A stretch of 59,600 nt of DNA from Candidatus Uhrbacteria bacterium (GTDB lineage Bacteria; Patescibacteriota; Patescibacteriia; UBA9934). The translations under genes and the position numbers were made by a program. Shown here piece after piece: positions 1 through 59,600 of this stretch; positions within the stretch are counted from its first letter, which is position 1, and each line of letters opens with the position of its first letter. The stretch spans positions 1-59,600 of the forward strand of contig CALRHE010000004.1 in the NCBI GenBank assembly GCA_943359345.1, in the 5' to 3' direction. Below the pieces are notes generated by a model, which was not told where the DNA came from, did not search any database, and saw only the letters and a list, made by a program, of their open reading frames with translations.

Positions 1-373
1 CTTCAACCGCCTTACGTTCAACCTCAGTAATCTCAAGCGGCACTGTCATTACAATCCGTGGTCTTGGTACCAATGTAAACGCGTCCTCATGAATCTTATC
101 CACGAAGTACTTGAGCATTTTCTCGGCCACCTCAAAGTCAGAAATAACCCCCTTCATTAGCGGTTTTGTGGTTAAAATATGCGGCGGGGTTTTACCCAGC
201 ATATCCTTGGCGGCAGTGCCTACCGCTAAAATTTGATTGCTACGCGTGTTGATCGCCACAATTGACGGTTCATGCATAACAATCCCACGTTCCTTAACGT
301 AAACACGGGTATTGGAGGTGCCAAGGTCAATGGCCACATCCTTAGAAAATTGACCAAAAAAGCGATTCAGCAT
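1..373 (-). CDS. mreB: Rod shape-determining protein MreB, N-terminal part (runs off the window edge)
   Basis: Manual translation from ATG 373: MLNRFFGQFSKDVAIDLGTSNTRVYVKERGIVMHEPSIVAIN...PLMKGVISDFEVAEKML; actin-like DLGT and EPS motifs. Confidence 0.93.
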   Translation of the reverse strand, partial: MLNRFFGQFSKDVAIDLGTSNTRVYVKERGIVMHEPSIVAINTRSNQILAVGTAAKDMLGKTPPHILTTKPLMKGVISDFEVAEKMLKYFVDKIHEDAFTLVPRPRIVMTVPLEITEVERKAVE

Positions 374-414
374 AGGTCAGTGTCGTGGCATTGAACCATA
401 GCCACCCCACTACC

Positions 415-810
415 TCAAGACTGACTGTCCACCTCGTCTTGGCTTGATATCAAGAAGAAAAATTCTAAAAAACCAAGGGCGAGTACAGCCACAAACAAGG
501 TTAGCGTTGAAAGTAAGCCTTGCGTCATGAGATACAAACAGCCAATCAGCAAAATAGTCAAAAATACGGCTTGGCGGAGTGAACGGTTAACAATTGAGCC
601 CACCTCGCGGTGCGGAAAGCGATAGGTTCTAACTAGCGTGCCTAAAATCGTGAATAACCCGGCTAGCCCTAGGCTTAGGGTCAAATAAAAAGCGGCCAGA
701 GCCAAGACCCCTGAAGTCAACGGGTTCATAGCGATCAGCACTACACACCAAGCAGACAGCGCGACCGCGGTGCCGATTGACATTACAATTAGGTATTGGC
801 GGAGGTTCAT
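415..810 (-). CDS. Hypothetical membrane protein (about 4 TM helices)
   Basis: 131-aa hydrophobic ORF; 4-nt overlap with the upstream gene. Confidence 0.75.
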   Translation of the reverse strand: MNLRQYLIVMSIGTAVALSAWCVVLIAMNPLTSGVLALAAFYLTLSLGLAGLFTILGTLVRTYRFPHREVGSIVNRSLRQAVFLTILLIGCLYLMTQGLLSTLTLFVAVLALGFLEFFFLISSQDEVDSQS

Positions 811-1160
811 AGACTGGCACTATTGTACCATTCGTCATCGTTGGCTTTGCCATTGCGAAACACACAAATTACCTTACGGAAGGTTTGATCAGGGTATTTT
901 TCCTCGAGTTTTCTAGCTATAATCTTGATTAGACCTTCAGCTGCGTAACGCGCTGTTGGAGTTTTGCAAGCCAGTAACAGCTCTGAGGCCTTATAACTCA
1001 CGGCTTGGACCTCGCCCCGTTGATCGCCATGCAACAACTCAGTTAGAAGTTGATTAGCACTAGCCACAATTTGAGCCGATAAAACTCGGTCACCAATACC
1101 GTGGCGGGCCAGAGAACCACCAAGCAGATGGCTAAGTGAAGATAATTTATACTCGCGCAT
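807..1160 (-). CDS. Hypothetical protein, possibly DciA/DUF721-like
   Basis: 117 aa; N-terminal 'SLSHLLGGSL' helix and a size/pattern like DUF721; coupled to neighbours. Confidence 0.5.
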   Translation of the reverse strand: MREYKLSSLSHLLGGSLARHGIGDRVLSAQIVASANQLLTELLHGDQRGEVQAVSYKASELLLACKTPTARYAAEGLIKIIARKLEEKYPDQTFRKVICVFRNGKANDDEWYNSASL

Positions 1161-1162
1161 AG

Positions 1163-4117
1163 TTATAATTTTGCGGCTGGACAGATGTCTTTAAAATCAC
1201 AGTATCGACACTTCATCGGGTCTGGGTCAGCGGCGAAATCACTTTTGGCAATTCTATCCATAGTTTCAAGTACCTGTTCAATGAGCTTCTCACGATCCTT
1301 ATTACTCGGCTCAAAACTCACCATCTCATTGGTCGTAAGGTAATAATACGTCAGGCGACGGATAGGTTTGGGATTTGGCAAACACTGCTCAAGTGCTAGA
1401 GCATACAACACCAATTGACGCTTATCGTCCCACTCAAGCTTGGATTTTGGATTGCCGGTTTTGTAATCGATAATTTCTAGGCCCCCATCATCGGTCTCAT
1501 CGATGCGATCAATTCTACCCTTAACCAGTACGTCGCCAAGCTTGAGAGTGAAGCCTTGCTCGAGACTAAAAACCTTAGGAGTCTTATCTACGACCTGAGC
1601 GTGAAATTTTCTAAGTGATTCGCGGCCTTGCTCGCGATACTCTTCTCGCTCTTCATTCGAGGTATACCACTCGTCGATAAAACCTTGGTCGAATAGGTCT
1701 AGGAGCTCCTTGAGCACAGGGACAGGCGGGCTCGAGCTTGTTGTGTCACCAAAAAGTGAGACCTGGGTTGCGTCCTGACGTTTTTTTACTTGCTCTAAAA
1801 ATTTCTGGAGCGTGTTATGCATCGATTTTCCAAAACTTAAACTGTGACGTCCGAAGGTTGGAACTTTTAGGATGTGAGCATACTTGTATTGCAGTGGACA
1901 GGTTGTAAAAGCCGCAATCTGAGAAAAACTAATGCGTTCGGGAACTGAATGGAGTAGCTGTTGGTGAGCTCGGACGCTGGCTTCAGGCAGAGTGAGCACA
2001 TCCCGACTCCCAACTGACTGTGCTGGCGTATCAAAACCAAGCTCGGTCAAGAATCGGGAAACCTTACGCTTACGCGAACCGCCATAATCCGCGGCTGACA
2101 TCAAATACAAACCCTCCTTGGCTCTTGTCATGGCCACGTAAAAAAGACGTCGCTCCTCAGCCACGTGATCATCAAGCTCAGCCGTGCCCTGTATCAGTCC
2201 CGGTGGCAAGGGCAAGGCCTCACTACGCGTTATTGAGGGGAAACGTTGCTCAATCAAATTGACCACGAACACGTACCGGAACTCGAGTCCCTTGGCACCA
2301 TGAATTGTCATAACGTTAACCACGTCTGGACCTGACTGGTCATCAGCCTTCAAGCTGCCGGCTTCACCGGCTTCACGCTCAGCCTCAAACTCATCTAGGA
2401 AAGAGGTGGAACTCTTGTCCTCGTTAGCATTTGCAAAACGCTTCAGGCGCGACAAAAAACCCTCCAAATGTCTGAACACCTCTTGTTGTTCGATCTCGGG
2501 CAAGCCACTAACGTCACCAAGTAAGCCTGTGCGTTTCAAAATAAATATAAACAGCTCAGTTACAGGAACTCGTTTAGCCTGATTACGAATGTCAGAAATG
2601 ATCTGCAGAACTTCTAGCATGCGTCCCCTACCCTCAAGTGAAATGCCGATGGCTTCAGTTGACCGCTGCATAGCGTCTACAATTGCCACCCCCTTACGTT
2701 TAACATGAAGCATGAGCTCTGACAGATCGCTCTCAGACACGCCAAGTCTGGGGTGCGATAAAATCCGGTAAGCAGCTGGGCTGTCAAAAGCTAAACGTGC
2801 GAGACGCATGTAGGCCAAAGTGTCCATGATAATCGGTTGCGTGTACAAGCCCGACATGGCCACAAACTTATAAGGGACACCAGCGCGCTCAAGCGCTTCA
2901 AGGAAAGGTTCAGAGGCATCGTTAGCTCGAACGAGTATGCAAAATTCGTTCCATGATCCGCCCGATTTTTTTTGGAGTTCAAGGATCTCACGCACTGTCA
3001 ATTCAACCTCGTCATCGAGTGTGTCGCAGTGCACATGCTTAACAAAGCCCTCTCCGGCCGCCTGCGCTCGTAAGGCCTTAGATAAACCCTCGGTGGCTTC
3101 TAAACGGTGCGGGTTATTTTGTTGAATCAGGCGGTAGGCACCGTCAAGAATAGCCTTACCGCTTCTATAATTACTTGTCAGCACCACTTTCGTAGCCTCG
3201 TTAAAATCATGGCGGAAAGACAAAATGTTAGCCAGGGCCGCACCTCTAAACTTATAAATTGCCTGGTCATCATCGCCCACAACCGTGAGATTGCGGCGCG
3301 GCTCTGAGAGTAATTTTACAAGTTTATATTGAACAGCGTTCGTATCCTGAAACTCATCGACCACGATGTACCTAAAACGCTCGCGATATTCCTTCAGAAC
3401 ATTTGGCCGTTCCAGAAATAAACGCAAAACGTAGGCCAGCAAGCTACCAAAGTCGAGCATCGATTTGTCCACTAGCAACTGCTCATAGGTGGCGTAGGCA
3501 CGAGCTAATTCCTGCCATTTTTGAAGGTCGAGTTTATCTTCATCGCTCATTGATGCAAAGGTTTCAGGCGCACCCCCAGTTTTTTGAGCGATAAAATCCT
3601 CAACCCATTGAGCGTATTCTTCAGGCGTGACGCCTTCGTCCTTAGCGCGTGAAAAATGTTGCAGCATCGACCTCAGAAACTTAGTCGGATTCCCACGCGG
3701 TCGGAAATACTCAAGTTTGAAGCGGTCAAGGTTGCGTCGCATAAGCAACCAGCTATCAACATCAGTAGCAATTTTAAAATCCTGCGGCAAACCAATATGC
3801 ACACCGTGGGCACGCAAAACTTTTTCACAGAAGGCGTGAAAGGTAGAGATGGAAAGATCGACGTAGCCAATTGGCAATAAACGATCAACCCGTTCCTCCA
3901 TTTCTGTAGCCGCTTTTTCGGTAAAAGTCAGTGCTAAAATGTCCTCTGGTCTAGCTTTGCCTTGGTCAATTAACCAGGCAATTCGGCGCGTAATGACAGT
4001 GGTCTTACCGGTTCCGGCCCCGGCTACAATCATCAGCGGGCCATCGCCGTGAGTAACGGCCATAACCTGCTCGGCATTCAAATCTTTAAGTAAATCGGAG
4101 TTGACCATAGACCTCAA
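1163..4117 (-). CDS. UvrD/PcrA-family SF1A helicase fused to a C-terminal PD-(D/E)XK (RecB/AddB/Cas4-like) nuclease with four Fe-S cysteines
   Basis: AGAGTGKT, VDEFQD, VGDDDQAIYKFRGA, NYRS, MTIHGAKGLEF, EERRLFYVAMTRA; C-terminal GRIDRID...IIDYKTG, QLVLY, TCPLQY and CRYCDFKDICP. Confidence 0.92.
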   Translation of the reverse strand: MRSMVNSDLLKDLNAEQVMAVTHGDGPLMIVAGAGTGKTTVITRRIAWLIDQGKARPEDILALTFTEKAATEMEERVDRLLPIGYVDLSISTFHAFCEKVLRAHGVHIGLPQDFKIATDVDSWLLMRRNLDRFKLEYFRPRGNPTKFLRSMLQHFSRAKDEGVTPEEYAQWVEDFIAQKTGGAPETFASMSDEDKLDLQKWQELARAYATYEQLLVDKSMLDFGSLLAYVLRLFLERPNVLKEYRERFRYIVVDEFQDTNAVQYKLVKLLSEPRRNLTVVGDDDQAIYKFRGAALANILSFRHDFNEATKVVLTSNYRSGKAILDGAYRLIQQNNPHRLEATEGLSKALRAQAAGEGFVKHVHCDTLDDEVELTVREILELQKKSGGSWNEFCILVRANDASEPFLEALERAGVPYKFVAMSGLYTQPIIMDTLAYMRLARLAFDSPAAYRILSHPRLGVSESDLSELMLHVKRKGVAIVDAMQRSTEAIGISLEGRGRMLEVLQIISDIRNQAKRVPVTELFIFILKRTGLLGDVSGLPEIEQQEVFRHLEGFLSRLKRFANANEDKSSTSFLDEFEAEREAGEAGSLKADDQSGPDVVNVMTIHGAKGLEFRYVFVVNLIEQRFPSITRSEALPLPPGLIQGTAELDDHVAEERRLFYVAMTRAKEGLYLMSAADYGGSRKRKVSRFLTELGFDTPAQSVGSRDVLTLPEASVRAHQQLLHSVPERISFSQIAAFTTCPLQYKYAHILKVPTFGRHSLSFGKSMHNTLQKFLEQVKKRQDATQVSLFGDTTSSSPPVPVLKELLDLFDQGFIDEWYTSNEEREEYREQGRESLRKFHAQVVDKTPKVFSLEQGFTLKLGDVLVKGRIDRIDETDDGGLEIIDYKTGNPKSKLEWDDKRQLVLYALALEQCLPNPKPIRRLTYYYLTTNEMVSFEPSNKDREKLIEQVLETMDRIAKSDFAADPDPMKCRYCDFKDICPAAKL

Positions 4118-5731
4118 CTATAAATCTGTTCCAGCACAACTTAAACCTAAAGATTGGCTGCACAGCGGAAAATCTGAAACAATATTCCCTGGTGCTATTT
4201 CGCCTAACAATGGCCAGTTACAAAACGATGGGTCACGAATAACGTAACGTTCGATTCTACCTGACTTAAGATAAACAAGGTGCAGAATTTCGCCGCGACC
4301 ATTCTCCACTGCACCTAGGTCACGACCATCCTTAGGTTCACAAGGCATTAGATGGGCACCTTCGCCTGGATTCTTGCACAATTCTTGGATCAATCTTTGG
4401 CTGTCTTTTAACTCGTCAACCCGAAGCATGAAACGGGCATAAACATCGCCCGTTACCTTGATGGGTACTGTGGGTAGGAAACGCCCATAGGCAGCGTACG
4501 GGTGGTCACGACGTACATCCCGATCAATTCCAGAAGCTCGGGCTGCAATGCCTACAGCACCGTAGGCTAAACCGGCTTCCTTGCTTAAAATACCTATATT
4601 CTCAAGCCGGTCACGTAAACCATCTGACTGGATAGCGAGACTTACCACATCCAGCATCTCATCAATTATCTCACCCATGACAATCGAAATCTTTTGAAAT
4701 TCATTAGCCTGAAAGTCACGCGACACGCCTCCAGGCACAATTAAGCCTCGCCAAAAACGGTTACCTAACAGCTCATCAGACAAGCGCACAACCTGCTCCT
4801 TGAGCCTAAAACCCTGAGATGATAAAAGCGTATACCCGGCGCCCAGGCCGCCAATCGTGGCCAGGTCAGAAATATGCATGGTTACGCGTTCAAGTTCATT
4901 CACGAGCGAACGTAAACTCTGGGCCCGTATAGACACCTTGCAAGCCGCCAAATTCTCAATTGCTTGTGCAAAGGCAAGGGCGTGCGAGGCAGCGGAGTCA
5001 CCACAAATATGCTCCACTAGCGTTAATGCTTCAGGTAGATTTTTACCTTCCAATAATTTTTCAACACCTTTATGAGTGAAAAAAAACTTACTCTCAAGGG
5101 CTATCATCCGCTCACCAGCTACGTTTAAACGAAAATGTGCGGGCTCACTAATACCCCCATAAACAGGTCCGAGTGGAATTTCAACAACACCCTCACCTAT
5201 CACAAACGGCATCGGATAAGCTATGTCGGCCGTCTCCATTTTAGCGTTCCACATAAAATCCTTGCGGAGCGGAAAATGTCCTTCCGGTACATTTTCATGG
5301 TGAACCAAACGTCGTGGGTCAGGATGACCAACTGCCTCAATACCGAACATGTCTTGAATAAATCTTTCGAACCAATGGGCCGCCATGACGCGACGTGTAA
5401 CCGATGGGTAGCTTAGATCTTCAGGCTGCAAACGTGTGGACAATAAAAACCAGGTCTGACTTGTGTCATCGTGCAGCAAAGCGTGCACACCATAACTACC
5501 CGCGCTAGTCCGATCATCAGTTGCGTACAGGTGTGCCAAAGCTAAACCAACGCCCACCAAACCGCTGACATCCAAGCTCATGCTCAGCTGCGTGGTTAGG
5601 CCCCTGACATTCACCAGTTCATCAATAATGTCGGCAAATTTTTCGCGCGGCACACTGGCGAAAACAAGGTCAGACCTGTCTGCCTGAATATGTAGGCCAA
5701 GCACGTTGCCCAAGAATTCTTTAAGGCTCAT
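4118..5731 (-). CDS. hyfG: Group-4 hydrogenase-related (Ehr) large subunit, HycE/HyfG-like NuoC+NuoD fusion, lacking NiFe-binding CxxC motifs
   Basis: WFERFIQDMFGI..GHPDPRRL, FPLRKDF, GPVYGGISEPAHFR, THKGVEK, ENGRGE, RDPSF; L1 reads HICGDS and the C-terminus reads DFPLCSQSLGLSCAGTDL (no DPCxxC). Confidence 0.88.
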   Translation of the reverse strand: MSLKEFLGNVLGLHIQADRSDLVFASVPREKFADIIDELVNVRGLTTQLSMSLDVSGLVGVGLALAHLYATDDRTSAGSYGVHALLHDDTSQTWFLLSTRLQPEDLSYPSVTRRVMAAHWFERFIQDMFGIEAVGHPDPRRLVHHENVPEGHFPLRKDFMWNAKMETADIAYPMPFVIGEGVVEIPLGPVYGGISEPAHFRLNVAGERMIALESKFFFTHKGVEKLLEGKNLPEALTLVEHICGDSAASHALAFAQAIENLAACKVSIRAQSLRSLVNELERVTMHISDLATIGGLGAGYTLLSSQGFRLKEQVVRLSDELLGNRFWRGLIVPGGVSRDFQANEFQKISIVMGEIIDEMLDVVSLAIQSDGLRDRLENIGILSKEAGLAYGAVGIAARASGIDRDVRRDHPYAAYGRFLPTVPIKVTGDVYARFMLRVDELKDSQRLIQELCKNPGEGAHLMPCEPKDGRDLGAVENGRGEILHLVYLKSGRIERYVIRDPSFCNWPLLGEIAPGNIVSDFPLCSQSLGLSCAGTDL

Positions 5732-7206
5732 AAGAGTCCGGGGTTAAACGACTGGGCTATACCGAGCATAAAGGCTAGCCCGGCTGGAGTGATATAAAAC
5801 ACCCCCAAAGCCACCGCCAAAAGCAGATGTAGACCCATGACTAGGTGAGTTATATTCCAGGGCTCAGCCACCGTGTTTGAGAATCGTCCGGGCGAGGTAA
5901 ATAAGAGCCCGTAAACATTTCTGATCATAGCCACACTAGCCACTACCAGAGCCAATGAAACCACAAGCGTAATTAATACGTGCTCTCTGAGGCCAAAGCC
6001 AATCACCAACATCTGACTCACAAAGACACCTGAGGGCGGGATAGCTGACAGCATGAGTAAAGTCAACAGAAAGAGCAAACCCGTCCTTGGCAACTTTACC
6101 CAAACGTCCTTTATCAGTGATGTATCGGTTGTTTTGTAGGCTGTAACAATCTCGCCAGCCCCAAAAAATAAGCCCGACTTGAGTAAGGCATGTCCGGGCA
6201 TGTGCATGAGCATAGGCACCAAGCCCGCGGGCCCAAGCCCGATTGCCAAAGTCATCAAGCCCATATGTTCAATGCTTGAATAGGCTAGCAAACGTTTATA
6301 GTTTTTCTGAAGCATTAGGCTGAGCGCGGGCACAACGATGGATAAGCAGCCGAAGACTAAAAACAGTCTGCCTGTCCAAACACCATTATCCATGAAAGCC
6401 AGATCAGCAACTTGTCGAAAGCGTAAAAGTGAGACCAGAGCCACATTCAGTAATACGCCAGATAACAAGGCCGAGATTGGCGCTGGTGTCTTGCTGTGTG
6501 CATCTGGTAGCCAGGTGTGCATTGGGACTAAGCCGATCATGGTTCCGATACCCATAAACACAAACACAAAAGCCCAGTGCATGATTTGGACATTCATACC
6601 TTGAGCGGCAGCAATATCACGAACAGTAGAGAGTAAGAATGAGCTGCCCACACCACTTTGTCCGGCGGCATAAGCGGTGAGGAAGATTCCGATTAAACAC
6701 AAACTCAAACCCAGAGAACACAAGAGGATTGATTTCCAAGCCGCCTCAAGGGCCGAACGTTTACGGTAGAAAGCTATGAGCAGAATCATTAATAGAGTCG
6801 CGGCTTCGAGTGCTAGCCACAGCAAACCCAGATGATTACTGAGCACAGCTACATACATGGCAGCACTTAACAACGGTGCCAGACTGAAATAACGCCGAAT
6901 ATCAGCGGTTGAAATAATTTGCTCTGCTTGTTCACGGGCCAGGTAACGATAGGCAGCCAGCGTAGCTGAAAATGAAATAAGCGCAATCAAAACCAGATTG
7001 AGTGCTGCAATACCGTCCAGATACCATAAGGACCATGGTCCGATGATTCCAACCTGAGAAAAGCCGGGCCAGGCAATATATATGGCCAGGGCCGAACTAA
7101 TCGCCATGAACATCAAACCCAAATATCGAGCCCGCCGGTCAGAAATTGGCAGGTAAGCCGTAGCTGCAGCGATGCTTAGCACGCCGATCAAGATCAGAGG
7201 CAACAT
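5728..7206 (-). CDS. hyfF: HyfF-like (NuoL/M/N, Mrp antiporter-like) membrane subunit
   Basis: WLALEAATL, HTWLPDAHS, SALLSG, KRLLAYSSIEHMG, KSGLFFGAG. Confidence 0.88.
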   Translation of the reverse strand: MLPLILIGVLSIAAATAYLPISDRRARYLGLMFMAISSALAIYIAWPGFSQVGIIGPWSLWYLDGIAALNLVLIALISFSATLAAYRYLAREQAEQIISTADIRRYFSLAPLLSAAMYVAVLSNHLGLLWLALEAATLLMILLIAFYRKRSALEAAWKSILLCSLGLSLCLIGIFLTAYAAGQSGVGSSFLLSTVRDIAAAQGMNVQIMHWAFVFVFMGIGTMIGLVPMHTWLPDAHSKTPAPISALLSGVLLNVALVSLLRFRQVADLAFMDNGVWTGRLFLVFGCLSIVVPALSLMLQKNYKRLLAYSSIEHMGLMTLAIGLGPAGLVPMLMHMPGHALLKSGLFFGAGEIVTAYKTTDTSLIKDVWVKLPRTGLLFLLTLLMLSAIPPSGVFVSQMLVIGFGLREHVLITLVVSLALVVASVAMIRNVYGLLFTSPGRFSNTVAEPWNITHLVMGLHLLLAVALGVFYITPAGLAFMLGIAQSFNPGLL

Positions 7207-7211
7207 ATTGG

Positions 7212-7874
7212 TTAACCAATTAATTCACGCAATTCACCAGTATCCTCCACTGCGTATAGTTCCTTAAGCCTACGTGCTAATAAACTCATGAGGAGCACCC
7301 CAAGAGTGACAGTGAGGTCAATCCCCAACTCTGCCAAAAGCGGGATCGCCCCCAGTGTAGCTGTAGCCAAAAGCGTGATGCCATTTCCGAGGGTGAAAAA
7401 AGCGATTATCTGCGAATACGGATCGCGGCGCACCATCATCGTGACACTACCTATAAGCATGATTGCAAAGGCTAGACAAATCAAAATCAAGTTGACATCC
7501 GAAACCGCGGGTGCAATCGCTCTAGCCGCCATAACCGCCACTCCTAAGGCCACACCGAAAACAAAGTATGACCCAGCTGAACTAACCAACGATATCAAGC
7601 GACCACTAGTATATGAACGTTTGGCACTGCTAGTAATAATTACGGGAATCAGCATGGCCTTAAAGATTAAAACACAGACAGCATTCAGATAAAGATGTTG
7701 GTCACCGTGAAAGGCTAAACTGCCCAAGAGCAACGCTAGAAACATTGATTGGAGTGCAAAGTAACGCACCATTTGACCTTGACGAAACTTACTACTGCCC
7801 CAAACAGCACACAATAAAAGTGCTACGGCTAAAGCTGTAGTGACGATGTCAAATGAATTTAAGACTGAGGTCAT
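7212..7874 (-). CDS. hyfE: HyfE-like membrane subunit
   Basis: Position between hyfC and hyfF homologs; 'LIFKAMLIP' and 'SQIIAFFTLGNGI' resemble HyfE. Confidence 0.75.
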   Translation of the reverse strand: MTSVLNSFDIVTTALAVALLLCAVWGSSKFRQGQMVRYFALQSMFLALLLGSLAFHGDQHLYLNAVCVLIFKAMLIPVIITSSAKRSYTSGRLISLVSSAGSYFVFGVALGVAVMAARAIAPAVSDVNLILICLAFAIMLIGSVTMMVRRDPYSQIIAFFTLGNGITLLATATLGAIPLLAELGIDLTVTLGVLLMSLLARRLKELYAVEDTGELRELIG

Positions 7875-8824
7875 ATAAGGCGTGACAAGAGTGCTAAGGA
7901 CACACCACCGAGTGCCATAAAGAAGGCGCTCGTTAGAAACTCTTGAATACGATAGAGCCGTACCCTGGCAATGCTAGATTCAAGCAAGGCAATAACAAAC
8001 ATTACCACTAACAACTTGAGCAAGGTTGCTAGAATTACACTGAACACAGTCAGGCCGCTGGATGTAGCTACAAGGATTGGCCAGGGTAATATCAGATTAG
8101 CAAGCAAGAGCACAAACACGGTTAGCTTAAGCGCGGAGGCATATTCAAGCATGGCCAGATACGGACCAGAGTAATCAAAGACCGTGGCTTCATGCATCAT
8201 TGTAAGTTCCAGTTGCGTACCTGGTTCGTCAACTGGATAACGGGCAGTTTCAGCCAAAGCAGTGAGCATGAGTGCAAACCATGACAACACCAAATACGGT
8301 GCCTGAATTAGCAGACCTCCGACCATGACCTGACCGCTAATCACTCCGTCAAGTGTAGATGACCCGGTGGCAAGAACTAAAGCTATAAAAGTCAGAATTA
8401 TGGTGGGCTCAAACAAAGCCGCCAGCGTGATGGCACGGCTGCCACCCAAACCTCCAAACGCACTTCCAGCATCGAACGCACCCATGACCAAAAACGTTGA
8501 ACTCAATAACAGCACAGCCGCGACCACAATAAAATTCGACAGCGCAGTCAAACTCCCGCCTACGGACACAAGCGGTAAAACTAAAGCTAAAAAAATATTC
8601 GATCCCAGCACTGCATAGGGTGTTACGTGCAGCATCCATGAACCGGTACTCGAAATTACGTTCTCCTTTTTCAATAAATTAGCGTATGTAATATAGGGTA
8701 ACCACGGTACAGCCCCATGACGACCTTGCAATCGGGCTTTGAACCAGCGCACGCCACCCACTGACATAGGTGCCAGTGACAAGACAAGGCTTATCTGAAT
8801 TAGACTTAATATGAGCGGGCTCAT
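7871..8824 (-). CDS. hyfC: HyfC/HycD-like (NuoH-like) membrane subunit
   Basis: KARLQGRHG, GSAFGGLGGSR, AETARYPVD, LELTMMHEA..DYSG. Confidence 0.88.
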   Translation of the reverse strand: MSPLILSLIQISLVLSLAPMSVGGVRWFKARLQGRHGAVPWLPYITYANLLKKENVISSTGSWMLHVTPYAVLGSNIFLALVLPLVSVGGSLTALSNFIVVAAVLLLSSTFLVMGAFDAGSAFGGLGGSRAITLAALFEPTIILTFIALVLATGSSTLDGVISGQVMVGGLLIQAPYLVLSWFALMLTALAETARYPVDEPGTQLELTMMHEATVFDYSGPYLAMLEYASALKLTVFVLLLANLILPWPILVATSSGLTVFSVILATLLKLLVVMFVIALLESSIARVRLYRIQEFLTSAFFMALGGVSLALLSRLI

Positions 8825-10815
8825 AAGGCAATCATCAGGGTTAAGACCGTGGCTAGTAAAATCAAGCTAATATACGCTTGGAGATTACCACTTTGGAGTC
8901 TTACCACGAGGCTGGCTAGACGTGTAAACCCAGCACCAATAGGCACATACAGCCGGTCGTACCATACCTGATTGATAAGCAATGTCATCGAACGTGCAAC
9001 AATCCAGCGATTATGGGTCGTGACCGGAGTGACATTGACTAGTTTTTTTGTGCGCAGAAAAAAACTAAATAAAAATCTGATCGGAGCCGAAAAGGCCGTG
9101 CTCGTGAACTCCATACGTGGAGTTAGAGGCTGGCCACCATCCCAGGTTTGATATTCACGTGTCAGCTTTACATCACTGATCAAGCCACGTATCAACCACA
9201 GACCGAACACCACCACCAGCATAAATAAGGCTAAATCCATCGGTACCAAACTGCCTCCACCAGTGACCAAAATTTGCTGACTAAAGTTGGCTGGCGCTAT
9301 GCCTACAGCTCCAATGCCGTTCAGCACCTGAGGCGCAAATAAACCCAGCATAAGTCCGAGTCCTGACAGTGAAGTTATTGGAAGCAAGAACTCGAGCCCA
9401 GGCTGCATAGCTGCAGCTGCTGGCTCAGAACGAGCTTGTGCTAAAAATGCCATGGCGTACAGCTTCACCATTGCAAATACAGCCAGACCGGTCACAAAAG
9501 TAATGGTGGACACAGTTACCAAGATCATAATCTTGAGCCTCAATGAAGACTCTTCCAAACCGCCCACCATAGCCTGCACAAAAATCCAGTCAGCTATAAA
9601 CGGTGCGAACGGTGGTAAAAAAGCTGCACCCAATATAAGCATGAACACCCCTACAGATAACTGGGGCATGCGCTTCGCCAATCCGCCCATAGCTTCAAGT
9701 CTGCGACTACGAGCGGCCGCCACTAGCACACCTGAAGCCAGGAATAATCCAGACTGACACACGGCCTGGGCCAGCATCAAAAATATCGCAGCGTACACCG
9801 CAGCCTGGGCCAGGACCAGATTCCCCTCTTGTCCAGCCAGTAACGCCAAGCCAAGCATAGTAAACATGATCCCAAAATTCTGAATACTCGTGTAAGCTAA
9901 TAAACGTGTGATGTCGCGCTCAAGCACGGAATATAAAACGCCTACAACTGCGGACAGTAAGCCCAGAAAAAACACTGTAAACACTGCCCACATCGGAACT
10001 CCTGGCAGTAAGAACAGAAAAACTCTTAAAAAACCATACACGGCAATGTTTAGCATGGCTCCGGATAACAGCGCTGAGACCTGGGTTGGAACTTGGGAGT
10101 GAACCTCTGGCAACCAAACGTGGAATGGAACCAAACCAGCCTTGCACCCGAAGCCAAAAATTAGGAGTCCAATGGCTACAAATAAACTGACCTGAGGAAG
10201 ATCGGCAGTCATTTGAGCTAAGACTGAAAAATTATTCAGTAAGGCTCCACCAGACAACAGGAAAAGTCCAGCCATGATGGCGCTCGTACTCAGATGAGCC
10301 AAGATCAAGTACAAAAACCCAGCTTTACGTGAGACCGCCTTGCCATCAGCCAGGATGAGAAAGAACAGGGTTATCGACATGATCTCCCAGAAAGTCATGA
10401 AGCCGAAAATATTTGTTGATAAAATAACGCCTTGCATGCCAAAGATAAACACCGCCGTTAGGATGTTCACATTCCGAATATTGTAGTTATCTGGTTGCTG
10501 TTCAAGGTACGGAATCGCGTACGCGGCTGCAAAAAAACTTATTCCTGACACGAGTGTATAAAAAATCGCTGAAAACCGATCAAGACTGAAATTCATGCCA
10601 TAAAATACCGGCCACAGACTGGCAGAAGGTAAAATCAACGGTTCGGTAGCAGTGGCTATAAATATACCCACCACCGCTCCCATAAGGGCGCACACAGCTA
10701 CGATCAGGTTACTCAACCGATGCGCATGACGGTTGGGCAAGCTTGCTACCACCGCTGCCAGGGCCATACCTAGGAACGAGGCTAGTAGCATAATCGCCAG
10801 GGCTTGCATAGTCAT
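8821..10815 (-). CDS. hyfB: HyfB/HycC-like (NuoL-like) antiporter-type membrane subunit
   Basis: FWEIMS, KAGLVPFHVWLPEVH, LLAYTS, LGGL-like 'AMGGLAKRMP', C-terminal RLQSGNLQAYI. Confidence 0.88.
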   Translation of the reverse strand: MTMQALAIMLLASFLGMALAAVVASLPNRHAHRLSNLIVAVCALMGAVVGIFIATATEPLILPSASLWPVFYGMNFSLDRFSAIFYTLVSGISFFAAAYAIPYLEQQPDNYNIRNVNILTAVFIFGMQGVILSTNIFGFMTFWEIMSITLFFLILADGKAVSRKAGFLYLILAHLSTSAIMAGLFLLSGGALLNNFSVLAQMTADLPQVSLFVAIGLLIFGFGCKAGLVPFHVWLPEVHSQVPTQVSALLSGAMLNIAVYGFLRVFLFLLPGVPMWAVFTVFFLGLLSAVVGVLYSVLERDITRLLAYTSIQNFGIMFTMLGLALLAGQEGNLVLAQAAVYAAIFLMLAQAVCQSGLFLASGVLVAAARSRRLEAMGGLAKRMPQLSVGVFMLILGAAFLPPFAPFIADWIFVQAMVGGLEESSLRLKIMILVTVSTITFVTGLAVFAMVKLYAMAFLAQARSEPAAAAMQPGLEFLLPITSLSGLGLMLGLFAPQVLNGIGAVGIAPANFSQQILVTGGGSLVPMDLALFMLVVVFGLWLIRGLISDVKLTREYQTWDGGQPLTPRMEFTSTAFSAPIRFLFSFFLRTKKLVNVTPVTTHNRWIVARSMTLLINQVWYDRLYVPIGAGFTRLASLVVRLQSGNLQAYISLILLATVLTLMIAL

Positions 10816-10818
10816 AGG

Positions 10819-11361
10819 CTAGGCACGGGCTGATTCAAGAGCCTGTAATACACCTCGGAGTATGTTGGTAGGTGAAGGCGGGTCGCCAGGAATGCGCACG
10901 TGGACCGGAATAACTGCATCAACTGGACCAACTACGGCATAAGAGTCTTTCCAAAGGCCGCCAGCACACGCCCCATCACCAATCGCGACTACTAGGCAAG
11001 GTTGCGGGGCGGCTGCATAGGTAGTCCTTAGGGCTCGTTCCATGTTCCGAGTCACTGGCCCAGTCACAAATAATATATCGGCGTGTCTGGGTGAGGCTAC
11101 GAAACTTAAGCCGAATCGTTCAAGATCGTAATAAGCATTACTAAGCGCACTCAGTTCTTGTTCTTCGGCGTTGGATGAGCCAGCATTGACTGCACGAATG
11201 CGTAACGCTCGTCCGGAGTACAAGTCCTTAACTACAGCCCTCAAAGCCTCACCCACAACCTCAAAATCATTGGCCTTGACCTGCGTGAAATTTTGCTCGT
11301 GCAAAGTGACCCTCGGTCCAAAAAACAGCAAATTCAGCAGGCGTAACAGCGTCATATGCAA
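10819..11361 (-). CDS. hyfI: HycG/HyfI-like (NuoB-like) small subunit with the Fe-S cysteines substituted
   Basis: YYDLERFG, FVASPRHADILFVTGPVTRNM; motifs read GSSNAE, GDGAC and IPGDPP in place of GSCNGC, GDCA and GCPP. Confidence 0.88.
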   Translation of the reverse strand: MHMTLLRLLNLLFFGPRVTLHEQNFTQVKANDFEVVGEALRAVVKDLYSGRALRIRAVNAGSSNAEEQELSALSNAYYDLERFGLSFVASPRHADILFVTGPVTRNMERALRTTYAAAPQPCLVVAIGDGACAGGLWKDSYAVVGPVDAVIPVHVRIPGDPPSPTNILRGVLQALESARA

Positions 11362-11379
11362 AAGTCTGTGAATGACCGA

Positions 11380-11408
11380 AGTTTACGCCCCGGGTCTAGA
11401 TGTGGCAA
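11380..11408 (-). promoter_or_regulatory. Putative sigma70 promoter for the hyf/ehr cluster
   Basis: Minus strand TTGCCA (11408-11403), 17 nt, TAAACT (11385-11380), about 20 nt before the hyfI start. Confidence 0.5.
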
Positions 11409-11418
11409 TAACCCTGGC

Positions 11419-11844
11419 CTAGCGTCGACGTTGGCCCTTAACGGCCACGCGATAGCGGGCTAATTCACGTTCTAGATGAGCGGCTGCGCTTGCAAAAGAC
11501 ACGTCTTCACGGTTACGAATATTTTTCAAAGCCTCTTCGGCTAAACGTTTAGCTGTTTCAATTTTTTCAAGCTCAAGTTCCTCAGATCTTTCCGCCGTAT
11601 TAGCCAAAATTACGATCTGATTATTCTTTTTAACCTCAAGTAAACCGGTCGAGACCGCCAAGAGCTCCTCCTTACCCTCCAGAGTTCTCACGCGCATCTC
11701 TCCCGCCTTCAAAAGTGAAGCCAGCGGAATATGACCGGGCAAAACCGTAATCTCGCCGTCTTCGGTCATAACCGAAAGCGACGTAGCCTCACCCTCGAGG
11801 ACTACTCGTTCAGGGGTGATGATTTTGTAGGTGAGGTTCTTCAT
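11419..11844 (-). CDS. atpC: ATP synthase F1 epsilon subunit
   Basis: IITPER, GEITVLPGHIPL, C-terminal helical hairpin. Confidence 0.95.
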   Translation of the reverse strand: MKNLTYKIITPERVVLEGEATSLSVMTEDGEITVLPGHIPLASLLKAGEMRVRTLEGKEELLAVSTGLLEVKKNNQIVILANTAERSEELELEKIETAKRLAEEALKNIRNREDVSFASAAAHLERELARYRVAVKGQRRR

Positions 11845-11862
11845 ACTTGTGGCAGGGTGTTT

Positions 11863-11973
11863 AGATATTAGGAATTAGATATTAGTAAGAATGTAGAAGT
11901 TTGATCTTAGACTAACTGCAGCCCCCTAACTTCTAAAGTCTAAGCTCTTACTAATATCTAATTCCTAATATCT
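11863..11973. repeat. Perfect 28-bp inverted repeat built from 7-nt units in the atpD-atpC spacer
   Basis: agatattaggaattagatattagtaaga (11863-11890) and its exact reverse complement (11946-11973). Confidence 0.9.
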
Positions 11974-11983
11974 TCATCTAGTA

Positions 11984-14216
<2,233 letters not shown>

Positions 14217-14224
14217 AGACCGAT

Positions 14225-14298
14225 GGGGTTAACGGGGTTGAGGGGGTTGATGATGGCACACCGGACCTCGGTGAACAGTCAACTGTCAACGGTAAACG
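14225..14298. repeat. Three 9-nt units (ggggttRaN) plus four 7-nt units (gtNaacN) in the atpA-atpG spacer
   Basis: ggggttaac ggggttgag ggggttgat (14225-14251); gtgaaca gtcaact gtcaacg gtaaacg (14271-14298). Confidence 0.7.
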
Positions 14299-14300
14299 AA

Positions 14301-15800
14301 TTACTTAAATGTTGAAACAAAATCTTTGATGTGCTTTTCAAGATCGCCCTGTACTTCCTTAACGTCGCGGCTGTCGAAAATAGCCTTCAAAGTCTCGCCA
14401 CCAAGACCCTGCATGTACTTGATGAGCTCAGCCTCGAAGCGATGCACCTCGGCCACCGCGATGTCGTCGATGTAACCATTGTTGAGCGCAAACATAATCA
14501 CTGACTGCTCAGCAAACGACATCGGGGAGTATTGCTTTTGCTTCATGACCTCCATGGCCCGACGACCACGTTCGATCTGCTGCTTGGTGGCCTCGTCGAG
14601 GTCGGTGGCAAACTGGGCAAAGGCTTCGAGCTCGCGATATTGAGCTAGGTCGACCTTCAGCGTCTTAGCCACAGCCTTCATAGCCTTGGTCTGAGCAGCC
14701 GAGCCCACGCGTGACACCGAGTTACCAATGTTCACAGCCGGACGCTGACCACGGTAGAAGAGATCGCTCTCCAAGAAAATTTGACCATCGGTAATTGAAA
14801 TCACGTTTGTCGGAATGTAGGCCGAGATATCACCACCTTGAGTTTCGATAATCGGTAAGGCCGTAATCGATCCCCCGCCGTTCTCCTTGTTCATGCGAGC
14901 AGAGCGCTCAAGCAAACGAGAGTGTAAGTAGAAGACGTCACCCGGATAAGCTTCGCGTCCCGGTGGACGACGAAGTAAAAGAGAAATTTCGCGGTAGGCC
15001 CAAGCGTGCTTGGACAAATCATCGTAAACTATCAGAACGTCCTCGCCCTTAGCCATGAAGTACTCAGCAATGGCACAACCAGCGTAAGGAGCGATGTAAA
15101 GCATGGCGGCGGGGTCGGAAGCGCCTGCGACCACGATGGTCGTGTACTCCATAGCCCCGGCCTTCTCAAGACGCGTACGAATCTGAGCCACCTTAGATTC
15201 CTTTTGACCGATAGCCACGTAGACGCACTTAGTGTTCTCACCCTTCTGGTTCAAAATCGTGTCAATAGCGATGGCGGTCTTACCCGTTTGGCGGTCACCG
15301 ATGATAAGCTCGCGTTGTCCGCGACCGATCGGGATCAGTGCATCGATTGCCTTAATACCGGTGTGCATCGGCACGCCCACTGACTGGCGGGTCATAACGC
15401 CTGGAGCAACCTTTTCGATCGGTACAAACTCGGCGTTAGCAATAGCGCCCTTGCCATCCACTGGATTACCGAGCGAGTCAACCACGCGACCAACAATACT
15501 ATCGGCAACAGGGATCGAAAGAATACGGCCGGTTGAACGCACGGTGTCGCCAGCCTTCACGGCCCAAGCGTCGCCAAGCAAAATTGCCCCGGTAGTTTCT
15601 TCCTCAAGGTTTAAAGCTACACCAAACACACCCGACCCAAAGTCCAACATTTCTTGGCTCTTCACGCTAGACAAACCGCTCATACGGGCCACGCCATCGG
15701 AAACCGAAACGACTGTGCCCACGCGCTCTTCATGCGCTTCGGCTTTAAAGGCCTCAACCTGCTTGCGCAGAGCCTCGATGATGTCCATTTTCTTTGCCAT
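14301..15800 (-). CDS. atpA: ATP synthase F1 alpha subunit
   Basis: [31 protein letters not shown]. Confidence 0.99.
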
Positions 15801-15803
15801 AAT

Positions 15804-16187
15804 TTAGGAAAGTAACGCTTGTTTCAAACGCGTAAGAGCTCCGAGCACGGTGCCGTCAATGCGTCGCTCATCGAGCCGAATGAGGGCACCGCCCATCAGC
15901 CGCTCGTCGACCAACCGCTGAACTTCAGCCCCATTGGCGAGTTGTTCGATTTTTTCCATGGCCTTGTCCGTGAGTGGATGAGCCGAGGCGATGGTGATCT
16001 TTGAAGCTCCGTATTTTTCGCGCCAGGCTTCGTTAAGCTCACGCTCCAAATCACGCCAACGTCCGAGCAAACCCTTGCTGGCCAAGTAGGTCACGACCTC
16101 GGCCATGTGCCTATCAATATCCTTAGCCGTTTTGCCCTCGAGCTCGTTAACCAAGGTACGAGCAATCCCGCGCATGCTTTTCTTCAT
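15804..16187 (-). CDS. atpH: ATP synthase delta subunit (short form)
   Basis: Operon position; 'VDERLMGGALIRLDERRIDGTV' OSCP C-terminal motif. Confidence 0.88.
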   Translation of the reverse strand: MKKSMRGIARTLVNELEGKTAKDIDRHMAEVVTYLASKGLLGRWRDLERELNEAWREKYGASKITIASAHPLTDKAMEKIEQLANGAEVQRLVDERLMGGALIRLDERRIDGTVLGALTRLKQALLS

Positions 16188-16190
16188 ACG

Positions 16191-16763
16191 CTAGGTGAGT
16201 TTACGTACCATTTCTTCAGCCAAAGACTGTGACTTCTTTTCAGTCAAACCTTCGGTGACGATCTTGGCAGCAGCCTTAACAGCGATGTCAACCAAATCCT
16301 TGCGAGCCGTCATAAGCATGGCCACACGCTCTTCGTCCAGTTGTTGTTTACCCCTCTGGATAACGCGCTCAACCTCACGCTTGGCGGCCTCAACCATCTC
16401 GTTCTTACGGGCTTCAGTGTCAGCCACGGCTTTGTCGATGATCGCTTGAGCTTCGCCACGAGCCGCCACCACAATTTTCTGGTGTTCGACCTCAGCGTCA
16501 CGCAAGCGTTTCTCGATGGCCTCAGCATTCTTCACGCTTTCAGCGATCTTCTGTTCGCGCTCTTCGAGCAGGCGCATGATTGGCTTGTAGGCAAAGCGCC
16601 ACAAGACCAGCAACACCAATAAGAAGTTCACGAGCTGGGCCGCAAATAAATCGCCGCGCAACCCAAAAGTACCGATCACACCCTCAAGCCCACCCTCTTC
16701 AGAGTGTTCTTGAGTAGCGGTAGTGGTCGTGACTGCGTCCTCGGTGGTAGTTGACATACGCAA
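16191..16763 (-). CDS. atpF: ATP synthase Fo b subunit
   Basis: AQLVNFLLVLLVLWRFAYKPI, LEEREQKI, coiled coil. Confidence 0.95.
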   Translation of the reverse strand: MRMSTTTEDAVTTTTATQEHSEEGGLEGVIGTFGLRGDLFAAQLVNFLLVLLVLWRFAYKPIMRLLEEREQKIAESVKNAEAIEKRLRDAEVEHQKIVVAARGEAQAIIDKAVADTEARKNEMVEAAKREVERVIQRGKQQLDEERVAMLMTARKDLVDIAVKAAAKIVTEGLTEKKSQSLAEEMVRKLT

Positions 16764-16779
16764 ACGTTAAACGCAAGAA

Positions 16780-17010
<231 letters not shown>

Positions 17011-17020
17011 TTAATTATCC

Positions 17021-17048
17021 GAACCTTGAACACTGGACATTGAACATG
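17021..17048. repeat. Four 7-nt units in the atpB-atpE spacer
   Basis: gaacctt gaacact ggacatt gaacatg. Confidence 0.55.
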
Positions 17049-17143
17049 AAAAGTTTGCTCAATGTTGAAGGTTAAAGATTCGGTGAGAGTTGAGGTCTCT
17101 CCGTAGAATCACCGTGCTCGATGACGCTGCGGAGGTACCCCAC

Positions 17144-18016
17144 TTAGGCGTGGGCTGGAGCGTGTTCTTTATCATGATTTTCCTCCTCATGTCCATGTTC
17201 CATGGTCGCCACCGTCAGGAACACCAAGACCAGCAATGCGAAAACTGTGGCCTGAATGACGCCCACGAGAATTTCAAGGAACATGAACGGAATCGGGATC
17301 ACAAATGACGCCAAACTGAGCATGACGCCAATCAAAATTTCACCAGCAAAAACGTTGCCAAACAAACGCAGTGACAACGAAGCGATACGCGCAGCCTCGC
17401 CGATGATCTCGAGCAAACCGACGAAGAACTCAATAATAGCAACGCCGATAGCGACCGGACCTTTAGGGATAGCTCGGAAGATGCCTCGAATATTAATAAA
17501 TTTACTCACGTAGTTTACAAAACCCACGCCGCGGACGCCAGCCAGCTGCACAATCACCACCGAGAAAACCGCCAAGGCTAAAGTGAGGTTCAGATCGGAC
17601 GTGGCTGGTCGCAACAAGGGAATGAGTTCAACAGCGCCATGAACCTCTCCATAAAAACCGATTGTGCCCGTACCTGGAATGAGTCCCAACCAGTTATTCG
17701 CCAGAATGAACAAAAACAAGGTCGCAACCAGTGGGAAAAAGACTTTGGTCTTTTTGTGATCACCGGTGACCTTGTCCATTTCGTCCATCATGAAAACCAC
17801 GATGGTCTCAAACACATTGTGAATACCCCGAGGCACAAGCGAGGTACGACGCGAAGCGACGGCGGCAATCAGGAGAAAAACCAGCGTCACGATCCAAGCA
17901 TTGAGCATGGTGTTCGTGACTGGAAAATTACCCAGCTGAAAAATTGGTTCAGCGGCTAGCGCTGCCCCCAGAACCGGGAGGTTTAATGTCCGTAAGTTTT
18001 TTATACTCTGTGCCAT
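17144..18016 (-). CDS. atpB: ATP synthase Fo a subunit
   Basis: AAEPIF, NNWLGLIPG, RPATSDLN, SLSLRLFGNVFAGE, IQATVFALL. Confidence 0.97.
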   Translation of the reverse strand: MAQSIKNLRTLNLPVLGAALAAEPIFQLGNFPVTNTMLNAWIVTLVFLLIAAVASRRTSLVPRGIHNVFETIVVFMMDEMDKVTGDHKKTKVFFPLVATLFLFILANNWLGLIPGTGTIGFYGEVHGAVELIPLLRPATSDLNLTLALAVFSVVIVQLAGVRGVGFVNYVSKFINIRGIFRAIPKGPVAIGVAIIEFFVGLLEIIGEAARIASLSLRLFGNVFAGEILIGVMLSLASFVIPIPFMFLEILVGVIQATVFALLVLVFLTVATMEHGHEEENHDKEHAPAHA

Positions 18017-18224
18017 AACCTTGAACCTTTTTTACCACCATCAGTAAACTGAGAATAAACACCGCGATGAGACTTATGAAAAAGATGAGCTGCTCGTAAG
18101 CTAGGTGATCATAGGCCTTACGCAGCAATATGACCAAGACCGGCGGAATCAACATGGTGCCCGTAATATCGGCCATGGCTTTCATGGCGAATAAGTACAA
18201 AACACGTAAGTCATTTTCTACCAT
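17949..18224 (-). CDS. AtpZ/AtpI-like small membrane protein (start moved to ATG 18224)
   Basis: Two TM helices (DITGTMLIPPVLVILL; LIFFISLIAVFILSLLMV) directly upstream of atpB; the longer 18440 start gives non-protein-like sequence. Confidence 0.65.
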   Translation of the reverse strand: MVENDLRVLYLFAMKAMADITGTMLIPPVLVILLRKAYDHLAYEQLIFFISLIAVFILSLLMVVKKVQGYGTEYKKLTDIKPPGSGGSASR

Positions 18225-18391
18225 AAAAGCGCTAGGAGTATACGTGTCTAGATGGCTAGCGTCAAGAATCAAGAAACTGCAAGAACAGGACCACGCCCGA
18301 TAAAATACGAAACCGCCCACCAGATGAGCCGGAAGGCGGCTCGTGGCACGTCGTTTGTAAACGGCGTGCCGTGGTGGGCGGTGAGGAGATG

Positions 18392-18847
18392 TTAATCTTC
18401 TATCTCTTCTTGATCGTCTGGAGAAGAATCCGGTGGGCACGCAAGGTGTGCGAAGATAACGCGGAGCATCTTCGTCGCTGGGATGCCGTCGTTCGGGGAC
18501 TGGAGGTTAATCCCACTTTCCGTCATGGCCTGTAGGTGGAGAGTGAGACACGCATCTTCCCCGTTGATCACGAAGAACGGCTCGTTGGCATAGAGGACAA
18601 ACTGCACTTCATTACTGAACTCTGTCAAGTAGAGAGTGACCGTCAATTTGGCATTGTCATACCAGGATTCCAAACTGGGAGTGCTCGGGCAAAGGCGGAT
18701 GGTGACCCGTTCACAGTCGGTTGTAAAGGTCAGCACAGCCTCACCGTCGTAAGAATCATCTTCTGTCACTCCAAAGTCGTTTAGCGACAGAGCGTAAACC
18801 ATGAGGTTGGCGATGTCGAGAAGACGCTGGTTGGCGATGTCGCTCAT
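18392..18847 (-). CDS. ORFan hypothetical protein, acidic
   Basis: 151 aa; GAGG SD, own promoter, visibly more GC-rich than flanks. Confidence 0.65.
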   Translation of the reverse strand: MSDIANQRLLDIANLMVYALSLNDFGVTEDDSYDGEAVLTFTTDCERVTIRLCPSTPSLESWYDNAKLTVTLYLTEFSNEVQFVLYANEPFFVINGEDACLTLHLQAMTESGINLQSPNDGIPATKMLRVIFAHLACPPDSSPDDQEEIED

Positions 18848-18908
18848 GATGAACCTCGGAGGATGAGTTCAAACCGGCGATTGCCAGTCTGGTCGTTGGA
18901 CGACCGAG

Positions 18909-18937
18909 AAGCATATCATAAAATGTCAATAAAAGCA
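18909..18937 (-). promoter_or_regulatory. Putative sigma70 promoter for the 18847 ORFan
   Basis: Minus strand TTGCTT, 17 nt, TATGCT. Confidence 0.45.
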
Positions 18938-18951
18938 AGGGCTCGCCCAAA

Positions 18952-18983
18952 CAGCCCGACCCCCAAAATTGGGGGTCGGGCTG
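18952..18983. terminator. Perfect 15-bp hairpin downstream of the 19005-19511 lipoprotein gene
   Basis: cagcccgacccccaa aa ttgggggtcgggctg. Confidence 0.65.
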
Positions 18984-19004
18984 ATCTTGGCTATAAACTG
19001 TGAC

Positions 19005-19511
19005 CTACTCGTTCCAATGGATTTGCTGGATAACTGCTTCAGCCAGAGCTTCGCCCGCTGGCTTTAGGTAGAATAAACCAATATACACGTTTTGCTCATC
19101 TAAATAGTAACTGTGACCGGGCCAGGTTTCGCCGCCAAGTAGTCGGCCATTACCCCGTATGGCCTCCTTGCCTGCTAAAATCACGTCTTCAGTAGAAGTG
19201 AAGCTGTCGGCTATGTTCTCTTGGCCAGAGATATAGGGTGTTATCTCAATAAAAAAAGTTTGATCAGGATATTCAATGCCGTAGCCATCCTGTGAGATAA
19301 AGTTTTGAATCCGTACCCTACTCTCTGTCTGCTCGAGCACGTAACCGTAGTCAACCGGCAAACGGTAGGCGGCTGTATTTACGAATTGATATTCGCCACT
19401 CGGGAAAGCTGCCTCCCAGCCCTGAACCGTTTCACTAGTTTGGGACGTAGCGTTCACACAGCCTCCTCCGATTAAAAGTAGCATTGCCCCCGCCAGTAAA
19501 TATTTTTTCAT
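19005..19511 (-). CDS. Putative lipoprotein (start moved to ATG 19511)
   Basis: MKKYLLAGAMLLLIGGGC signal peptide with lipobox-like GGGC. Confidence 0.7.
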   Translation of the reverse strand: MKKYLLAGAMLLLIGGGCVNATSQTSETVQGWEAAFPSGEYQFVNTAAYRLPVDYGYVLEQTESRVRIQNFISQDGYGIEYPDQTFFIEITPYISGQENIADSFTSTEDVILAGKEAIRGNGRLLGGETWPGHSYYLDEQNVYIGLFYLKPAGEALAEAVIQQIHWNE

Positions 19512-19512
19512 A

Positions 19513-20394
19513 TTAGCTGAGTTTAAATAATTTTTTTGCATTCTCTGTCGTCACCCTGGCTACCTCGTCGACAGTGATCCCCTTTAATTCAGCAATCTTC
19601 TGAGCTACGTGTTCGACGTACTTCGGTTCGTTACGTTTACCCCGATGCGGTGCTGGGGTCAGGTAGGGCGAATCGGTTTCGATCATGATCTGCTCAAGCG
19701 GTATCTCCTTAGCAGCCGCCATGACGTTTTTTCCGAAGGTCACAATACCCGTCAAGGATACGTAAAAACCGAGTTCATGATACACGGCCGCCTCGGCCAC
19801 TGTGCCAGTGAAACAGTGGATCACCCCACGACGTTTTAGGCCACCTCGATCAATCTCTTCTCTCAAAAGCTCAGCCTGGTCGGTGTGTGCATCGCGACAA
19901 TGAATGACGACGGGTTTGTCGACCTCAGTCGCAAAACGCAACTGTTCACGAGCTTGATCTTGCTGGTCTTTTTTCAGAGCTTCGAGATCGACGCCTGGAG
20001 GAACACGATAATAATCCAGACCGAGCTCACCGATGGCCACAACCTTTGGGTGCTTGGCGAGTTCACGATAATAATCCCAATCAAAGCGTTCGGCTCGCGT
20101 CCTAATGTGAGCGGGGCCATCACCTTCTTTCAGATCGTCAACAATACCCGGCGGAAGCTCGTTCTCATCAAAAAAATCCTGGGCGTGCAAATGATTCGGG
20201 TGGAGTCCGATCGTGCACCATACACCGTCATACTTCTCGGCCAGCGCGATACCATTCTTGCTCGTCGTCGACTGCGTGCCCACAGTAATCATGCCCACAC
20301 CGGCTTCGAGCGCTCGTTTCACAACAGCGTCCATGTCTTCCTGGAAAGCCTGAAAGTGAACGTGGCAATGCGTGTCAATAAACCTATAATCCAT
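19513..20394 (-). CDS. tatD: TatD family hydrolase/DNase
   Basis: DTHCH, GLHP, IGELGLDY, IHCR, VIHCFTG, IETDSPYL. Confidence 0.95.
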   Translation of the reverse strand: MDYRFIDTHCHVHFQAFQEDMDAVVKRALEAGVGMITVGTQSTTSKNGIALAEKYDGVWCTIGLHPNHLHAQDFFDENELPPGIVDDLKEGDGPAHIRTRAERFDWDYYRELAKHPKVVAIGELGLDYYRVPPGVDLEALKKDQQDQAREQLRFATEVDKPVVIHCRDAHTDQAELLREEIDRGGLKRRGVIHCFTGTVAEAAVYHELGFYVSLTGIVTFGKNVMAAAKEIPLEQIMIETDSPYLTPAPHRGKRNEPKYVEHVAQKIAELKGITVDEVARVTTENAKKLFKLS

Positions 20395-20396
20395 AA

Positions 20397-20876
20397 CTAC
20401 AAGAGACTGAATTGCTCCCCTAGGCTAACCGCAGTACCAATCAGGGTTGAGTCAAACATAGCTTGCGACACCGCCCCGGCTGGCAGGTATGTAACACTCA
20501 CGTAGGCGAGCGCAGCGATAAGAATAGCGGCCTGAACTAGCCCCAAAACCATTCCCAGTAATCGGTTAATTAAACCAACAAATGGGATGATCGACATCAA
20601 GCGACGCACCAAATCTAAGGCACCCACAATCAAGCGAATAATTTGACTAACCACTACCGTCAGGGTCAAAAATACCAACACGAAGATGGCGGGATTGCTC
20701 GTCAGGTCAAAGCCGGTAAAGTCTTCGAGCCAGGTGACGCCCCAAATTCCAATTGCGATGCTGACCACAAGACCAAGCAAGCTCCCAGCCGCCTGGATGA
20801 ATCCGTGTTTATATCCGCTCCAAATCAACAACAGCGAAATTACCGCCAAGATAACATCAATGATGATCGGATCCAC
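20397..20876 (-). CDS. cvpA: CvpA (colicin V production) family membrane protein
   Basis: GYKHGFI, INRLLGMVLGLVQA. Confidence 0.85.
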   Translation of the reverse strand: MDPIIIDVILAVISLLLIWSGYKHGFIQAAGSLLGLVVSIAIGIWGVTWLEDFTGFDLTSNPAIFVLVFLTLTVVVSQIIRLIVGALDLVRRLMSIIPFVGLINRLLGMVLGLVQAAILIAALAYVSVTYLPAGAVSQAMFDSTLIGTAVSLGEQFSLL

Positions 20877-20894
20877 AGTTTTAATCTTCAGTGT

Positions 20895-22340
20895 TTAAGT
20901 CTTAGTCTCCTGATCACGACGTGGAAACAAGGGCTCACCATGAATAAGCTTATCTCCAGTATAACGCCTTAGAATCTCTTCGGCCGCAGCCGGGATGACC
21001 GGGCTAAGGGCTCGACCGATCCAGACAATCATAGCCGCAAGCTCGGACAGCGAACGCTTGGCATCAGCCGGGTTGGTCTTAGCGAGCTTGAAAGGTTCTT
21101 CTGTTTGGATTTTTAGGTTAGCCGCGCTAACAACTTCCCAAACACAATCGATGTATTTCTTAAAATCGTACTGTGCCAGAGCCTCGCCCATGCGAACGTC
21201 GTACTCGGCGTGATCAAAATCAACTTTGTCGACCTCGCCCTCAAAATACTTATTACTCATGGCCGCCACACGACCCATAAGATTTCCAAGATCGTTAGCC
21301 AGCTCGGCATAGCGCTCTTCCATGCGTTTCACAGAATAATCACCATCGGTACCGTACGGCATCTCACGCAATAAATAGTAACGAACCGCGTCAGCTCCGT
21401 AGGTCGCAACCAAAGACTTGGGGTCGATGACGTTGCCGACCGACTTACTCATTTTCTGTCCGTCGACAGTAATAAAACTGTGGATGAATATCTGCTTGGA
21501 CAGCGGCAAACCAGCTGATAACAGCATGCCCTGCCACATAGCCGACTGTTGACGGAGGTTGTCGATGCCAGCTACCTGAATACCAGGCCAAAACTTCTCG
21601 AAATTCCCAGCCTGAGGCCAGTCGAGCGTCGAAATATAATTTACCAGTGCGTCAAACCACACGTACATGACATGGCCCTCATCGCCTGGGACAGCGATAC
21701 CCCACGGCATCTTATCCTTGAGTCGAGAGATACTAAAGTCGTTAAGCCCAGCCTTTACGAAGTTCTTAATCTCGTGGAATTTTTCCTTGGGAACAACAAA
21801 GTCTGGATTGGCTTCGTAATGATCAAGCAAAGCTTGCTGATATTTTGACCAGCGGAAGAAATAATTTTCCTCATCCCGCAGTTCGATCTTGTTCTTAGGA
21901 TGTGTCGGGCAACCACCGTCGACGAGTTCTGAATCAGTTTTCTCAAGCTCACAGCCCACGCAATATTTGGTCTGATACTGCTTTTTGTAAATATCGCCAG
22001 CAACCTCGCAACGTTTCCAAAACTCTTGAGCAGCGGCTACGTGTTTCTTGTCAGTCGTGCGAATGAAATGGGTGTAGGTCAAATTCAAAAGCTCACGCAG
22101 CTCGTCGAACTTGGCAGCATATTGATCGCAATAAACTTTTGGATCAAGCCCCGCCTCAAGCGCCTTCTTGTAAATTTTCTGACCGTGTTCGTCGGTACCT
22201 GTATTAAAAATCACCTCATTGCCACGCAAACGTTCAACACGAGCCAACGTGTCGGCTTGGATAATCTCCAGAGCAAAACCAATGTGCGGTTCAGCGTTGA
22301 CGTACGGCAAGGTGGTGGTTATGTAGTAAGTCTTTTTCAT
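20895..22340 (-). CDS. metG: Methionyl-tRNA synthetase (short form)
   Basis: YVNAEPHIG (HIGH-like), TGTDEHGQK, YVWFDALVNY, KMSKS. Confidence 0.97.
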   Translation of the reverse strand: MKKTYYITTTLPYVNAEPHIGFALEIIQADTLARVERLRGNEVIFNTGTDEHGQKIYKKALEAGLDPKVYCDQYAAKFDELRELLNLTYTHFIRTTDKKHVAAAQEFWKRCEVAGDIYKKQYQTKYCVGCELEKTDSELVDGGCPTHPKNKIELRDEENYFFRWSKYQQALLDHYEANPDFVVPKEKFHEIKNFVKAGLNDFSISRLKDKMPWGIAVPGDEGHVMYVWFDALVNYISTLDWPQAGNFEKFWPGIQVAGIDNLRQQSAMWQGMLLSAGLPLSKQIFIHSFITVDGQKMSKSVGNVIDPKSLVATYGADAVRYYLLREMPYGTDGDYSVKRMEERYAELANDLGNLMGRVAAMSNKYFEGEVDKVDFDHAEYDVRMGEALAQYDFKKYIDCVWEVVSAANLKIQTEEPFKLAKTNPADAKRSLSELAAMIVWIGRALSPVIPAAAEEILRRYTGDKLIHGEPLFPRRDQETKT

Positions 22341-22345
22341 AAACG

Positions 22346-22420
22346 AGCGGTAACGCGTCAGATCCCGAACAAAGCGGTAACGCGTCAGATCCTGAACGAA
22401 GGTGAAGGATCTATCGAAAC
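22346..22420. repeat. 27-nt-period tandem duplication running into a REP-like half unit
   Basis: agcggtaacgcgtcagatcc(c/t)gaac at 22346-22370 and 22373-22397; gatcctgaacgaaggtgaaggatctatcgaaac at 22388-22420 is identical to 22797-22829. Confidence 0.9.
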
Positions 22421-22427
22421 AGTTATT

Positions 22428-22724
22428 TTAAGTGCTGTCTGTGATTAGATCCTCAAATACGTCCTTCCACCTTGGATTGAACTGGTTTATTAAACCGACT
22501 TTCTTAACTCTCGTCCAGCCCTTCAGCTGCTTCTCTCTTATATATGCCTGATCTTCGTCTTCACAGCTCTCATAGTACACAAGCTTGGTACAGCGGTACT
22601 TTTGTGTAAATCCCACAACAAGGCCCTCGCGATGAGTTTCAACTCGAGCTACTAGGTGGGTACTCATACCAATATACAAAGTGCGATGAGATTCATTTGT
22701 CATGATGTAAACTCCGCAGCTCAT
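22428..22724 (-). CDS. Small stand-alone GIY-YIG nuclease (start ATG 22724 or 22730)
   Basis: GVYIMTN...LYIGMS..L..R, FTQKY..TKLVYYE, AYIREKQLKGWTR.KK, NPRWKD. Confidence 0.9.
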   Translation of the reverse strand: MSCGVYIMTNESHRTLYIGMSTHLVARVETHREGLVVGFTQKYRCTKLVYYESCEDEDQAYIREKQLKGWTRVKKVGLINQFNPRWKDVFEDLITDST

Positions 22725-22797
22725 ACGCATGCACTTATACGGATGATGATATTTCGGATTCGCGATCCTGAGCTGAGACATGGCACCCTGGCCTACG

Positions 22798-23054
22798 ATC
22801 CTGAACGAAGGTGAAGGATCTATCGAAACCATTATCGAGAACCCATTCCCAGTTTACTAGACCCTTCATCTGCATTCAGGGTCTTGGAGTATCAATTACC
22901 AATGTTCAGACTCTTGGAGTACTCAACCGTCTCGATCAGGTCACAATTGGTACTGTACTAAATCCTGAACGAAGGTGAAGGATCTATCGAAACCATTATC
23001 GAGAACCCATTCCCAGTTTACTAGACCCTTCATCTGCATTCAGGGTCTTGGAGT
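22798..23054. repeat. Two perfect 93-nt direct repeats, each an inverted REP-like doublet (REPIN/BIME-like)
   Basis: 22798-22890 = 22962-23054; each holds atcctgaacgaaggtgaaggatct and the imperfect inverse agacccttcatctgcattcagggtc. Confidence 0.92.
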
Positions 23055-23093
23055 GCACGATCGCTTAACACAACTGTTTACCATCGACTGTCC

Positions 23094-23765
23094 TCACGCC
23101 GGAGCAATGACGATCACAAACTCCCCTTTTGAACTAGTGGCCTCGATCTGCTGCATAACCTCCGCTGGTAAACCCCGGTAAATTGTCTCATGCATTTTGG
23201 TAAGCTCGCGACCAACCACAAGTGAGCGGCCGAGTTCCTTTAGAGCCTCAAGAGTTTTCATGATGCGATGCGTCGACTCATACAGCACAATTATGTGATC
23301 AATCTTAGCCAAGTCTTTAAAAAAGCTTTGGCGACCTTTCTTATGCGGTGGGAAACCAACAAATGTGAATCGATCGATCGGTAGCCCAGAAATCGATAAG
23401 GCTGCAATGACAGCGCTCGGCCCTGGAATCGGTATAACGATGACACCCGCGGCCACTGCATCAGCTACAAGAAAACTGCCAGGATCAGAAATCGCCGGCG
23501 TGCCAGCATCGGTTACGAGCGCGATGGACTTCCCAGCCACGAGCATGTCCACGAACTGCCTGCGCTTCAGGGCGTCGGTGTACTCATGAAAAGAGTTGAG
23601 CGATGGTCTGATCTCAAGCGCAGCCATGAGTTTAGCGGTGACCCGAGTATCCTCGCACAGCACCAAATCAACACTCGACAAAACTTGTTTCGCCCGTGCT
23701 GAAATATCACCCAGATGTCCAATTGGTGTTGCGACTACGAACAGTTGTCCAGCGGAGTCCGGCAT
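23094..23765 (-). CDS. rsmI: 16S rRNA (cytidine1402-2'-O)-methyltransferase (start moved to ATG 23765)
   Basis: LFVVATPIGHLGDIS, CEDTR, TDAGTPAISDPG, YESTHR, RELTKMHE. Confidence 0.95.
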   Translation of the reverse strand: MPDSAGQLFVVATPIGHLGDISARAKQVLSSVDLVLCEDTRVTAKLMAALEIRPSLNSFHEYTDALKRRQFVDMLVAGKSIALVTDAGTPAISDPGSFLVADAVAAGVIVIPIPGPSAVIAALSISGLPIDRFTFVGFPPHKKGRQSFFKDLAKIDHIIVLYESTHRIMKTLEALKELGRSLVVGRELTKMHETIYRGLPAEVMQQIEATSSKGEFVIVIAPA

Positions 23766-23766
23766 T

Positions 23767-24951
23767 TTATTGAATCTCAAGAGTTTGTCCTTCGGGTTCG
23801 ATGTCATCGAGTGGCAACAATTCCTGGCCACTAATTAGCGAGGCTGGGTACATGGCAAAGTGAGCAAAAGCGTAATGTCGTGTAAGCGGTAGTTCTGCTA
23901 GCGACGTTCCCCTAAATTCGCCGGACAAAGCCACGCCCTCAGGCGACCAACGTGAACCGGTTTCTTCATCCGTGATAGTCCCACCGACATAGTTAAATCG
24001 CAACACACGACCACTGACGTTCCGATCAAAGATCCGAACAGTATCTAGGTCCTCGTCGTACAAAGCTACGATTGAGAGTTCACCCTGGCTGTGCGGCACG
24101 ACGGCATTAGGGTCTTTTTGCATGGGCAGGTAGCGAAGCATGAACACCAGCGGCTGCTCACTCGTTTCAAATCGGTAAACTAAATCTTTGGGCTCAAGTT
24201 GATTAAAAACATGATTGAGCGGGAAAAATATTCCCGGTGAGCTTTCGTAACTGGCGTAAGGATGACGACCATAATCTCGGGCTACACCGGTATCCATGGA
24301 TAAAACTAAACCTGTCGGATGGCGATCTTTCCAGGTGGCCCAAGTCATCACAGCCGAGGGATAGATTTCAAGTTTTTGACCAACGCCCTTGCCTACAATG
24401 GCCTGTCCGGTGGTCTGATTCCACCAAGTGCCGTAACCGTCCTCCATTAACAAACCGTTATTGTACACCTGTCCGGCATCAACAAAATTATGTAACTCAC
24501 CAGTCGTCTCTGAAGCCTTAGCTGAATACACCACCGCCGAACCAGTAAGTGGCGAATACGTAATGATCAGATCCTCACCGTTGATGTTATCGTGCACGAT
24601 TTGGTGCCAGTTCAAAATCTGAAAAGGGTAAAAACGTTGTGTGTTACCCACGCTGACAGCAATGCCCTCAAGCTCATCGGCCAACTTGCTGTCGGCGCTA
24701 GCAATGTCATCATGTTTCGGATCGTGCAAGGCCGGCCTGTCATTCGCAGCCAGACCACTGGCGTAAATTTCATCAGGCGGCACCAAATACTTTAACCCAC
24801 CCTGTGAAATTGGCTCAGCGTAAACTCCCCCATCAAGTTCTGGATAACCACCAACAGCATTATCGCTCCCCCACATCCGCGATCCGGCAAAACCTAAGGC
24901 GGCTAAGATTACAATCACTATAAAGGCAATGAGGCTAGGTTGTTTTTGCAT
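23767..24951 (-). CDS. DUF3179-like exported protein
   Basis: N-terminal TM anchor; RFYPFQILNWHQIVHD, TYSPLTGS, GQVYNNGLLMED, TWATWKDRHP, DEETGSRWS. Confidence 0.75.
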   Translation of the reverse strand: MQKQPSLIAFIVIVILAALGFAGSRMWGSDNAVGGYPELDGGVYAEPISQGGLKYLVPPDEIYASGLAANDRPALHDPKHDDIASADSKLADELEGIAVSVGNTQRFYPFQILNWHQIVHDNINGEDLIITYSPLTGSAVVYSAKASETTGELHNFVDAGQVYNNGLLMEDGYGTWWNQTTGQAIVGKGVGQKLEIYPSAVMTWATWKDRHPTGLVLSMDTGVARDYGRHPYASYESSPGIFFPLNHVFNQLEPKDLVYRFETSEQPLVFMLRYLPMQKDPNAVVPHSQGELSIVALYDEDLDTVRIFDRNVSGRVLRFNYVGGTITDEETGSRWSPEGVALSGEFRGTSLAELPLTRHYAFAHFAMYPASLISGQELLPLDDIEPEGQTLEIQ

Positions 24952-25014
24952 ATGAGCTTGTATAAGATCGGAAAAATGCTACCATGAAAGGGCTAAATTC
25001 GTCACCTTTTACCT

Positions 25015-25539
25015 ATGATTACCCTAGGTCACTCAGCTCCAGATTTTAAGGATATCACCGCCTACAGACAGGGAGAGTTTACAAAAATTAGTTTGTCAGA
25101 CTTTCACGGTAAGTGGCTAGTATTATTTTTTTACCCACGTGACTTTACCTTTATTTGTCCAACTGAGCTGCGCGGTTTTGCTAAACACACGGCCGAACTA
25201 AGTCAGCTTGGTGCCCAGGTCCTAGCCGCTTCAACTGACTCTGAATGGAGTCACAAAGCTTGGTTAGAAAAAGACCTACCGGAGATTGACTATCCCGTGC
25301 TCGCCGATACCACGCACCAGGTCTCTAAAGCCTACGGGGTGCTAGATGAAACTAATGGCGAGTCGCAGCGTGGCCTGTTCATTATCGACCCAGAGGGACT
25401 GGTAAAATACGTGGTCATCTCAGCCGGTTCAGTTGGTCGCTCAGTCAAAGAAGTCATTCGTGTGCTCGAGGCTCTACAATCCGGTGAACTCTGCCCGGTG
25501 GAATGGGAGCCGGGACAAACAACTCTTGGCAAGGCCTGA
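25015..25539 (+). CDS. ahpC: Typical 2-Cys peroxiredoxin (AhpC/Prx1)
   Basis: FYPRDFTFICPTE, GRSVKEVIRVLEALQ, LCPVEW. Confidence 0.95.
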   Translation: MITLGHSAPDFKDITAYRQGEFTKISLSDFHGKWLVLFFYPRDFTFICPTELRGFAKHTAELSQLGAQVLAASTDSEWSHKAWLEKDLPEIDYPVLADTTHQVSKAYGVLDETNGESQRGLFIIDPEGLVKYVVISAGSVGRSVKEVIRVLEALQSGELCPVEWEPGQTTLGKA

Positions 25540-25543
25540 AATT

Positions 25544-25771
25544 TTATTTTTTCAGAAACTTTATAAAAATATCTTTCTCAGCACCCAGAGTTCTGAGATT
25601 ATTGAGTATAATAAATGATGGTAATGGATTATATTGAGGCACAACCAAAGGACGTGTTAACCCCTGCTTACGATAAATGCGATGATCGCCCTTGGTTCTA
25701 TGTAAAACGCAGCCTTGGGTCAAAAAAAATTTCTCGAATATTTTCCAACCTACGGATCCAAATTCACCCAT
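25544..25771 (-). CDS. hicA: HicA-family mRNA interferase toxin
   Basis: 75 aa; 'RTKGDHRIYRK...PLVVP' with the conserved G-x-H. Confidence 0.8.
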   Translation of the reverse strand: MGEFGSVGWKIFEKFFLTQGCVLHRTKGDHRIYRKQGLTRPLVVPQYNPLPSFIILNNLRTLGAEKDIFIKFLKK

Positions 25772-25772
25772 A

Positions 25773-26060
25773 CTAAGCCGCAGTCGGTATCCTCACCTTC
25801 ATGAGCGAATGCGTCACGACTTTCGGCGGCTGCATGGAGCCTTTAGTCTTTGTCCAGCCGAGTTCCTTGAGTGCCGACTCAACTGTACCCATCTCAATCA
25901 GCTCTTCAAAGAAGAGCTCAACTGCCTCAACGAACATACGCCGAGCCTGGGCTTCAGTTTTTCCTGCGGTTGATAAATCCAAAGCTGGGGTATAGGCCAC
26001 GAAGGCCTTACCTTCTCTGAAAATAGTAACTGGAAGTGAGCAGGAAAAATTAGTCTTCAT
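25773..26060 (-). CDS. hicB: HicB-family antitoxin (short, no evident DNA-binding domain)
   Basis: FVAYTPALDLSTAGKTEAQARRMFVEAVELFFE partial RNase H fold pattern; adjacent to hicA. Confidence 0.78.
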   Translation of the reverse strand: MKTNFSCSLPVTIFREGKAFVAYTPALDLSTAGKTEAQARRMFVEAVELFFEELIEMGTVESALKELGWTKTKGSMQPPKVVTHSLMKVRIPTAA

Positions 26061-26080
26061 ATTACTGGCACTATATCACG

Positions 26081-27574
26081 CTAGAATTTCTCCACAAATT
26101 CTACAAGTGTACGCACGCCGTGGCCTGTGCCACCCTTGCCTAGATACGAGCTCAACGGTCGCTCAGCATAAGCCGGGCCAGCAATATCTAGGTGTACCCA
26201 GGGTTTGCCATCTACGAACTCCTGAATGAATAGACCAGCTGTCAGTGTTCCGCCGTAACGCGAGGTTGGGATATTCCGCAAGTCGGCGATGTCCGAGTTA
26301 ATCAGTTCACGATAGCGCGGCTCAAGTGGTAATTCCCACATTTTTTCACCAGCCAGCTCGGCCGCCTCCAAAACTTGCTTACCCAACGCCTGATTGTTAG
26401 TCATGAGGCCAGTGATCTCTTCGCCAAGTGCCACCATGCAGGCACCCGTTAACGTAGCTAGGTCGATAATTGCATCTGGTTTTTCTTTAAGTACGTAGGT
26501 GATGGCGTCAGCTAGTGTGAGACGACCTTCAGCGTCGGTGTTCAAAATTTCGATCGATTTTCCATTTGATGCTCTAACCACATCACCAGGTCTAATCGAC
26601 TTACCTGACACCATGTTTTCTGTAGCCGCAATCACCCCATGCACGTTAACACGTGGTTTAAGTTTAGCTAAGATCTCGAACAGGCCGATCACGGCCGCTC
26701 CCCCAGCCATGTCGCACTTCATAGTCATCATGGCGTCAGCCGGTTTGAGAGATAATCCACCCGAATCAAAAGTTACACCCTTGCCCACCACGGCTAAAGT
26801 TTTTTTGGTTGGTCGAGGCGAGGTGTAGGTCAAGTGAATAAACTTAGGCTCATGCTCAGCCCCTTGAGCTACTGCCAGGTATGCTCCCATCTTGAGTTTT
26901 GTACATTCAGCTGTATCAAGCACCTTGATCTTGATTATGCCTGACGAGCTTTTAGCCACCTGCGTAGCGGCCGCAGCCATGTGTGTCGGTGTCATGTCTT
27001 GCGCCGGAGTGTTGACTAGATCACGAGCCGTGGTGATGCCGCCTGCAATCACCTGGGCTCGCTCAATATGTTTACGCATGGCCTGTGCCAGCCGACCGTC
27101 AGCTGCCAAAATTTCTAGGCTATCAATTTTTTTTGCCGGCTTGTGTTTGCGATAAGTCTCAAAAGTGTAATCAGCTAACTGAACAGCTAGTGCCACGGCC
27201 TCAGCGGATTCGGCTTTAAAATCTTTACCAGATAAATCCAGAGCCAAAGTTTTAAGGCCTTTACGTTTAGCTGTGGTCAACATGACTCCCGAGGCCTCCC
27301 GCACAGCCTCTTCTAAACCATGCAAGCGTTTACTCCCCAAACCAACCAGCAAAAACTCGTCAGCCATTGACTCTACCGGAGCCGGCAGTGACAACGACTG
27401 ACCGACCTTGCCAGAAAAATCCAAGGCCTTAGCAGCCTTGGCTGCTCGTTGTTTCCACACGTCATTAAAGCCTTTGAGGGTCTGAACATCAAACTCAGCA
27501 TTTTCAAACACCGGCAGCACCAAGAGCTCGGCTGGACTAGTCAATAAATCCCCTTTTTTTACTGTAATCGTCAT
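26081..27574 (-). CDS. pepA: Leucyl aminopeptidase (M17)
   Basis: VGKGVTFDSGG, MKCDMAGG, NTDAEGRL, DLATLTGA, HLDIAG. Confidence 0.97.
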   Translation of the reverse strand: MTITVKKGDLLTSPAELLVLPVFENAEFDVQTLKGFNDVWKQRAAKAAKALDFSGKVGQSLSLPAPVESMADEFLLVGLGSKRLHGLEEAVREASGVMLTTAKRKGLKTLALDLSGKDFKAESAEAVALAVQLADYTFETYRKHKPAKKIDSLEILAADGRLAQAMRKHIERAQVIAGGITTARDLVNTPAQDMTPTHMAAAATQVAKSSSGIIKIKVLDTAECTKLKMGAYLAVAQGAEHEPKFIHLTYTSPRPTKKTLAVVGKGVTFDSGGLSLKPADAMMTMKCDMAGGAAVIGLFEILAKLKPRVNVHGVIAATENMVSGKSIRPGDVVRASNGKSIEILNTDAEGRLTLADAITYVLKEKPDAIIDLATLTGACMVALGEEITGLMTNNQALGKQVLEAAELAGEKMWELPLEPRYRELINSDIADLRNIPTSRYGGTLTAGLFIQEFVDGKPWVHLDIAGPAYAERPLSSYLGKGGTGHGVRTLVEFVEKF

Positions 27575-27858
27575 AGGATATCTTTTTCTATCATTTTCAC
27601 AATCTCGTCAATATCGTCCCAAGTGGCCCCAGACAGCCAGACATCGTCAGGCATGATCATAATATTTGGTCCAAAGTCACATTGACCGAGGCAGCTGGTT
27701 TGCACCACCCGTACGGGCAATTGCTTGGCTTTACATAGCTCCTTCAGTTTGTCCTTATATTCACTACCGCCTTGAGGACCACAAGAAACTCGACCATCGT
27801 CGCGAATGTTGCCACAAACCAAGATCAACTTCTTATAAGGTATACTTTGCTGGTGCAT
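27571..27858 (-). CDS. Thioredoxin-like [2Fe-2S] ferredoxin
   Basis: LVC-x10-C...TSCLGQCDFGPNI four-Cys pattern. Confidence 0.85.
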   Translation of the reverse strand: MHQQSIPYKKLILVCGNIRDDGRVSCGPQGGSEYKDKLKELCKAKQLPVRVVQTSCLGQCDFGPNIMIMPDDVWLSGATWDDIDEIVKMIEKDIL

Positions 27859-27861
27859 AAA

Positions 27862-27890
27862 TTGACGAAAACTTGAGTCTTCGGCATACT
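27862..27890 (+). promoter_or_regulatory. Putative sigma70 promoter
   Basis: TTGACG, 17 nt, CATACT. Confidence 0.55.
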
Positions 27891-27957
27891 ACTCTCCATC
27901 TTGAACAAGGGCAATCTCCCCTTAACCCCATCAACCCCCTTAACCCCTTTATTCAAT

Positions 27958-28089
27958 ATGCCAACCCGCCATCACATCTCACGCAAAAGTGCCAACGCAC
28001 GTTTTGCCGTCAAGCGTAAAGAAGCTGAATTTACTCGCCGCAAAAACAAAGCTAAGCGCCTAGCCAAACTAGAGAAAAAGGCCGCTTAG
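27958..28089 (+). CDS. Small very basic protein (43 aa)
   Basis: MPTRHHISRKSANARFAVKRKEAEFTRRKNKAKRLAKLEKKAA; promoter upstream; stop 3 nt before the next gene. Confidence 0.55.
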   Translation: MPTRHHISRKSANARFAVKRKEAEFTRRKNKAKRLAKLEKKAA

Positions 28090-28092
28090 TTT

Positions 28093-29016
28093 ATGCGCTT
28101 CTACTCGATGCTAATGTTAAGCAGTCTGCTCCTCCTCGGTGCAGGCTGTTTTAAGTCGTCGCCAATCAGTGTTCTGCCCGAAACCCCTGATAGACAATCT
28201 GAAATACTCGTCGGCGATCTTGAAATCGAGGCCGTCACTATCGAGCGTAACTTTGTTCTCAATGACTCGGCCGAGTGTCGAGTCAATCTCAGTTATCCCA
28301 ACCTCTTAGCAGGTAGCCTCCCGGCTGAGGTTGGTGCCGAGGCCGACCGAGCTATGGCTGGCTTCATAGCTAAAGCACTAGGCTCAGCTGCTGACGTTGA
28401 AAGTACTTCCGAGCTGGACGCACTTATTGATGATTACCTTAAGGTCTGCGAACATGGAATTACCGCCGAGTACGACGCTCTCACTGAAGCTGATGAAGTT
28501 CTGTTCACAAACCTCAAGCACCGTCTAGACATCGTGTATTCAATAACTCTTAACGAGCATAATTTATTAAGCCTTGGTCTAGATGAATATTCGTACACTG
28601 GCGGAGCTCATGCCAACCAAAATCAACTTTACTTAAACCTTGATCTTAATGGCAACCGTTTACTCAAACTTCAAGACCTGATTAAACCTGATAGTCTCAA
28701 AACTTTTGTCCAACTCGAAAAATTTAAATTACTTGAGGCACAGGCTGACAATCTGTATCCCGATAGAATAGCAGAGTATGAAGCTTTGATGATCGATACT
28801 CGCCTACTATCTGCCGAACAACAAATCGAAAGCTATGGCGACATCGACAATTTTTATTTGTCCGCTACTGCTATCGTCACTTATTACAATCCATACGACC
28901 TGGCACCGTATGCCGTGGGTCCAATTTTTGTTGAAATTCCGTATACTGTGATCCTGGATTATCTAGATCCTAATAGCCAGATCTCACCGCTCGTTGAGGC
29001 ACTCAAACAATTATAA
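28093..29016 (+). CDS. Lipoprotein with RsiV/PdaC-like (DUF4163/DUF3298) domain
   Basis: LLLLGAGC lipobox; YSYTGGAH, LKLQDL, YNPYDLAPYAVGP. Confidence 0.8.
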   Translation: MRFYSMLMLSSLLLLGAGCFKSSPISVLPETPDRQSEILVGDLEIEAVTIERNFVLNDSAECRVNLSYPNLLAGSLPAEVGAEADRAMAGFIAKALGSAADVESTSELDALIDDYLKVCEHGITAEYDALTEADEVLFTNLKHRLDIVYSITLNEHNLLSLGLDEYSYTGGAHANQNQLYLNLDLNGNRLLKLQDLIKPDSLKTFVQLEKFKLLEAQADNLYPDRIAEYEALMIDTRLLSAEQQIESYGDIDNFYLSATAIVTYYNPYDLAPYAVGPIFVEIPYTVILDYLDPNSQISPLVEALKQL

Positions 29017-29023
29017 GCACAAG

Positions 29024-29050
29024 GCCCCATGGTCAGAGAGACCATGGGGC
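29024..29050. terminator. Hairpin between convergent genes
   Basis: gccccatggtc agaga gaccatggggc. Confidence 0.65.
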
Positions 29051-29085
29051 ACGATTGTCGCCGAGCTGAACGGATCATGGGGTGA

Positions 29086-29820
29086 CTACGCCAAATCCAT
29101 GCGGATGGCCTCCAGGATGGAATAGTCATACCCTGGCTTGTAGTTTTCAAACACATCCCGTAAGGCAGGGTGTACGTCTGCTTCAGAAAGATCGGATGCG
29201 CAATTGAACAGGTGGAACTGCAGGCCGCCGAAATGGATGACTACCTTGAGCAGTTCCTGCCAATCGGCAAACATGTATGGAACCGTGAATACTTCCAGGC
29301 TATTCAAACCACCTTGATCGATGCACACACGGAAGCGATAGCGCAACGGAGGCGTTGCAAACTTGGCCGCGTCAGGCCCAGAGACGGTCGGCACAGCCTC
29401 GGACTGGCGGCTGGCCACTTCATTTGCGTGCACCAAAATCGCACCCTCATGCAAGAACTTGTAGCGTTTGGGAAACACCTGCACCATCCACTGATCAGGC
29501 AAGCTTTCGAGCAATGCCACCCCGAGTGCGTAGGCCAGCTGCCGACGCAATTCTATGGGTAGATCAGCGTGATCCTCAAGGCCCTCGATAATAATGTAGG
29601 CAACCCTCGGATCCCCAACCTCACCGTCATGGCATTCCCAAGGATTACCGAAATCGAAGATAACTGATTCACGGTCCTCAAGACCTGGAACCTGAGTGTC
29701 CGCGATGGTCTGCCAGAGAGAGCGGCGGACATCTGCTCGCCAAAAGCCGGCTGCCTCTTGACCGTGTTCCGCAATATACACCTCTGGAAACTCGTAATTT
29801 CCAATCCGAATGATGATCAT
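29086..29820 (-). CDS. ORFan hypothetical protein
   Basis: 244 aa; AGGAGG SD; TAGACT-17-TAACCT promoter upstream; GC-rich. Confidence 0.7.
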   Translation of the reverse strand: MIIIRIGNYEFPEVYIAEHGQEAAGFWRADVRRSLWQTIADTQVPGLEDRESVIFDFGNPWECHDGEVGDPRVAYIIIEGLEDHADLPIELRRQLAYALGVALLESLPDQWMVQVFPKRYKFLHEGAILVHANEVASRQSEAVPTVSGPDAAKFATPPLRYRFRVCIDQGGLNSLEVFTVPYMFADWQELLKVVIHFGGLQFHLFNCASDLSEADVHPALRDVFENYKPGYDYSILEAIRMDLA

Positions 29821-30048
29821 GTTCCCTCCTAAGTAGGTCGTCGTCTGGCCCTGCCATAGGGTTCGTTTCCTAGGAAGCGAAAACTCAGGTTACATAAAAA
29901 TATGCTTTTAGTCTAGCCCTCAATTCATCGGGCCTTGAAATCACTCAGGCTTTACTGGAATAGACAAAATCTATATTCAGTAGTAATCTGCTCAGTCGTA
30001 AGACAATCAACCAACCAACAAACCAATCTACTCCGTGGAGGAAATCAC

Positions 30049-30348
30049 ATGAGCGCCGCCTTGTATGACATCGATTACAGGCACGCCACCATCACCGAAC
30101 ATCGTGGACGCGACACGTGTGTAGGCAGAGTGGTGCGCGTTGAGCCCGACATGCAGGCAGGTCTAATCACACTGTGGTGGTCTGGACCAAGGGGCAATCT
30201 CCGTCGGGCTGTACTCGTATTCGCGGACTGGGATATCGAGTACCGCGACGGACAGGCTGTATTCCAAAAGGCTGCCAATCCACAACCCAATTACCACGGT
30301 CACGCGACACCCAATGTAACCGGCTACATGATCGCATTAGCCCCGTGA
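30049..30348 (+). CDS. ORFan hypothetical protein (start moved to ATG 30049)
   Basis: GGAGG SD 7 nt upstream; TAGACA-17-TAATCT promoter at 29961-29989. Confidence 0.65.
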   Translation: MSAALYDIDYRHATITEHRGRDTCVGRVVRVEPDMQAGLITLWWSGPRGNLRRAVLVFADWDIEYRDGQAVFQKAANPQPNYHGHATPNVTGYMIALAP

Positions 30349-30377
30349 CTGCCGTCTCACCCCATGCAAACAACGAG

Positions 30378-30426
30378 CCCCCTCTACTGGGAGCCTGGTC
30401 GTTCTCAGCACGGGGTTTGTTGTTTA
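30378..30426 (+). repeat. 49-nt structured 3' element, copy 1
   Basis: ccccctctactgggagcctggtcgttctcagcacggggtttgttgttta, identical to 31303-31351. Confidence 0.9.
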
Positions 30427-30669
30427 AATAAAATCTGTTTAGAACAGCTAAAATACAAATCCACCTTCGTGATGAAGACGGACTGGTGGTGAACCGAAAG
30501 CTACGTTAACCGAATATTTAGAGAAAACGTTGAAAAGCTCGCATTGCTGAAGTTTAGCTTCGGAACACCCGTTGCCGCCGAATAGACAGAGCGAGCTATT
30601 TATGATAGTCTCTTGGGTCGCAAGACGCCCTACGGCAGGGACAGCCGTGTTCTTTCAAGGAGGTCGACC

Positions 30670-31272
30670 ATGTATCAAGTGGCCGTGCTGATAACAGCCG
30701 GACTCATTCTCATTTCAGCGGTGGACTACGTCCGCCGCGCCTGGAGAGGTGAGACGAATCCGGTGCCCGCCACCTGGATACTCATGATGGTTATGATCAG
30801 TCTGTCCTGCTGGACTTACTGGCAGAGCCCTAGCAGGTCGTGGACAAGTAATATCGCTGTTCCGGCGAGCGTCCCCAACGTCGCCTACATCCTGTCCGCG
30901 GTTCTTATCCTAAATGCGCGTCGGGGAAGCCTGGTGGTTGCTTTCGACCGCGTACAGAGATGGTGCCTGTTTGGTGGGGCCGGAGTCGTGGTGTTTTGGT
31001 TCATTACCAAGAACGCCCTCGTCTCCTACATCCTCGTCCAGTGCATCGGGCTCATTGCCTACGCAGCGACTGCCCGGAGGCTCTGGTACGCGGAGCGCGT
31101 GACCGAACCTTTGGTCTTCTGGGTCTGTATCCTGTTTGCGAACTTGTGCGCCTTGTACCCGGCGTGGGTGCGTGACGACATGTTCTCCTGGATCTACCTT
31201 ATCCGGACCATCCCCACCACTTCCGGCATGATCTTTCTTATCGCCCGCGCACAGCGGCGTATGAAGTCATGA
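30670..31272 (+). CDS. Multi-pass membrane protein (start moved to ATG 30670)
   Basis: AAGGAGGT SD; TAGACA-17-TAGTCT promoter at 30583-30611; about 6 TM helices, GETNPVPATW motif. Confidence 0.75.
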   Translation: MYQVAVLITAGLILISAVDYVRRAWRGETNPVPATWILMMVMISLSCWTYWQSPSRSWTSNIAVPASVPNVAYILSAVLILNARRGSLVVAFDRVQRWCLFGGAGVVVFWFITKNALVSYILVQCIGLIAYAATARRLWYAERVTEPLVFWVCILFANLCALYPAWVRDDMFSWIYLIRTIPTTSGMIFLIARAQRRMKS

Positions 31273-31302
31273 TCGCGTATCTCGCCCCGTACGAGCGACA
31301 AT

Positions 31303-31351
31303 CCCCCTCTACTGGGAGCCTGGTCGTTCTCAGCACGGGGTTTGTTGTTTA
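31303..31351 (+). repeat. 49-nt structured 3' element, copy 2
   Basis: Identical to 30378-30426. Confidence 0.9.
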
Positions 31352-31631
31352 GTGATAATATCTTTATGTATTAAGGAATTCGAAACCCGCGAGTAAAGCT
31401 GCTAAAAATGGGACACATATTAGCAGATGCCGAAATATCCTTTGCTATTTCTTAAACCTTAAAATAAATTCCTGTATTTAACATAGTTGGTCTAGATAGA
31501 ACTAGTAAAAATACTCTTGAAAATGAACAGGCATCTTGGCTTTTTTAACCTGACTTAGGACACATGCAGAGTAAGCTTATGCCAAAATTAGCTAGCTTTT
31601 TTTTGGAAAAATATAGTAGAGTAGTCTGATT

Positions 31632-32057
31632 ATGAATCCTTTTCTCAAAGTAGCAGGAATCCTAGTTGGTAGTGCTCTTGTTGCGACTACAGTAATAAAT
31701 CTATCGAAAAATATTCCGCTACTAGTTCAAAGCGAGACTGTTCAAGAAACTCCAAAATTCACACTGCCAAGTCAAATTCAAAAACCAGCCCTCATTCAAG
31801 CTACAGGTGGAGGAGCGATCGAAGAAGCTGTTGTTGAAAAACCAGAAGTTAAGAAAATCGTTACTCCTCCAAAGACACAAGTTAGACCAGTATCAAATTG
31901 CCATCCAAGCTATTCAGGATGCCTTGAAATGAATGCTGGTGACTATGACTGTGACAGCGGTTCAGGCAATGGTCCAAATTACACCGGATCAATTGAAGTA
32001 TACGGCTCTGACCCATTTGACCTTGACCGAGATAATGATGGTTGGGGCTGTGAGTAG
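31632..32057 (+). CDS. Membrane-anchored protein with a C-terminal Excalibur-like Ca-binding domain
   Basis: N-terminal TM, Pro/Lys linker, CHPSYSGC..DYDC...DPFDLDRDNDGWGCE. Confidence 0.75.
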   Translation: MNPFLKVAGILVGSALVATTVINLSKNIPLLVQSETVQETPKFTLPSQIQKPALIQATGGGAIEEAVVEKPEVKKIVTPPKTQVRPVSNCHPSYSGCLEMNAGDYDCDSGSGNGPNYTGSIEVYGSDPFDLDRDNDGWGCE

Positions 32058-32443
32058 TATGAATAATTGTTGTACTATTTAACTAAAACGTTATAAAAAA
32101 GACATCCAAATGAAGTACCAGATATTATAAAAATTATCTGAGGTTTTTCTATACACTCAATCAACGTTCTCCCTCGATTTAGTTTGTTCTTGGTGAACCA
32201 CCCTCCAGAAATGTGGAACCTCATTCTCGAAGAGCTGAAGCAGCTCTATGTTCTGCAAACCGAGGAAAACAGAGCTACGGCATTTGCTCGATAGGACTAC
32301 CGATGGGGAGTAGAACAAGAAGAAACAAGGCGAGATTCATGAAGTCAGCCCGTTCATTGGTACACGGGATTTTCAGGGCAGAGATTATGGAGGAATGGTC
32401 AATATAACTTGGCTAACATAAGCCATTATATTGCGAGTTTACC

Positions 32444-32472
32444 TTGACAAAAGGTCAAAAAAGTGTTATAGT
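32444..32472 (+). promoter_or_regulatory. Near-consensus sigma70 promoter
   Basis: TTGACA, 17 nt, (TG)TATAGT. Confidence 0.75.
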
Positions 32473-32663
32473 AATAGACGTAAGATGTTCATTGTCATGG
32501 TGCTTGCGGCAAGTCATTGTTCCGCGCTTTGAGGAAAGAAAATAGCTTCTTTTCTGAAAGCGCGTCGAGCAATGGCTCGCGGCAATCGGTGGCACCCGCC
32601 ACCAACGCTGACGGTACGCCCTGACCGTCGGTTTCCTCCAAAGGGCTACAATCGGAGCACCCC

Positions 32664-32957
32664 ATGACGACGACCCAGACCACCCGCGCCCCCGAGACCG
32701 CCACCTCCTTCGCTTCCCGCGTGGAGCGGCACAGCGGCCTCAAGGTCAGCCGCATCCCCAACGCGGAGCCCGAGGTCATGCTCGGCGGTGCCATCATCTG
32801 CAACTCCCCCCACGGTACGCTGGTCTTCACGGACTGGTCGCATCAGGAGGAGGACGGCACGGACATCTACTCCAAGGCCGTCATCGTGAACCGTGGGAGC
32901 GAACTCGCCCCCGCCGACCACGATGCGGACGGCATCATCCCGCAGGACAACAAGTAG
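32664..32957 (+). CDS. ORFan hypothetical protein, strongly GC-rich
   Basis: 97 aa, GGAG SD, GC3-rich codons, downstream hairpin. Confidence 0.65.
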   Translation: MTTTQTTRAPETATSFASRVERHSGLKVSRIPNAEPEVMLGGAIICNSPHGTLVFTDWSHQEEDGTDIYSKAVIVNRGSELAPADHDADGIIPQDNK

Positions 32958-33004
32958 CACTCTCGCGCATCGGCGCGGCTACGCACCTCAACGTTCAATC
33001 GTTG

Positions 33005-33040
33005 CAAGGAGCGTAACCCGTCGGTGCGCTCTTTGTTTAC
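33005..33040 (+). terminator. Intrinsic terminator-like hairpin
   Basis: caaggagcg...cgctctttg followed by ttt. Confidence 0.5.
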
Positions 33041-33086
33041 AGTAGGTTTTCTATGATAAAATCAGGTGACTAAATAACTTTTCCCT

Positions 33087-33434
33087 ATGTTAGGACGACA
33101 TCCTGAAGGAGGAATGGAAGTGCCGCAGCCACCCGAGGCCACAGAGCACAAGATACAGTCAAAGTATATTTATCGTGAGGAGGGCGTACCCGAGGATCCA
33201 GCAACGCTCAATGCCCTACAAGAGTGGGCGGATGCGTGGGGTGAATACGTCTGGCAATGTAAAATCGAAAACCAGCCAGTTCCTCCAAACGATGACGAGG
33301 TAAGTGCTGACCTCAAAGCAAAGGGTGACCTTTTGGAGCAGAAAGGCGCAGCTCTTGAAAAAATGCTACCAGAGGCCAAGTTCTATTCTGGCGTTGTCAT
33401 TTGGGAGGGCGGACACGTTGAACTGACCACATAA
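33087..33434 (+). CDS. Hypothetical acidic protein
   Basis: 115-aa ORF filling an intergenic gap, followed by a hairpin. Confidence 0.65.
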   Translation: MLGRHPEGGMEVPQPPEATEHKIQSKYIYREEGVPEDPATLNALQEWADAWGEYVWQCKIENQPVPPNDDEVSADLKAKGDLLEQKGAALEKMLPEAKFYSGVVIWEGGHVELTT

Positions 33435-33485
33435 AAGAAAAAGAACAGCCAATAAAAACAACCCTCCACGAGGGAGAGTTGTCTT

Positions 33486-33560
33486 TGGTGACTCCACCGG
33501 GAATCGAACCCGGATTTAAGGCTTGAGAAGCCTCTGTCCTAACCGTTAGACGATGGAGCC
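33486..33560 (-). tRNA. tRNA-Glu(CTC), CCA encoded
   Basis: GGCTCCA...TGGAGTC acceptor stem, GAGGC-TTCTCAA-GCCTT anticodon arm, GGTTCGATTCC T arm. Confidence 0.95.
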
Positions 33561-33572
33561 AGAATATCTAGA

Positions 33573-33681
33573 CAATTTAATTAGGCTATCTTCTGCGTCA
33601 CTCGTTCCGTCGGATTCGTCGTACCTGTCAGTACGTCTCGTCCTTACTCGTTCGCTTCTAGAATCTGACCTAATTAAATTG
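33573..33681. repeat. 13-bp terminal inverted repeats enclosing an 83-nt structured core
   Basis: caatttaattagg (33573-33585) and cctaattaaattg (33669-33681); inner cgtac-ctgtca-gtacg hairpin. Confidence 0.6.
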
Positions 33682-33768
33682 ACTTTATTATGAAAAGAAC
33701 GGTGGAAGGATAGCCTGAAAGTCAGTATTGGTCAAGCTGTGTTTGGTCAGTTACACTAGGGTCAGATA

Positions 33769-34176
33769 ATGCTTATGTTGGTTATTCCCGAATCAGAAAT
33801 CGAGTTTGAATTTGTACGCTCATCCGGCCCGGGCGGGCAAAATGTCAACAAGACCTCGACTAAAGCGCAGTTACGCTGGCCGATGTTTGCGTCCAGCGTC
33901 TTGAGCGACGCAGACAAGCAAACACTCGCCATCAAACTCGCCCATCGCTTAACCCAAGATGGTTACTTGGCCATTGATGTGAGCGAGAAACGCTCGCAGC
34001 TCAGGAATAAACAACGAGCTCTAGAGCTCCTGCATGAACTCGTTAGTCAAGCACTCGAACCGACCATTCCCAGACTCCCAACACGTCCCACCAAAGCCTC
34101 GCGAGCAAAGCGTTTAAACAACAAACTCAAGCGTGGCAGTCTAAAACAGTTACGTAAACCTATAGCTGAGGACTAG
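33769..34176 (+). CDS. arfB: Alternative ribosome rescue factor ArfB (YaeJ)
   Basis: FVRSSGPGGQNVNK, RSQLRNK, basic tail PTRPTKASRAKRL..K. Confidence 0.95.
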   Translation: MLMLVIPESEIEFEFVRSSGPGGQNVNKTSTKAQLRWPMFASSVLSDADKQTLAIKLAHRLTQDGYLAIDVSEKRSQLRNKQRALELLHELVSQALEPTIPRLPTRPTKASRAKRLNNKLKRGSLKQLRKPIAED

Positions 34177-34262
34177 AACTGTCATCTTTTCCACAGACAG
34201 ATTTTACCAATACTAAATTAGTTAGTATTCTTAAGCCTATCTAATATTCATGCAAAATTTGT

Positions 34263-36086
34263 ATGTGTGGAATCATTGGCTTCATTGGTGACGAAGATGC
34301 TGTCAATCATATTACTGACGGGTTAACTATTCTGGAGAACCGTGGCTACGACTCGGCTGGTCTAGCCACACTCTCAGCCGCTGGCCAATTATTCGTCAGT
34401 AAATTTGCGAGTGGTGATCAGGCCGATGCCGTCGTCCATCTCAAACAGGTGGCCGGCCTGCACGTAGGGCACAAACTCGGGATCGGTCACACGCGTTGGG
34501 CTACGCACGGTGCCAAGACTGATACCAACGCCCATCCTCACCTTGATGCCAAACAGCGTGTCGCCGTCGTCCACAATGGTGTGATTACAAACTATACGAC
34601 TCTCAAACACCAACTGGTTAATCAGGGTATAAACTTCGTTTCCCAAACTGACACTGAGGTCATTGCACAACTTATCGGTGACGCGCTCGATCGTGGTCTA
34701 GAGCTCACCGAGGCCGTGCGCGATACACTTGGCAAACTCGAAGGCACCTGGGGGCTTGGCATTATTTCTCCGCTACTCCCCGATGGCATCATAGTTGCTA
34801 AAAACGGCAGTCCGCTTGTCATCGGCATAGCCGATGACAAAGCCTTCATAGCCTCTGAGCCGGTGGCCTTTGGCACAGCCACGCGTGATTTTATCGCACT
34901 CCAAAACGGCGAAATCGCTATCGTCCGGGCCAATCGAGATGGTCTCGATTTGACTAGGTTAGAAAAAGCCGCCGAAGAAACGATCGCTGTCTCGCCTGAA
35001 CCCTATCCTCACTGGACCATTAAAGAAATCCTAGAACAGCCCGAGGCTATCCGTCGCACCCTAAACCACGGCGCACGCCTGCGGTCAGATGTTGAGGTTA
35101 AACTCGGTGGCTTAGACATTCGCGAAGAAGAACTCGTGCAGATTCACCATCTCGTTATTGCCGCCTGCGGAACGTCCTACCACGCCGGCCTGTATGCAGC
35201 GCAATCGATGCGCTCACTAAACGCCTTCGAGACAGTTCAAGTGGTTGATGCTTCTGAGCTTACGCCCCAACATTTTGCGAGCGAGGGCGCCGGCCTACTC
35301 GTGATCTCTCAATCTGGAGAAACCAAAGATGTTCACCGAGCCGTCATCATGGCTCAAGAACTCGGAGTACCTGTTTTCTCGGTGGTCAACGCGGTCGGAT
35401 CGCTCATAGCCCGCACCACGCAGTGTGGTGTCTACCTTAACGCTGGACGTGAACGTGGAGTAGCCTCGACCAAAGCCTTCGTAACCCAGGTGGCAGCTCT
35501 CGAGCTCATTGCTATTTGGTTCTCCGAACAACAAGAAACCGAGGTGGCTAAACGACGCCAACTCGTCGAGGAATTGCATCGGCTCTCAACCAATATCGAG
35601 GCCGCCCTCAAACTTCGTGATCAATGTCACAACCTCGCCAAAAACTTACTCGAGGCCGAGCACATGTTCGTACTCGGCAAAGGCTACGGTGAAGCTATTG
35701 CTCGTGAGGGTGCCCTCAAAATTAAAGAAATCACCTACCTCCACGCCGAAGGTTATCCGGGTGGTGCCCTAAAGCACGGGCCGTTTGCACTTATACAACC
35801 CGGTACCCCAGTCATACTGGTTATTCTCGATGACGAACATGCTAATCATATGCGCACGGCCGCTGAAGAGGTGCGTGCTCGGGGTGCCCGTACGATTGTG
35901 ATTACTGATCGAGCAACCTTGGCAGAACACGTGGCTGATGAAACTCTCATCATTCCAAAAGACGGCACCTTGGTCGGACTCCTGGCAACTGTGCCACTCC
36001 AATTAATCGCCTATGAGCTTGCAGTCCTAAAGGGCATCAATCCCGACAAACCGAGAAACCTCGCCAAGGCCGTAACCGTTGATTAG
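34263..36086 (+). CDS. glmS: Glutamine-fructose-6-phosphate transaminase (isomerizing)
   Basis: MCGI, NRGYDSAG, GHTRWATHG, SQSGET, STKAF, KHGPFAL, PRNLAKAVTV. Confidence 0.98.
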   Translation: MCGIIGFIGDEDAVNHITDGLTILENRGYDSAGLATLSAAGQLFVSKFASGDQADAVVHLKQVAGLHVGHKLGIGHTRWATHGAKTDTNAHPHLDAKQRVAVVHNGVITNYTTLKHQLVNQGINFVSQTDTEVIAQLIGDALDRGLELTEAVRDTLGKLEGTWGLGIISPLLPDGIIVAKNGSPLVIGIADDKAFIASEPVAFGTATRDFIALQNGEIAIVRANRDGLDLTRLEKAAEETIAVSPEPYPHWTIKEILEQPEAIRRTLNHGARLRSDVEVKLGGLDIREEELVQIHHLVIAACGTSYHAGLYAAQSMRSLNAFETVQVVDASELTPQHFASEGAGLLVISQSGETKDVHRAVIMAQELGVPVFSVVNAVGSLIARTTQCGVYLNAGRERGVASTKAFVTQVAALELIAIWFSEQQETEVAKRRQLVEELHRLSTNIEAALKLRDQCHNLAKNLLEAEHMFVLGKGYGEAIAREGALKIKEITYLHAEGYPGGALKHGPFALIQPGTPVILVILDDEHANHMRTAAEEVRARGARTIVITDRATLAEHVADETLIIPKDGTLVGLLATVPLQLIAYELAVLKGINPDKPRNLAKAVTVD

Positions 36087-36844
36087 AGCGCCCGCATCTT
36101 TTTCTTGGTGCTCAGGTGCATGGCCACAAATACAAGCGCAGCTAAAGCAGCCACGACCACGAGCGAAATCATCGGGTTCCCGTCTGAGTAACCTGTGACC
36201 GCGTAACGTAATAAGTTAATGTTGTGATGAAGTGGGTTGAAGGCGCTGACTGTATCCCAGGGTGCTGGTAAATTTGCGATCGGATAAAACACCCCAGCCA
36301 GAAAAATCATCGGCTGCATCACAAACGTCGTCATGAACGTCAAGGACTCGAAGCCCTTGGCCCACATACCAAAAGTAACCCCAAGCATACCGAACTCGAG
36401 GGCTGTGAGCGAGAAGGCTAAGAGCAACAAGAATGGGTTGTTGATACCGAGCTCTGGGATAAACCAACCCGTCACCAAAACCGCCAAGCCGATTGTGAGT
36501 AAAGCTCGTGTAAGCGCTGCTAAGGCATAAGCCACGCCTATGCTCCAGGGTCGAAGTGGGGCTAATTGAAGATCAACAATCGTACCCGTATTCTTACCAA
36601 TAACTAAAGCAAAGGCCGGATTAGAAAAGCTGCTGTTAACGATATTCATGGACAACAAGCCCACATAAATAAATAACACATACGGCAAACCCCCAATCTC
36701 TTGACCTCCGGCTACAATTCCAAAGACTGACAAGAACAGAATTGTGGACACGATCGGACTAAAGACCGTATCCATCCAGATTTTCTGAAAGCGCTTAACT
36801 TCACGCGCATACAGCGCCCACATGTAGGTCATATTTCGAGCCAC
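36083..36844 (-). CDS. ABC-2 type transporter permease (YadH-like)
   Basis: REVKRF, GVFYPI, FNPLHHNINLLRY; the start may be ATG 36832. Confidence 0.88.
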   Translation of the reverse strand: MARNMTYMWALYAREVKRFQKIWMDTVFSPIVSTILFLSVFGIVAGGQEIGGLPYVLFIYVGLLSMNIVNSSFSNPAFALVIGKNTGTIVDLQLAPLRPWSIGVAYALAALTRALLTIGLAVLVTGWFIPELGINNPFLLLLAFSLTALEFGMLGVTFGMWAKGFESLTFMTTFVMQPMIFLAGVFYPIANLPAPWDTVSAFNPLHHNINLLRYAVTGYSDGNPMISLVVVAALAALVFVAMHLSTKKKMRAL

Positions 36845-36920
36845 CCTGAGTTCAACAAAGGGTCAGGTCCCCCGAGGCTGAAACACCACGGGCTACTTAT
36901 CCTTCCTTACGTCAGGATGG
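36841..36920. repeat. Degenerate REP-doublet of the same family as 22798-23054
   Basis: ccaccctgagttcaacaaagggtc...atccttccttacgtcaggatgg; the arm ends match the GIY-YIG-associated arms. Confidence 0.6.
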
Positions 36921-36928
36921 AAATTAGT

Positions 36929-37831
36929 TCACCGCGTAAGTTCTAAGAAGATCGTCTCAAGCGAGGCGGCTCCGGATTTAATCGACTTAATGTTGCCTGT
37001 GTAGTGCGAGGTCAGGGCGTGCATGTCTGGTCCCAGATCTGTGAGTGGATATTCAAATTCAACGCCTATCGATTTGACTTCCGCTAGGTGTGGGACATTG
37101 ATGTCGAAGAGCTCAAAATGGATTGAATTCTGTGCAAACTCTGTCTGCATGTCCTTCAAATTACCCTCACGCACAACCTGTCCGTGATTGATCAAGGTAA
37201 TTTCGTCACACAGCTGCTCGGCTTCTTCCAGGTAATGCGTTGTAAACAAAATCGTCATCCCCTCTTGGTTTAAACGCCGCACCAGCTGCCAAATCTTTTG
37301 GCGCAAAGCTACGTCAACACCGGCGGTTGGCTCATCGAGAATCAAAAATTTCGGCTTGTGAATCAAGGCTTTAGCAATCATCAAACGCCTTTTCATGCCA
37401 CCCGATAAATGCTTAGCCCGTTCATCAATTTTGTCGAGTAAATCAAGATCCGTAAGCACGGCCTCAATGCGAGCATTACGCTCGTGGCTTGGGACTCCAT
37501 GCATACCAGAAAAATAGTGCAAAACCTCACGAACCGTAAAGGCCATTTCATAGGTCACTTCCTGGGGCACCACGCCTATGAGTTTTTTAGCTTCTAAAGT
37601 GTCGCTAACAATATCCAAACCAAAAATTTCGATCTTGCCAGTATCTGGCAATAACATACCGCTTAGCATACCAATCAAGGTCGACTTACCGGCCCCGTTT
37701 GGACCAAGTAGGCCATGAATTTTACCTTGCTCTATCTTAATCGAAACTGTTTTAAGAGCCTCGACCACTGGTCGTTTGGACGGATGAAAGGTTTTACTAA
37801 CCTGGCTAACCAGTAACGGTAACATAAACAA
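36929..37831 (-). CDS. ABC transporter ATP-binding protein (YadG-like)
   Basis: GPNGAGKST, LSGGMKRR, ILDEPT, TTHYLEEAE. Confidence 0.93.
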   Translation of the reverse strand: MFMLPLLVSQVSKTFHPSKRPVVEALKTVSIKIEQGKIHGLLGPNGAGKSTLIGMLSGMLLPDTGKIEIFGLDIVSDTLEAKKLIGVVPQEVTYEMAFTVREVLHYFSGMHGVPSHERNARIEAVLTDLDLLDKIDERAKHLSGGMKRRLMIAKALIHKPKFLILDEPTAGVDVALRQKIWQLVRRLNQEGMTILFTTHYLEEAEQLCDEITLINHGQVVREGNLKDMQTEFAQNSIHFELFDINVPHLAEVKSIGVEFEYPLTDLGPDMHALTSHYTGNIKSIKSGAASLETIFLELTR

Positions 37832-37837
37832 GCAAGT

Positions 37838-38818
37838 TTAGCTTTTTCTAATCAGCATGTACTTAGCATCAAACACGCAAAAAATTAAGAACCCGAACAC
37901 CACCGGGAATAGCAGAATTGCAACTCTGATAATGATCACCAAGGCTAGTGCCAAGGACAGATTGATGCCAAGTAAATGAAGAACACCACTCATGCCACCC
38001 TCTGTAACCCCTAGGCCTCCGGGAATAATCGTAAATACTCCCTGTAATAAAGCGCCGCTGGCATATACGAGTGTCGCCTGGAAAAAGTTTATAGACACAT
38101 CAAAGGTGTGAGCAGCGATCAACACCAGTACCCCGCCCATTAACTGAGCCAAGACAGACAGCCCTACAGCCCCAAGTACGTGCCTATCAAATCCGCCCTG
38201 CTCAAGTAGGGCAAAATTATGCCTAACATGTTCATGACCATTTTTGATACGATCAAAATGTTTATCGACAAACGGTAGGTTGGCCAGAATATCAAGTAAG
38301 TAATCAAAGGCTTGTCTGTGCAACACAATCCAGATCAACACACACAGCACGCCAACAGCCACGAAGGCAGGAATAAATAATTCTGGATAGAATAAACTGG
38401 CCACGAGCACAATCACGGCCGCAGCCGCAATTTCATAAACCGCCTGACCAAGCACCGGACCGGCAACTTTTCCAAGCGTGGCGCCAGTGGCTTGTTTTAA
38501 TAAAGCTCCGCGAATCGCCTCGCCAGCTGGTATTAGGGTAGCTGCCTGACTGGCCAAGAATAAACGTAACGTTCTCCAAAAACTAATCTCTATACCTACG
38601 TGACGAACCAAAATATGAAAACGCGCCCCCTTTAGAACACTCACCAAGAATGAGGCTATGAGCAAAATTGATAACGCACCTAATGGAAATCTAGCTATAG
38701 CTTGCAGGACGTCATCAAGATCAAAGGTTTGCGCCATGATCAGAAGCGCGATAGCTAATAATATCAAGCCTAAAAAAACCCTTAGGAGTGTAGATTTACC
38801 CGCCCGTGACCACAACAT
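37838..38818 (-). CDS. Lysylphosphatidylglycerol synthase TM / flippase-like (UPF0104) membrane protein
   Basis: LKGARFHIL, GEAIRG, IPGGLGVTEG, IIIR. Confidence 0.82.
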   Translation of the reverse strand: MLWSRAGKSTLLRVFLGLILLAIALLIMAQTFDLDDVLQAIARFPLGALSILLIASFLVSVLKGARFHILVRHVGIEISFWRTLRLFLASQAATLIPAGEAIRGALLKQATGATLGKVAGPVLGQAVYEIAAAAVIVLVASLFYPELFIPAFVAVGVLCVLIWIVLHRQAFDYLLDILANLPFVDKHFDRIKNGHEHVRHNFALLEQGGFDRHVLGAVGLSVLAQLMGGVLVLIAAHTFDVSINFFQATLVYASGALLQGVFTIIPGGLGVTEGGMSGVLHLLGINLSLALALVIIIRVAILLFPVVFGFLIFCVFDAKYMLIRKS

Positions 38819-38848
38819 AAGTGCGGATAATATACCCTAAACTTGGTT

Positions 38849-39529
38849 TTATTCAAGCCGATGTAAATCCACACCACTAAACTCTGCCTCAAGGTTTAGC
38901 CGATCTTCAGAAATCATCAACTGCGTGAGCTGGGTGCCTGGTGTCGCCACCAAGTAGTCATTCACTAGCTGACTGAGCTCACTTTCAAGATTATCCAAGC
39001 TCTGGTCGCTGACCTTTAAGCCTCCCAAGGAGACTTGATCAATGTCAATAAAAATTACATCAGCCTTGCCCACAATCTCCGCTTCTAGATAAATAGCCGA
39101 CTGCGCTGGCAGGTATTCAATCATCGAAGAGATCAAAACGCTACTTGTTGATTCATCACCTAGCTGACGGAGCAAATTTTCTAGACGCTCACGATCTACA
39201 AACCCAGACAGCTCCAAACCGCCATCGGCCATGAGTCTAACTTGCGTATCCTGAATCACGCAGGCTGTCTGACTGCAATCACTTAGGAGTGCCGTCAGCT
39301 CTGCGGGAGTAAAGCTGGCGTTGATAAATTGCTCCTCAATTGCTCGGTTTAACTTGTCCTGTGCCCCCTCATAATCAGCCTCAGTATATTCGACCCCCAG
39401 ATCACGTGGAGCGCCGAGTCCAATGACTCGACTAATCTCTGGGAAATAGCCCAAAGACACCATAATCAAAACTATCACTATAAACACACTCGCAAGCACG
39501 GCAACAACGATAAATAAAAGTTTTTTCAT
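38849..39529 (-). CDS. Hypothetical membrane-anchored protein
   Basis: N-terminal TM, PRDLGVEYTEADY, acidic body. Confidence 0.7.
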   Translation of the reverse strand: MKKLLFIVVAVLASVFIVIVLIMVSLGYFPEISRVIGLGAPRDLGVEYTEADYEGAQDKLNRAIEEQFINASFTPAELTALLSDCSQTACVIQDTQVRLMADGGLELSGFVDRERLENLLRQLGDESTSSVLISSMIEYLPAQSAIYLEAEIVGKADVIFIDIDQVSLGGLKVSDQSLDNLESELSQLVNDYLVATPGTQLTQLMISEDRLNLEAEFSGVDLHRLE

Positions 39530-39567
39530 AAACTATTCAATAGTATAGCAATAATCCAACCTGTCCC

Positions 39568-39596
39568 TTGCCAAGAGTAGCGTCTGAGTCTAATCT
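39568..39596 (+). promoter_or_regulatory. Putative sigma70 promoter
   Basis: TTGCCA, 17 nt, TAATCT. Confidence 0.55.
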
Positions 39597-39611
39597 GCCC
39601 CTGAGGTGAAC

Positions 39612-39899
39612 ATGGATCCCATCTTCTACTTGATTGGCTTTGTGTGGTTCTGTCTAAGCCTGGCCGTTATTTGGCACCTATGCCGACACATGCGTCCGGT
39701 CATGCATGCCGACACTGGCGTGAATATCTTTCTGGCAGTCTTGGCAATCTCGCTTGGTGGTTTCGTGACCTCCTTGCTCGTGGTCATGTGCCTGTATTTC
39801 GAAAGTATCAAACTGGCTGGAGCACTTGGTGCTTGGTCTGTGCTGGTCAGCATTAGCGCCAGCTGCTACTGCGTGAATGCACGCCGACCCAGATCATGA
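39612..39899 (+). CDS. ORFan small membrane protein (3 TM)
   Basis: GAGGTG SD, own promoter, 12-bp hairpin at the stop. Confidence 0.6.
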   Translation: MDPIFYLIGFVWFCLSLAVIWHLCRHMRPVMHADTGVNIFLAVLAISLGGFVTSLLVVMCLYFESIKLAGALGAWSVLVSISASCYCVNARRPRS

Positions 39900-39921
39900 G
39901 CAGTACTCCCTGCTCATGATC
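39892..39921. terminator. 12-bp hairpin
   Basis: gatcatgagcag tactcc ctgctcatgatc. Confidence 0.55.
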
Positions 39922-39958
39922 AACACTTAACCGAAAATATACTTTGCCTACTGAAAAC

Positions 39959-39986
39959 AAAACACCCGGCCTAAGCCGGGTGTTTT
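39959..39986 (-). terminator. Bidirectional intrinsic terminator downstream of csp
   Basis: aaaacacccggc ctaa gccgggtgtttt. Confidence 0.8.
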
Positions 39987-39996
39987 GATTGCCTGG

Positions 39997-40203
39997 TTAA
40001 CCGATGCGCTGTACGTTTACAGCGCGAGGACCCTTGTCAGACTCTTCAGTCTCAAAGGTAACCTTGTCACCTTCACGGAGATCGTCGAAGGTCATGTCGA
40101 CCAAAGACGAAACATGGAAGAAGACATCCTTAGCACCTTCACCTTCAGGGGTGATGAAACCAAAACCCTTGTCAGTCAAACGCTTGATGGAACCTGTCAT
40201 CAT
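39997..40203 (-). CDS. Cold-shock protein
   Basis: KGFGFI (RNP1), DVFFH (RNP2), KGPRAVNV. Confidence 0.96.
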   Translation of the reverse strand: MMTGSIKRLTDKGFGFITPEGEGAKDVFFHVSSLVDMTFDDLREGDKVTFETEESDKGPRAVNVQRIG

Positions 40204-40321
40204 AATGATAACTATAAATTATTACCGCAATAACGCTAGCTGCGGGAAATTTATCCATCTCCACGTAGTGCTGTTTTGCCGCAATACTATACACTAAACT
40301 CAAAAAAATGTAAAGTCTGAG

Positions 40322-40834
40322 GTGAATATGCGCCTGCCTACCCGAAAATCTGAGCTAGAACGCCTAGAGCGTCAGGTGATAGATAACTACCTAACTCCAG
40401 CAAAAATCGAGCGAATGCAGGTAGAATTGCAAGATTTGATCAAAAACCAACGCCGTCCTGCCGCTGACGAGGTGGCCCGTACGGCCCAAATGGGCGACCT
40501 CTCAGAAAACGCGGCCTACCAATTTGCCAAACAGCACCTGCGCCGGCTGAATGATCGGATCACTAATCTCGAGGAACGCCTAAAGCACGCCATTCCCATC
40601 AACCAAGGAGCCAGTGATGGCGTCATCCGGATCGGGTCTACTGTCACGTTACGCACCAACGGTAAACAGCTAATCTTTGAAATTCTAGGCTCATCAGAAA
40701 CCAACCCTTCGAGTGGACGCATCTCCTACAGCTCCCCGCTTGGGGTTGCCCTCATCGGAAAAGGCGTTGGTGATGTAGTTGTCTTAAAAACTCTGAGAGG
40801 CGAAACTAAATACGAAATTGTGTTGATCGGCTAG
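40322..40834 (+). CDS. greA: Transcription elongation factor, GreA/GreB family
   Basis: GDLSENAAY, IGSTV, ISYSSPLG.AL.GK.VGD. Confidence 0.9.
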   Translation: MNMRLPTRKSELERLERQVIDNYLTPAKIERMQVELQDLIKNQRRPAADEVARTAQMGDLSENAAYQFAKQHLRRLNDRITNLEERLKHAIPINQGASDGVIRIGSTVTLRTNGKQLIFEILGSSETNPSSGRISYSSPLGVALIGKGVGDVVVLKTLRGETKYEIVLIG

Positions 40835-40846
40835 ACAGTCAATCGA

Positions 40847-42304
40847 TTAGCGCAAATATTTGCCCAAATCAAGTTCCTGACCAAATTTAATTTGGCTTAC
40901 AAAATCCGGAACGTGACTGACCATAATCATGGCGCCGTCATATTTTTCTAAAGCCCGAGCGATGACTGGAAGGTGACGGAAATTAATGTGGTTAGTGGGC
41001 TCGTCCAAAATCAACAAGCCCGGTCTCTGTAATACAAAGCGGGCAAAACATAACAAACCTTTCTGGCCCTCAGACAATGAACCAACACGAGTGGCCAGAG
41101 CGTCGCCATTTAGCAAAAAGTGAGCACCCACAGCCCGAATGGTTTGATTATCCGGCACAGCCATCATCTCAGCCAACGAATCGTAAGCGGTCTTAGCAAA
41201 ATCCAACCCAGAGAAGTCTTGCCGGTAATAACCGACCTGTACGTCTTTGGCTATGACCGCGCCTTCATCTTTACCACCCGCGAGCGAACGTAACATGGTA
41301 CTTTTGCCAATCCCATTTGGACCAGTCACGAATAACCGCTGACCTTTACGCAAGAAGACCTTAGTGTCGACCCGAATTGGCTCGTGATCTTTAATAACCT
41401 TGACTGAGTTGATTGTGACTACATTGTCGCTCCAAGTTTGTGAGGGAATTTCAAAATCACGAATGGTGCGATCGTCACGACGCACCTCAACCATATTCTC
41501 TTCTGCATCTTCAACTTGGTCGCGGAGTTTGCTAGCGAGTTTACGCATCTTTCCGCCTTTATGCGCGAAAAAGTTAATTTTATCTTTACGATCTTGGATT
41601 TCTTTTAATAACCGGGCGTTCTTCATGCGGTCACGCTCCAAGCGAGCGTTAATCTCTTCCACTACGTCAAAATAGTTACCGTCGTATTTATCGACCTTAC
41701 CAGTATATACATCCAAATGTAGGACTCCTTCAGTAAAGGTGTTCAAAAAATCAGCATCGTGGGATATCACGAGCACAGTCTTAGGGTACATGATCAAGAA
41801 AGCTGTCAGGTGAGCGATGCCGTCGGCGTCGAGGTTGTTGGTGGGCTCGTCGAGCAACAAAATATCTGGCTCTTGAATCAAAGCGTAAGCAAGCAAGAGA
41901 CGAGCTTGCTGGCCACCAGAAAAATCCTCGATGTGTTTATCGTGCGGAGCCTTTAGATTAACGGTCTCGAGCACATCGTCGATGAGTTTAGGGAGATTGT
42001 GCTGGACCTCAGAAAAAGCGGTAGCAAAAAACTCTGCCACCGTGCGCGGCTTGTGGTCAGGGTGCATTACCTGAGTCGCAATGGCGATACGCGAGCCCTG
42101 CTTGATATGAACCTGACCACGATCAGGTTTTAAGTCACCCGTGAGCAACTTTAAGAGCGTGCTCTTACCGGCCCCGTTCTGACCCATGATGGTCAGCTTA
42201 GTATTCTCACGAATAGAAAAATCGGCCTCATCGAGGACAGGATTCTCAGCGTCATACCCAAAGGTCACGCCCTCAAATCGAATAATCACATCACTAGAGT
42301 CCAT
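40847..42304 (-). CDS. ABC-F family ATPase (tandem NBDs, no TM)
   Basis: GQNGAGKS, FSGGQQ, LDEPTNNLD; GPNGIGKS, LSEGQK, LDEPTNH. Confidence 0.92.
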   Translation of the reverse strand: MDSSDVIIRFEGVTFGYDAENPVLDEADFSIRENTKLTIMGQNGAGKSTLLKLLTGDLKPDRGQVHIKQGSRIAIATQVMHPDHKPRTVAEFFATAFSEVQHNLPKLIDDVLETVNLKAPHDKHIEDFSGGQQARLLLAYALIQEPDILLLDEPTNNLDADGIAHLTAFLIMYPKTVLVISHDADFLNTFTEGVLHLDVYTGKVDKYDGNYFDVVEEINARLERDRMKNARLLKEIQDRKDKINFFAHKGGKMRKLASKLRDQVEDAEENMVEVRRDDRTIRDFEIPSQTWSDNVVTINSVKVIKDHEPIRVDTKVFLRKGQRLFVTGPNGIGKSTMLRSLAGGKDEGAVIAKDVQVGYYRQDFSGLDFAKTAYDSLAEMMAVPDNQTIRAVGAHFLLNGDALATRVGSLSEGQKGLLCFARFVLQRPGLLILDEPTNHINFRHLPVIARALEKYDGAMIMVSHVPDFVSQIKFGQELDLGKYLR

Positions 42305-42366
42305 AACGGGCCCTAGTCTAGCTTGTATTTTGGAAAAAGTCCAGTTCCGATACCGATCGTGTCAGT

Positions 42367-44046
42367 CTATTTCAGGGGCATGAACAAACGCGCCAGTCGA
42401 ATAACATCATAGTCGTATTCGCCTTTAAAAAACTCGTGCACAGGCTTGAGGAGCTCGGTGTCCAAGACTCGGAACTTAGCCTGAATAAGTTTGATGTCAT
42501 CTTGCTTATCAACGATAAGATGGCCAAGTTTATCGAACGGCAATGCTTTCAGATCACGCAACTCTTCGAGATGTTCAAAAATCGTAAACACTGTCCGACT
42601 CCGTTCGTTAGCAGCCTGAGCGATCGTCATGCCCCCAATTATCAGTGCAAGTGTAGCCTCGTAACGTTTGTCTTTTTTCTTGGCCTTTTTAGGCTTGGCC
42701 GCGAAGCCTCCCACGTTTAACGATCCTCCTCGCGCCACAATAAACTCGTCGTGAAGACGTTTAATGTGCTCTTCCGATAATGCTAACATCGCTTCCTTCG
42801 ATTCAAGCGAGCTCAAGCGGAAACGCTCATCTTGTGCCAGCACATTCGGGTCGACCTCCAAAGCTCGTTGATTGAGCCCTTGCAAATGCAACCCCGACAG
42901 GGAGCGTAAACGAGACAGGGCCACATAGCCCTGCCCATAGGCAAAAGCACTCGAGAGGTCGATCAGCGCCGCATCGAGCGACATACCTTGGCTCTTATGA
43001 ACCGTCATGGCCCAAGCCAAACGCAAAGGTAGCTGCACAATGGCGGCCACTGACTTACCCTCAGCCTCGATTTTCCATTCAGTGGTCGAGGCTTCAATAA
43101 AACGACCTGAACGTAGTTTTACGATCGGATAACCATTTTCTTTTGAGAAACTGTTCACCTCGCCCGTAGTGCCGTTCACATAACTCCCGTCCGTACTATT
43201 TTTAGTGAACATGACGCGCGCGCCGACCTTGAGGACGAGTAACTCTGGCGATAGACAACCGCGTTTAAGTTGTTCGATAAGTGGCGGAATTCCATAAGCG
43301 TGCATCCTGTAGCTGCGGGGCTCGGCTTCCAGCTGACTGAGGGCGTGCGTGTTCATGCGGTCGACATCAACATTATGCGAAAATAATTTGGTCATGTCTC
43401 CAAAAACGTCGTCCATGAATACTACCTGACGCTCGCCCAAAATCTGCTTGTGCTCTTCGGTGACAGTCCCCCGTCGCAAAGCCGATAGCACCTCTAGAAA
43501 AATTTCATCCTCCTGCCGGTGTTGTTCTGATAAATAACAAACTTCTGGCTTCGCGGCCTGCCAAGCTTGTGACTCAAAAGCAAATTGCGGCAAAGGTTCA
43601 CCTGATCGAGACACCGGTGGCAACTGAAAAAAATCGCCCACAAAAACCACCTGCATACCACCAAACGGGAGCTGCGAGTCCTTAACGGTACGACACACGG
43701 CGTCGACCAGGTTAAGGGTCAAACCCTCAAACATCGAGATTTCATCGATAATCAAAACCTGGGTGGCTCGAATGCGTTTAGCTAAACGATCACGACCGGC
43801 GACTTCTTTAAGCTCAGCCGCGTTCATGGTCTTGTTAATGCCAATACCACTCCAAGAGTGAAGCGTCATGCCACCGATGTGGGTAGCGGCGATGCCGGTG
43901 GAGGCCGTGATGGCTGGATCGATAGCACGGGAACGCAAATAATTGACGTACTGCCGAATGGTGTACGACTTCCCTGCCCCCGGCTCGCCCGTCAAGAACA
44001 CGTTGACACCGGTTTTTAAGATCGCTAAGGCTTCAGCCTGCAGCAT
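42367..44046 (-). CDS. Pif1-family SF1B helicase with C-terminal HTH (start moved to ATG 44046)
   Basis: TGEPGAGKS, TLHSWSGIG, IIDEISM, GDFFQLPPV, LAWAMTVHKSQGMSLD, GQGYVALSR. Confidence 0.92.
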   Translation of the reverse strand: MLQAEALAILKTGVNVFLTGEPGAGKSYTIRQYVNYLRSRAIDPAITASTGIAATHIGGMTLHSWSGIGINKTMNAAELKEVAGRDRLAKRIRATQVLIIDEISMFEGLTLNLVDAVCRTVKDSQLPFGGMQVVFVGDFFQLPPVSRSGEPLPQFAFESQAWQAAKPEVCYLSEQHRQEDEIFLEVLSALRRGTVTEEHKQILGERQVVFMDDVFGDMTKLFSHNVDVDRMNTHALSQLEAEPRSYRMHAYGIPPLIEQLKRGCLSPELLVLKVGARVMFTKNSTDGSYVNGTTGEVNSFSKENGYPIVKLRSGRFIEASTTEWKIEAEGKSVAAIVQLPLRLAWAMTVHKSQGMSLDAALIDLSSAFAYGQGYVALSRLRSLSGLHLQGLNQRALEVDPNVLAQDERFRLSSLESKEAMLALSEEHIKRLHDEFIVARGGSLNVGGFAAKPKKAKKKDKRYEATLALIIGGMTIAQAANERSRTVFTIFEHLEELRDLKALPFDKLGHLIVDKQDDIKLIQAKFRVLDTELLKPVHEFFKGEYDYDVIRLARLFMPLK

Positions 44047-44089
44047 AGACACCAGAGTGTAGCCGGTGGCGTGATAATATGCGAGCCAT

Positions 44090-44365
44090 ATGTCCCGTTG
44101 GTTTGTGTATATCTTACGCTGCAAAAATGGCAGCCTCTACACCGGCATCACCAACAACCTGGAAGCCCGCGTGACTAAGCACAACGCCGGGCGAGGTGCC
44201 AAGTACACCCGAGCTTTTGGACCGACCAAACTCGTGTACTCACAGGCTATGAAATCACCGACCGCCGCCCGCAAACGCGAGGCCGAAATCAAGAGCTGGA
44301 GCAAAGCCGCGAAGGAAAAAATTATTCAACTTTATTTCGGTTACTCACCGCCACGAAGTAGCTGA
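44090..44365 (+). CDS. GIY-YIG nuclease, UPF0213/YhbQ-like
   Basis: WFVYILRC.NGSLYTGITNNL..R..KHN.G.GAKYTR, A.KREAEIK. Confidence 0.92.
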   Translation: MSRWFVYILRCKNGSLYTGITNNLEARVTKHNAGRGAKYTRAFGPTKLVYSQAMKSPTAARKREAEIKSWSKAAKEKIIQLYFGYSPPRSS

Positions 44366-44664
44366 AGGATGGTATCGAGTTTGGCATTCAGAGTCTTGTA
44401 CTGCTCAGTTGTGATGCCATTCAAAGAAGGGCGGCTGTCAGGCCTGGCATGTGGTCGGCTCTGGTAGGCCGACTTCTTCTCGTAAAAGTTTGATTTGTCG
44501 GAGCGGTCGTCGTTTTTCTCCTCGCGAATATAACAGGCGCTACAGAACACCGGCTTCTTACCGTTCGGCTTAAAAGGCACCTGGCACACATTGCCACAAC
44601 CGCTACAGGTAGCTGAATGCATGGTGTTATCGTACGGTTTCTTGCTAGATGATTTCTTAAACAT
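44341..44664 (-). CDS. CxxC-x17-CxxC domain protein
   Basis: ATCSGCGNVCQVPFKP.GKKPVFCSACY. Confidence 0.9.
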   Translation of the reverse strand: MFKKSSSKKPYDNTMHSATCSGCGNVCQVPFKPNGKKPVFCSACYIREEKNDDRSDKSNFYEKKSAYQSRPHARPDSRPSLNGITTEQYKTLNAKLDTILQLLRGGE

Positions 44665-44729
44665 AGTTGGCGGAGGTTAGCGCAAAAATAAATAAATAGC
44701 AAGTTTCAACAAAACTCACGTTATTATCG

Positions 44730-45806
44730 TTACGGAGCCACAAGTGTAAATATGACTCGGCCAAGCACCTGGCCGCGCTCATTAGCCACGGTTACACGCC
44801 ACTTACCATATTCCAACTGCGATTTCATGGTGTAACCACGATAACCTTCTGGTCGGCCGCCACGAATCTTGAAATTTAATACGCCCCGCTCCTCCCACTT
44901 ACCTGTGTCTAGATTTTTATACTCCCAGTTGTGGTAAATAGTTGTACGCACTTCAGCCGGCGCAAAAATGGATGTGTAGGCGTAGACACCCTCATCAAGG
45001 TTGGCGTGCACGATTTGCCCAGGCACAAGCCCTTGCCAAAAACTTTCGTCTTCACCTACCAAGGTAAACAGGTTACCATCACGAATAATCTGATTATAAA
45101 TCCCGGCCTCACGAATTGAAAGAGGTAAAGGTGGAATGATGTTTAGGAAGTACAAAACATTCATGAGCACGAACACGCCCATCACCACCACGTACATTAA
45201 CTTTTTTTGGCGCTCAATGTGTTCTGCTAGTTGAGCCAAACAGGTAATCAACAGCAACACGATAAACGTGCTCATGGCACCACTGATGATGAAGATCCAA
45301 CCGTTAATTGAATGCATCACAAACGGCAAGAGGATGGCAAAATATGACAGCAACAAGAATGTATACACCCCAAACAGCGTAATTGGTTTCAGGTAATACT
45401 GACGAAACAGCTCACTTGAAATCATGACACCAGTCACAAGCGCCAGCAACGGCCAGCTAACAGACAGTGATCCGCTATACCAGTAAAATAACAGGGACGA
45501 ACTCAAGAGCGCACCGAAAGTCAGTTGAATCACGTAAGGCGACAAGGCTCTTAGATAACGCAAAATTGCCCATTTACTCGGTGACCTACGCCCGTCAAAA
45601 ATATTCTGGTATATCAAAGCCAGGGCCGCCAGAATAGCGTAAGCACCCAAAAACTGCATGGTGCTCTTCATCGACATTATCTGGAAAGTGATTAGGTCAA
45701 AAATAAAACCCGCTACCAGCAATCCTGGTACCAGCAGGCGCTCATGTTTATCGTAATAAGCGCGTAATTTTTTATCTAACCGTAGACTCTCCTTAAGCAT
45801 GGGCAC
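44730..45806 (-). CDS. DUF2914-family membrane protein
   Basis: Multiple TMs; C-terminal GGRPEGYRGYT.K...GKWRV.V. Confidence 0.8.
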   Translation of the reverse strand: MPMLKESLRLDKKLRAYYDKHERLLVPGLLVAGFIFDLITFQIMSMKSTMQFLGAYAILAALALIYQNIFDGRRSPSKWAILRYLRALSPYVIQLTFGALLSSSLLFYWYSGSLSVSWPLLALVTGVMISSELFRQYYLKPITLFGVYTFLLLSYFAILLPFVMHSINGWIFIISGAMSTFIVLLLITCLAQLAEHIERQKKLMYVVVMGVFVLMNVLYFLNIIPPLPLSIREAGIYNQIIRDGNLFTLVGEDESFWQGLVPGQIVHANLDEGVYAYTSIFAPAEVRTTIYHNWEYKNLDTGKWEERGVLNFKIRGGRPEGYRGYTMKSQLEYGKWRVTVANERGQVLGRVIFTLVAP

Positions 45807-45872
45807 ATCATAACAGATTGATGATTAATGGCAGATTTGGTAACTATTAAGGCCAATAAACCCTAGGTTTAA

Positions 45873-45901
45873 TTGACAAAAAGGCACTTTTTTGCTATAC
45901 T
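45873..45901 (+). promoter_or_regulatory. Near-consensus sigma70 promoter
   Basis: TTGACA, 17 nt, (TGC)TATACT. Confidence 0.78.
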
Positions 45902-45968
45902 GATTGGTTGGCTTTGGCTCATGCCATTCCATCAAACCCCAACAATCCCACCCCCCCGAGAGGACATC

Positions 45969-46643
45969 ATGAACGTAGTTCCGACCCCAACCCGCGTCTA
46001 CCGTCGCCGTGACATCGGCGCTTCCCCCGCCGCATGCAACGAGATCCTGGTCGATTCGACCCCGATCATCGTGATCCGGCGGCGGCGCCCTGCGACGGTC
46101 AACGCCGTTCGGCCCCTGATGTCGGACGCACTGCCGTCCGCTCGGTGTGTCGAGGTGATCCCCGAGCCAGTCGCAATCCAGGTCCTGGCCAAGCCGGTAC
46201 TGGTCGTGCCGACGCAGCCCCAGACCGCGTCGTTCGACGTCCTGGCCCGCAAGTGGACTCCGGCGACCGTCCAGTACGGTCAAACCCGGTCGGTTCACAT
46301 CACGGGCCGGCCGGAGTCGGCTACCTCGAACGGTCGGCGACTCAGCAAACAGGTGCGGTTCGCCCGTAAGGCCGCCAGCCTGCAGCGTCAACTCCGTGAG
46401 CTGGCCGTGGGCCTGTCCGATCAGACCCTGGGGCTCACGAACAAGTTCAGCCTGGCCTATGGAATTCGTGAAAACCTTGGCAAAATCTGGAACCTGTGGT
46501 CGCTCGAAAGCGTGATCGCGGGACTCGAAAACTTCGCGGCCTACGAGGCGCTCCGGCAGTTCATCGCGCTCGCGCGTGCGCGACAGATGAAGTTCGACGC
46601 CGTGGAAGCAAGGGTAAGGGCGTCGCTCCAGGCCTTGGCCTGA
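45969..46643 (+). CDS. ORFan hypothetical basic protein (start moved to ATG 45969)
   Basis: GAGG SD, own promoter and terminator, GC-rich. Confidence 0.6.
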   Translation: MNVVPTPTRVYRRRDIGASPAACNEILVDSTPIIVIRRRRPATVNAVRPLMSDALPSARCVEVIPEPVAIQVLAKPVLVVPTQPQTASFDVLARKWTPATVQYGQTRSVHITGRPESATSNGRRLSKQVRFARKAASLQRQLRELAVGLSDQTLGLTNKFSLAYGIRENLGKIWNLWSLESVIAGLENFAAYEALRQFIALARARQMKFDAVEARVRASLQALA

Positions 46644-46655
46644 GCTCGTACAATC

Positions 46656-46704
46656 ACGGGTCGGATGTGTAGGCGCGATCGCCGATCACATCCGACCCGT
46701 TTTC
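46656..46704 (+). terminator. 14-bp stem terminator
   Basis: acgggtcggatgtg...cacatccgacccgt followed by ttt. Confidence 0.75.
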
Positions 46705-46720
46705 GCATCCAAAAATTTGA

Positions 46721-47209
46721 TTACTTTAGATAACTGTCGAAGCGCACAAAATGGCAGGTGTAACCGCTAGGACTCTTTTGTAGATAATCCTGATGATAAC
46801 CCTCAGCTGGATAGAAGCTCGTCAACGGCTCGAGTGTAGTAATCACCGGTTTGGACCAACGACCAGATTGGTTTACGAGATCGATAAATTTTTCAGCTTC
46901 TGCTTTGTCAGTTTCATCCCCGTAAAAAATCGCCGAACGATAGCTCGTGCCAACGTCATTGCCTTGTCGGTTGAGCGTAGTCGGGTCATGCACACGAAAA
47001 AAGAAATCTAAAAGCTCACGGTAGGAAATTCGTGACGAATCGTATTCAATTTGCAAAGCCTCGGCATGGCCGGGGTGATGTTCGTAGGTGGGATGGGCAT
47101 TGTTGCCACCGGTGTAACCGACCTCAGTCGCGATCACCCCATCGAGTTGGCGGACAAGCTCCTCCAGGCCCCAAAAACAACCACCGGCAAAGACTGCCTG
47201 TTTGGTCAT
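46721..47209 (-). CDS. msrA: Peptide-methionine (S)-S-oxide reductase
   Basis: AGGCFWG, GYTGG, HAEA, QGND.GTSYRSAIF, AE.YHQDY. Confidence 0.97.
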   Translation of the reverse strand: MTKQAVFAGGCFWGLEELVRQLDGVIATEVGYTGGNNAHPTYEHHPGHAEALQIEYDSSRISYRELLDFFFRVHDPTTLNRQGNDVGTSYRSAIFYGDETDKAEAEKFIDLVNQSGRWSKPVITTLEPLTSFYPAEGYHQDYLQKSPSGYTCHFVRFDSYLK

Positions 47210-47215
47210 AATATG

Positions 47216-47542
47216 TTACGCAGTTAAAATTTTAGGAGTAGTGATCTCAAGCTTGAACTTTTTGGTGTCGCCCATGGCAATATCAGCTCGTTTACGCACC
47301 GCGGCCTTGAGCGGCAGTAGATACGTACCCGCTTTTCGATCAGGAAAAATCGAGGTCTTCCAGGTTACTTTTCCAGAGGTCATGATAACCGGCAACGAGC
47401 CCCAACCGCGTGCCTTCTTACCGTATAACTTTTTAAGTCTGGTTGACAATGTTTTCGGCAACGACACAAAATGCCACCCGGCCATACCGGGGTACTGCCA
47501 AACTTTGGCGGAGAAGCTATGGGTCGGCACAAATTGCGACAA
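47216..47542 (-). CDS. DUF1905-family protein
   Basis: WHFVSLP, GWGSLPV, WKTSIFPD, YLLPLKAAVRK. Confidence 0.85.
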   Translation of the reverse strand: MSQFVPTHSFSAKVWQYPGMAGWHFVSLPKTLSTRLKKLYGKKARGWGSLPVIMTSGKVTWKTSIFPDRKAGTYLLPLKAAVRKRADIAMGDTKKFKLEITTPKILTA

Positions 47543-47545
47543 CGT

Positions 47546-47734
47546 TTACTCAGCTACATGAAACCTGGCCTTATTCTCGGTCATCCACCGCTCGCGATCG
47601 GCCTCGGTTTTGCTACTGTCGCTCATGACGTCTGCATGCGCTGCCATGTAGTGCGGCATGAGATTATTCATCCAGGTCTCGAAAGTCTCGCCTTCGGCCA
47701 TGGTGTCGCACAAATCGCATTTCAAAGATTTCAT
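47546..47734 (-). CDS. Small putative metal-binding protein, DUF1059-like (start moved to ATG 47734)
   Basis: MKSLKCDLCD...HY.AAH; TATAAT 10 nt upstream. Confidence 0.6.
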   Translation of the reverse strand: MKSLKCDLCDTMAEGETFETWMNNLMPHYMAAHADVMSDSSKTEADRERWMTENKARFHVAE

Positions 47735-47792
47735 AGAGTTGATATTATAGTTTATGCTAGTGTAACCTAAGGGCTTGATCTGGCAAATATAT

Positions 47793-48218
47793 ATGGCTGA
47801 GATAAAAACAAAAGTTACAAAGGCGAGCGTGAAGGACTTTATCGCCAGCGTCCCCGATGAGACCAAACGAAAAGATAGTCTGGTATTGTTAAGGCTGTTT
47901 GAGAGGATCACGGGTGAGCAAGCCAAAATGTGGGGCAACGCCATGATTGGATTTGGTTTGTACCATTACCAGTCTGAACGCAGCACCCAAAAAGGCGACT
48001 GGCCACTGACCGCCTTTTCTCCGCGCAAGCAGAATCTCACTCTCTACGTCATGCCTGGATTCAGTGATCTCATCGACCTCCTCAAGAACCTAGGCAAATA
48101 TAAACTCAGTGGCGGTAGTTGTCTTTACATTAAAAAGCTCAGCGACGTCGATATGAAAGTCCTCGAGCAGATTATTAAAAAGTCGTTCCTGGAGATGAAG
48201 AAGCGACACAAAGTTTAG
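47793..48218 (+). CDS. DUF1801 (YdhG-like) protein
   Basis: MWGNAMIGFG.YHY, FSPRKQNLTLY, LGKYK..GSCLYIKKL.D. Confidence 0.88.
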   Translation: MAEIKTKVTKASVKDFIASVPDETKRKDSLVLLRLFERITGEQAKMWGNAMIGFGLYHYQSERSTQKGDWPLTAFSPRKQNLTLYVMPGFSDLIDLLKNLGKYKLSGGSCLYIKKLSDVDMKVLEQIIKKSFLEMKKRHKV

Positions 48219-48505
48219 GCAATTTTGGCCTCAAACTTTATTACGCGTTGATCGAGACTCTCAATTTGGGGCAAAATTCGTTCATCAATGAAAGCGATAA
48301 TTTTTTCTTTGTTCTTGTCAGCCTTGGCATCAACGCGGTGCTCCATAGCTTTCATTTCTTGTCTCAGTAAATCCTGTGTATACTGAGACGAATCCTGCAC
48401 AGCTTGCAAGATCTTTTCCTGTATGACATTCAACGTCTTCATCTGTTGCAGTGTAAAATCGTCCATACATAATAAAATTGTATCCAACACTTGAGTATCA
48501 AACAT
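48215..48505 (-). CDS. Hypothetical coiled-coil protein
   Basis: 96-aa heptad-rich ORF in a run of minus-strand genes. Confidence 0.6.
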   Translation of the reverse strand: MFDTQVLDTILLCMDDFTLQQMKTLNVIQEKILQAVQDSSQYTQDLLRQEMKAMEHRVDAKADKNKEKIIAFIDERILPQIESLDQRVIKFEAKIA

Positions 48506-48511
48506 GCGAGC

Positions 48512-48832
48512 TTATCCCCTACTCTTAGTTTTTCGTTGCCGCTTCATTATCGCCTGCACCGACGGGCTGATTTTCTTGTCTGAGCGATGCGTACACCCAA
48601 GCCAACAACACGGCCGACGTTTCCCCATCTTCAGTTCTGCGATCGCCCGCATAACGTGCTGATGTCTAGTTTCGGCCTTCTTCACAAAAGTCACCCAACA
48701 AATCCACTCGTTGCGCGCGAGTGGCGTCAGACTTTCCCAAGCCACTAGAGCAGCCTCATCGGAAACAAGTGCTTGTCGTAAATCCGATGACATCGAATGC
48801 GCCGTACCGCTAGAGATAACTTTTGAGGTCAT
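48512..48832 (-). CDS. YdeI/OmpD-associated (OmdA) family protein
   Basis: [38 protein letters not shown]. Confidence 0.85.
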
Positions 48833-49182
48833 ACTTTTCGTAAAATCTTTTCCATCGCCCTCCCCTTAGCCAATTCGTCGATCAGTTTATCGAGACAACG
48901 AATCTCGCGCATTGTCGGTTCTTTGATATCTTCGATACGAACGCCACAGATAACGCCGGTAATCGACTTACGCAAGGGATTAAGCCGGGGAGCTTTCATC
49001 AAAAAGGTTTCAAGATCCGTGCCTTTCTTGAGTTGGGCCACTAACCCCTTTTGGGTATACCCCGTCAACCAACGAATAGCTCCATCAACCTCCGCCTTGA
49101 TTCGGCCTTTTCTCTCGACCTTGCTGATATACAAAGGATAGATGCTCGCAAAACTCATAGTGTAGATGCGATGTTTGAGCAT
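48829..49182 (-). CDS. DUF2200-family protein
   Basis: [55 protein letters not shown]. Confidence 0.9.
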
Positions 49183-49266
49183 ACTCAGTAGTCTAGTCTA
49201 AAACAAAACCCCTCACCTTGTCATTTTTTATAGTCCTTGATACTATTTCCGCGTTAAACAACCTAT

Positions 49267-49341
49267 TCCGGGGTAGCTCAGTGGCAGAGCGCGGGACTGT
49301 TAATCCCTAGGTCGTGGGTTCGAGCCCCACCCCCGGAGCCA
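49267..49341 (+). tRNA. tRNA-Asn(GTT), CCA encoded
   Basis: TCCGGGG/CCCCGGA acceptor stem, CGGGA-CTGTTAA-TCCCT anticodon arm, GGTTCGAGCCC T arm. Confidence 0.95.
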
Positions 49342-49455
49342 ACAACATCTCCCTGTATTTGAGGGAGATTTTGTTATACTGTGGAAGACAATCCCCATCT
49401 AATGCAACAAAGTGATAGCCTTGTCCTTTGGGACAGCTAAAACGGTCTCTGAATT

Positions 49456-50463
49456 ATGTCTGAATATAAACCCGCATCGTTAGAAGTGATGCCCGCCGAG
49501 GTTATTGTGTCTCGTGAGGCAGGCGAAAAGCGCCCGGATGCGGAACGAGTCGAGGAGCCGCCGTCTGAAACGACAGAGAGTTTGGGTCAAAAAATTTTGG
49601 AGATCGAAAAAAAAGCCGACATGTATCTGGGGTCGATCGAAGCAACCGAAATAGGTCTCAACGAGGCTCGAACAAAACTAGGCTTACCCGAACGCTCCGA
49701 GACGCCATTCAGCATTGCCACCGCACAAGCCGCGCTTCTGAAGTTGGAGGAATCAAGAAATATATTGGTTGACAGAGACATGACGATTCGTGGAAGTGAA
49801 ACGCCACCGCAGAGCGTCGAGCAGCACGAAAACGAAAAAGCGGTTGAACGCATCCAACCCGACGCGTTCCTTCAGAATCTTGCGTCTAGACTCTCAGCAG
49901 AAACAGGCAAGGATGGAGCGATTGTGTTGGACTACCTGCTACACGGGGCGCGGTCGCCGGAGACGGCGGGCATCGTGACGGAGGTTGATCAAGAGCTGAA
50001 AAAAAATGGGATCGAGATGGTTCATATCTATCAAGGGTTGACGATGGAGTCCGGGGATACGGATCGATTTTTTGTGACGAATAAAATCAACGGATGCGTT
50101 GCGACGGTCGTCGATACCGCGTACGCGGACGGACGCAGAGGTGTGAGTTTTACGCACTTTCCGGAATTTATGAGCAGGCGGAACGTGGATGCGTATCGGT
50201 CGGCGGCAAAAGAGGCCGGGGTCAGCCGGTCGCTTCTCATGATGGACGCGCGTCGGACAGGGAAAGAGGGGGCGTTGCGTGCTGGCCTGACAGAGGCTTT
50301 CGGAGAAACACAAACAGATCGCGTTTTTTACGACACAAGCGAAACCACGAAACCAGATTATGGTGTCGTACTCGTAAAGGTCACCGCAGACAAGAAGGAA
50401 CCGTTCTCATTTCACACCTGGGCGAAAAGTGGCGCTATACCTGTCCCACTGCGTATTCAATAA
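49456..50463 (+). CDS. Hypothetical protein: acidic/coiled N-terminus plus a possible CNF1/CheD/YfiH-like Cys-His domain
   Basis: 335 aa; FVTNKINGCVATVV...SFTHFP; sole gene between the two cggagcca repeats. Confidence 0.7.
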   Translation: MSEYKPASLEVMPAEVIVSREAGEKRPDAERVEEPPSETTESLGQKILEIEKKADMYLGSIEATEIGLNEARTKLGLPERSETPFSIATAQAALLKLEESRNILVDRDMTIRGSETPPQSVEQHENEKAVERIQPDAFLQNLASRLSAETGKDGAIVLDYLLHGARSPETAGIVTEVDQELKKNGIEMVHIYQGLTMESGDTDRFFVTNKINGCVATVVDTAYADGRRGVSFTHFPEFMSRRNVDAYRSAAKEAGVSRSLLMMDARRTGKEGALRAGLTEAFGETQTDRVFYDTSETTKPDYGVVLVKVTADKKEPFSFHTWAKSGAIPVPLRIQ

Positions 50464-51309
50464 TCGTCCCCGGACACTTTCTGCTCCTGTGAGCTTCGGG
50501 ATACTGTTGTACCTCTGATAGTTTTGGATTGCGGTTCTAACATCGTTCACGACGCGGAGCCAAGATGGACGGTCTGCAGAAATGCCGACCGTCTTTCTTT
50601 GTTCATCAGCAAAGTTAAGTACTAAATCAAAAGGCTTTTTGAGATCAAAGACCAGTTCTTTACCTGCTACCGTTGGGTTCTGAACAAGGAAATTTATAAA
50701 TGCTCGCTTTTCGTGAGTTTCAGAACTATCAAAAATATCCTTTGCACGACGAGCTACGGAAAGTACTGTAGCCACGGTTGTTTGGTAATCGTAATCAGCT
50801 TTTGAATGTTCTGCTAACTCAAGGTTGAGAGTCTGGAGTCTGTCCATGATCTCCTGCAACTTTTTGTCATAGTCTGCCTTAGTAATCCCCACAGCCGAGT
50901 ACATGAAGCCACTATACAGGGGCACCCCAGCGATTTTGAAAAAGGCCGCTTCAGGATAACTCCACGACCCAATTCCCGGCGAGGTCTTGAACAGCTCAAG
51001 ACAAAATCCGATCAGGTGAAAGAGCATAATAACTTTGACCTCGTCTTTGGTTTCTAGCTTGAGTAAAACCAGAATGGCCTGAATAGCAATCGCGGCCAAG
51101 AATATGAAGTCATAGCGGGCTAGGCCGAACAGTGGGATGTAATTTGAAAGAATCAGCACCCCAAAGAAACTACCCACAAACACACAAGCACGGACCTGTT
51201 TTAGGCCAAAAACCAAGAATTCATGGAAATCAGCCTTGAAGCGAGCTCTAAAGTAGGTCATATAGCTAAAACTCGGATGAGTATACCGGTAACAGCTTGA
51301 CTGAAGCAA
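50407..51309 (-). pseudogene. Chimeric ORF: DUF817 N-terminal half fused in frame to the C-terminal remnant of a large serine-recombinase-like protein
   Basis: DUF817-like up to PLYSGFMYSAVG, then ITKADYDKKLQE...EKRAFINFLVQNPTV...WLRVVNDVRT; junction near 50887. Confidence 0.7.
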
Positions 51310-51354
51310 GAAATTCCGGTATATTTCGCCCGATTTTGCTTACTCAATGAATTT

Positions 51355-53166
51355 GTGGAATTTCGCAATATTGCCATCATCGCTCACGTTGACCACGGCA
51401 AGACTACGCTCGTGGACGCCATGCTGAAACAGTCTGGCACTTTTAATGACCGCGAAGTCATTGAAAACTGCGTCATGGACAGCAACGAACTCGAGCGCGA
51501 GCGCGGCATTACCATCTACGCCAAAAACACCGCTATCACCGTTGATGGGGTTAAGATCAACATCGTGGACACCCCTGGTCACGCTGACTTTGGTTCAGAG
51601 GTTGAACGCGTGTTGCGGATGGTCGACTCTGTGCTCTTGCTAGTGGATGCTTACGAAGGTCCGATGCCGCAAACCAAGTTTGTACTCCGCAAGTCATTGG
51701 CACTGGGCCTGAAACCAATCGTGGTCATCAACAAGATCGACAAACCCACTGCTCGTCCTGACGCCGTGCTTAACATGGTCTTCGATTTGTTCGTCGAGCT
51801 CGGGGCTAAAGATGACCAGTTGGATTTCAAATATATTTATGCCATCGGTCGTGACGGTGTGGCTAAGGCCAGCCTAACTGACGATAGCAAAGACTTGCGC
51901 CCACTCTTTGACTTGATCCTAAAGTCTGTTCCGCCAGCCCCAAGCGACACTTCAAAACCCATGCGTCTACAGGTAGCTAACTTGAAATACGATAACTATG
52001 TTGGTCGTATCGGTGTTGGTCGCGTGGTGGAAGGTATCGTTAAGGCCGGAATGACGGCTACTGTAGTTAAGGTTGATGGTACTCGCTACGCCGGCAAAGT
52101 CACGAAACTTTACACTCACCAAGGTCTGAACAAAATCGAGGTGACTGAAGCGGTTGCTGGTGACATAGTCCAGGTGGCTGGTTTCCCGGAAATTTACGTG
52201 GGTGAGACCATCGCTGAGCTGGCTGATGCCGAAGCCCTCCCTACGCTCGCTATCGACGAACCAACCCTAACCATGAACTTCATGCCCAACTCGTCTCCGT
52301 TTGCGGGACGTGAAGGTTCATTAGTTACCTCTCGTCAAATCCGTGAACGCCTGGAGCGCGAGCTTGAGGTGAACGTTGGTTTGCAAGTCGACTTCCCTAC
52401 CAACGATGGTGAATTCAAAGTCTCAGGCCGAGGTGAAATGCACCTAGCGGTTTTGATCGAACAAATGCGCCGCGAAGGTTTTGAATTACAAGTCAGCCAG
52501 CCTCAAGTCATCATGAAGACTGAAAACGGTCAGTTGATGGAGCCTATGGAATCTGTCGTTATCGACGTTCCGGATGAATTCGCAGGCACGGTCATTGAAA
52601 AACTTGGTCGCCGTAAAGGTGACATGACCAACATGACTACCGAAAACGGTTCAACCCGTTTGGAGTACTCTATGCCCACCCGCGGTATTCTTGGTTTCCG
52701 CACAGAGTTCATGACAGATACCAAGGGCGAAGGTACTTTTTCCCACATCTTCGCGAGCTACGCCCCACACAAAGGTGAAATCAACCGCCGCAGCAATGGC
52801 TCGATTATCTCCGGTGACCAAGGCAAGACCACGCCGTACGCCTTGGCCATGGTTCAAGAACGCGGTCCGCTGTTTATAGCCCCGGGCACTGAAATTTACG
52901 AGGGCATGGTGATTGGCGCCAGCATGAAAGAAACCATGACCGTCAACGCCATCCGAGAAAAGAAACTCACTAACATGCGCGCTTCAAGTGCTGATCACAT
53001 TGTGGTGATTACTCCAGCTATAGACATGAACCTAGAACGCGCACTCGAATACATTGATAGCGATGAATACGTTGAAGTCACGCCGCAAAACGTACGTATC
53101 CGTAAAAAGTATCTGACAGAAAATGAGCGCAAACGCGCGGATCGATCTACTCCCAACGATGTCTAA
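51355..53166 (+). CDS. typA: Translational GTPase TypA/BipA
   Basis: AHVDHGKTTLVD, ERERGITI, DTPGHADFG, SGRGEMHL, EVTP.NVRIRK. Confidence 0.98.
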   Translation: MEFRNIAIIAHVDHGKTTLVDAMLKQSGTFNDREVIENCVMDSNELERERGITIYAKNTAITVDGVKINIVDTPGHADFGSEVERVLRMVDSVLLLVDAYEGPMPQTKFVLRKSLALGLKPIVVINKIDKPTARPDAVLNMVFDLFVELGAKDDQLDFKYIYAIGRDGVAKASLTDDSKDLRPLFDLILKSVPPAPSDTSKPMRLQVANLKYDNYVGRIGVGRVVEGIVKAGMTATVVKVDGTRYAGKVTKLYTHQGLNKIEVTEAVAGDIVQVAGFPEIYVGETIAELADAEALPTLAIDEPTLTMNFMPNSSPFAGREGSLVTSRQIRERLERELEVNVGLQVDFPTNDGEFKVSGRGEMHLAVLIEQMRREGFELQVSQPQVIMKTENGQLMEPMESVVIDVPDEFAGTVIEKLGRRKGDMTNMTTENGSTRLEYSMPTRGILGFRTEFMTDTKGEGTFSHIFASYAPHKGEINRRSNGSIISGDQGKTTPYALAMVQERGPLFIAPGTEIYEGMVIGASMKETMTVNAIREKKLTNMRASSADHIVVITPAIDMNLERALEYIDSDEYVEVTPQNVRIRKKYLTENERKRADRSTPNDV

Positions 53167-53188
53167 AACAAGTACTCACCTTCTGATC

Positions 53189-53313
53189 AACACAGATTAG
53201 CGAATCGATGACGACAGATTAAACACAGATATGAAAAACGAGCCTAGCAGCTCGTTTTTCGTTTATTCACAATCTGTGTAAAATCTGTAATTGTTCTTGA
53301 CTAAATCTGTGTT
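53189..53313. repeat. Nested imperfect palindrome (acacagat units) around a bidirectional terminator
   Basis: (a)acacagat/acagatt x3, then gaaaaacgagc-ctagca-gctcgtttttc (53233-53260), then aatctgt(gt) x3. Confidence 0.75.
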
Positions 53314-53376
53314 AATAAAAATACGAAGTATTGATATAAAATAAAATGTTGGATCCGGTTCACTAATCTGTGTTGT

Positions 53377-53553
53377 TCAACTGCGTAACTTCCAGAGAAG
53401 GCGTATCCCATAGATAGCCAAGACAATTGTGACGAGACCGAGTAAGACCGGAGTGCGGCCAGCTCGAGCTAGGAAAATCACGATCACGAGCAGCGTCAAA
53501 GCCGCCGTGAGCGCAGCCAACGCCCTCCCCTTCATGGCTTGCGTATTCATCAT
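53377..53553 (-). CDS. Small two-TM membrane protein (58 aa, below the ORF-track cutoff)
   Basis: Manual translation MMNTQAMKGRALAALTAALTLLVIVIFLARAGRTPVLLGLVTIVLAIYGIRLLWKLRS, 11 nt downstream of rpoD. Confidence 0.6.
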   Translation of the reverse strand: MMNTQAMKGRALAALTAALTLLVIVIFLARAGRTPVLLGLVTIVLAIYGIRLLWKLRS

Positions 53554-53564
53554 AGCAACAAGCT

Positions 53565-54779
53565 TTAATAATCGCGTAACTTTTGAATAATATCCTTCTG
53601 CTGAATCTTCTCCAATGCCTTGGCTTCAATTTGTCGGATGCGCTCGCGGGTCACGTCAAACTCACGACCGACCTCTTCCAGAGTATGCGAGACCCCGTCC
53701 TCTAGTCCGAAGCGCATTTCCAGAATCTTTTGCTCGCGTGGGGTTAGGTCGCGCATGGCCTCGTGCACATAATCCTTAAGCAACTGCCTAGCGGCGGCTT
53801 TATCTGGTGGCAGGTTCTTCACGTCCTCAATAAAATCTTCAAGCTTAGAATCATCATCATCATCACCAACCGAGGTGTCTAGTGAAACCGTCTCCTGTGA
53901 GATTTTCTGGATGTGCTGGACCTTTTCAAGCGGCATGTCCATTTCAGCCGCCAACTCCTCAAGTAAGGGTTCACGACCCAGGTCTTGGATGAGGCGGCGC
54001 TCCACCTGTTTGAAGCGGTTGATGGTTTCCACCATGTGAACCGGGATACGAATGGTGCGGGATTGATCGGCTAAGGCGCGAGTGATAGCCTGACGAATCC
54101 ACCAGGTGGCGTAGGTTGAAAACTTAAAGCCTTTACGATACTCGAATTTCTTAACGGCGCGGAACAAGCCCACGTTGCCCTCTTGAATCAAATCCAGGAG
54201 TGACAATTGTTTACCCACGAATTTCTTGGCAATTGAAACTACCAGACGCAGGTTAGCCTCTATCAAACGACGCTCAGCTTCTTTATCGTTACGCTCTTTC
54301 CTACGCGCTAGGGCTACTTCTTCTTCGGCGTTCAAAAGTGGGATCTTTCCGATCTCGCGCAGGTACATTTGGATGCTGTCTTGAGTTAACTCTGTAGACA
54401 CCGAGGTATCTGCTTTTTTGTCGATCGTAATGCGCAACTTGCCATACACATCATCACGCGATTTGCTGCCGCCTAGAAAACCCTCTTTCATCTCCACGAA
54501 ATGCAATCCCTTGCGCTCCAAGCGATTTAAAAATTCTTCAAACATTGGAATGTGATCCTCCACGTAACCAAAAACAAAGATAACTTCGTTTTCAGTAACG
54601 AAGCCCCGTGACATACCGCGCTCAATCATGCGGTTAAGAGCCTCCTCAGTTGGTGGCGGACTCTTTTTGTCCACCACTAGTTTGGGCTGAGGCTTCTTAG
54701 GCTGAATTTTTTTATGAACTACCTTGGTAGCTGTCTTTTTGTGTACAGACTTGGCTGGTTTTTTTAAAGGCTTCTTCAT
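53565..54779 (-). CDS. rpoD: Primary RNA polymerase sigma70 factor
   Basis: [55 protein letters not shown]; Lys-rich N-terminus. Confidence 0.97.
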
Positions 54780-54816
54780 AATGACCCCCCGCTCCTAATC
54801 ATCAAATTAAAAATGA

Positions 54817-56676
54817 CTAGGGGGCGGGGCGTGAGATGAGCTTGGAATATTCAGCTAAGAGCTCCGTCAAACGTGACGACTCGCCACCAATTTCTGCGTG
54901 GCGGATTGCTGCTTCCAAGTCTTTACGCCTCTTCATGAGTTGCGCCGAGGCAAACAGCGCTAAATGGTTTTCAACCTCGTGTTGTACCTGGATTGGCGTC
55001 AGACCGGCCAGGATCTCGTCGCTGCGGAGAGCTATGGCATCAAGCGTTTGCACACTTTGAGGCTGTTGCTGTCCTTCGAGATAGGCCCGTAGACGCGAAA
55101 AAAGACTTTGGGGAGGTACGGAGGTTGGTATTTGTGGAGCAGTGTAAACGATGTCTAAGGCTATGTAAAGCGACTTCCATGGTTCTGTTAAACTTTCTTT
55201 AGGAACATTGGCCAAAATTGCTTGCGTGTAGGGCTCATAACGTAAAGCTGCGCCTAGCAAAAGCTCGGCGGCCTGAAGCTCAGGGGTTGAAGAGGTTGAG
55301 GGAGTTAAGGTAGTTGATGGGGTTGAAGGGGTTGAGGGAGTTAATCTTTTATCTTTTATCTTCAGTTCATCAACCATAGCCTGCAAGACATCTGTGCCTA
55401 CATGCGTGGCGTCGGCAATCCGGAGTAAATACAAATGTCGCTCGTCTGGCCGTTGCACGCGTGCCACGTGTGGTAAGAGCTCGTCAATTAAACGTCGGCG
55501 AGCTTCAATACTCGTTGCCCCGCCTTGGTCTTCAAACATGCGGATGACTTTCTGGAAATAATATTCGATGACTGCTTGCGAGTCACTCGCGATCTTAACC
55601 CACTCACTCGGATCACGTTGCACAATCTCATCTGGATCTTTGCCTACGCCAGCCGGCACCACCAAACAGCGTACATCAAACTGCAGTGCGGGATCAGCGG
55701 CTTTGAGTTTAATGGCCAGCTCAACCACACGTTTAGCAGCCGCGAAACCAGCCGCGTCGTCATCAAGACAAAACACTAAACGCTTGGTATAGCGAGCCAA
55801 CGTCCGCAACTGTGTCTCAGTGAGAGCTGTGCCTGAACTACCGACGACATTCTCGATCTGCGCCTTGTGCGAAGCAATCACGTCAAGATTGCCTTCGACG
55901 ATAATGACCTCTCCGGTCTTGCGAATCCCAGTTTTAGCCAGATGCAAACCGTAGAGCATCGAGCCCTTGTGATAGATAGCTGTCTCTGGCGAGTTTACGT
56001 ATTTACCTTGATCAGCCGGTGCGCCCGGCATGACCCGGGCCGTAAAGCCGACGACAACGCCGGCAGCGTCGCACAGGGGGATCATCAAACGATTACGGAA
56101 ACGATCCACCAGCCCGCTACCTGACTTACGCTTAAGACCAAGACCGCTATCCAGAATGTCTTGTTCTGAAAAACCTTTCTTCGCAAGCAGGTTAACGAGC
56201 ACATCCCAATCATCCGGCGAAGCACCCAGCTGGAATTTATTCATCAGCTCGGGTCCAATATTTCTGGTCGCCACGTACTCGCGCACAACTTGTCCGTTTG
56301 GATACTCGCGTAAGCAAGTAGCGTAAAACTCAGCCGCCACCGCGTGAATCTTTTTCAAAACATCGCGCCTGTCTGTCTCCTGGGTTGGTCGATACTCAGG
56401 GAGCTCGACACCAGCCCTGGCTGCCAGGTGTTTCAAAGCTTCTGGGAAGGTCAAGCCCTCCATCTCCATAACAAACGAGAAGATGTCCCCACCCTTATCG
56501 CAGCCAAAGCACTTCCAAATCTGCCGTTCCCTGGAAACATGAAAAGACGGGGTCCGCTCAGCATGAAATGGGCAAATACCCTTCATTGAGCCACTCCCAG
56601 ATGGCTTTAAGGGGACGTATTCGCCAATCACCTCGGCCACGTCGAGTTTTAGTTTAATCTCGTCCTTAGCTTCCAT
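54817..56676 (-). CDS. dnaG: DNA primase
   Basis: CPFHAERTPSF, KCFGC, KYVNSPET, VEGNLDV, TOPRIM D.D.AG, KDPDE. Confidence 0.97.
   Translation of the reverse strand: MEAKDEIKLKLDVAEVIGEYVPLKPSGSGSMKGICPFHAERTPSFHVSRERQIWKCFGCDKGGDIFSFVMEMEGLTFPEALKHLAARAGVELPEYRPTQETDRRDVLKKIHAVAAEFYATCLREYPNGQVVREYVATRNIGPELMNKFQLGASPDDWDVLVNLLAKKGFSEQDILDSGLGLKRKSGSGLVDRFRNRLMIPLCDAAGVVVGFTARVMPGAPADQGKYVNSPETAIYHKGSMLYGLHLAKTGIRKTGEVIIVEGNLDVIASHKAQIENVVGSSGTALTETQLRTLARYTKRLVFCLDDDAAGFAAAKRVVELAIKLKAADPALQFDVRCLVVPAGVGKDPDEIVQRDPSEWVKIASDSQAVIEYYFQKVIRMFEDQGGATSIEARRRLIDELLPHVARVQRPDERHLYLLRIADATHVGTDVLQAMVDELKIKDKRLTPSTPSTPSTTLTPSTSSTPELQAAELLLGAALRYEPYTQAILANVPKESLTEPWKSLYIALDIVYTAPQIPTSVPPQSLFSRLRAYLEGQQQPQSVQTLDAIALRSDEILAGLTPIQVQHEVENHLALFASAQLMKRRKDLEAAIRHAEIGGESSRLTELLAEYSKLISRPAP
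55283..55345 (-). repeat. Seven in-frame 9-nt units inside dnaG encoding LTPSTPSTPSTTLTPSTSSTP
   Basis: ggggttgaa gaggttgag ggagttaag gtagttgat ggggttgaa ggggttgag ggagttaat. Confidence 0.85.
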
Positions 56677-56721
56677 GACAGCAGGCTACCGCAAAACCCA
56701 AGTTTGGAACAGTCTCCGCAA

Positions 56722-57270
56722 TCATCTCTGTTTAGCCTTAACTTTCACTTTAGTCTTGGCTTTAGCCTTAGCCGTGGACTTGGCTTGAACCTTAACCTTA
56801 ACTTTAGCGGCTCGTGCTTCTTTTTTAATTCGTTGATAGCGACCAGTAAGGGCTGCCGAAGCTAAAATATGCGGCTGCATGGCCGCCTCCAACACATGTC
56901 TGGGAGCGCCTTCGTGAACGTCTAGAAAACTATCGAGTGCAAAAATGGTAAAGCGATACTCATGCTCGCCGTAACCTGGACACGGACCCCCGTAACCCAC
57001 TTCGCTGAAGTCGGTCTCACCCTCTAGAGCTTTGTCCGGAACGCTATCTTCTTCAATGATTCGTAAACTCGGATCAATATTCCACACAGACCAATGCAAC
57101 CAATTGCCACTTGGCGAATCTGGATCATCAACCACTAAGGCCAAGCTCTTGGCCTCCTTAGGGACTCCGTCAAAACGTAATTCGGGATTAATGTCGTCGC
57201 CGTCGCAGGTGAAAAGTGAAGGGATTCGGTGACCGTTCGGAAAAGCAGGGCTCATGATGCGCATAAGCAC
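56722..57270 (-). CDS. YbhB/YbcL (PEBP, Raf kinase inhibitor-like) protein with a Lys/Ala tail
   Basis: FTCDG.DINP.L, LALVVDDPD.P, HW.VWNI, YGGPCP..G.HEY.F. Confidence 0.92.
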   Translation of the reverse strand: MLMRIMSPAFPNGHRIPSLFTCDGDDINPELRFDGVPKEAKSLALVVDDPDSPSGNWLHWSVWNIDPSLRIIEEDSVPDKALEGETDFSEVGYGGPCPGYGEHEYRFTIFALDSFLDVHEGAPRHVLEAAMQPHILASAALTGRYQRIKKEARAAKVKVKVQAKSTAKAKAKTKVKVKAKQR

Positions 57271-57396
57271 GAATCGAGATAGGAGAATTCGTTCATGATA
57301 CTGTCACTCGGAGTGAGCGACAAGAACGTTTACACACAGCTCGACCGGGTGTTGATAATTCTTTGCATCCACCCGAGCTCTAGGTAGACTTAAAGC

Positions 57397-57789
57397 ATGC
57401 TTGCAACGCTGTATCAGCTGTCACAACCAAAAACCTGGCTCTGGGTGCTTATTCCGTTTGTGTTAGGGCTGCTGCTCTCAGGCGTTCATCCAGCTGCCTT
57501 AATCCATCCAACCGTCATAGCCTTCCTGGTTTACTTTACCTTGCCAGCGAATTTGTTATTGCATAACCCTAAACCAACTGGGCAGCTCAGGCTCCAGATC
57601 ATCACCATAACAACCCCGTTCTTAATTTTGCTCGTCTACCTCGACCCACTGGCCAGCTTGGTATTTTGTTCATTTGTGGCCACCTGTATCTACACCCCCA
57701 AGCTCCCGCGACTAGCAGCGCTGCGGTACGTCTTGCCCTTAGCCTTTGGTTTTTTCCTAATGGGTGGCGGATTTGGTGCCTTCACCTAA
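57397..57789 (+). CDS. Miniaturised UbiA-like prenyltransferase homolog lacking the Asp-rich motifs (possible pseudogene)
   Basis: LSQPKTWLW, VYFTLPANLL..NPK resemble the UbiA/lycopene-elongase N-terminus; only 130 aa; no NDxxD motif. Confidence 0.5.
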   Translation: MLATLYQLSQPKTWLWVLIPFVLGLLLSGVHPAALIHPTVIAFLVYFTLPANLLLHNPKPTGQLRLQIITITTPFLILLVYLDPLASLVFCSFVATCIYTPKLPRLAALRYVLPLAFGFFLMGGGFGAFT

Positions 57790-58229
57790 GCAACTAGCAA
57801 TGTGACCGCCAAAACTAAGGCTGTCCACCAGGTTATTATCGAAATACAGAAACTGAGTGTGATCATGAACTTCCAAGGTTTAGGCAACAGCTCGGTCGAC
57901 CTACCTGCTCGTTCTCGTGCCAACAAGCGCGGGCTAACCCACAGGCTCAACCACAACCCGTTCACGATCATGATTAGCAAAATGATCCCATGCGCAATCA
58001 TTACGAGCGACGGCCCGAGCAAAGAGTAATACCACGCGCCTCCGAGCGCCGCGATAAACAAGCCCATCCAAATGAGCGGTTTAGTTACTTTATGCGTACG
58101 GATAGTCGCTTCGGTCCAGTAACCGGATCGCTGTCCGAGGAACCCCAAGGTTTCGATCACACTGACCGCTCCTAAACCAATCACAAAACCGGCTACCCAA
58201 ATTACAGCCACTACCTCAAGCGTTGTCAT
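57786..58229 (-). CDS. Hypothetical 4-TM membrane protein
   Basis: GFVIGLGAV.VI, YWTEATIRTHKVTKPLIW, SPRLL.RE..G...ELLP. Confidence 0.75.
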   Translation of the reverse strand: MTTLEVVAVIWVAGFVIGLGAVSVIETLGFLGQRSGYWTEATIRTHKVTKPLIWMGLFIAALGGAWYYSLLGPSLVMIAHGIILLIMIVNGLWLSLWVSPRLLARERAGRSTELLPKPWKFMITLSFCISIITWWTALVLAVTLLVA

Positions 58230-58244
58230 ATGAAGTGGTAAAAA

Positions 58245-59435
58245 CTACAACGGCAATCCGGTCAAACCATTTAGCCAAAGCTTGCTGCCGCCGACTTTTT
58301 TGACTTTCAAATAAGCAGTCCCCGGGTAAACACTAACAATAACTTCACCCGATAAAAACGGCTGGTAGAAATACTTACTGCCATCAACAAAGGTAACTGT
58401 AACTGCACCAGTTAAACTCCCGGTCACGGACGTAATGTCTGAATTTACGGCCGGATCATGGCTGCCATAAACTGGATGGAGCCCGTTCTCGGCTACTGTG
58501 TTCATCTCATCAATGATTCCGTCGCCATCATCATCTAGGCCATTCGGATATTCAATCGTATAGGCCACTAACAAGCCATCTTCTAATAGCCCATCCTCGA
58601 GGGCAGGATCAAGAAAATTATTATAGGTCATGACCAAGCCACTATCTTCGGCCGTCACCGCCGACAACACGCCAGCTGTGCTAGTTAAAGTAATCCCCTC
58701 TTGATTTGTTCCCGGCCAATTGAAACTATCAATAAAAGTTCCATCCGGAGTACGACTCTCGAGAATATTGAGTCCGTCATAGCCGGCATAGACTTTGTTA
58801 GTGACTGGCGAATAATACAGGGCCGACAAATCCGTATAACCGCTAGTCATGTGAATCTCCTCTTTGAAAATACCCGCACCAGCAACTCCCGGGTCAGCGT
58901 CAAATACGTAGATATCCCCGTCCTCTTGCCATCCGGCATAAAACAACCCGCCAAAACTGGTCACGCCATGCGCATGTACTCCGTCTGGCACAAAAGTTAA
59001 GCCTTCAATACCGTTAGAGCCACCAACCTCAGTAATGTAAGCTGAAAAATCTACATACCAACCAGTTAATGCACCGGTGTCTAAATTGAAAGCATACGAT
59101 CTCGAAGTATTTTCTTCTGCCAAGTACACCAGGTTACCAGCTAAACCCACGGCTACATCTTCTAAATCATAAGCCGATCCTAAGTCCCAGCTAGCCTTAA
59201 CTAAGCCAGTTTTAGTCAACTCAGCCACCTCTCCCTCATCAGAGACCACAACCATGGAATCGCGGGCTGAAATATACACCACCCCACTTGGCTCAAAAGC
59301 TGGGAAAACCTCCTTCAGGATTACAGAAATATCCGTTCCGGCTGGATCTGCCGGCCAACCACTAGCAAAAATTTCAAGCCCTGGCGATAAAATTATCGCT
59401 AGTATCATGCTTACGCTTAAAAGATATTTTTTCAT
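58245..59435 (-). CDS. Secreted SdiA-regulated/YjiK-like beta-propeller protein
   Basis: Signal peptide; repeats FEPSGVVY, DLEDVAV, GIEGLTFVP, DLSALYYSP, QEGITL; DDDGDGIIDE Ca-binding-like loop. Confidence 0.72.
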   Translation of the reverse strand: MKKYLLSVSMILAIILSPGLEIFASGWPADPAGTDISVILKEVFPAFEPSGVVYISARDSMVVVSDEGEVAELTKTGLVKASWDLGSAYDLEDVAVGLAGNLVYLAEENTSRSYAFNLDTGALTGWYVDFSAYITEVGGSNGIEGLTFVPDGVHAHGVTSFGGLFYAGWQEDGDIYVFDADPGVAGAGIFKEEIHMTSGYTDLSALYYSPVTNKVYAGYDGLNILESRTPDGTFIDSFNWPGTNQEGITLTSTAGVLSAVTAEDSGLVMTYNNFLDPALEDGLLEDGLLVAYTIEYPNGLDDDGDGIIDEMNTVAENGLHPVYGSHDPAVNSDITSVTGSLTGAVTVTFVDGSKYFYQPFLSGEVIVSVYPGTAYLKVKKVGGSKLWLNGLTGLPL

Positions 59436-59491
59436 AATCTTATGATAGCAGATTTTGTTAATAAACTATCGTACTTGATAAAAACTAGATT

Positions 59492-59579
59492 TGGCGGAAG
59501 AGGAGAGATTCGAACTCTCGATACCTTGCGGTATACACGCTTTCCAAGCGTGCGCACTAGGCCACTATGCGACTCTTCC
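59492..59579 (-). tRNA. tRNA-Ser(GGA), CCA encoded, long variable arm
   Basis: GGAAGAG/CTCTTCC acceptor stem, CACGC-TTGGAAA-GCGTG anticodon arm, ATACC-GCAA-GGTAT variable arm. Confidence 0.95.
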
Positions 59580-59600
59580 GGATTACTTCCACTTTCGTTG

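Follow-up and report, generated by a model that had tools for sequence, protein, structure and literature searches.

Small single-domain GIY-YIG nucleases that act on single-stranded DNA and are flanked by hairpin repeats have been described as the Ssn family (Chenal et al. 2025, Nat Commun, PMC11893778). SsnA of Neisseria cuts single-stranded DNA site-specifically beside a hairpin and is inactive on duplex DNA and on RNA; mutants at Y6, Y17 and E64 demonstrated that the catalytic residues are needed. Cutting is governed by the three bases upstream of the palindrome, the hairpin tag CGTC is conserved, and at the level of the host the enzyme has a role in transformation in Neisseria (PMC11893778). 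In the survey of the family a hairpin was found on one side or more in 71% and on both sides in 42%, and the analogy of the layout to IS200/IS605 and REP was raised in the discussion as a hypothesis only (PMC11893778). The idea of a nuclease with its own hairpins is already published; the locus described here adds a variant without the tag, covariation, empty sites and gene-less doublets.

Comparable layouts are known from the REP/REPIN palindromes and their RAYT transposases in Pseudomonas and Enterobacteria (Bertels & Rainey 2011, PMC3116915). A superfamily of CGTC-tagged REPs was described without a dedicated transposase, the CGTC-type tag being unpaired at one end of a palindrome of 20-40 bp (Di Nocera, De Gregorio & Rocco 2013, PMC3733652). 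An earlier note on the DNA studied here proposed a RAYT-analogous system of a GIY-YIG nuclease and its palindromes. This proposal was supported in part; its core, a nuclease with palindromes of its own, was largely right but had already been published by Chenal et al. (2025, PMC11893778).

Organization of the locus

The window, i.e. the whole stretch of 59.6 kb (59,600 nt) that was analysed, originates from Candidatus Uhrbacteria, an ultra-small bacterium of the Patescibacteria. As recognized in the earlier note, a GIY-YIG gene encoding 98 aa is located between rsmI and metG. The two housekeeping genes and the GIY-YIG gene are encoded on the minus strand, in the order rsmI, GIY-YIG gene, metG. 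The following features were assigned:

23094 to 23765, minus strand: rsmI (16S rRNA 2'-O-methyltransferase), 223 aa, PF00590 (E=3e-26); homologs also have 223 aa
23055 to 23093, minus strand: unique linker of 39 nt from the rsmI stop codon to the first repeat unit, delimited by sequence
22962 to 23054, minus strand: distal 93-nt unit, identical to the proximal unit
22891 to 22961, minus strand: unique 71-nt piece separating the two 93-nt units, with a degenerate hairpin A start ACTCCAAGAGTCTGAAC
22798 to 22890, minus strand: proximal 93-nt unit with hairpin A (22860-22883), spacer and hairpin B (22797-22820)
22428 to 22724, minus strand: gene of the 98-aa nuclease, PF01541, start codon ATG (22724-22722), stop codon 22430-22428
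22383 to 22427, plus strand: right end of the cassette with CGTCA tag (22383-22387), hairpin GATCCTGAACGAAGGTGAAGGATC (22388-22411) and inner flank TATCGAAACAGTTATT
22346 to 22399, no strand: 27-nt tandem duplication, 22346-22372 versus 22373-22399, 93% identical
20895 to 22340, minus strand: metG (methionyl-tRNA synthetase), 481 aa, PF09334 (E=1e-93)
36838 to 36922, no strand: gene-less doublet of the same hairpin module, ACCCT-GA..AA-AGGGT, 35-nt spacer, ATCCT-TC..TC-AGGAT

Five hairpins are present at the locus (22388-22411, 22797-22820, 22860-22883, 22961-22984 and 23024-23047). In the orientation of the gene the distal unit consists of ACTCCAA, hairpin A (23024-23047), a spacer of 39 nt and hairpin B (22961-22984). 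As stated in the earlier note, the 93-nt units do not differ from each other (22798-22890 versus 22962-23054, 100% identity); their period is 164 nt. In strain L001 the proximal unit differs by 2 nt in the loop of hairpin A. The first 39 nt of the unit occur a third time at 22388-22426, with CGTCA (22383-22387) directly in front. This sequence had been read as a half repeat following CGTCA; the sequence is there, but it comprises a whole hairpin and, next to it, 16 nt of the conserved inner flank. The inner flank TATCGAAACAGTTATT recurs beside hairpin B, both in the upstream units of the locus and in its relatives.

Comparison with empty sites (see below) placed the left edge of the insertion at the rsmI stop codon and the right edge at the metG ATG. 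The linker on the rsmI side is not conserved and measures 20 and 12 nt in the relatives L007 and L008. The duplication with a period of 27 nt on the metG side, also seen previously, extends over the outer flank and the CGTCA tag and includes 12 nt at the beginning of the right-end hairpin. All strains of the species (L001-L006) have it; L007, L008 and L025 lack it.

The two-unit layout was common to the independent assemblies L001-L004, and a unitig bridging both units (22861-22991) was found in runs X2 and X6 from two different studies, by which an assembly artefact, raised in the earlier note as a possible origin of the 93-nt duplication, was ruled out. A one-unit allele occurs in L005 and L006. 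Since the unique 71-nt piece is missing there, the one-unit form is presumably a deletion derivative and not the ancestor. The 23-nt core of the repeat occurred three times in the window and in none of 100 shuffles. The exact core was seen only at the nuclease locus, judged from the 59.6-kb window and from unitig depth, which was about 2-3x that of the flanks (about 2x for the distal unit in run X2); by these measures no REP-like array was seen in this genome.

Promoter and terminator scans revealed no promoter-like site and no terminator-like T tract at the locus. No Rfam family was matched at E<=1 at the locus and in its surroundings, and three tRNAs were the only matches in the whole window. 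Three metatranscriptomes of the same samples had zero coverage of the locus and were uninformative on transcription.

The nuclease protein

The GIY-YIG domain (PF01541, E=1e-14) was assigned to residues 39-109 of a 134-aa ORF, corresponding to residues 3-73 of the 98-aa protein. It is the only Pfam domain, and the AlphaFold model (pLDDT 94.9) consists of one compact GIY-YIG domain with no extra DNA-binding domain, so that the enzyme is of the GIY-YIG and not of the HUH type, as previously stated. The best-matching solved folds were UPF0213 BH0048, the N-terminal domain of UvrC, Slx1 and I-TevI. A sequence search of the PDB yielded no solved relative and no Ssn entry, and NCBIfam gave only partial matches below threshold. 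Among 21 homologs Y17, E64, R27, H31 and N83 were invariant, Y6 was nearly invariant, and G19 was invariant or nearly so. The dN/dS of the gene was 0.05-0.085, and the gene is under strong purifying selection. The second GIY-YIG gene of the window, which served as a control, is UPF0213-like, encodes a protein 32% identical to the nuclease and has no flanking hairpins.

Free-standing GIY-YIG homing endonucleases such as I-TevI and Seg combine the nuclease domain with a C-terminal DNA-binding domain, by which an intron-less or gene-less target is recognized. The protein investigated here ends 15 residues past the last conserved core residue. A homing endonuclease was rejected on account of the missing C-terminal domain and of the occurrence of this gene clade, with the same hairpins, at unrelated loci.

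The protein was also compared with the Ssn family (cd10448), for which Chenal et al. (2025, PMC11893778) used tblastn with E<1e-10 to N. meningitidis SsnA as the criterion of homology. Like Ssn proteins it is a single-domain GIY-YIG protein of 94-100 aa (98 aa in the window), and Y6, Y17 and E64 occur at the same residue numbers as in SsnA. It is 51% identical to the homolog P0241 (E=1e-31, no gaps). The gene of P0241 is flanked by a canonical NTS hairpin, TGTCATTCCCGCGAAAGCGGGAATCCAG, which fits the NTS consensus except for the first base (T for C) and also matches the published SRM search pattern HGTCWYN(0-2)YYVSBRHN(0-5)WNVSBRGN(0-2)RNCYNB (PMC11893778). A search starting from an NTS-flanked homolog gave no Neisseria protein among the best 120 matches. 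From domain, fold, residues and identity to P0241 we consider the 98-aa protein a probable member of the Ssn family; its activity is predicted.

Structure and conservation of the hairpins

Each arm of the doublets forms a 24-nt hairpin of its own, in which a stem of 6 bp is followed by an internal loop (G-A/A-G), a second stem of 2 bp and a terminal loop of 4 nt. The arms are separated by 39 nt in the window and by 37-59 nt in relatives. Within the arms pairing was kept to 99.4% with six covarying pairs, which was reached by 0 of 500 shuffles. In 31 distinct hairpins three of the eight pairs covaried and 98.8% were paired (again 0 of 500 shuffles). Pairing from arm to arm amounted to 87%, a value under the shuffle mean, and the long arm-to-arm hairpin (-12.6 kcal/mol, z=-2.15) was only weakly better than that of shuffled sequence. 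The long hairpin was rejected as a functional structure because pairing is conserved inside the arms and not between them. The earlier description of an arm, a spacer of about 36 nt and an inverted arm thus holds for the doublet as such, but the spacer has 39 nt and the pairing of the long hairpin is not kept. The conserved structure, as judged by covariation, is two separate small hairpins per doublet.

The hairpins were much better conserved than saturated synonymous sites, and both orientations were equally conserved. The three bases directly upstream are not conserved in the clade of the window (C/T, A/C, A in 37 hairpin sequences, two of them probable chance matches), and at the locus a CGTCA tag precedes only one of the five hairpins (22383-22387). 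On the 3' side the hairpins are followed by C and then by TAG or TAT, which fits the C-YRG that follows the NTS palindrome. No target-site duplication was detected in the outer flanks of the 37 hairpins, and the hairpin pattern had no match among viral contigs. About two chance matches of that pattern were estimated in 596 Gb; the single matches L018 and L020, on contigs of Bryobacteraceae and Bacteroides, have no partner arm and are probably of this kind.

The published SRM pattern had no match in the window or in L007, L008, L011, L012, L025 and L027, while the positive controls L061, L096 and L109 were matched. Its 3' part, R-N-C-Y-N-B, is fitted by the hairpins of the window (ATCTAG or ATCTAT). 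The hairpins resemble those of Ssn genes in having C and then Y-R-G/T directly after the palindrome, and in that the gene lies between inverted copies of a directional hairpin whose outer ends point away from it. They differ in that the clade of the window lacks a conserved (C/T)GTC tag and is missed by the SRM pattern, and in the stem, which has 6 bp, a G-A/A-G internal loop and a mini-stem versus the published GC-rich stem of 7-8 bp with a 4-nt loop. The host differs as well; it belongs here to the Patescibacteria, and no dispersal of the exact repeat was seen in its genome.

Association of gene and hairpins

In relatives about 80% identical at this locus the hairpin-gene-hairpin layout was kept. 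Homologs of about 70% identity were located at three unrelated loci (L011, L012 and L027), where hairpins identical in kind flank the gene, so that the cassette is known from four or more unrelated intergenic sites. Distant homologs in other phyla have flanking hairpins tagged TGTCAT or CGTCAT, i.e. (C/T)GTCAT. Among 72 metagenomic homolog loci a tagged hairpin was found on at least one side in 50 and on both sides in 37. As to the co-variation of protein and palindrome, which the note had suggested checking, protein distance correlated with hairpin distance (Mantel r=0.43, reached by 0 of 999 permutations), and in this co-variation across lineages the system is again like Ssn. Nuclease and palindromes belong together, as proposed, and the hairpins are the predicted cognate DNA sites of the enzyme.

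Gene-less arm-spacer-arm doublets were scattered in sister genomes that also carry the cassette. JAUPWK01 contains the doublets L022 and L023, the latter between convergent genes, in addition to the cassette L025; in CAZXUX01 the cassette L027 is accompanied by the doublets L021 and L024 and by L019, a copy whose second arm has decayed. The spacers of the doublets in both genomes reuse sub-terminal sequence of the cassette, and the two arms differ from each other consistently, like left and right ends. The gene-less doublet of the window (36838-36922) has an unrelated spacer and is flanked by two ORFs of the minus strand.

Empty sites and inheritance

In L113, L115 and L117, whose RsmI proteins are 83-88% identical, the site is empty: the rsmI stop codon abuts or overlaps the metG ATG with a junction of 0-1 nt, and no hairpins were found within 3 kb. 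Filled and empty loci were interleaved on the MetG tree, where the empty L113 is sister to the filled L025 and L032 (support 100/99). By these comparisons the cassette behaves as an insertion at the junction of rsmI stop and metG start.

The nuclease gene showed about 80% identity versus 83-87% for MetG and RsmI. This co-divergence with the host genes fits a long vertical residence, in which case the patchy presence could be due to loss only or to exchange by homologous recombination. Recombination is evident near the locus from a strain mosaic that breaks about 300 nt inside rsmI. A breakpoint at the repeats was rejected, as the break lies inside rsmI and away from the hairpins.

Discussion

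We consider it probable, with some reservation, that the locus represents a cassette of the Ssn kind (hairpin-nuclease-hairpin), with cognate hairpins that are cut in an SsnA-like manner, and that it was inserted here. Upstream of the gene the complete arm-spacer-arm doublet occurs twice. By analogy with SsnA of Neisseria each arm would fold alone when the DNA is single-stranded, and the enzyme would bind the strand reading GAYCCTGA....GAAGGRTC-TA(G/T) and cleave it within the outer flank, which is not conserved, at a distance of a few nt on the 5' side of the hairpin. The cassette, whose gene is under purifying selection, would be inherited with the host in part of the lineage and would relocate over longer time scales; repair copying triggered by the nuclease and homologous recombination of the flanks are candidate routes. 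The gene-less doublets are probably internally deleted REPIN- or MITE-like derivatives that spread in the sister genomes. The occurrence of one versus two doublets and the 27-nt duplication at the predicted cutting zone would reflect local activity. For the cassette of the window we infer both mobility and cleavage, the latter after SsnA.

Several observations speak against this proposal. The three bases that govern cutting by SsnA are not conserved here, the SRM pattern is absent from the window and close relatives, and cleavage, strand choice and cut position are transferred from SsnA, whose hairpin has the CGTC tag. No movement was observed, and target-site duplications were absent from the outer flanks. 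The gene co-diverged with MetG and RsmI, patchiness is explicable by loss or homologous recombination, and the enzyme has almost no targets in this genome beyond its own flanks.

The likeness to other systems is partial. With REP/REPIN-RAYT the locus shares a single-copy nuclease gene between inverted short palindromes, gene-less doublets of two inverted palindromes and a spacer scattered between genes, and mostly vertical inheritance. However, the enzyme is a GIY-YIG hydrolase by its only Pfam domain and its fold instead of an HUH/Y1 tyrosine transposase similar to those of IS200/IS605, there is no GTAG tag, copies per genome are few instead of hundreds, and the system shows no sign of transposition chemistry. 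The CGTC-tagged REPs (PMC3733652) are likewise short intergenic palindromes, often paired in opposite orientation, and cross-phylum homologs of the window protein are flanked by (C/T)GTCAT-tagged hairpins; in the clade of the window, however, the tag is not conserved and the copy number is very low.

In IS200/IS605 both recognized hairpins are on one strand, and rejoining proceeds via a covalent tyrosine link. Sub-terminal hairpins recognized as single-stranded DNA (predicted for the window), no target-site duplication, possible precise excision and short non-autonomous derivatives are common to these elements, to bacterial MITEs and to the present locus. In contrast to IS200/IS605, the motif is inverted at the two ends of the cassette, and the enzyme belongs to a class that cannot rejoin DNA.

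It is rather unlikely, but conceivable, that the hairpin-gene-hairpin unit of about 460 nt is a self-sufficient mobile element with the 98-aa nuclease as its only protein, for which cutting of single-stranded DNA beside its own folded ends, combined with host repair, would suffice for excision and copying. Excision would be clean, and the unit and 87-nt gene-less doublets would be copied into new intergenic stop/start junctions. Transposition of such an element would belong to none of the HUH, DDE and serine/tyrosine recombinase classes, and the 'orphan' ATCCT-GA...GA-AGGAT hairpin repeats, which are widespread, would gain the partner enzyme that they have been missing. We regard as unlikely the strict version, an autonomous minimal transposon in which the unit moves by itself with the Ssn-type nuclease as sole enzyme, is excised precisely and mobilizes the doublets in trans; the nuclease would then be a 'transposase' of a novel type, neither HUH nor DDE. 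The four or more unrelated intergenic sites, the clean stop/start junctions of the empty sites, their interleaving with filled loci on the MetG tree, the cassette ends and sub-terminal sequence retained in scattered doublets, and the consistently different, left/right-end-like arms are all consistent with it. However, the enzymes of the GIY-YIG superfamily hydrolyse DNA and are not known to transfer or rejoin strands. Neither excision products nor circle junctions nor new insertions were seen, and there are very few copies. The gene co-diverged with the host genes at this locus, and its patchy presence is accounted for just as well by transfer through homologous recombination of the flanks.

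A domesticated, immobile host nuclease acting on single-stranded DNA, e.g. incoming transforming DNA as in Neisseria, with hairpins that are leftovers of an ancient element or self-regulatory sites and with repeated loss of the gene, appears quite improbable. The strong purifying selection, a position conserved across relatives with about 20% protein divergence, the confinement of the repeat to a single locus in this genome and the role of SsnA in transformation would agree with such a function. It does not account for homologs of about 70% identity with the same ends at different loci or for gene-less doublets dispersed in sister genomes. Conservation of the hairpins far exceeds that of saturated synonymous sites, so that they are not decaying leftovers, and three independent losses would each have to recreate a stop/start junction of 0-1 nt.

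We ascribe a very low probability to hairpins that act as RNA and stabilize, process or insulate a messenger, the link to the nuclease being incidental. An effect on the messenger would follow from the supposed co-transcription of the hairpins with rsmI, the nuclease gene and metG. The three genes share a strand and are separated by short gaps only, the GNRA-like loop and the G-A/A-G pairs would also fold as RNA, and many REPs are plausibly transcribed and have been argued to act as RNA (Di Nocera et al. 2013, PMC3733652). On the other hand, neither an Rfam match nor a terminator-like T tract or promoter-like site was found, both orientations are equally conserved, and the doublet L023 lies between convergent genes. 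SsnA does not bind RNA (PMC11893778), and the hairpins follow the nuclease gene across loci and phyla. An assembly artefact, or a local duplication that arose by chance and has no significance, as might be suspected from the one-unit assemblies L005 and L006 and from the breaking of unitigs at the repeats, deserves practically no credence against four independent two-unit assemblies, a bridging unitig in runs of two studies, three copies of the core versus none expected, and hairpins conserved and covarying in other genomes.

The locus is a compact natural test case for the cassette of the Ssn kind, as it offers close relatives in which one and the same site is filled or empty, a gene under strong purifying selection, covarying hairpins without the tag supposed to steer the cut, and doublets in sister genomes. 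If the enzyme does not cut the tag-less hairpins, family assignment by sequence only would be unsafe for this clade. If it does, the range of specificity of the Ssn family would be wider, which is relevant to the proposed single-stranded-DNA tools, and an 'orphan' hairpin repeat found across phyla would gain an enzyme.

Organization of the locus

A gene for a 98-aa GIY-YIG protein lies between rsmI and metG, and all three genes are on the minus strand. The features are listed below.

23765-23094, minus strand: rsmI, followed by a 39-nt linker
23054-22962, minus strand: unit 1 (93 nt), followed by 71 nt of unique sequence
22890-22798, minus strand: unit 2 (93 nt), followed by 73 nt before the GIY-YIG gene
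22724-22428, minus strand: GIY-YIG gene (98 aa), followed by 16 nt of conserved inner flank
22411-22388, in gene orientation: right-end hairpin, followed by TGACG (CGTCA on the plus strand)
22399-22346, in gene orientation: 27-nt tandem duplication, overlapping the start of the right-end hairpin on the plus strand
22340, minus strand: ATG of metG, which follows the duplication
36838-36922: gene-less doublet between two minus-strand ORFs, with the same hairpin module and an unrelated spacer
44090-44365, plus strand: second GIY-YIG gene (91 aa), UPF0213-like (YhbQ-like), 32% identical to the first

The two units are identical, and each consists of two inverted 24-nt hairpins, A (GACCCTGAATGCAGATGAAGGGTC) and B (GATCCTTCACCTTCGTTCAGGATC, almost the reverse complement of A), separated by a 39-nt spacer. 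A 23-nt core occurred three times in the window and in none of 100 shuffles. The nuclease gene, repeat units and duplication described in the earlier note were confirmed by sequence layout, assemblies and unitigs. The 93-nt duplication is not the assembly artefact considered there: the two-unit layout was present in four independent assemblies of the species (L001-L004), and the piece bridging units 1 and 2 (22861-22991) was found in Logan unitigs from runs of two different studies (X2 and X6, public lake metagenomes). The bridging piece was not seen in the Logan unitigs of the lake runs X1 and X3. Two further assemblies (L005, L006) had a one-unit layout; this allele lacks the 71-nt unique piece, so the most likely reading is that it arose by deletion between the direct repeats.

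The genome-wide copy number of the repeat was estimated from unitig depth. The depth of the 33-nt core exceeded that of the flanking sequence about 2-3-fold (29 versus about 10, 26 versus about 10, and 16 versus about 5-8). This agrees with the copies at the locus, and tens of additional identical copies would be incompatible with it. By this measure the exact repeat does not appear to be dispersed in the genome of the window, and it would therefore not form a REP-like array there.

The nuclease

The 98-aa protein matched PF01541 (E = 1e-14), and its structure model was a confident single GIY-YIG domain (pLDDT 94.9) with UPF0213 BH0048, the UvrC N-terminal domain, Slx1 and I-TevI as the closest solved folds. 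Among 21 homologs Y17, G19, R27, H31, E64 and N83 were invariant and Y6 nearly so. The gene is under purifying selection, with a dN/dS of 0.05-0.085 where synonymous sites were unsaturated.

Structure and conservation of the hairpins

The alignment comprised 31 distinct hairpins of the cassette type collected from relatives of the window. Each is built from a 6-bp stem and a 2-bp stem separated by a G-A/A-G internal loop, and is closed by a 4-nt loop. Pairing was 98.8%, with compensatory changes at three of the eight pairs (C-G to T-A, A-T to G-C and C-G to T-A), a result reached by none of 500 shuffles; the two inner pairs had been left free by the search pattern. The outer flank showed no conservation, and the inner flank was conserved as TAG.AAACTGGGAATGG on one side and TATCGAAAC.GTTATTT on the other.

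The long arm-to-arm hairpin of the earlier note can be drawn on paper, but it was rejected as a conserved structure. In 11 doublets, within-arm pairing was 99.4% with six covarying pairs, whereas arm-to-arm pairing was 87%, lower than the average of the shuffles, and one compensatory cell was seen. Selection keeps the former and not the latter, which argues that the two arms would fold separately.

Doublets without a gene and other repeats

A pattern scan for GAYCCTGARYGNANRTGAAGGRTC, covering one genome per species in a collection from which the species of the window is absent, gave 15 stretches in all. Besides cassettes, these included arm-spacer-arm doublets without a gene, sited in short intergenic gaps. 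Genome JAUPWK01 carried a cassette (L025) and doublets L022 and L023, CAZXUX01 a cassette (L027), doublets L021 and L024 and a copy whose second arm has decayed (L019), and doublets were also found in CAZVBP01 and JBBUCB01. The doublet spacers reuse sequences just inside the cassette ends, and the doublets look as internal-deletion derivatives of the cassette would. The window doublet at 36838-36922 reads ACCCT-GA..AA-AGGGT / ATCCT-TC..TC-AGGAT, with GCCA/TCCA replacing the GTCA tag. In L022 the upstream ORF stops at a TGA inside the hairpin start GATCCTGA (5587-5594), so that the element provides the stop codon of its neighbour. In L029 a lone hairpin of the same module, lacking its partner arm, lies at 982-1003; a gene-less doublet follows about 255 nt later.

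Other repeats were seen in the window. An 87-nt direct repeat (30355-30441 and 31280-31366, 84% identical, 925 nt apart) holds an inverted repeat rich in GC (ACAACGA...TCGTT / CCCC...GGGG) with an A/T-rich tail behind it, and could represent either a common 3' end or a small repeat element. A large near-palindrome at 11863-11973, whose 48-nt arms are 83% complementary and enclose a 15-nt centre, is built of AT-rich phased words (AGATATTAGGAATTAGATATTAG...). Runs with a 9-nt period (GGGGTTGAN) at 55283-55344, 14225-14259 and 27918-27947, of which one lies on the opposite strand, probably encode a repeated peptide motif.

Relatives and empty sites

Relatives with the cassette at the same locus (L007, L008-10, L025, L032) encode proteins about 80% identical to that of the window and have a single upstream unit (A-spacer-B, gene, B). 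Proteins about 66-71% identical were encoded at unrelated loci in a simple A-gene-B layout (L011, L012, L027). The L011 cassette has a HIT-family gene and a deaminase gene as its neighbours; that of L012 has lgt on one side and, on the other, a hypothetical gene located downstream of gatA. L011 also has a lone extra hairpin of the module, with no partner arm, at 4373-4394, about 560 nt upstream of its cassette.

In L113, L115/116 and L117, whose RsmI is 83-88% identical to that of the window, rsmI abuts metG with a gap of 1 nt or with codons overlapping as ATGA, and no cassette-type hairpin was present within 3 kb of these empty sites. The cassette is thus an insertion at a stop/start junction, of 753 nt in the window, 479 nt in L007 and 470 nt in L008. 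In the MetG tree the empty L113 was sister to the filled L025 and L032 (support 100/99); this distribution calls for two or more gains or losses, or alternatively for exchange through homologous recombination in the flanking sequence. Homologous recombination is visible near the cassette as a sharp mosaic inside housekeeping genes: L001 and L003 matched the window exactly from about 23400 on, across the cassette and metG and past them, but differed by 20-30% at about 23440-24300 (the 5' half of rsmI and the 3' part of a DUF3179 gene). Over longer time scales the cassette appears to have relocated.

Relation to the Ssn family

Members of the Ssn family (CDD cd10448) are about 94 aa long and consist of a single GIY-YIG domain. 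Of their genes, 71% have an NTS or SRM hairpin repeat next to them on one or both sides, and 42% have one on each side (Chenal et al. 2025, PMC11893778). SsnA of Neisseria binds the folded hairpin solely as single-stranded DNA and in one orientation, cuts a few nucleotides upstream, is inactive on duplex DNA and RNA, and is inactivated by Y6A, Y17A or E64A (PMC11893778). That paper likens NTS-ssnA-NTS to an insertion sequence and discusses IS200/IS605 and REP; our literature search found no other paper tying GIY-YIG genes to such repeats, to REPIN/RAYT or to Patescibacteria.

Homologs 43-58% identical were collected from 72 metagenomic loci with both flanks available. An outward-facing (C/T)GTC-tagged hairpin was present on at least one side in 50 and on both sides in 37. 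The Neisseria-type sequence TGTCATTCCCGCGAAAGCGGGAATCCAG itself occurred at L061, L096 and L109, all three matched by the published search pattern, and the L061 protein was 51% identical to that of the window without gaps (E = 1e-31). Protein and hairpin distances were correlated (Mantel r = 0.43, 0 of 999 permutations; r = 0.20, 6 of 999 without the clade of the window), in line with the expectation that the palindromes co-vary with the protein. The second GIY-YIG gene of the window, which overlaps both neighbours (a 585-aa helicase-like gene and a 107-aa Cys-rich gene), had no flanking hairpins and therefore serves as an internal control.

Two observations count against simple Ssn membership: the published pattern had no match in the window or its close relatives, and the 5' tag, which steers cutting by SsnA, is unconserved in the hairpins of this clade. 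Judged from sequence, the system would nevertheless be essentially the published Ssn/SRM system, with one more member. The proposal of a nuclease with its own palindromes is partly supported: the cognate hairpins and family layout stand, and the idea is essentially already published (PMC11893778).

Proposed mechanism

Comparative sequence evidence indicates that the hairpins are cognate, structurally constrained and in the canonical outward-facing arrangement of the family. By analogy with SsnA, each arm would fold in single-stranded DNA, and the enzyme would bind the strand GAYCCTGA...GAAGGRTC-TA(G/T), which aligns with NTS (palindrome, then C, then YRG). It would cut directly 5' of the hairpin, within the outer flank; cuts are predicted on the plus strand left of 22388, 22797 and 22961, and on the other strand right of 22883 and 23047. 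Of these predicted cutting zones, the one left of 22388 falls within the 27-nt duplication, and one may speculate that this duplication and the change between one and two units could be by-products of nuclease breaks. To our knowledge GIY-YIG enzymes are unable to rejoin DNA, and new copies would therefore need host repair or recombination. As a variant of the family, the system offers useful features: its hairpins lack the tag, the empty site is clean, there are derivatives in the form of doublets, and the host belongs to the Patescibacteria.

Follow-up and report, generated by a model that had tools for sequence, protein, structure and literature searches.

A conserved structured RNA element behind unrelated accessory genes in Candidatus Uhrbacteria, probably the terminator module of gene cassettes

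Patescibacteria are host-dependent bacteria with tiny genomes, and little is understood of how they acquire and exchange accessory genes. In a 59,600-nt stretch of DNA (hereafter, the window) from a Candidatus Uhrbacteria genome (732 kb, ~49% GC, 24 contigs, ~98% complete), two unrelated neighbouring genes are followed by the same 49 nt, at 30378–30426 and 31303–31351, both on the + strand and 925 nt apart. What is this sequence, and why does it stand behind both genes? A first-pass annotation read it as a portable 3′ module or a recombination/capture site marking gene cassettes, attC-like in position but not in sequence; the portable, terminator-like module that marks cassettes survives our analysis, and the attC analogy does not. 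We consider it probable, with moderate confidence, that the identical 49 nt form the core of a structured RNA element of ~75 nt, and that self-contained accessory-gene cassettes of Candidatus Uhrbacteria use this element as their 3′ module. The element is most likely a transcription terminator of Rho-independent shape. The analysis itself demonstrates family membership, position and orientation, helix covariation, a shared 5′ module, variability of the hotspot and a swap of element subtypes.

The repeated element and its family

The two 49-nt copies are perfect, as first described, and no comparable match arises in 100 dinucleotide shuffles. The true unit is longer. Similarity extends beyond the core, mainly upstream, over 87 nt at 84% identity (30355–30441 versus 31280–31366), and the covariance model of the element, R1, places copy 1 at 30351–30428 (+ strand, 80.8 bits) and copy 2 at 31276–31353 (+ strand, 85.4 bits), extents backed for copy 1 by its folds and by comparison with the copy of a relative, and for copy 2 by subtype comparison. 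The identical part begins 29–30 nt past the stop codons of the upstream genes, ORF1 and ORF2, close to the ~30 nt originally proposed, and the conserved hairpin described below begins 12–13 nt past them. Outside the element the flanks of the two copies are unlike each other, again as first observed, and the sequence separating the copies is not duplicated. BLAST of the 732-kb genome finds no copy besides these two, and R1 adds a third, weaker one on another contig (C13:3236–3306).

Among 60 relatives searched, several genomes carry this element, at ~70 nt, behind differing genes. At E ≤ 0.01, R1, which was trained on ten copies and whose E-values are rough after a short calibration, matches 77 of the 162 genomes of the order (Candidatus Uhrbacteria, Patescibacteria), with 1–10 copies per genome; about 45 matches are strong, spread over five families (f1, f2, f3, f5 and f6). 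The same search reveals same-strand arrays of the element in four genomes (G133, G148, G131 and G153). Together, these searches of the genome and its relatives uncover an order-wide family of ~75 nt, and not a local duplication.

In the databases scanned, the family is confined to this lineage. In 185,579 species genomes scanned by pattern and checked with R1, true members were restricted to records titled Candidatus Uhrbacteria or Patescibacteria, some of them mislabelled. A wider taxonomic spread, suggested by an 18-mer in Olsenella, Atopobiaceae and other records, was discarded, as R1 rejects all of these. Matches in metagenomes include contigs labelled ‘Hain-H41’ (Hainich). Two pattern scans of IMG/VR gave 0 and 3 matches, and by R1 none of the three is the element; with no true member in these scans and a chromosomal context with housekeeping flanks, a phage origin was also set aside. 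A cmscan of 27000–34000 against Rfam 15 at E ≤ 1 returned only tRNA-Glu and weak sub-threshold matches away from the element.

Position and orientation are strongly biased. A co-oriented ORF (≥80 aa) ends −9 to +77 nt from the stem in 35 of 41 distinct copies, compared to 9 of 41 in the antisense control, and the median distance from stop to stem across the 41 copies is ~18 nt; to this extent, copies do follow an accessory ORF. The upstream ORFs are mostly unrelated, including a GNAT acetyltransferase, a radical-SAM/B12-binding protein, an RNA-polymerase-alpha-CTD protein, lipoproteins and membrane proteins, and their GC content is 0.52–0.63 versus about 0.49–0.51 in the surroundings. The element is inherited together with homologous ORFs, at a fixed distance (for example, 56 nt in three genomes). 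Its borders carry no target-site duplication, and among the homolog pairs examined within the order none has one member lacking the element.

Two mutually exclusive folds

The family consensus, CTCGCCCCGYGCGAGACGACAAGCCCCCTCTACTGGGAGCGCTGTCGTTCTCAGCRCGGGGTTTGTTGTTT, has sharp borders and contains four conserved helices, which form two mutually exclusive sets, Fold T and Fold A. In Fold T, CCCCGYGC-GAGA-CGAC / GUCG-U-UCUC-A-GCRCGGGG forms a long GC-clamped hairpin that carries a small apical stem, and a free UUUGUUGUUU tail comes next. This hairpin was missed in the first reading; its 5′ arm, CCCCGYGCGAGACGAC, lies upstream of the identical core and pairs with GUCGUUCUCAGCRCGGGG. In copy 1, the 5′ arm spans 30360–30377, the apical part 30378–30397, the 3′ arm 30398–30415 and the U-rich tail, TTTGTTGTTT, 30416–30425; the corresponding parts of copy 2 are 31285–31302, 31303–31322, 31323–31340 and 31341–31350. 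A CCCC.../...GGGG stem followed by UUUGUUGUUU is present in nearly all of the 41 distinct copies.

The long hairpin shows the strongest covariation among the helices: in an alignment that was model-fitted to this structure, 88.8% of cells are paired and 13 of 21 pairs show compensatory changes, a level reached in 0 of 500 shuffles, with slid controls far lower. It has two conserved single-base bulges, both in the 3′ arm, and its apical part varies. Its mismatches, 46 G-U versus 53 A-C, are equally common and give no RNA-strand bias; taken alone, the long hairpin could be a DNA-level palindrome.

The helices of Fold A speak to the strand. This fold combines a 5′ mini-hairpin, CUCGC[CCCGY]GCGAG, of only 5 bp (90.6% paired, 17 compensatory cells versus 4.3 expected), with an inner stem, CUGGGAGC/GUUCUCAG (89% of cells paired, 0 of 500 shuffles, many G-U to A-U switches), and an outer stem between an A-rich segment and the U tail, ACGACAAGCCCC/GGGGUUUGUUGU (88% paired, weaker covariation). 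Pairings of the alternative fold include CUCGC/GCGAG and ACGACAAG/UUUGUUGU. The inner and outer stems are those that the first-pass annotation drew for the window, and both are kept across the family. Because they depend on G-U pairs, they are possible solely in RNA of the + strand, which fits an element at the 3′ end of an mRNA. Fold T and Fold A lie a few kcal/mol apart in the best-conserved copies, and both place a GC stem against the U tract. The original description of a portable 3′ module, with a terminator plus an extra domain, therefore holds in terms of an order-wide element behind unrelated co-oriented ORFs that has terminator shape and additional alternative helices.

Copy 1 departs from the family in its 5′ arm, with four G-to-A changes relative to the consensus and five transitions in all relative to the relative's copy. 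As these transitions weaken Fold T and perfect the A-rich/U-tail stem, copy 1 displays the fold that was first described. The weakened long hairpin of this copy counts against the terminator reading.

We propose that the long GC-clamped hairpin with UUUGUUGUUU on the mRNA strand would act as a Rho-independent terminator, and that the second fold may hold the released 3′ end in a duplex or modulate termination. A related possibility, compatible with the terminator reading and in our judgement unlikely as the main role, is that the element is primarily a regulatory RNA switch, either a translation- or factor-controlled attenuator or a source of small RNA derived from the 3′ UTR. Two mutually exclusive and roughly isoenergetic folds, each covarying, would suit such a switch, as would the competition of the mini-hairpin with the terminator 5′ arm at a position 1–10 nt from the stop in many copies, one that the terminating ribosome would occupy. 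However, both folds look capable of termination given the GC stem beside the U tract in each, the mini-hairpin is weak, and the element has neither conserved loops resembling a ligand pocket nor an Rfam match. We therefore keep to a terminator with an additional fold.

Cassettes, hotspot and probable exchange of elements

The 5′ ends of the two window genes are also alike. Both genes carry GAATAGACA-N17-TA(A/G)TCT (29961–29989 and 30583–30611), followed by GTCG(T/C)AAGAC. The TAGACA-17 promoters initially reported as common to both genes are confirmed: TAGACA-N16-18-TAnnCT occurs at three sites in the 732-kb genome, two of which are the window promoters. GTCG(C/T)AAGAC was dismissed as a genome-wide leader motif, its ten other occurrences being coding sequence or 16S rRNA. 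In cassette 1, the promoter TAGACA-N17-TAATCT (inside GAATAGACA; 29961–29989, + strand), placed by sequence and by a match (29950–30049, 64.6 bits) to R2, a model of the 5′ module, precedes a leader beginning GTCGTAAGAC (29995–30048, + strand), which alignments and the R2 match mark as a degenerate copy of a shared leader. In cassette 2, the promoter TAGACA-N17-TAGTCT (30583–30611, + strand) lies within a stronger R2 match (30572–30672, 92.5 bits) and is followed by the shared leader itself (30617–30669, + strand; alignments and R2), which comprises a GGUC-GCAA-GAC(C) hairpin, a CGGC-AGGGACA-GCCG hairpin and an AAGGAGG Shine-Dalgarno sequence. This leader recurs before differing ORFs in G131, G148 (twice), G157, G060, G001 and the Logan contig L147. 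Ahead of promoter 2, a further module, GGTGAACCGAAAGC...GTTGAAAAGC...GTTTAGCTTCGG (30488–30570, + strand), was recognized by eye, and likewise by eye it recurs upstream of cassettes in G133, G131, G012 and L147.

Across the order, R2 matches 38 of 162 genomes, and in nine clear cases a same-strand 3′ element follows 0.3–1.4 kb downstream of the match. A promoter and leader of their own are present in both window cassettes and in at least seven others. The 5′ module is found also without the 3′ element, promoter and terminator are as a rule not adjacent, and the spacing from a 3′ element to the next promoter is 12 nt in G131 and ~155 nt in the window. The conserved parts frame the transcription unit of a varying ORF, and the 5′ and 3′ modules are partly independent.

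What they frame differs in conservation. ORF1 (30049–30348, + strand; 99 aa) matches no Pfam family; homology searches give it one homolog (60% identity), in the same hotspot of a relative MAG, and it is a distant paralog of a 97-aa ORF at 32664–32957. ORF2 (30670–31272, + strand) encodes a 200-aa multi-pass membrane protein, also without a Pfam family, with 83 homologs, mostly in Patescibacteria, and belongs to a nameless Patescibacteria-wide family. The label of ORFan, given at first to both, thus suits ORF1 and not ORF2. The 79 synonymous versus 37 non-synonymous codon differences from the L147 homolog indicate that ORF2 is a real gene. At two loci checked outside the lineage, ORF2 homologs are not accompanied by the element.

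The two cassettes lie in a hypervariable hotspot with conserved flanks. To the left is a gene with a DUF3298/PdaC domain (28093–29016, + strand), identified by a Pfam match and by synteny in G014 and the relative MAG; to the right is tRNA-Glu(CUC) (33486–33560, − strand), and past it an arfB-like gene (33769–34176) and glmS (34263–36086). In G014, whose GlmS is 81% identical, the same flanks enclose 12.3 kb of other genes, and cassettes adjoin glmS or a ferredoxin gene also in G131, G133 and G157. The relative MAG, GCA_943356555.1, has the order pepA, ferredoxin, DUF3298, a 236-aa ORF, the ORF1 homolog, one element, 11 nt and tRNA-Glu. Blastn and alignment of L152/L153 with the window show that this MAG lacks the segment 30427–33449. 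The left border of the segment falls exactly at the end (last base) of copy 1; no element stands at the right border. The short direct repeat AGAACAGC (8 nt, at 30441 and 33442) permits an alternative reconstruction of this indel, and the border at the element end is only suggestive of recombination. An integrated element bounded by tRNA-Glu repeats was considered and rejected, as the tRNA 3′ end is not directly repeated at the island border in the window.

Elements and ORFs appear to have separate histories. In G131, a member of another genus, the arrangement is element, promoter, leader, ORF2 homolog, element; because this ORF2 homolog is 78% identical in amino acids and GlmS only 65%, the comparison points to lateral transfer of the ORF2 unit. 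The elements behind the ORF2 homologs of G131 and L147 are 96% identical to each other and define subtype B, whereas the ORF2 element of the window is subtype A. Copy 2 is 84–86% identical to each of three elements: copy 1, that of the ORF1 homolog in the relative MAG and one that follows an unrelated ORF in G131. Elements behind unrelated ORFs are 84–88% identical, those of ORF2 homologs with 78% amino-acid identity only 70–77% (74–77% for copy 2 versus subtype B), and elsewhere elements 66–85% identical follow ORFs only 28–47% identical. Element identity does not track ORF identity, and the subtype is uncoupled from ORF ancestry; in three comparisons the homology breaks off abruptly at the final T of the tail. 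Since the ORF2 homologs in two genomes carry the other subtype, exchange or gene conversion between adjacent elements inside the genome is the best reading of the perfect 49-nt tract. The hypervariable hotspots and this uncoupling justify, in a loose sense, the earlier statement that the element marks gene cassettes.

A mechanism consistent with these comparisons is as follows. In many cassettes, a sigma-70-type promoter, a 5′ leader with a terminal GNRA hairpin and the 3′ element would frame a variable ORF. Because these bookends are conserved between unrelated cassettes, they would supply portable homology for recombination, which would explain the hypervariable hotspots, the uncoupling of subtype from ORF and the perfect tract; gene conversion or a crossover within the element could yield the latter in neighbours. 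We infer, then, that the element ends transcription, protects 3′ ends and lets cassettes move by recombination between copies.

Could a dedicated enzyme move the cassettes instead? An attC-like site, at which single-stranded DNA folds into an imperfect hairpin and a Xer-like tyrosine recombinase or an unknown enzyme moves cassettes, appears improbable to us. In its favour are the one-strand arrays of ORF-plus-element units in several genomes, the long hairpin with its two conserved 3′-arm bulges and variable apical part, the lack of RNA-strand bias in the G-U and A-C counts, the sharp end of homology and the uncoupling of ORF ancestry from subtype. An imperfect bulged hairpin with a variable apex, behind serial unrelated co-oriented ORFs, does recall integron attC sites, but the resemblance ends there. 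No IntI or attI was found here, the one tyrosine recombinase of the genome (PF00589, Xer-like) lies on another contig (C17:12265–12792), and ORF translations of the hotspots of G014, G131, G133 and G148 contain no apparent integrase. The core sites misfit: of the three purine positions in GTTRRRY, two are T in the conserved 3′ end, GTTGTTT, and there is no conserved 5′ RYYYAAC. Furthermore, the cassettes have their own promoters and leaders, the element conserves sequence and not just structure, two of its conserved helices are G-U-dependent and confined to + strand RNA, there are just 1–10 copies per genome, and homologous recombination explains all of the observations equally. On these grounds the attC-like capture site of the first reading is not supported. 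A broader version, in which the element is the recombination site of an IntI-independent, integron-like cassette system of CPR bacteria and a Xer-type or unknown enzyme captures promoter-to-terminator units at tRNA-Glu and other hotspots, strikes us as similarly doubtful.

Small palindromic intergenic repeats and possible terminators are familiar from REP/REPIN sequences, Correia-type MITEs and the minimal mobile elements and intergenic mosaic repeats of Neisseria, and such repeat systems include hotspots between conserved genes that exchange cargo by recombination. A self-mobile palindromic repeat of the REP/REPIN or MITE kind, inserting behind genes by itself, would account for a ~75-nt imperfect palindrome with sharp borders at several loci, including C13:3236–3306. 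We regard it as highly improbable: in contrast to these systems, the element has few copies (3 in this genome), a strict orientation behind co-oriented ORFs and co-inheritance with homologous ORFs at fixed distance, no Y1/RAYT transposase is encoded in the genome (no PF01797 found), its borders show no target-site duplication, and none of the homolog pairs examined within the order includes a member that lacks it. Finally, a simple tandem duplication confined to this locus, as the perfect 49-nt match between two neighbours 925 nt apart could suggest and as the first-pass annotation had itself weighed against its proposal, is practically untenable, as the family occurs behind unrelated genes in 77 of 162 genomes, the intervening sequence is not duplicated and other genomes have ORF2 with its own element.

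Relation to known systems and implications

With the portable terminator module as the preferred reading, two known systems invite comparison. Like an intrinsic terminator, the element has a GC-rich stem and then a U-rich tract soon after the stop codon, and an upstream A-rich segment can pair with the tail. To our knowledge, the sequence of ordinary intrinsic terminators is not conserved across genera behind unrelated genes; the element in Uhrbacteria differs in being a ~75-nt family with covarying alternative helices.

The closest known system appears, by analogy, to be the promoter-early stem-loop (PeSL) cassettes of T4-type phages, which carry conserved terminator stem-loops and sigma-70-like promoters around ORFs of hyperplastic regions that are non-essential and often unrelated or ORFans (Arbiol et al. 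2010, PMC2839356; Comeau et al. 2014, PMC4122927). PeSL signals are points of homologous exchange, with insertions, deletions and replacements between close relatives as well as mini-circles (PMC2839356, PMC4122927). The cassettes of Uhrbacteria likewise have a conserved terminator-shaped stem-loop and a sigma-70-like promoter and lie in hypervariable regions. They differ from PeSL cassettes in residing on a cellular chromosome, with no true IMG/VR match, and in having terminator and promoter as separate modules, 12–160 nt or more apart, whereas PeSL is one composite motif. The Uhrbacteria element is also longer and has alternative conserved folds, and its part in termination is proposed from its shape, that in recombination from comparative signs. 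It is a new, lineage-specific element, akin to structured intrinsic terminators and to PeSL-like regulatory bookends.

The locus represents a lineage-wide kit of promoter, 5′ leader and structured, probable terminator around unrelated cargo in hypervariable hotspots, with bookends that seem to move separately from the cargo. Should this be confirmed, the kit would be a cellular counterpart of the phage PeSL mechanism, and the element a new covarying RNA motif absent from Rfam. It would also provide sequence handles for accessory cassettes in Uhrbacteria metagenomes and natural expression signals for organisms without genetic tools. With its two isoenergetic folds, the element is a candidate for the control of termination or the protection of 3′ ends in these bacteria.

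Conserved module ahead of the second cassette promoter

Upstream of the promoter of the ORF2 cassette (30583-30611, forward strand) lies a conserved non-coding module, GGTGAAC(C)GAAAGC...AACCGAATATT...GTTGAAAAGC...GTTTAGCTTCGG (30488-30570), which is also found ahead of cassettes in three other genomes of the order (G133, G131 and G012) and on the Logan contig that carries an ORF2 homolog (L147). This module may serve as an UP-like region or as a second promoter, or may itself encode a further RNA.

Surroundings of the element in other genomes

The cassette array of G133 (locus L062, G133:C8) is adjoined by palindromes of the tRNA-Glu 3′ end (GGAGTCACCA...TGGTGACTCC; approximately 150-240 and 1990-2030, read on the reverse strand), which enclose short bidirectional terminator hairpins. 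A truncated tRNA-Glu fragment also lies beside the array, and together the palindromes and the fragment look like scars left by integration at the tRNA. Two small, low-GC genes on the opposite strand are interposed between two cassettes of this array (L062, 1980-2680); because one of them looks like an HTH/antitoxin gene, the pair is possibly a toxin-antitoxin system.

A serine-recombinase-like N-terminus (LYLRVSTDRQ) is located 6.6 kb from the element of G012 (L070, G012:C1, 8287-9000), and an IS200/RAYT-like ORF (YHIVARGN) is close to two weak element matches in G099 (L071, G099:C6, 5209-6081).

The 18-mer GTTCTCAGCRYGGGGTTT occurs once in each of approximately 30 Atopobiaceae genomes (loci L076-L135; Olsenella, Thermophilibacter, Atopobiaceae), probably within some conserved Atopobiaceae sequence; the covariance model of the element has no match at these loci.

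Composition of the island and a second ORF1-like gene

The accessory island of small genes (29086-33449) lies between the DUF3298 gene (28093-29016) and tRNA-Glu (33486-33560). Its first 2.3 kb have a GC content of 0.52-0.58, above that of the genome, and the portion beyond 31352 is AT-richer. Within it are an Excalibur-like C-terminus (31632-32057) and a 97-aa ORF (32664-32957) with a promoter and leader unlike those of ORF1 (30049-30348) and with no copy of the element. This ORF shares an LVF(A/T)DW...DG motif with ORF1 and is 33% identical to it over 51 aa (E=1e-6, for a single comparison). Judged by this similarity, it is a distant paralog of ORF1, and one small-protein family is therefore present twice in the island.
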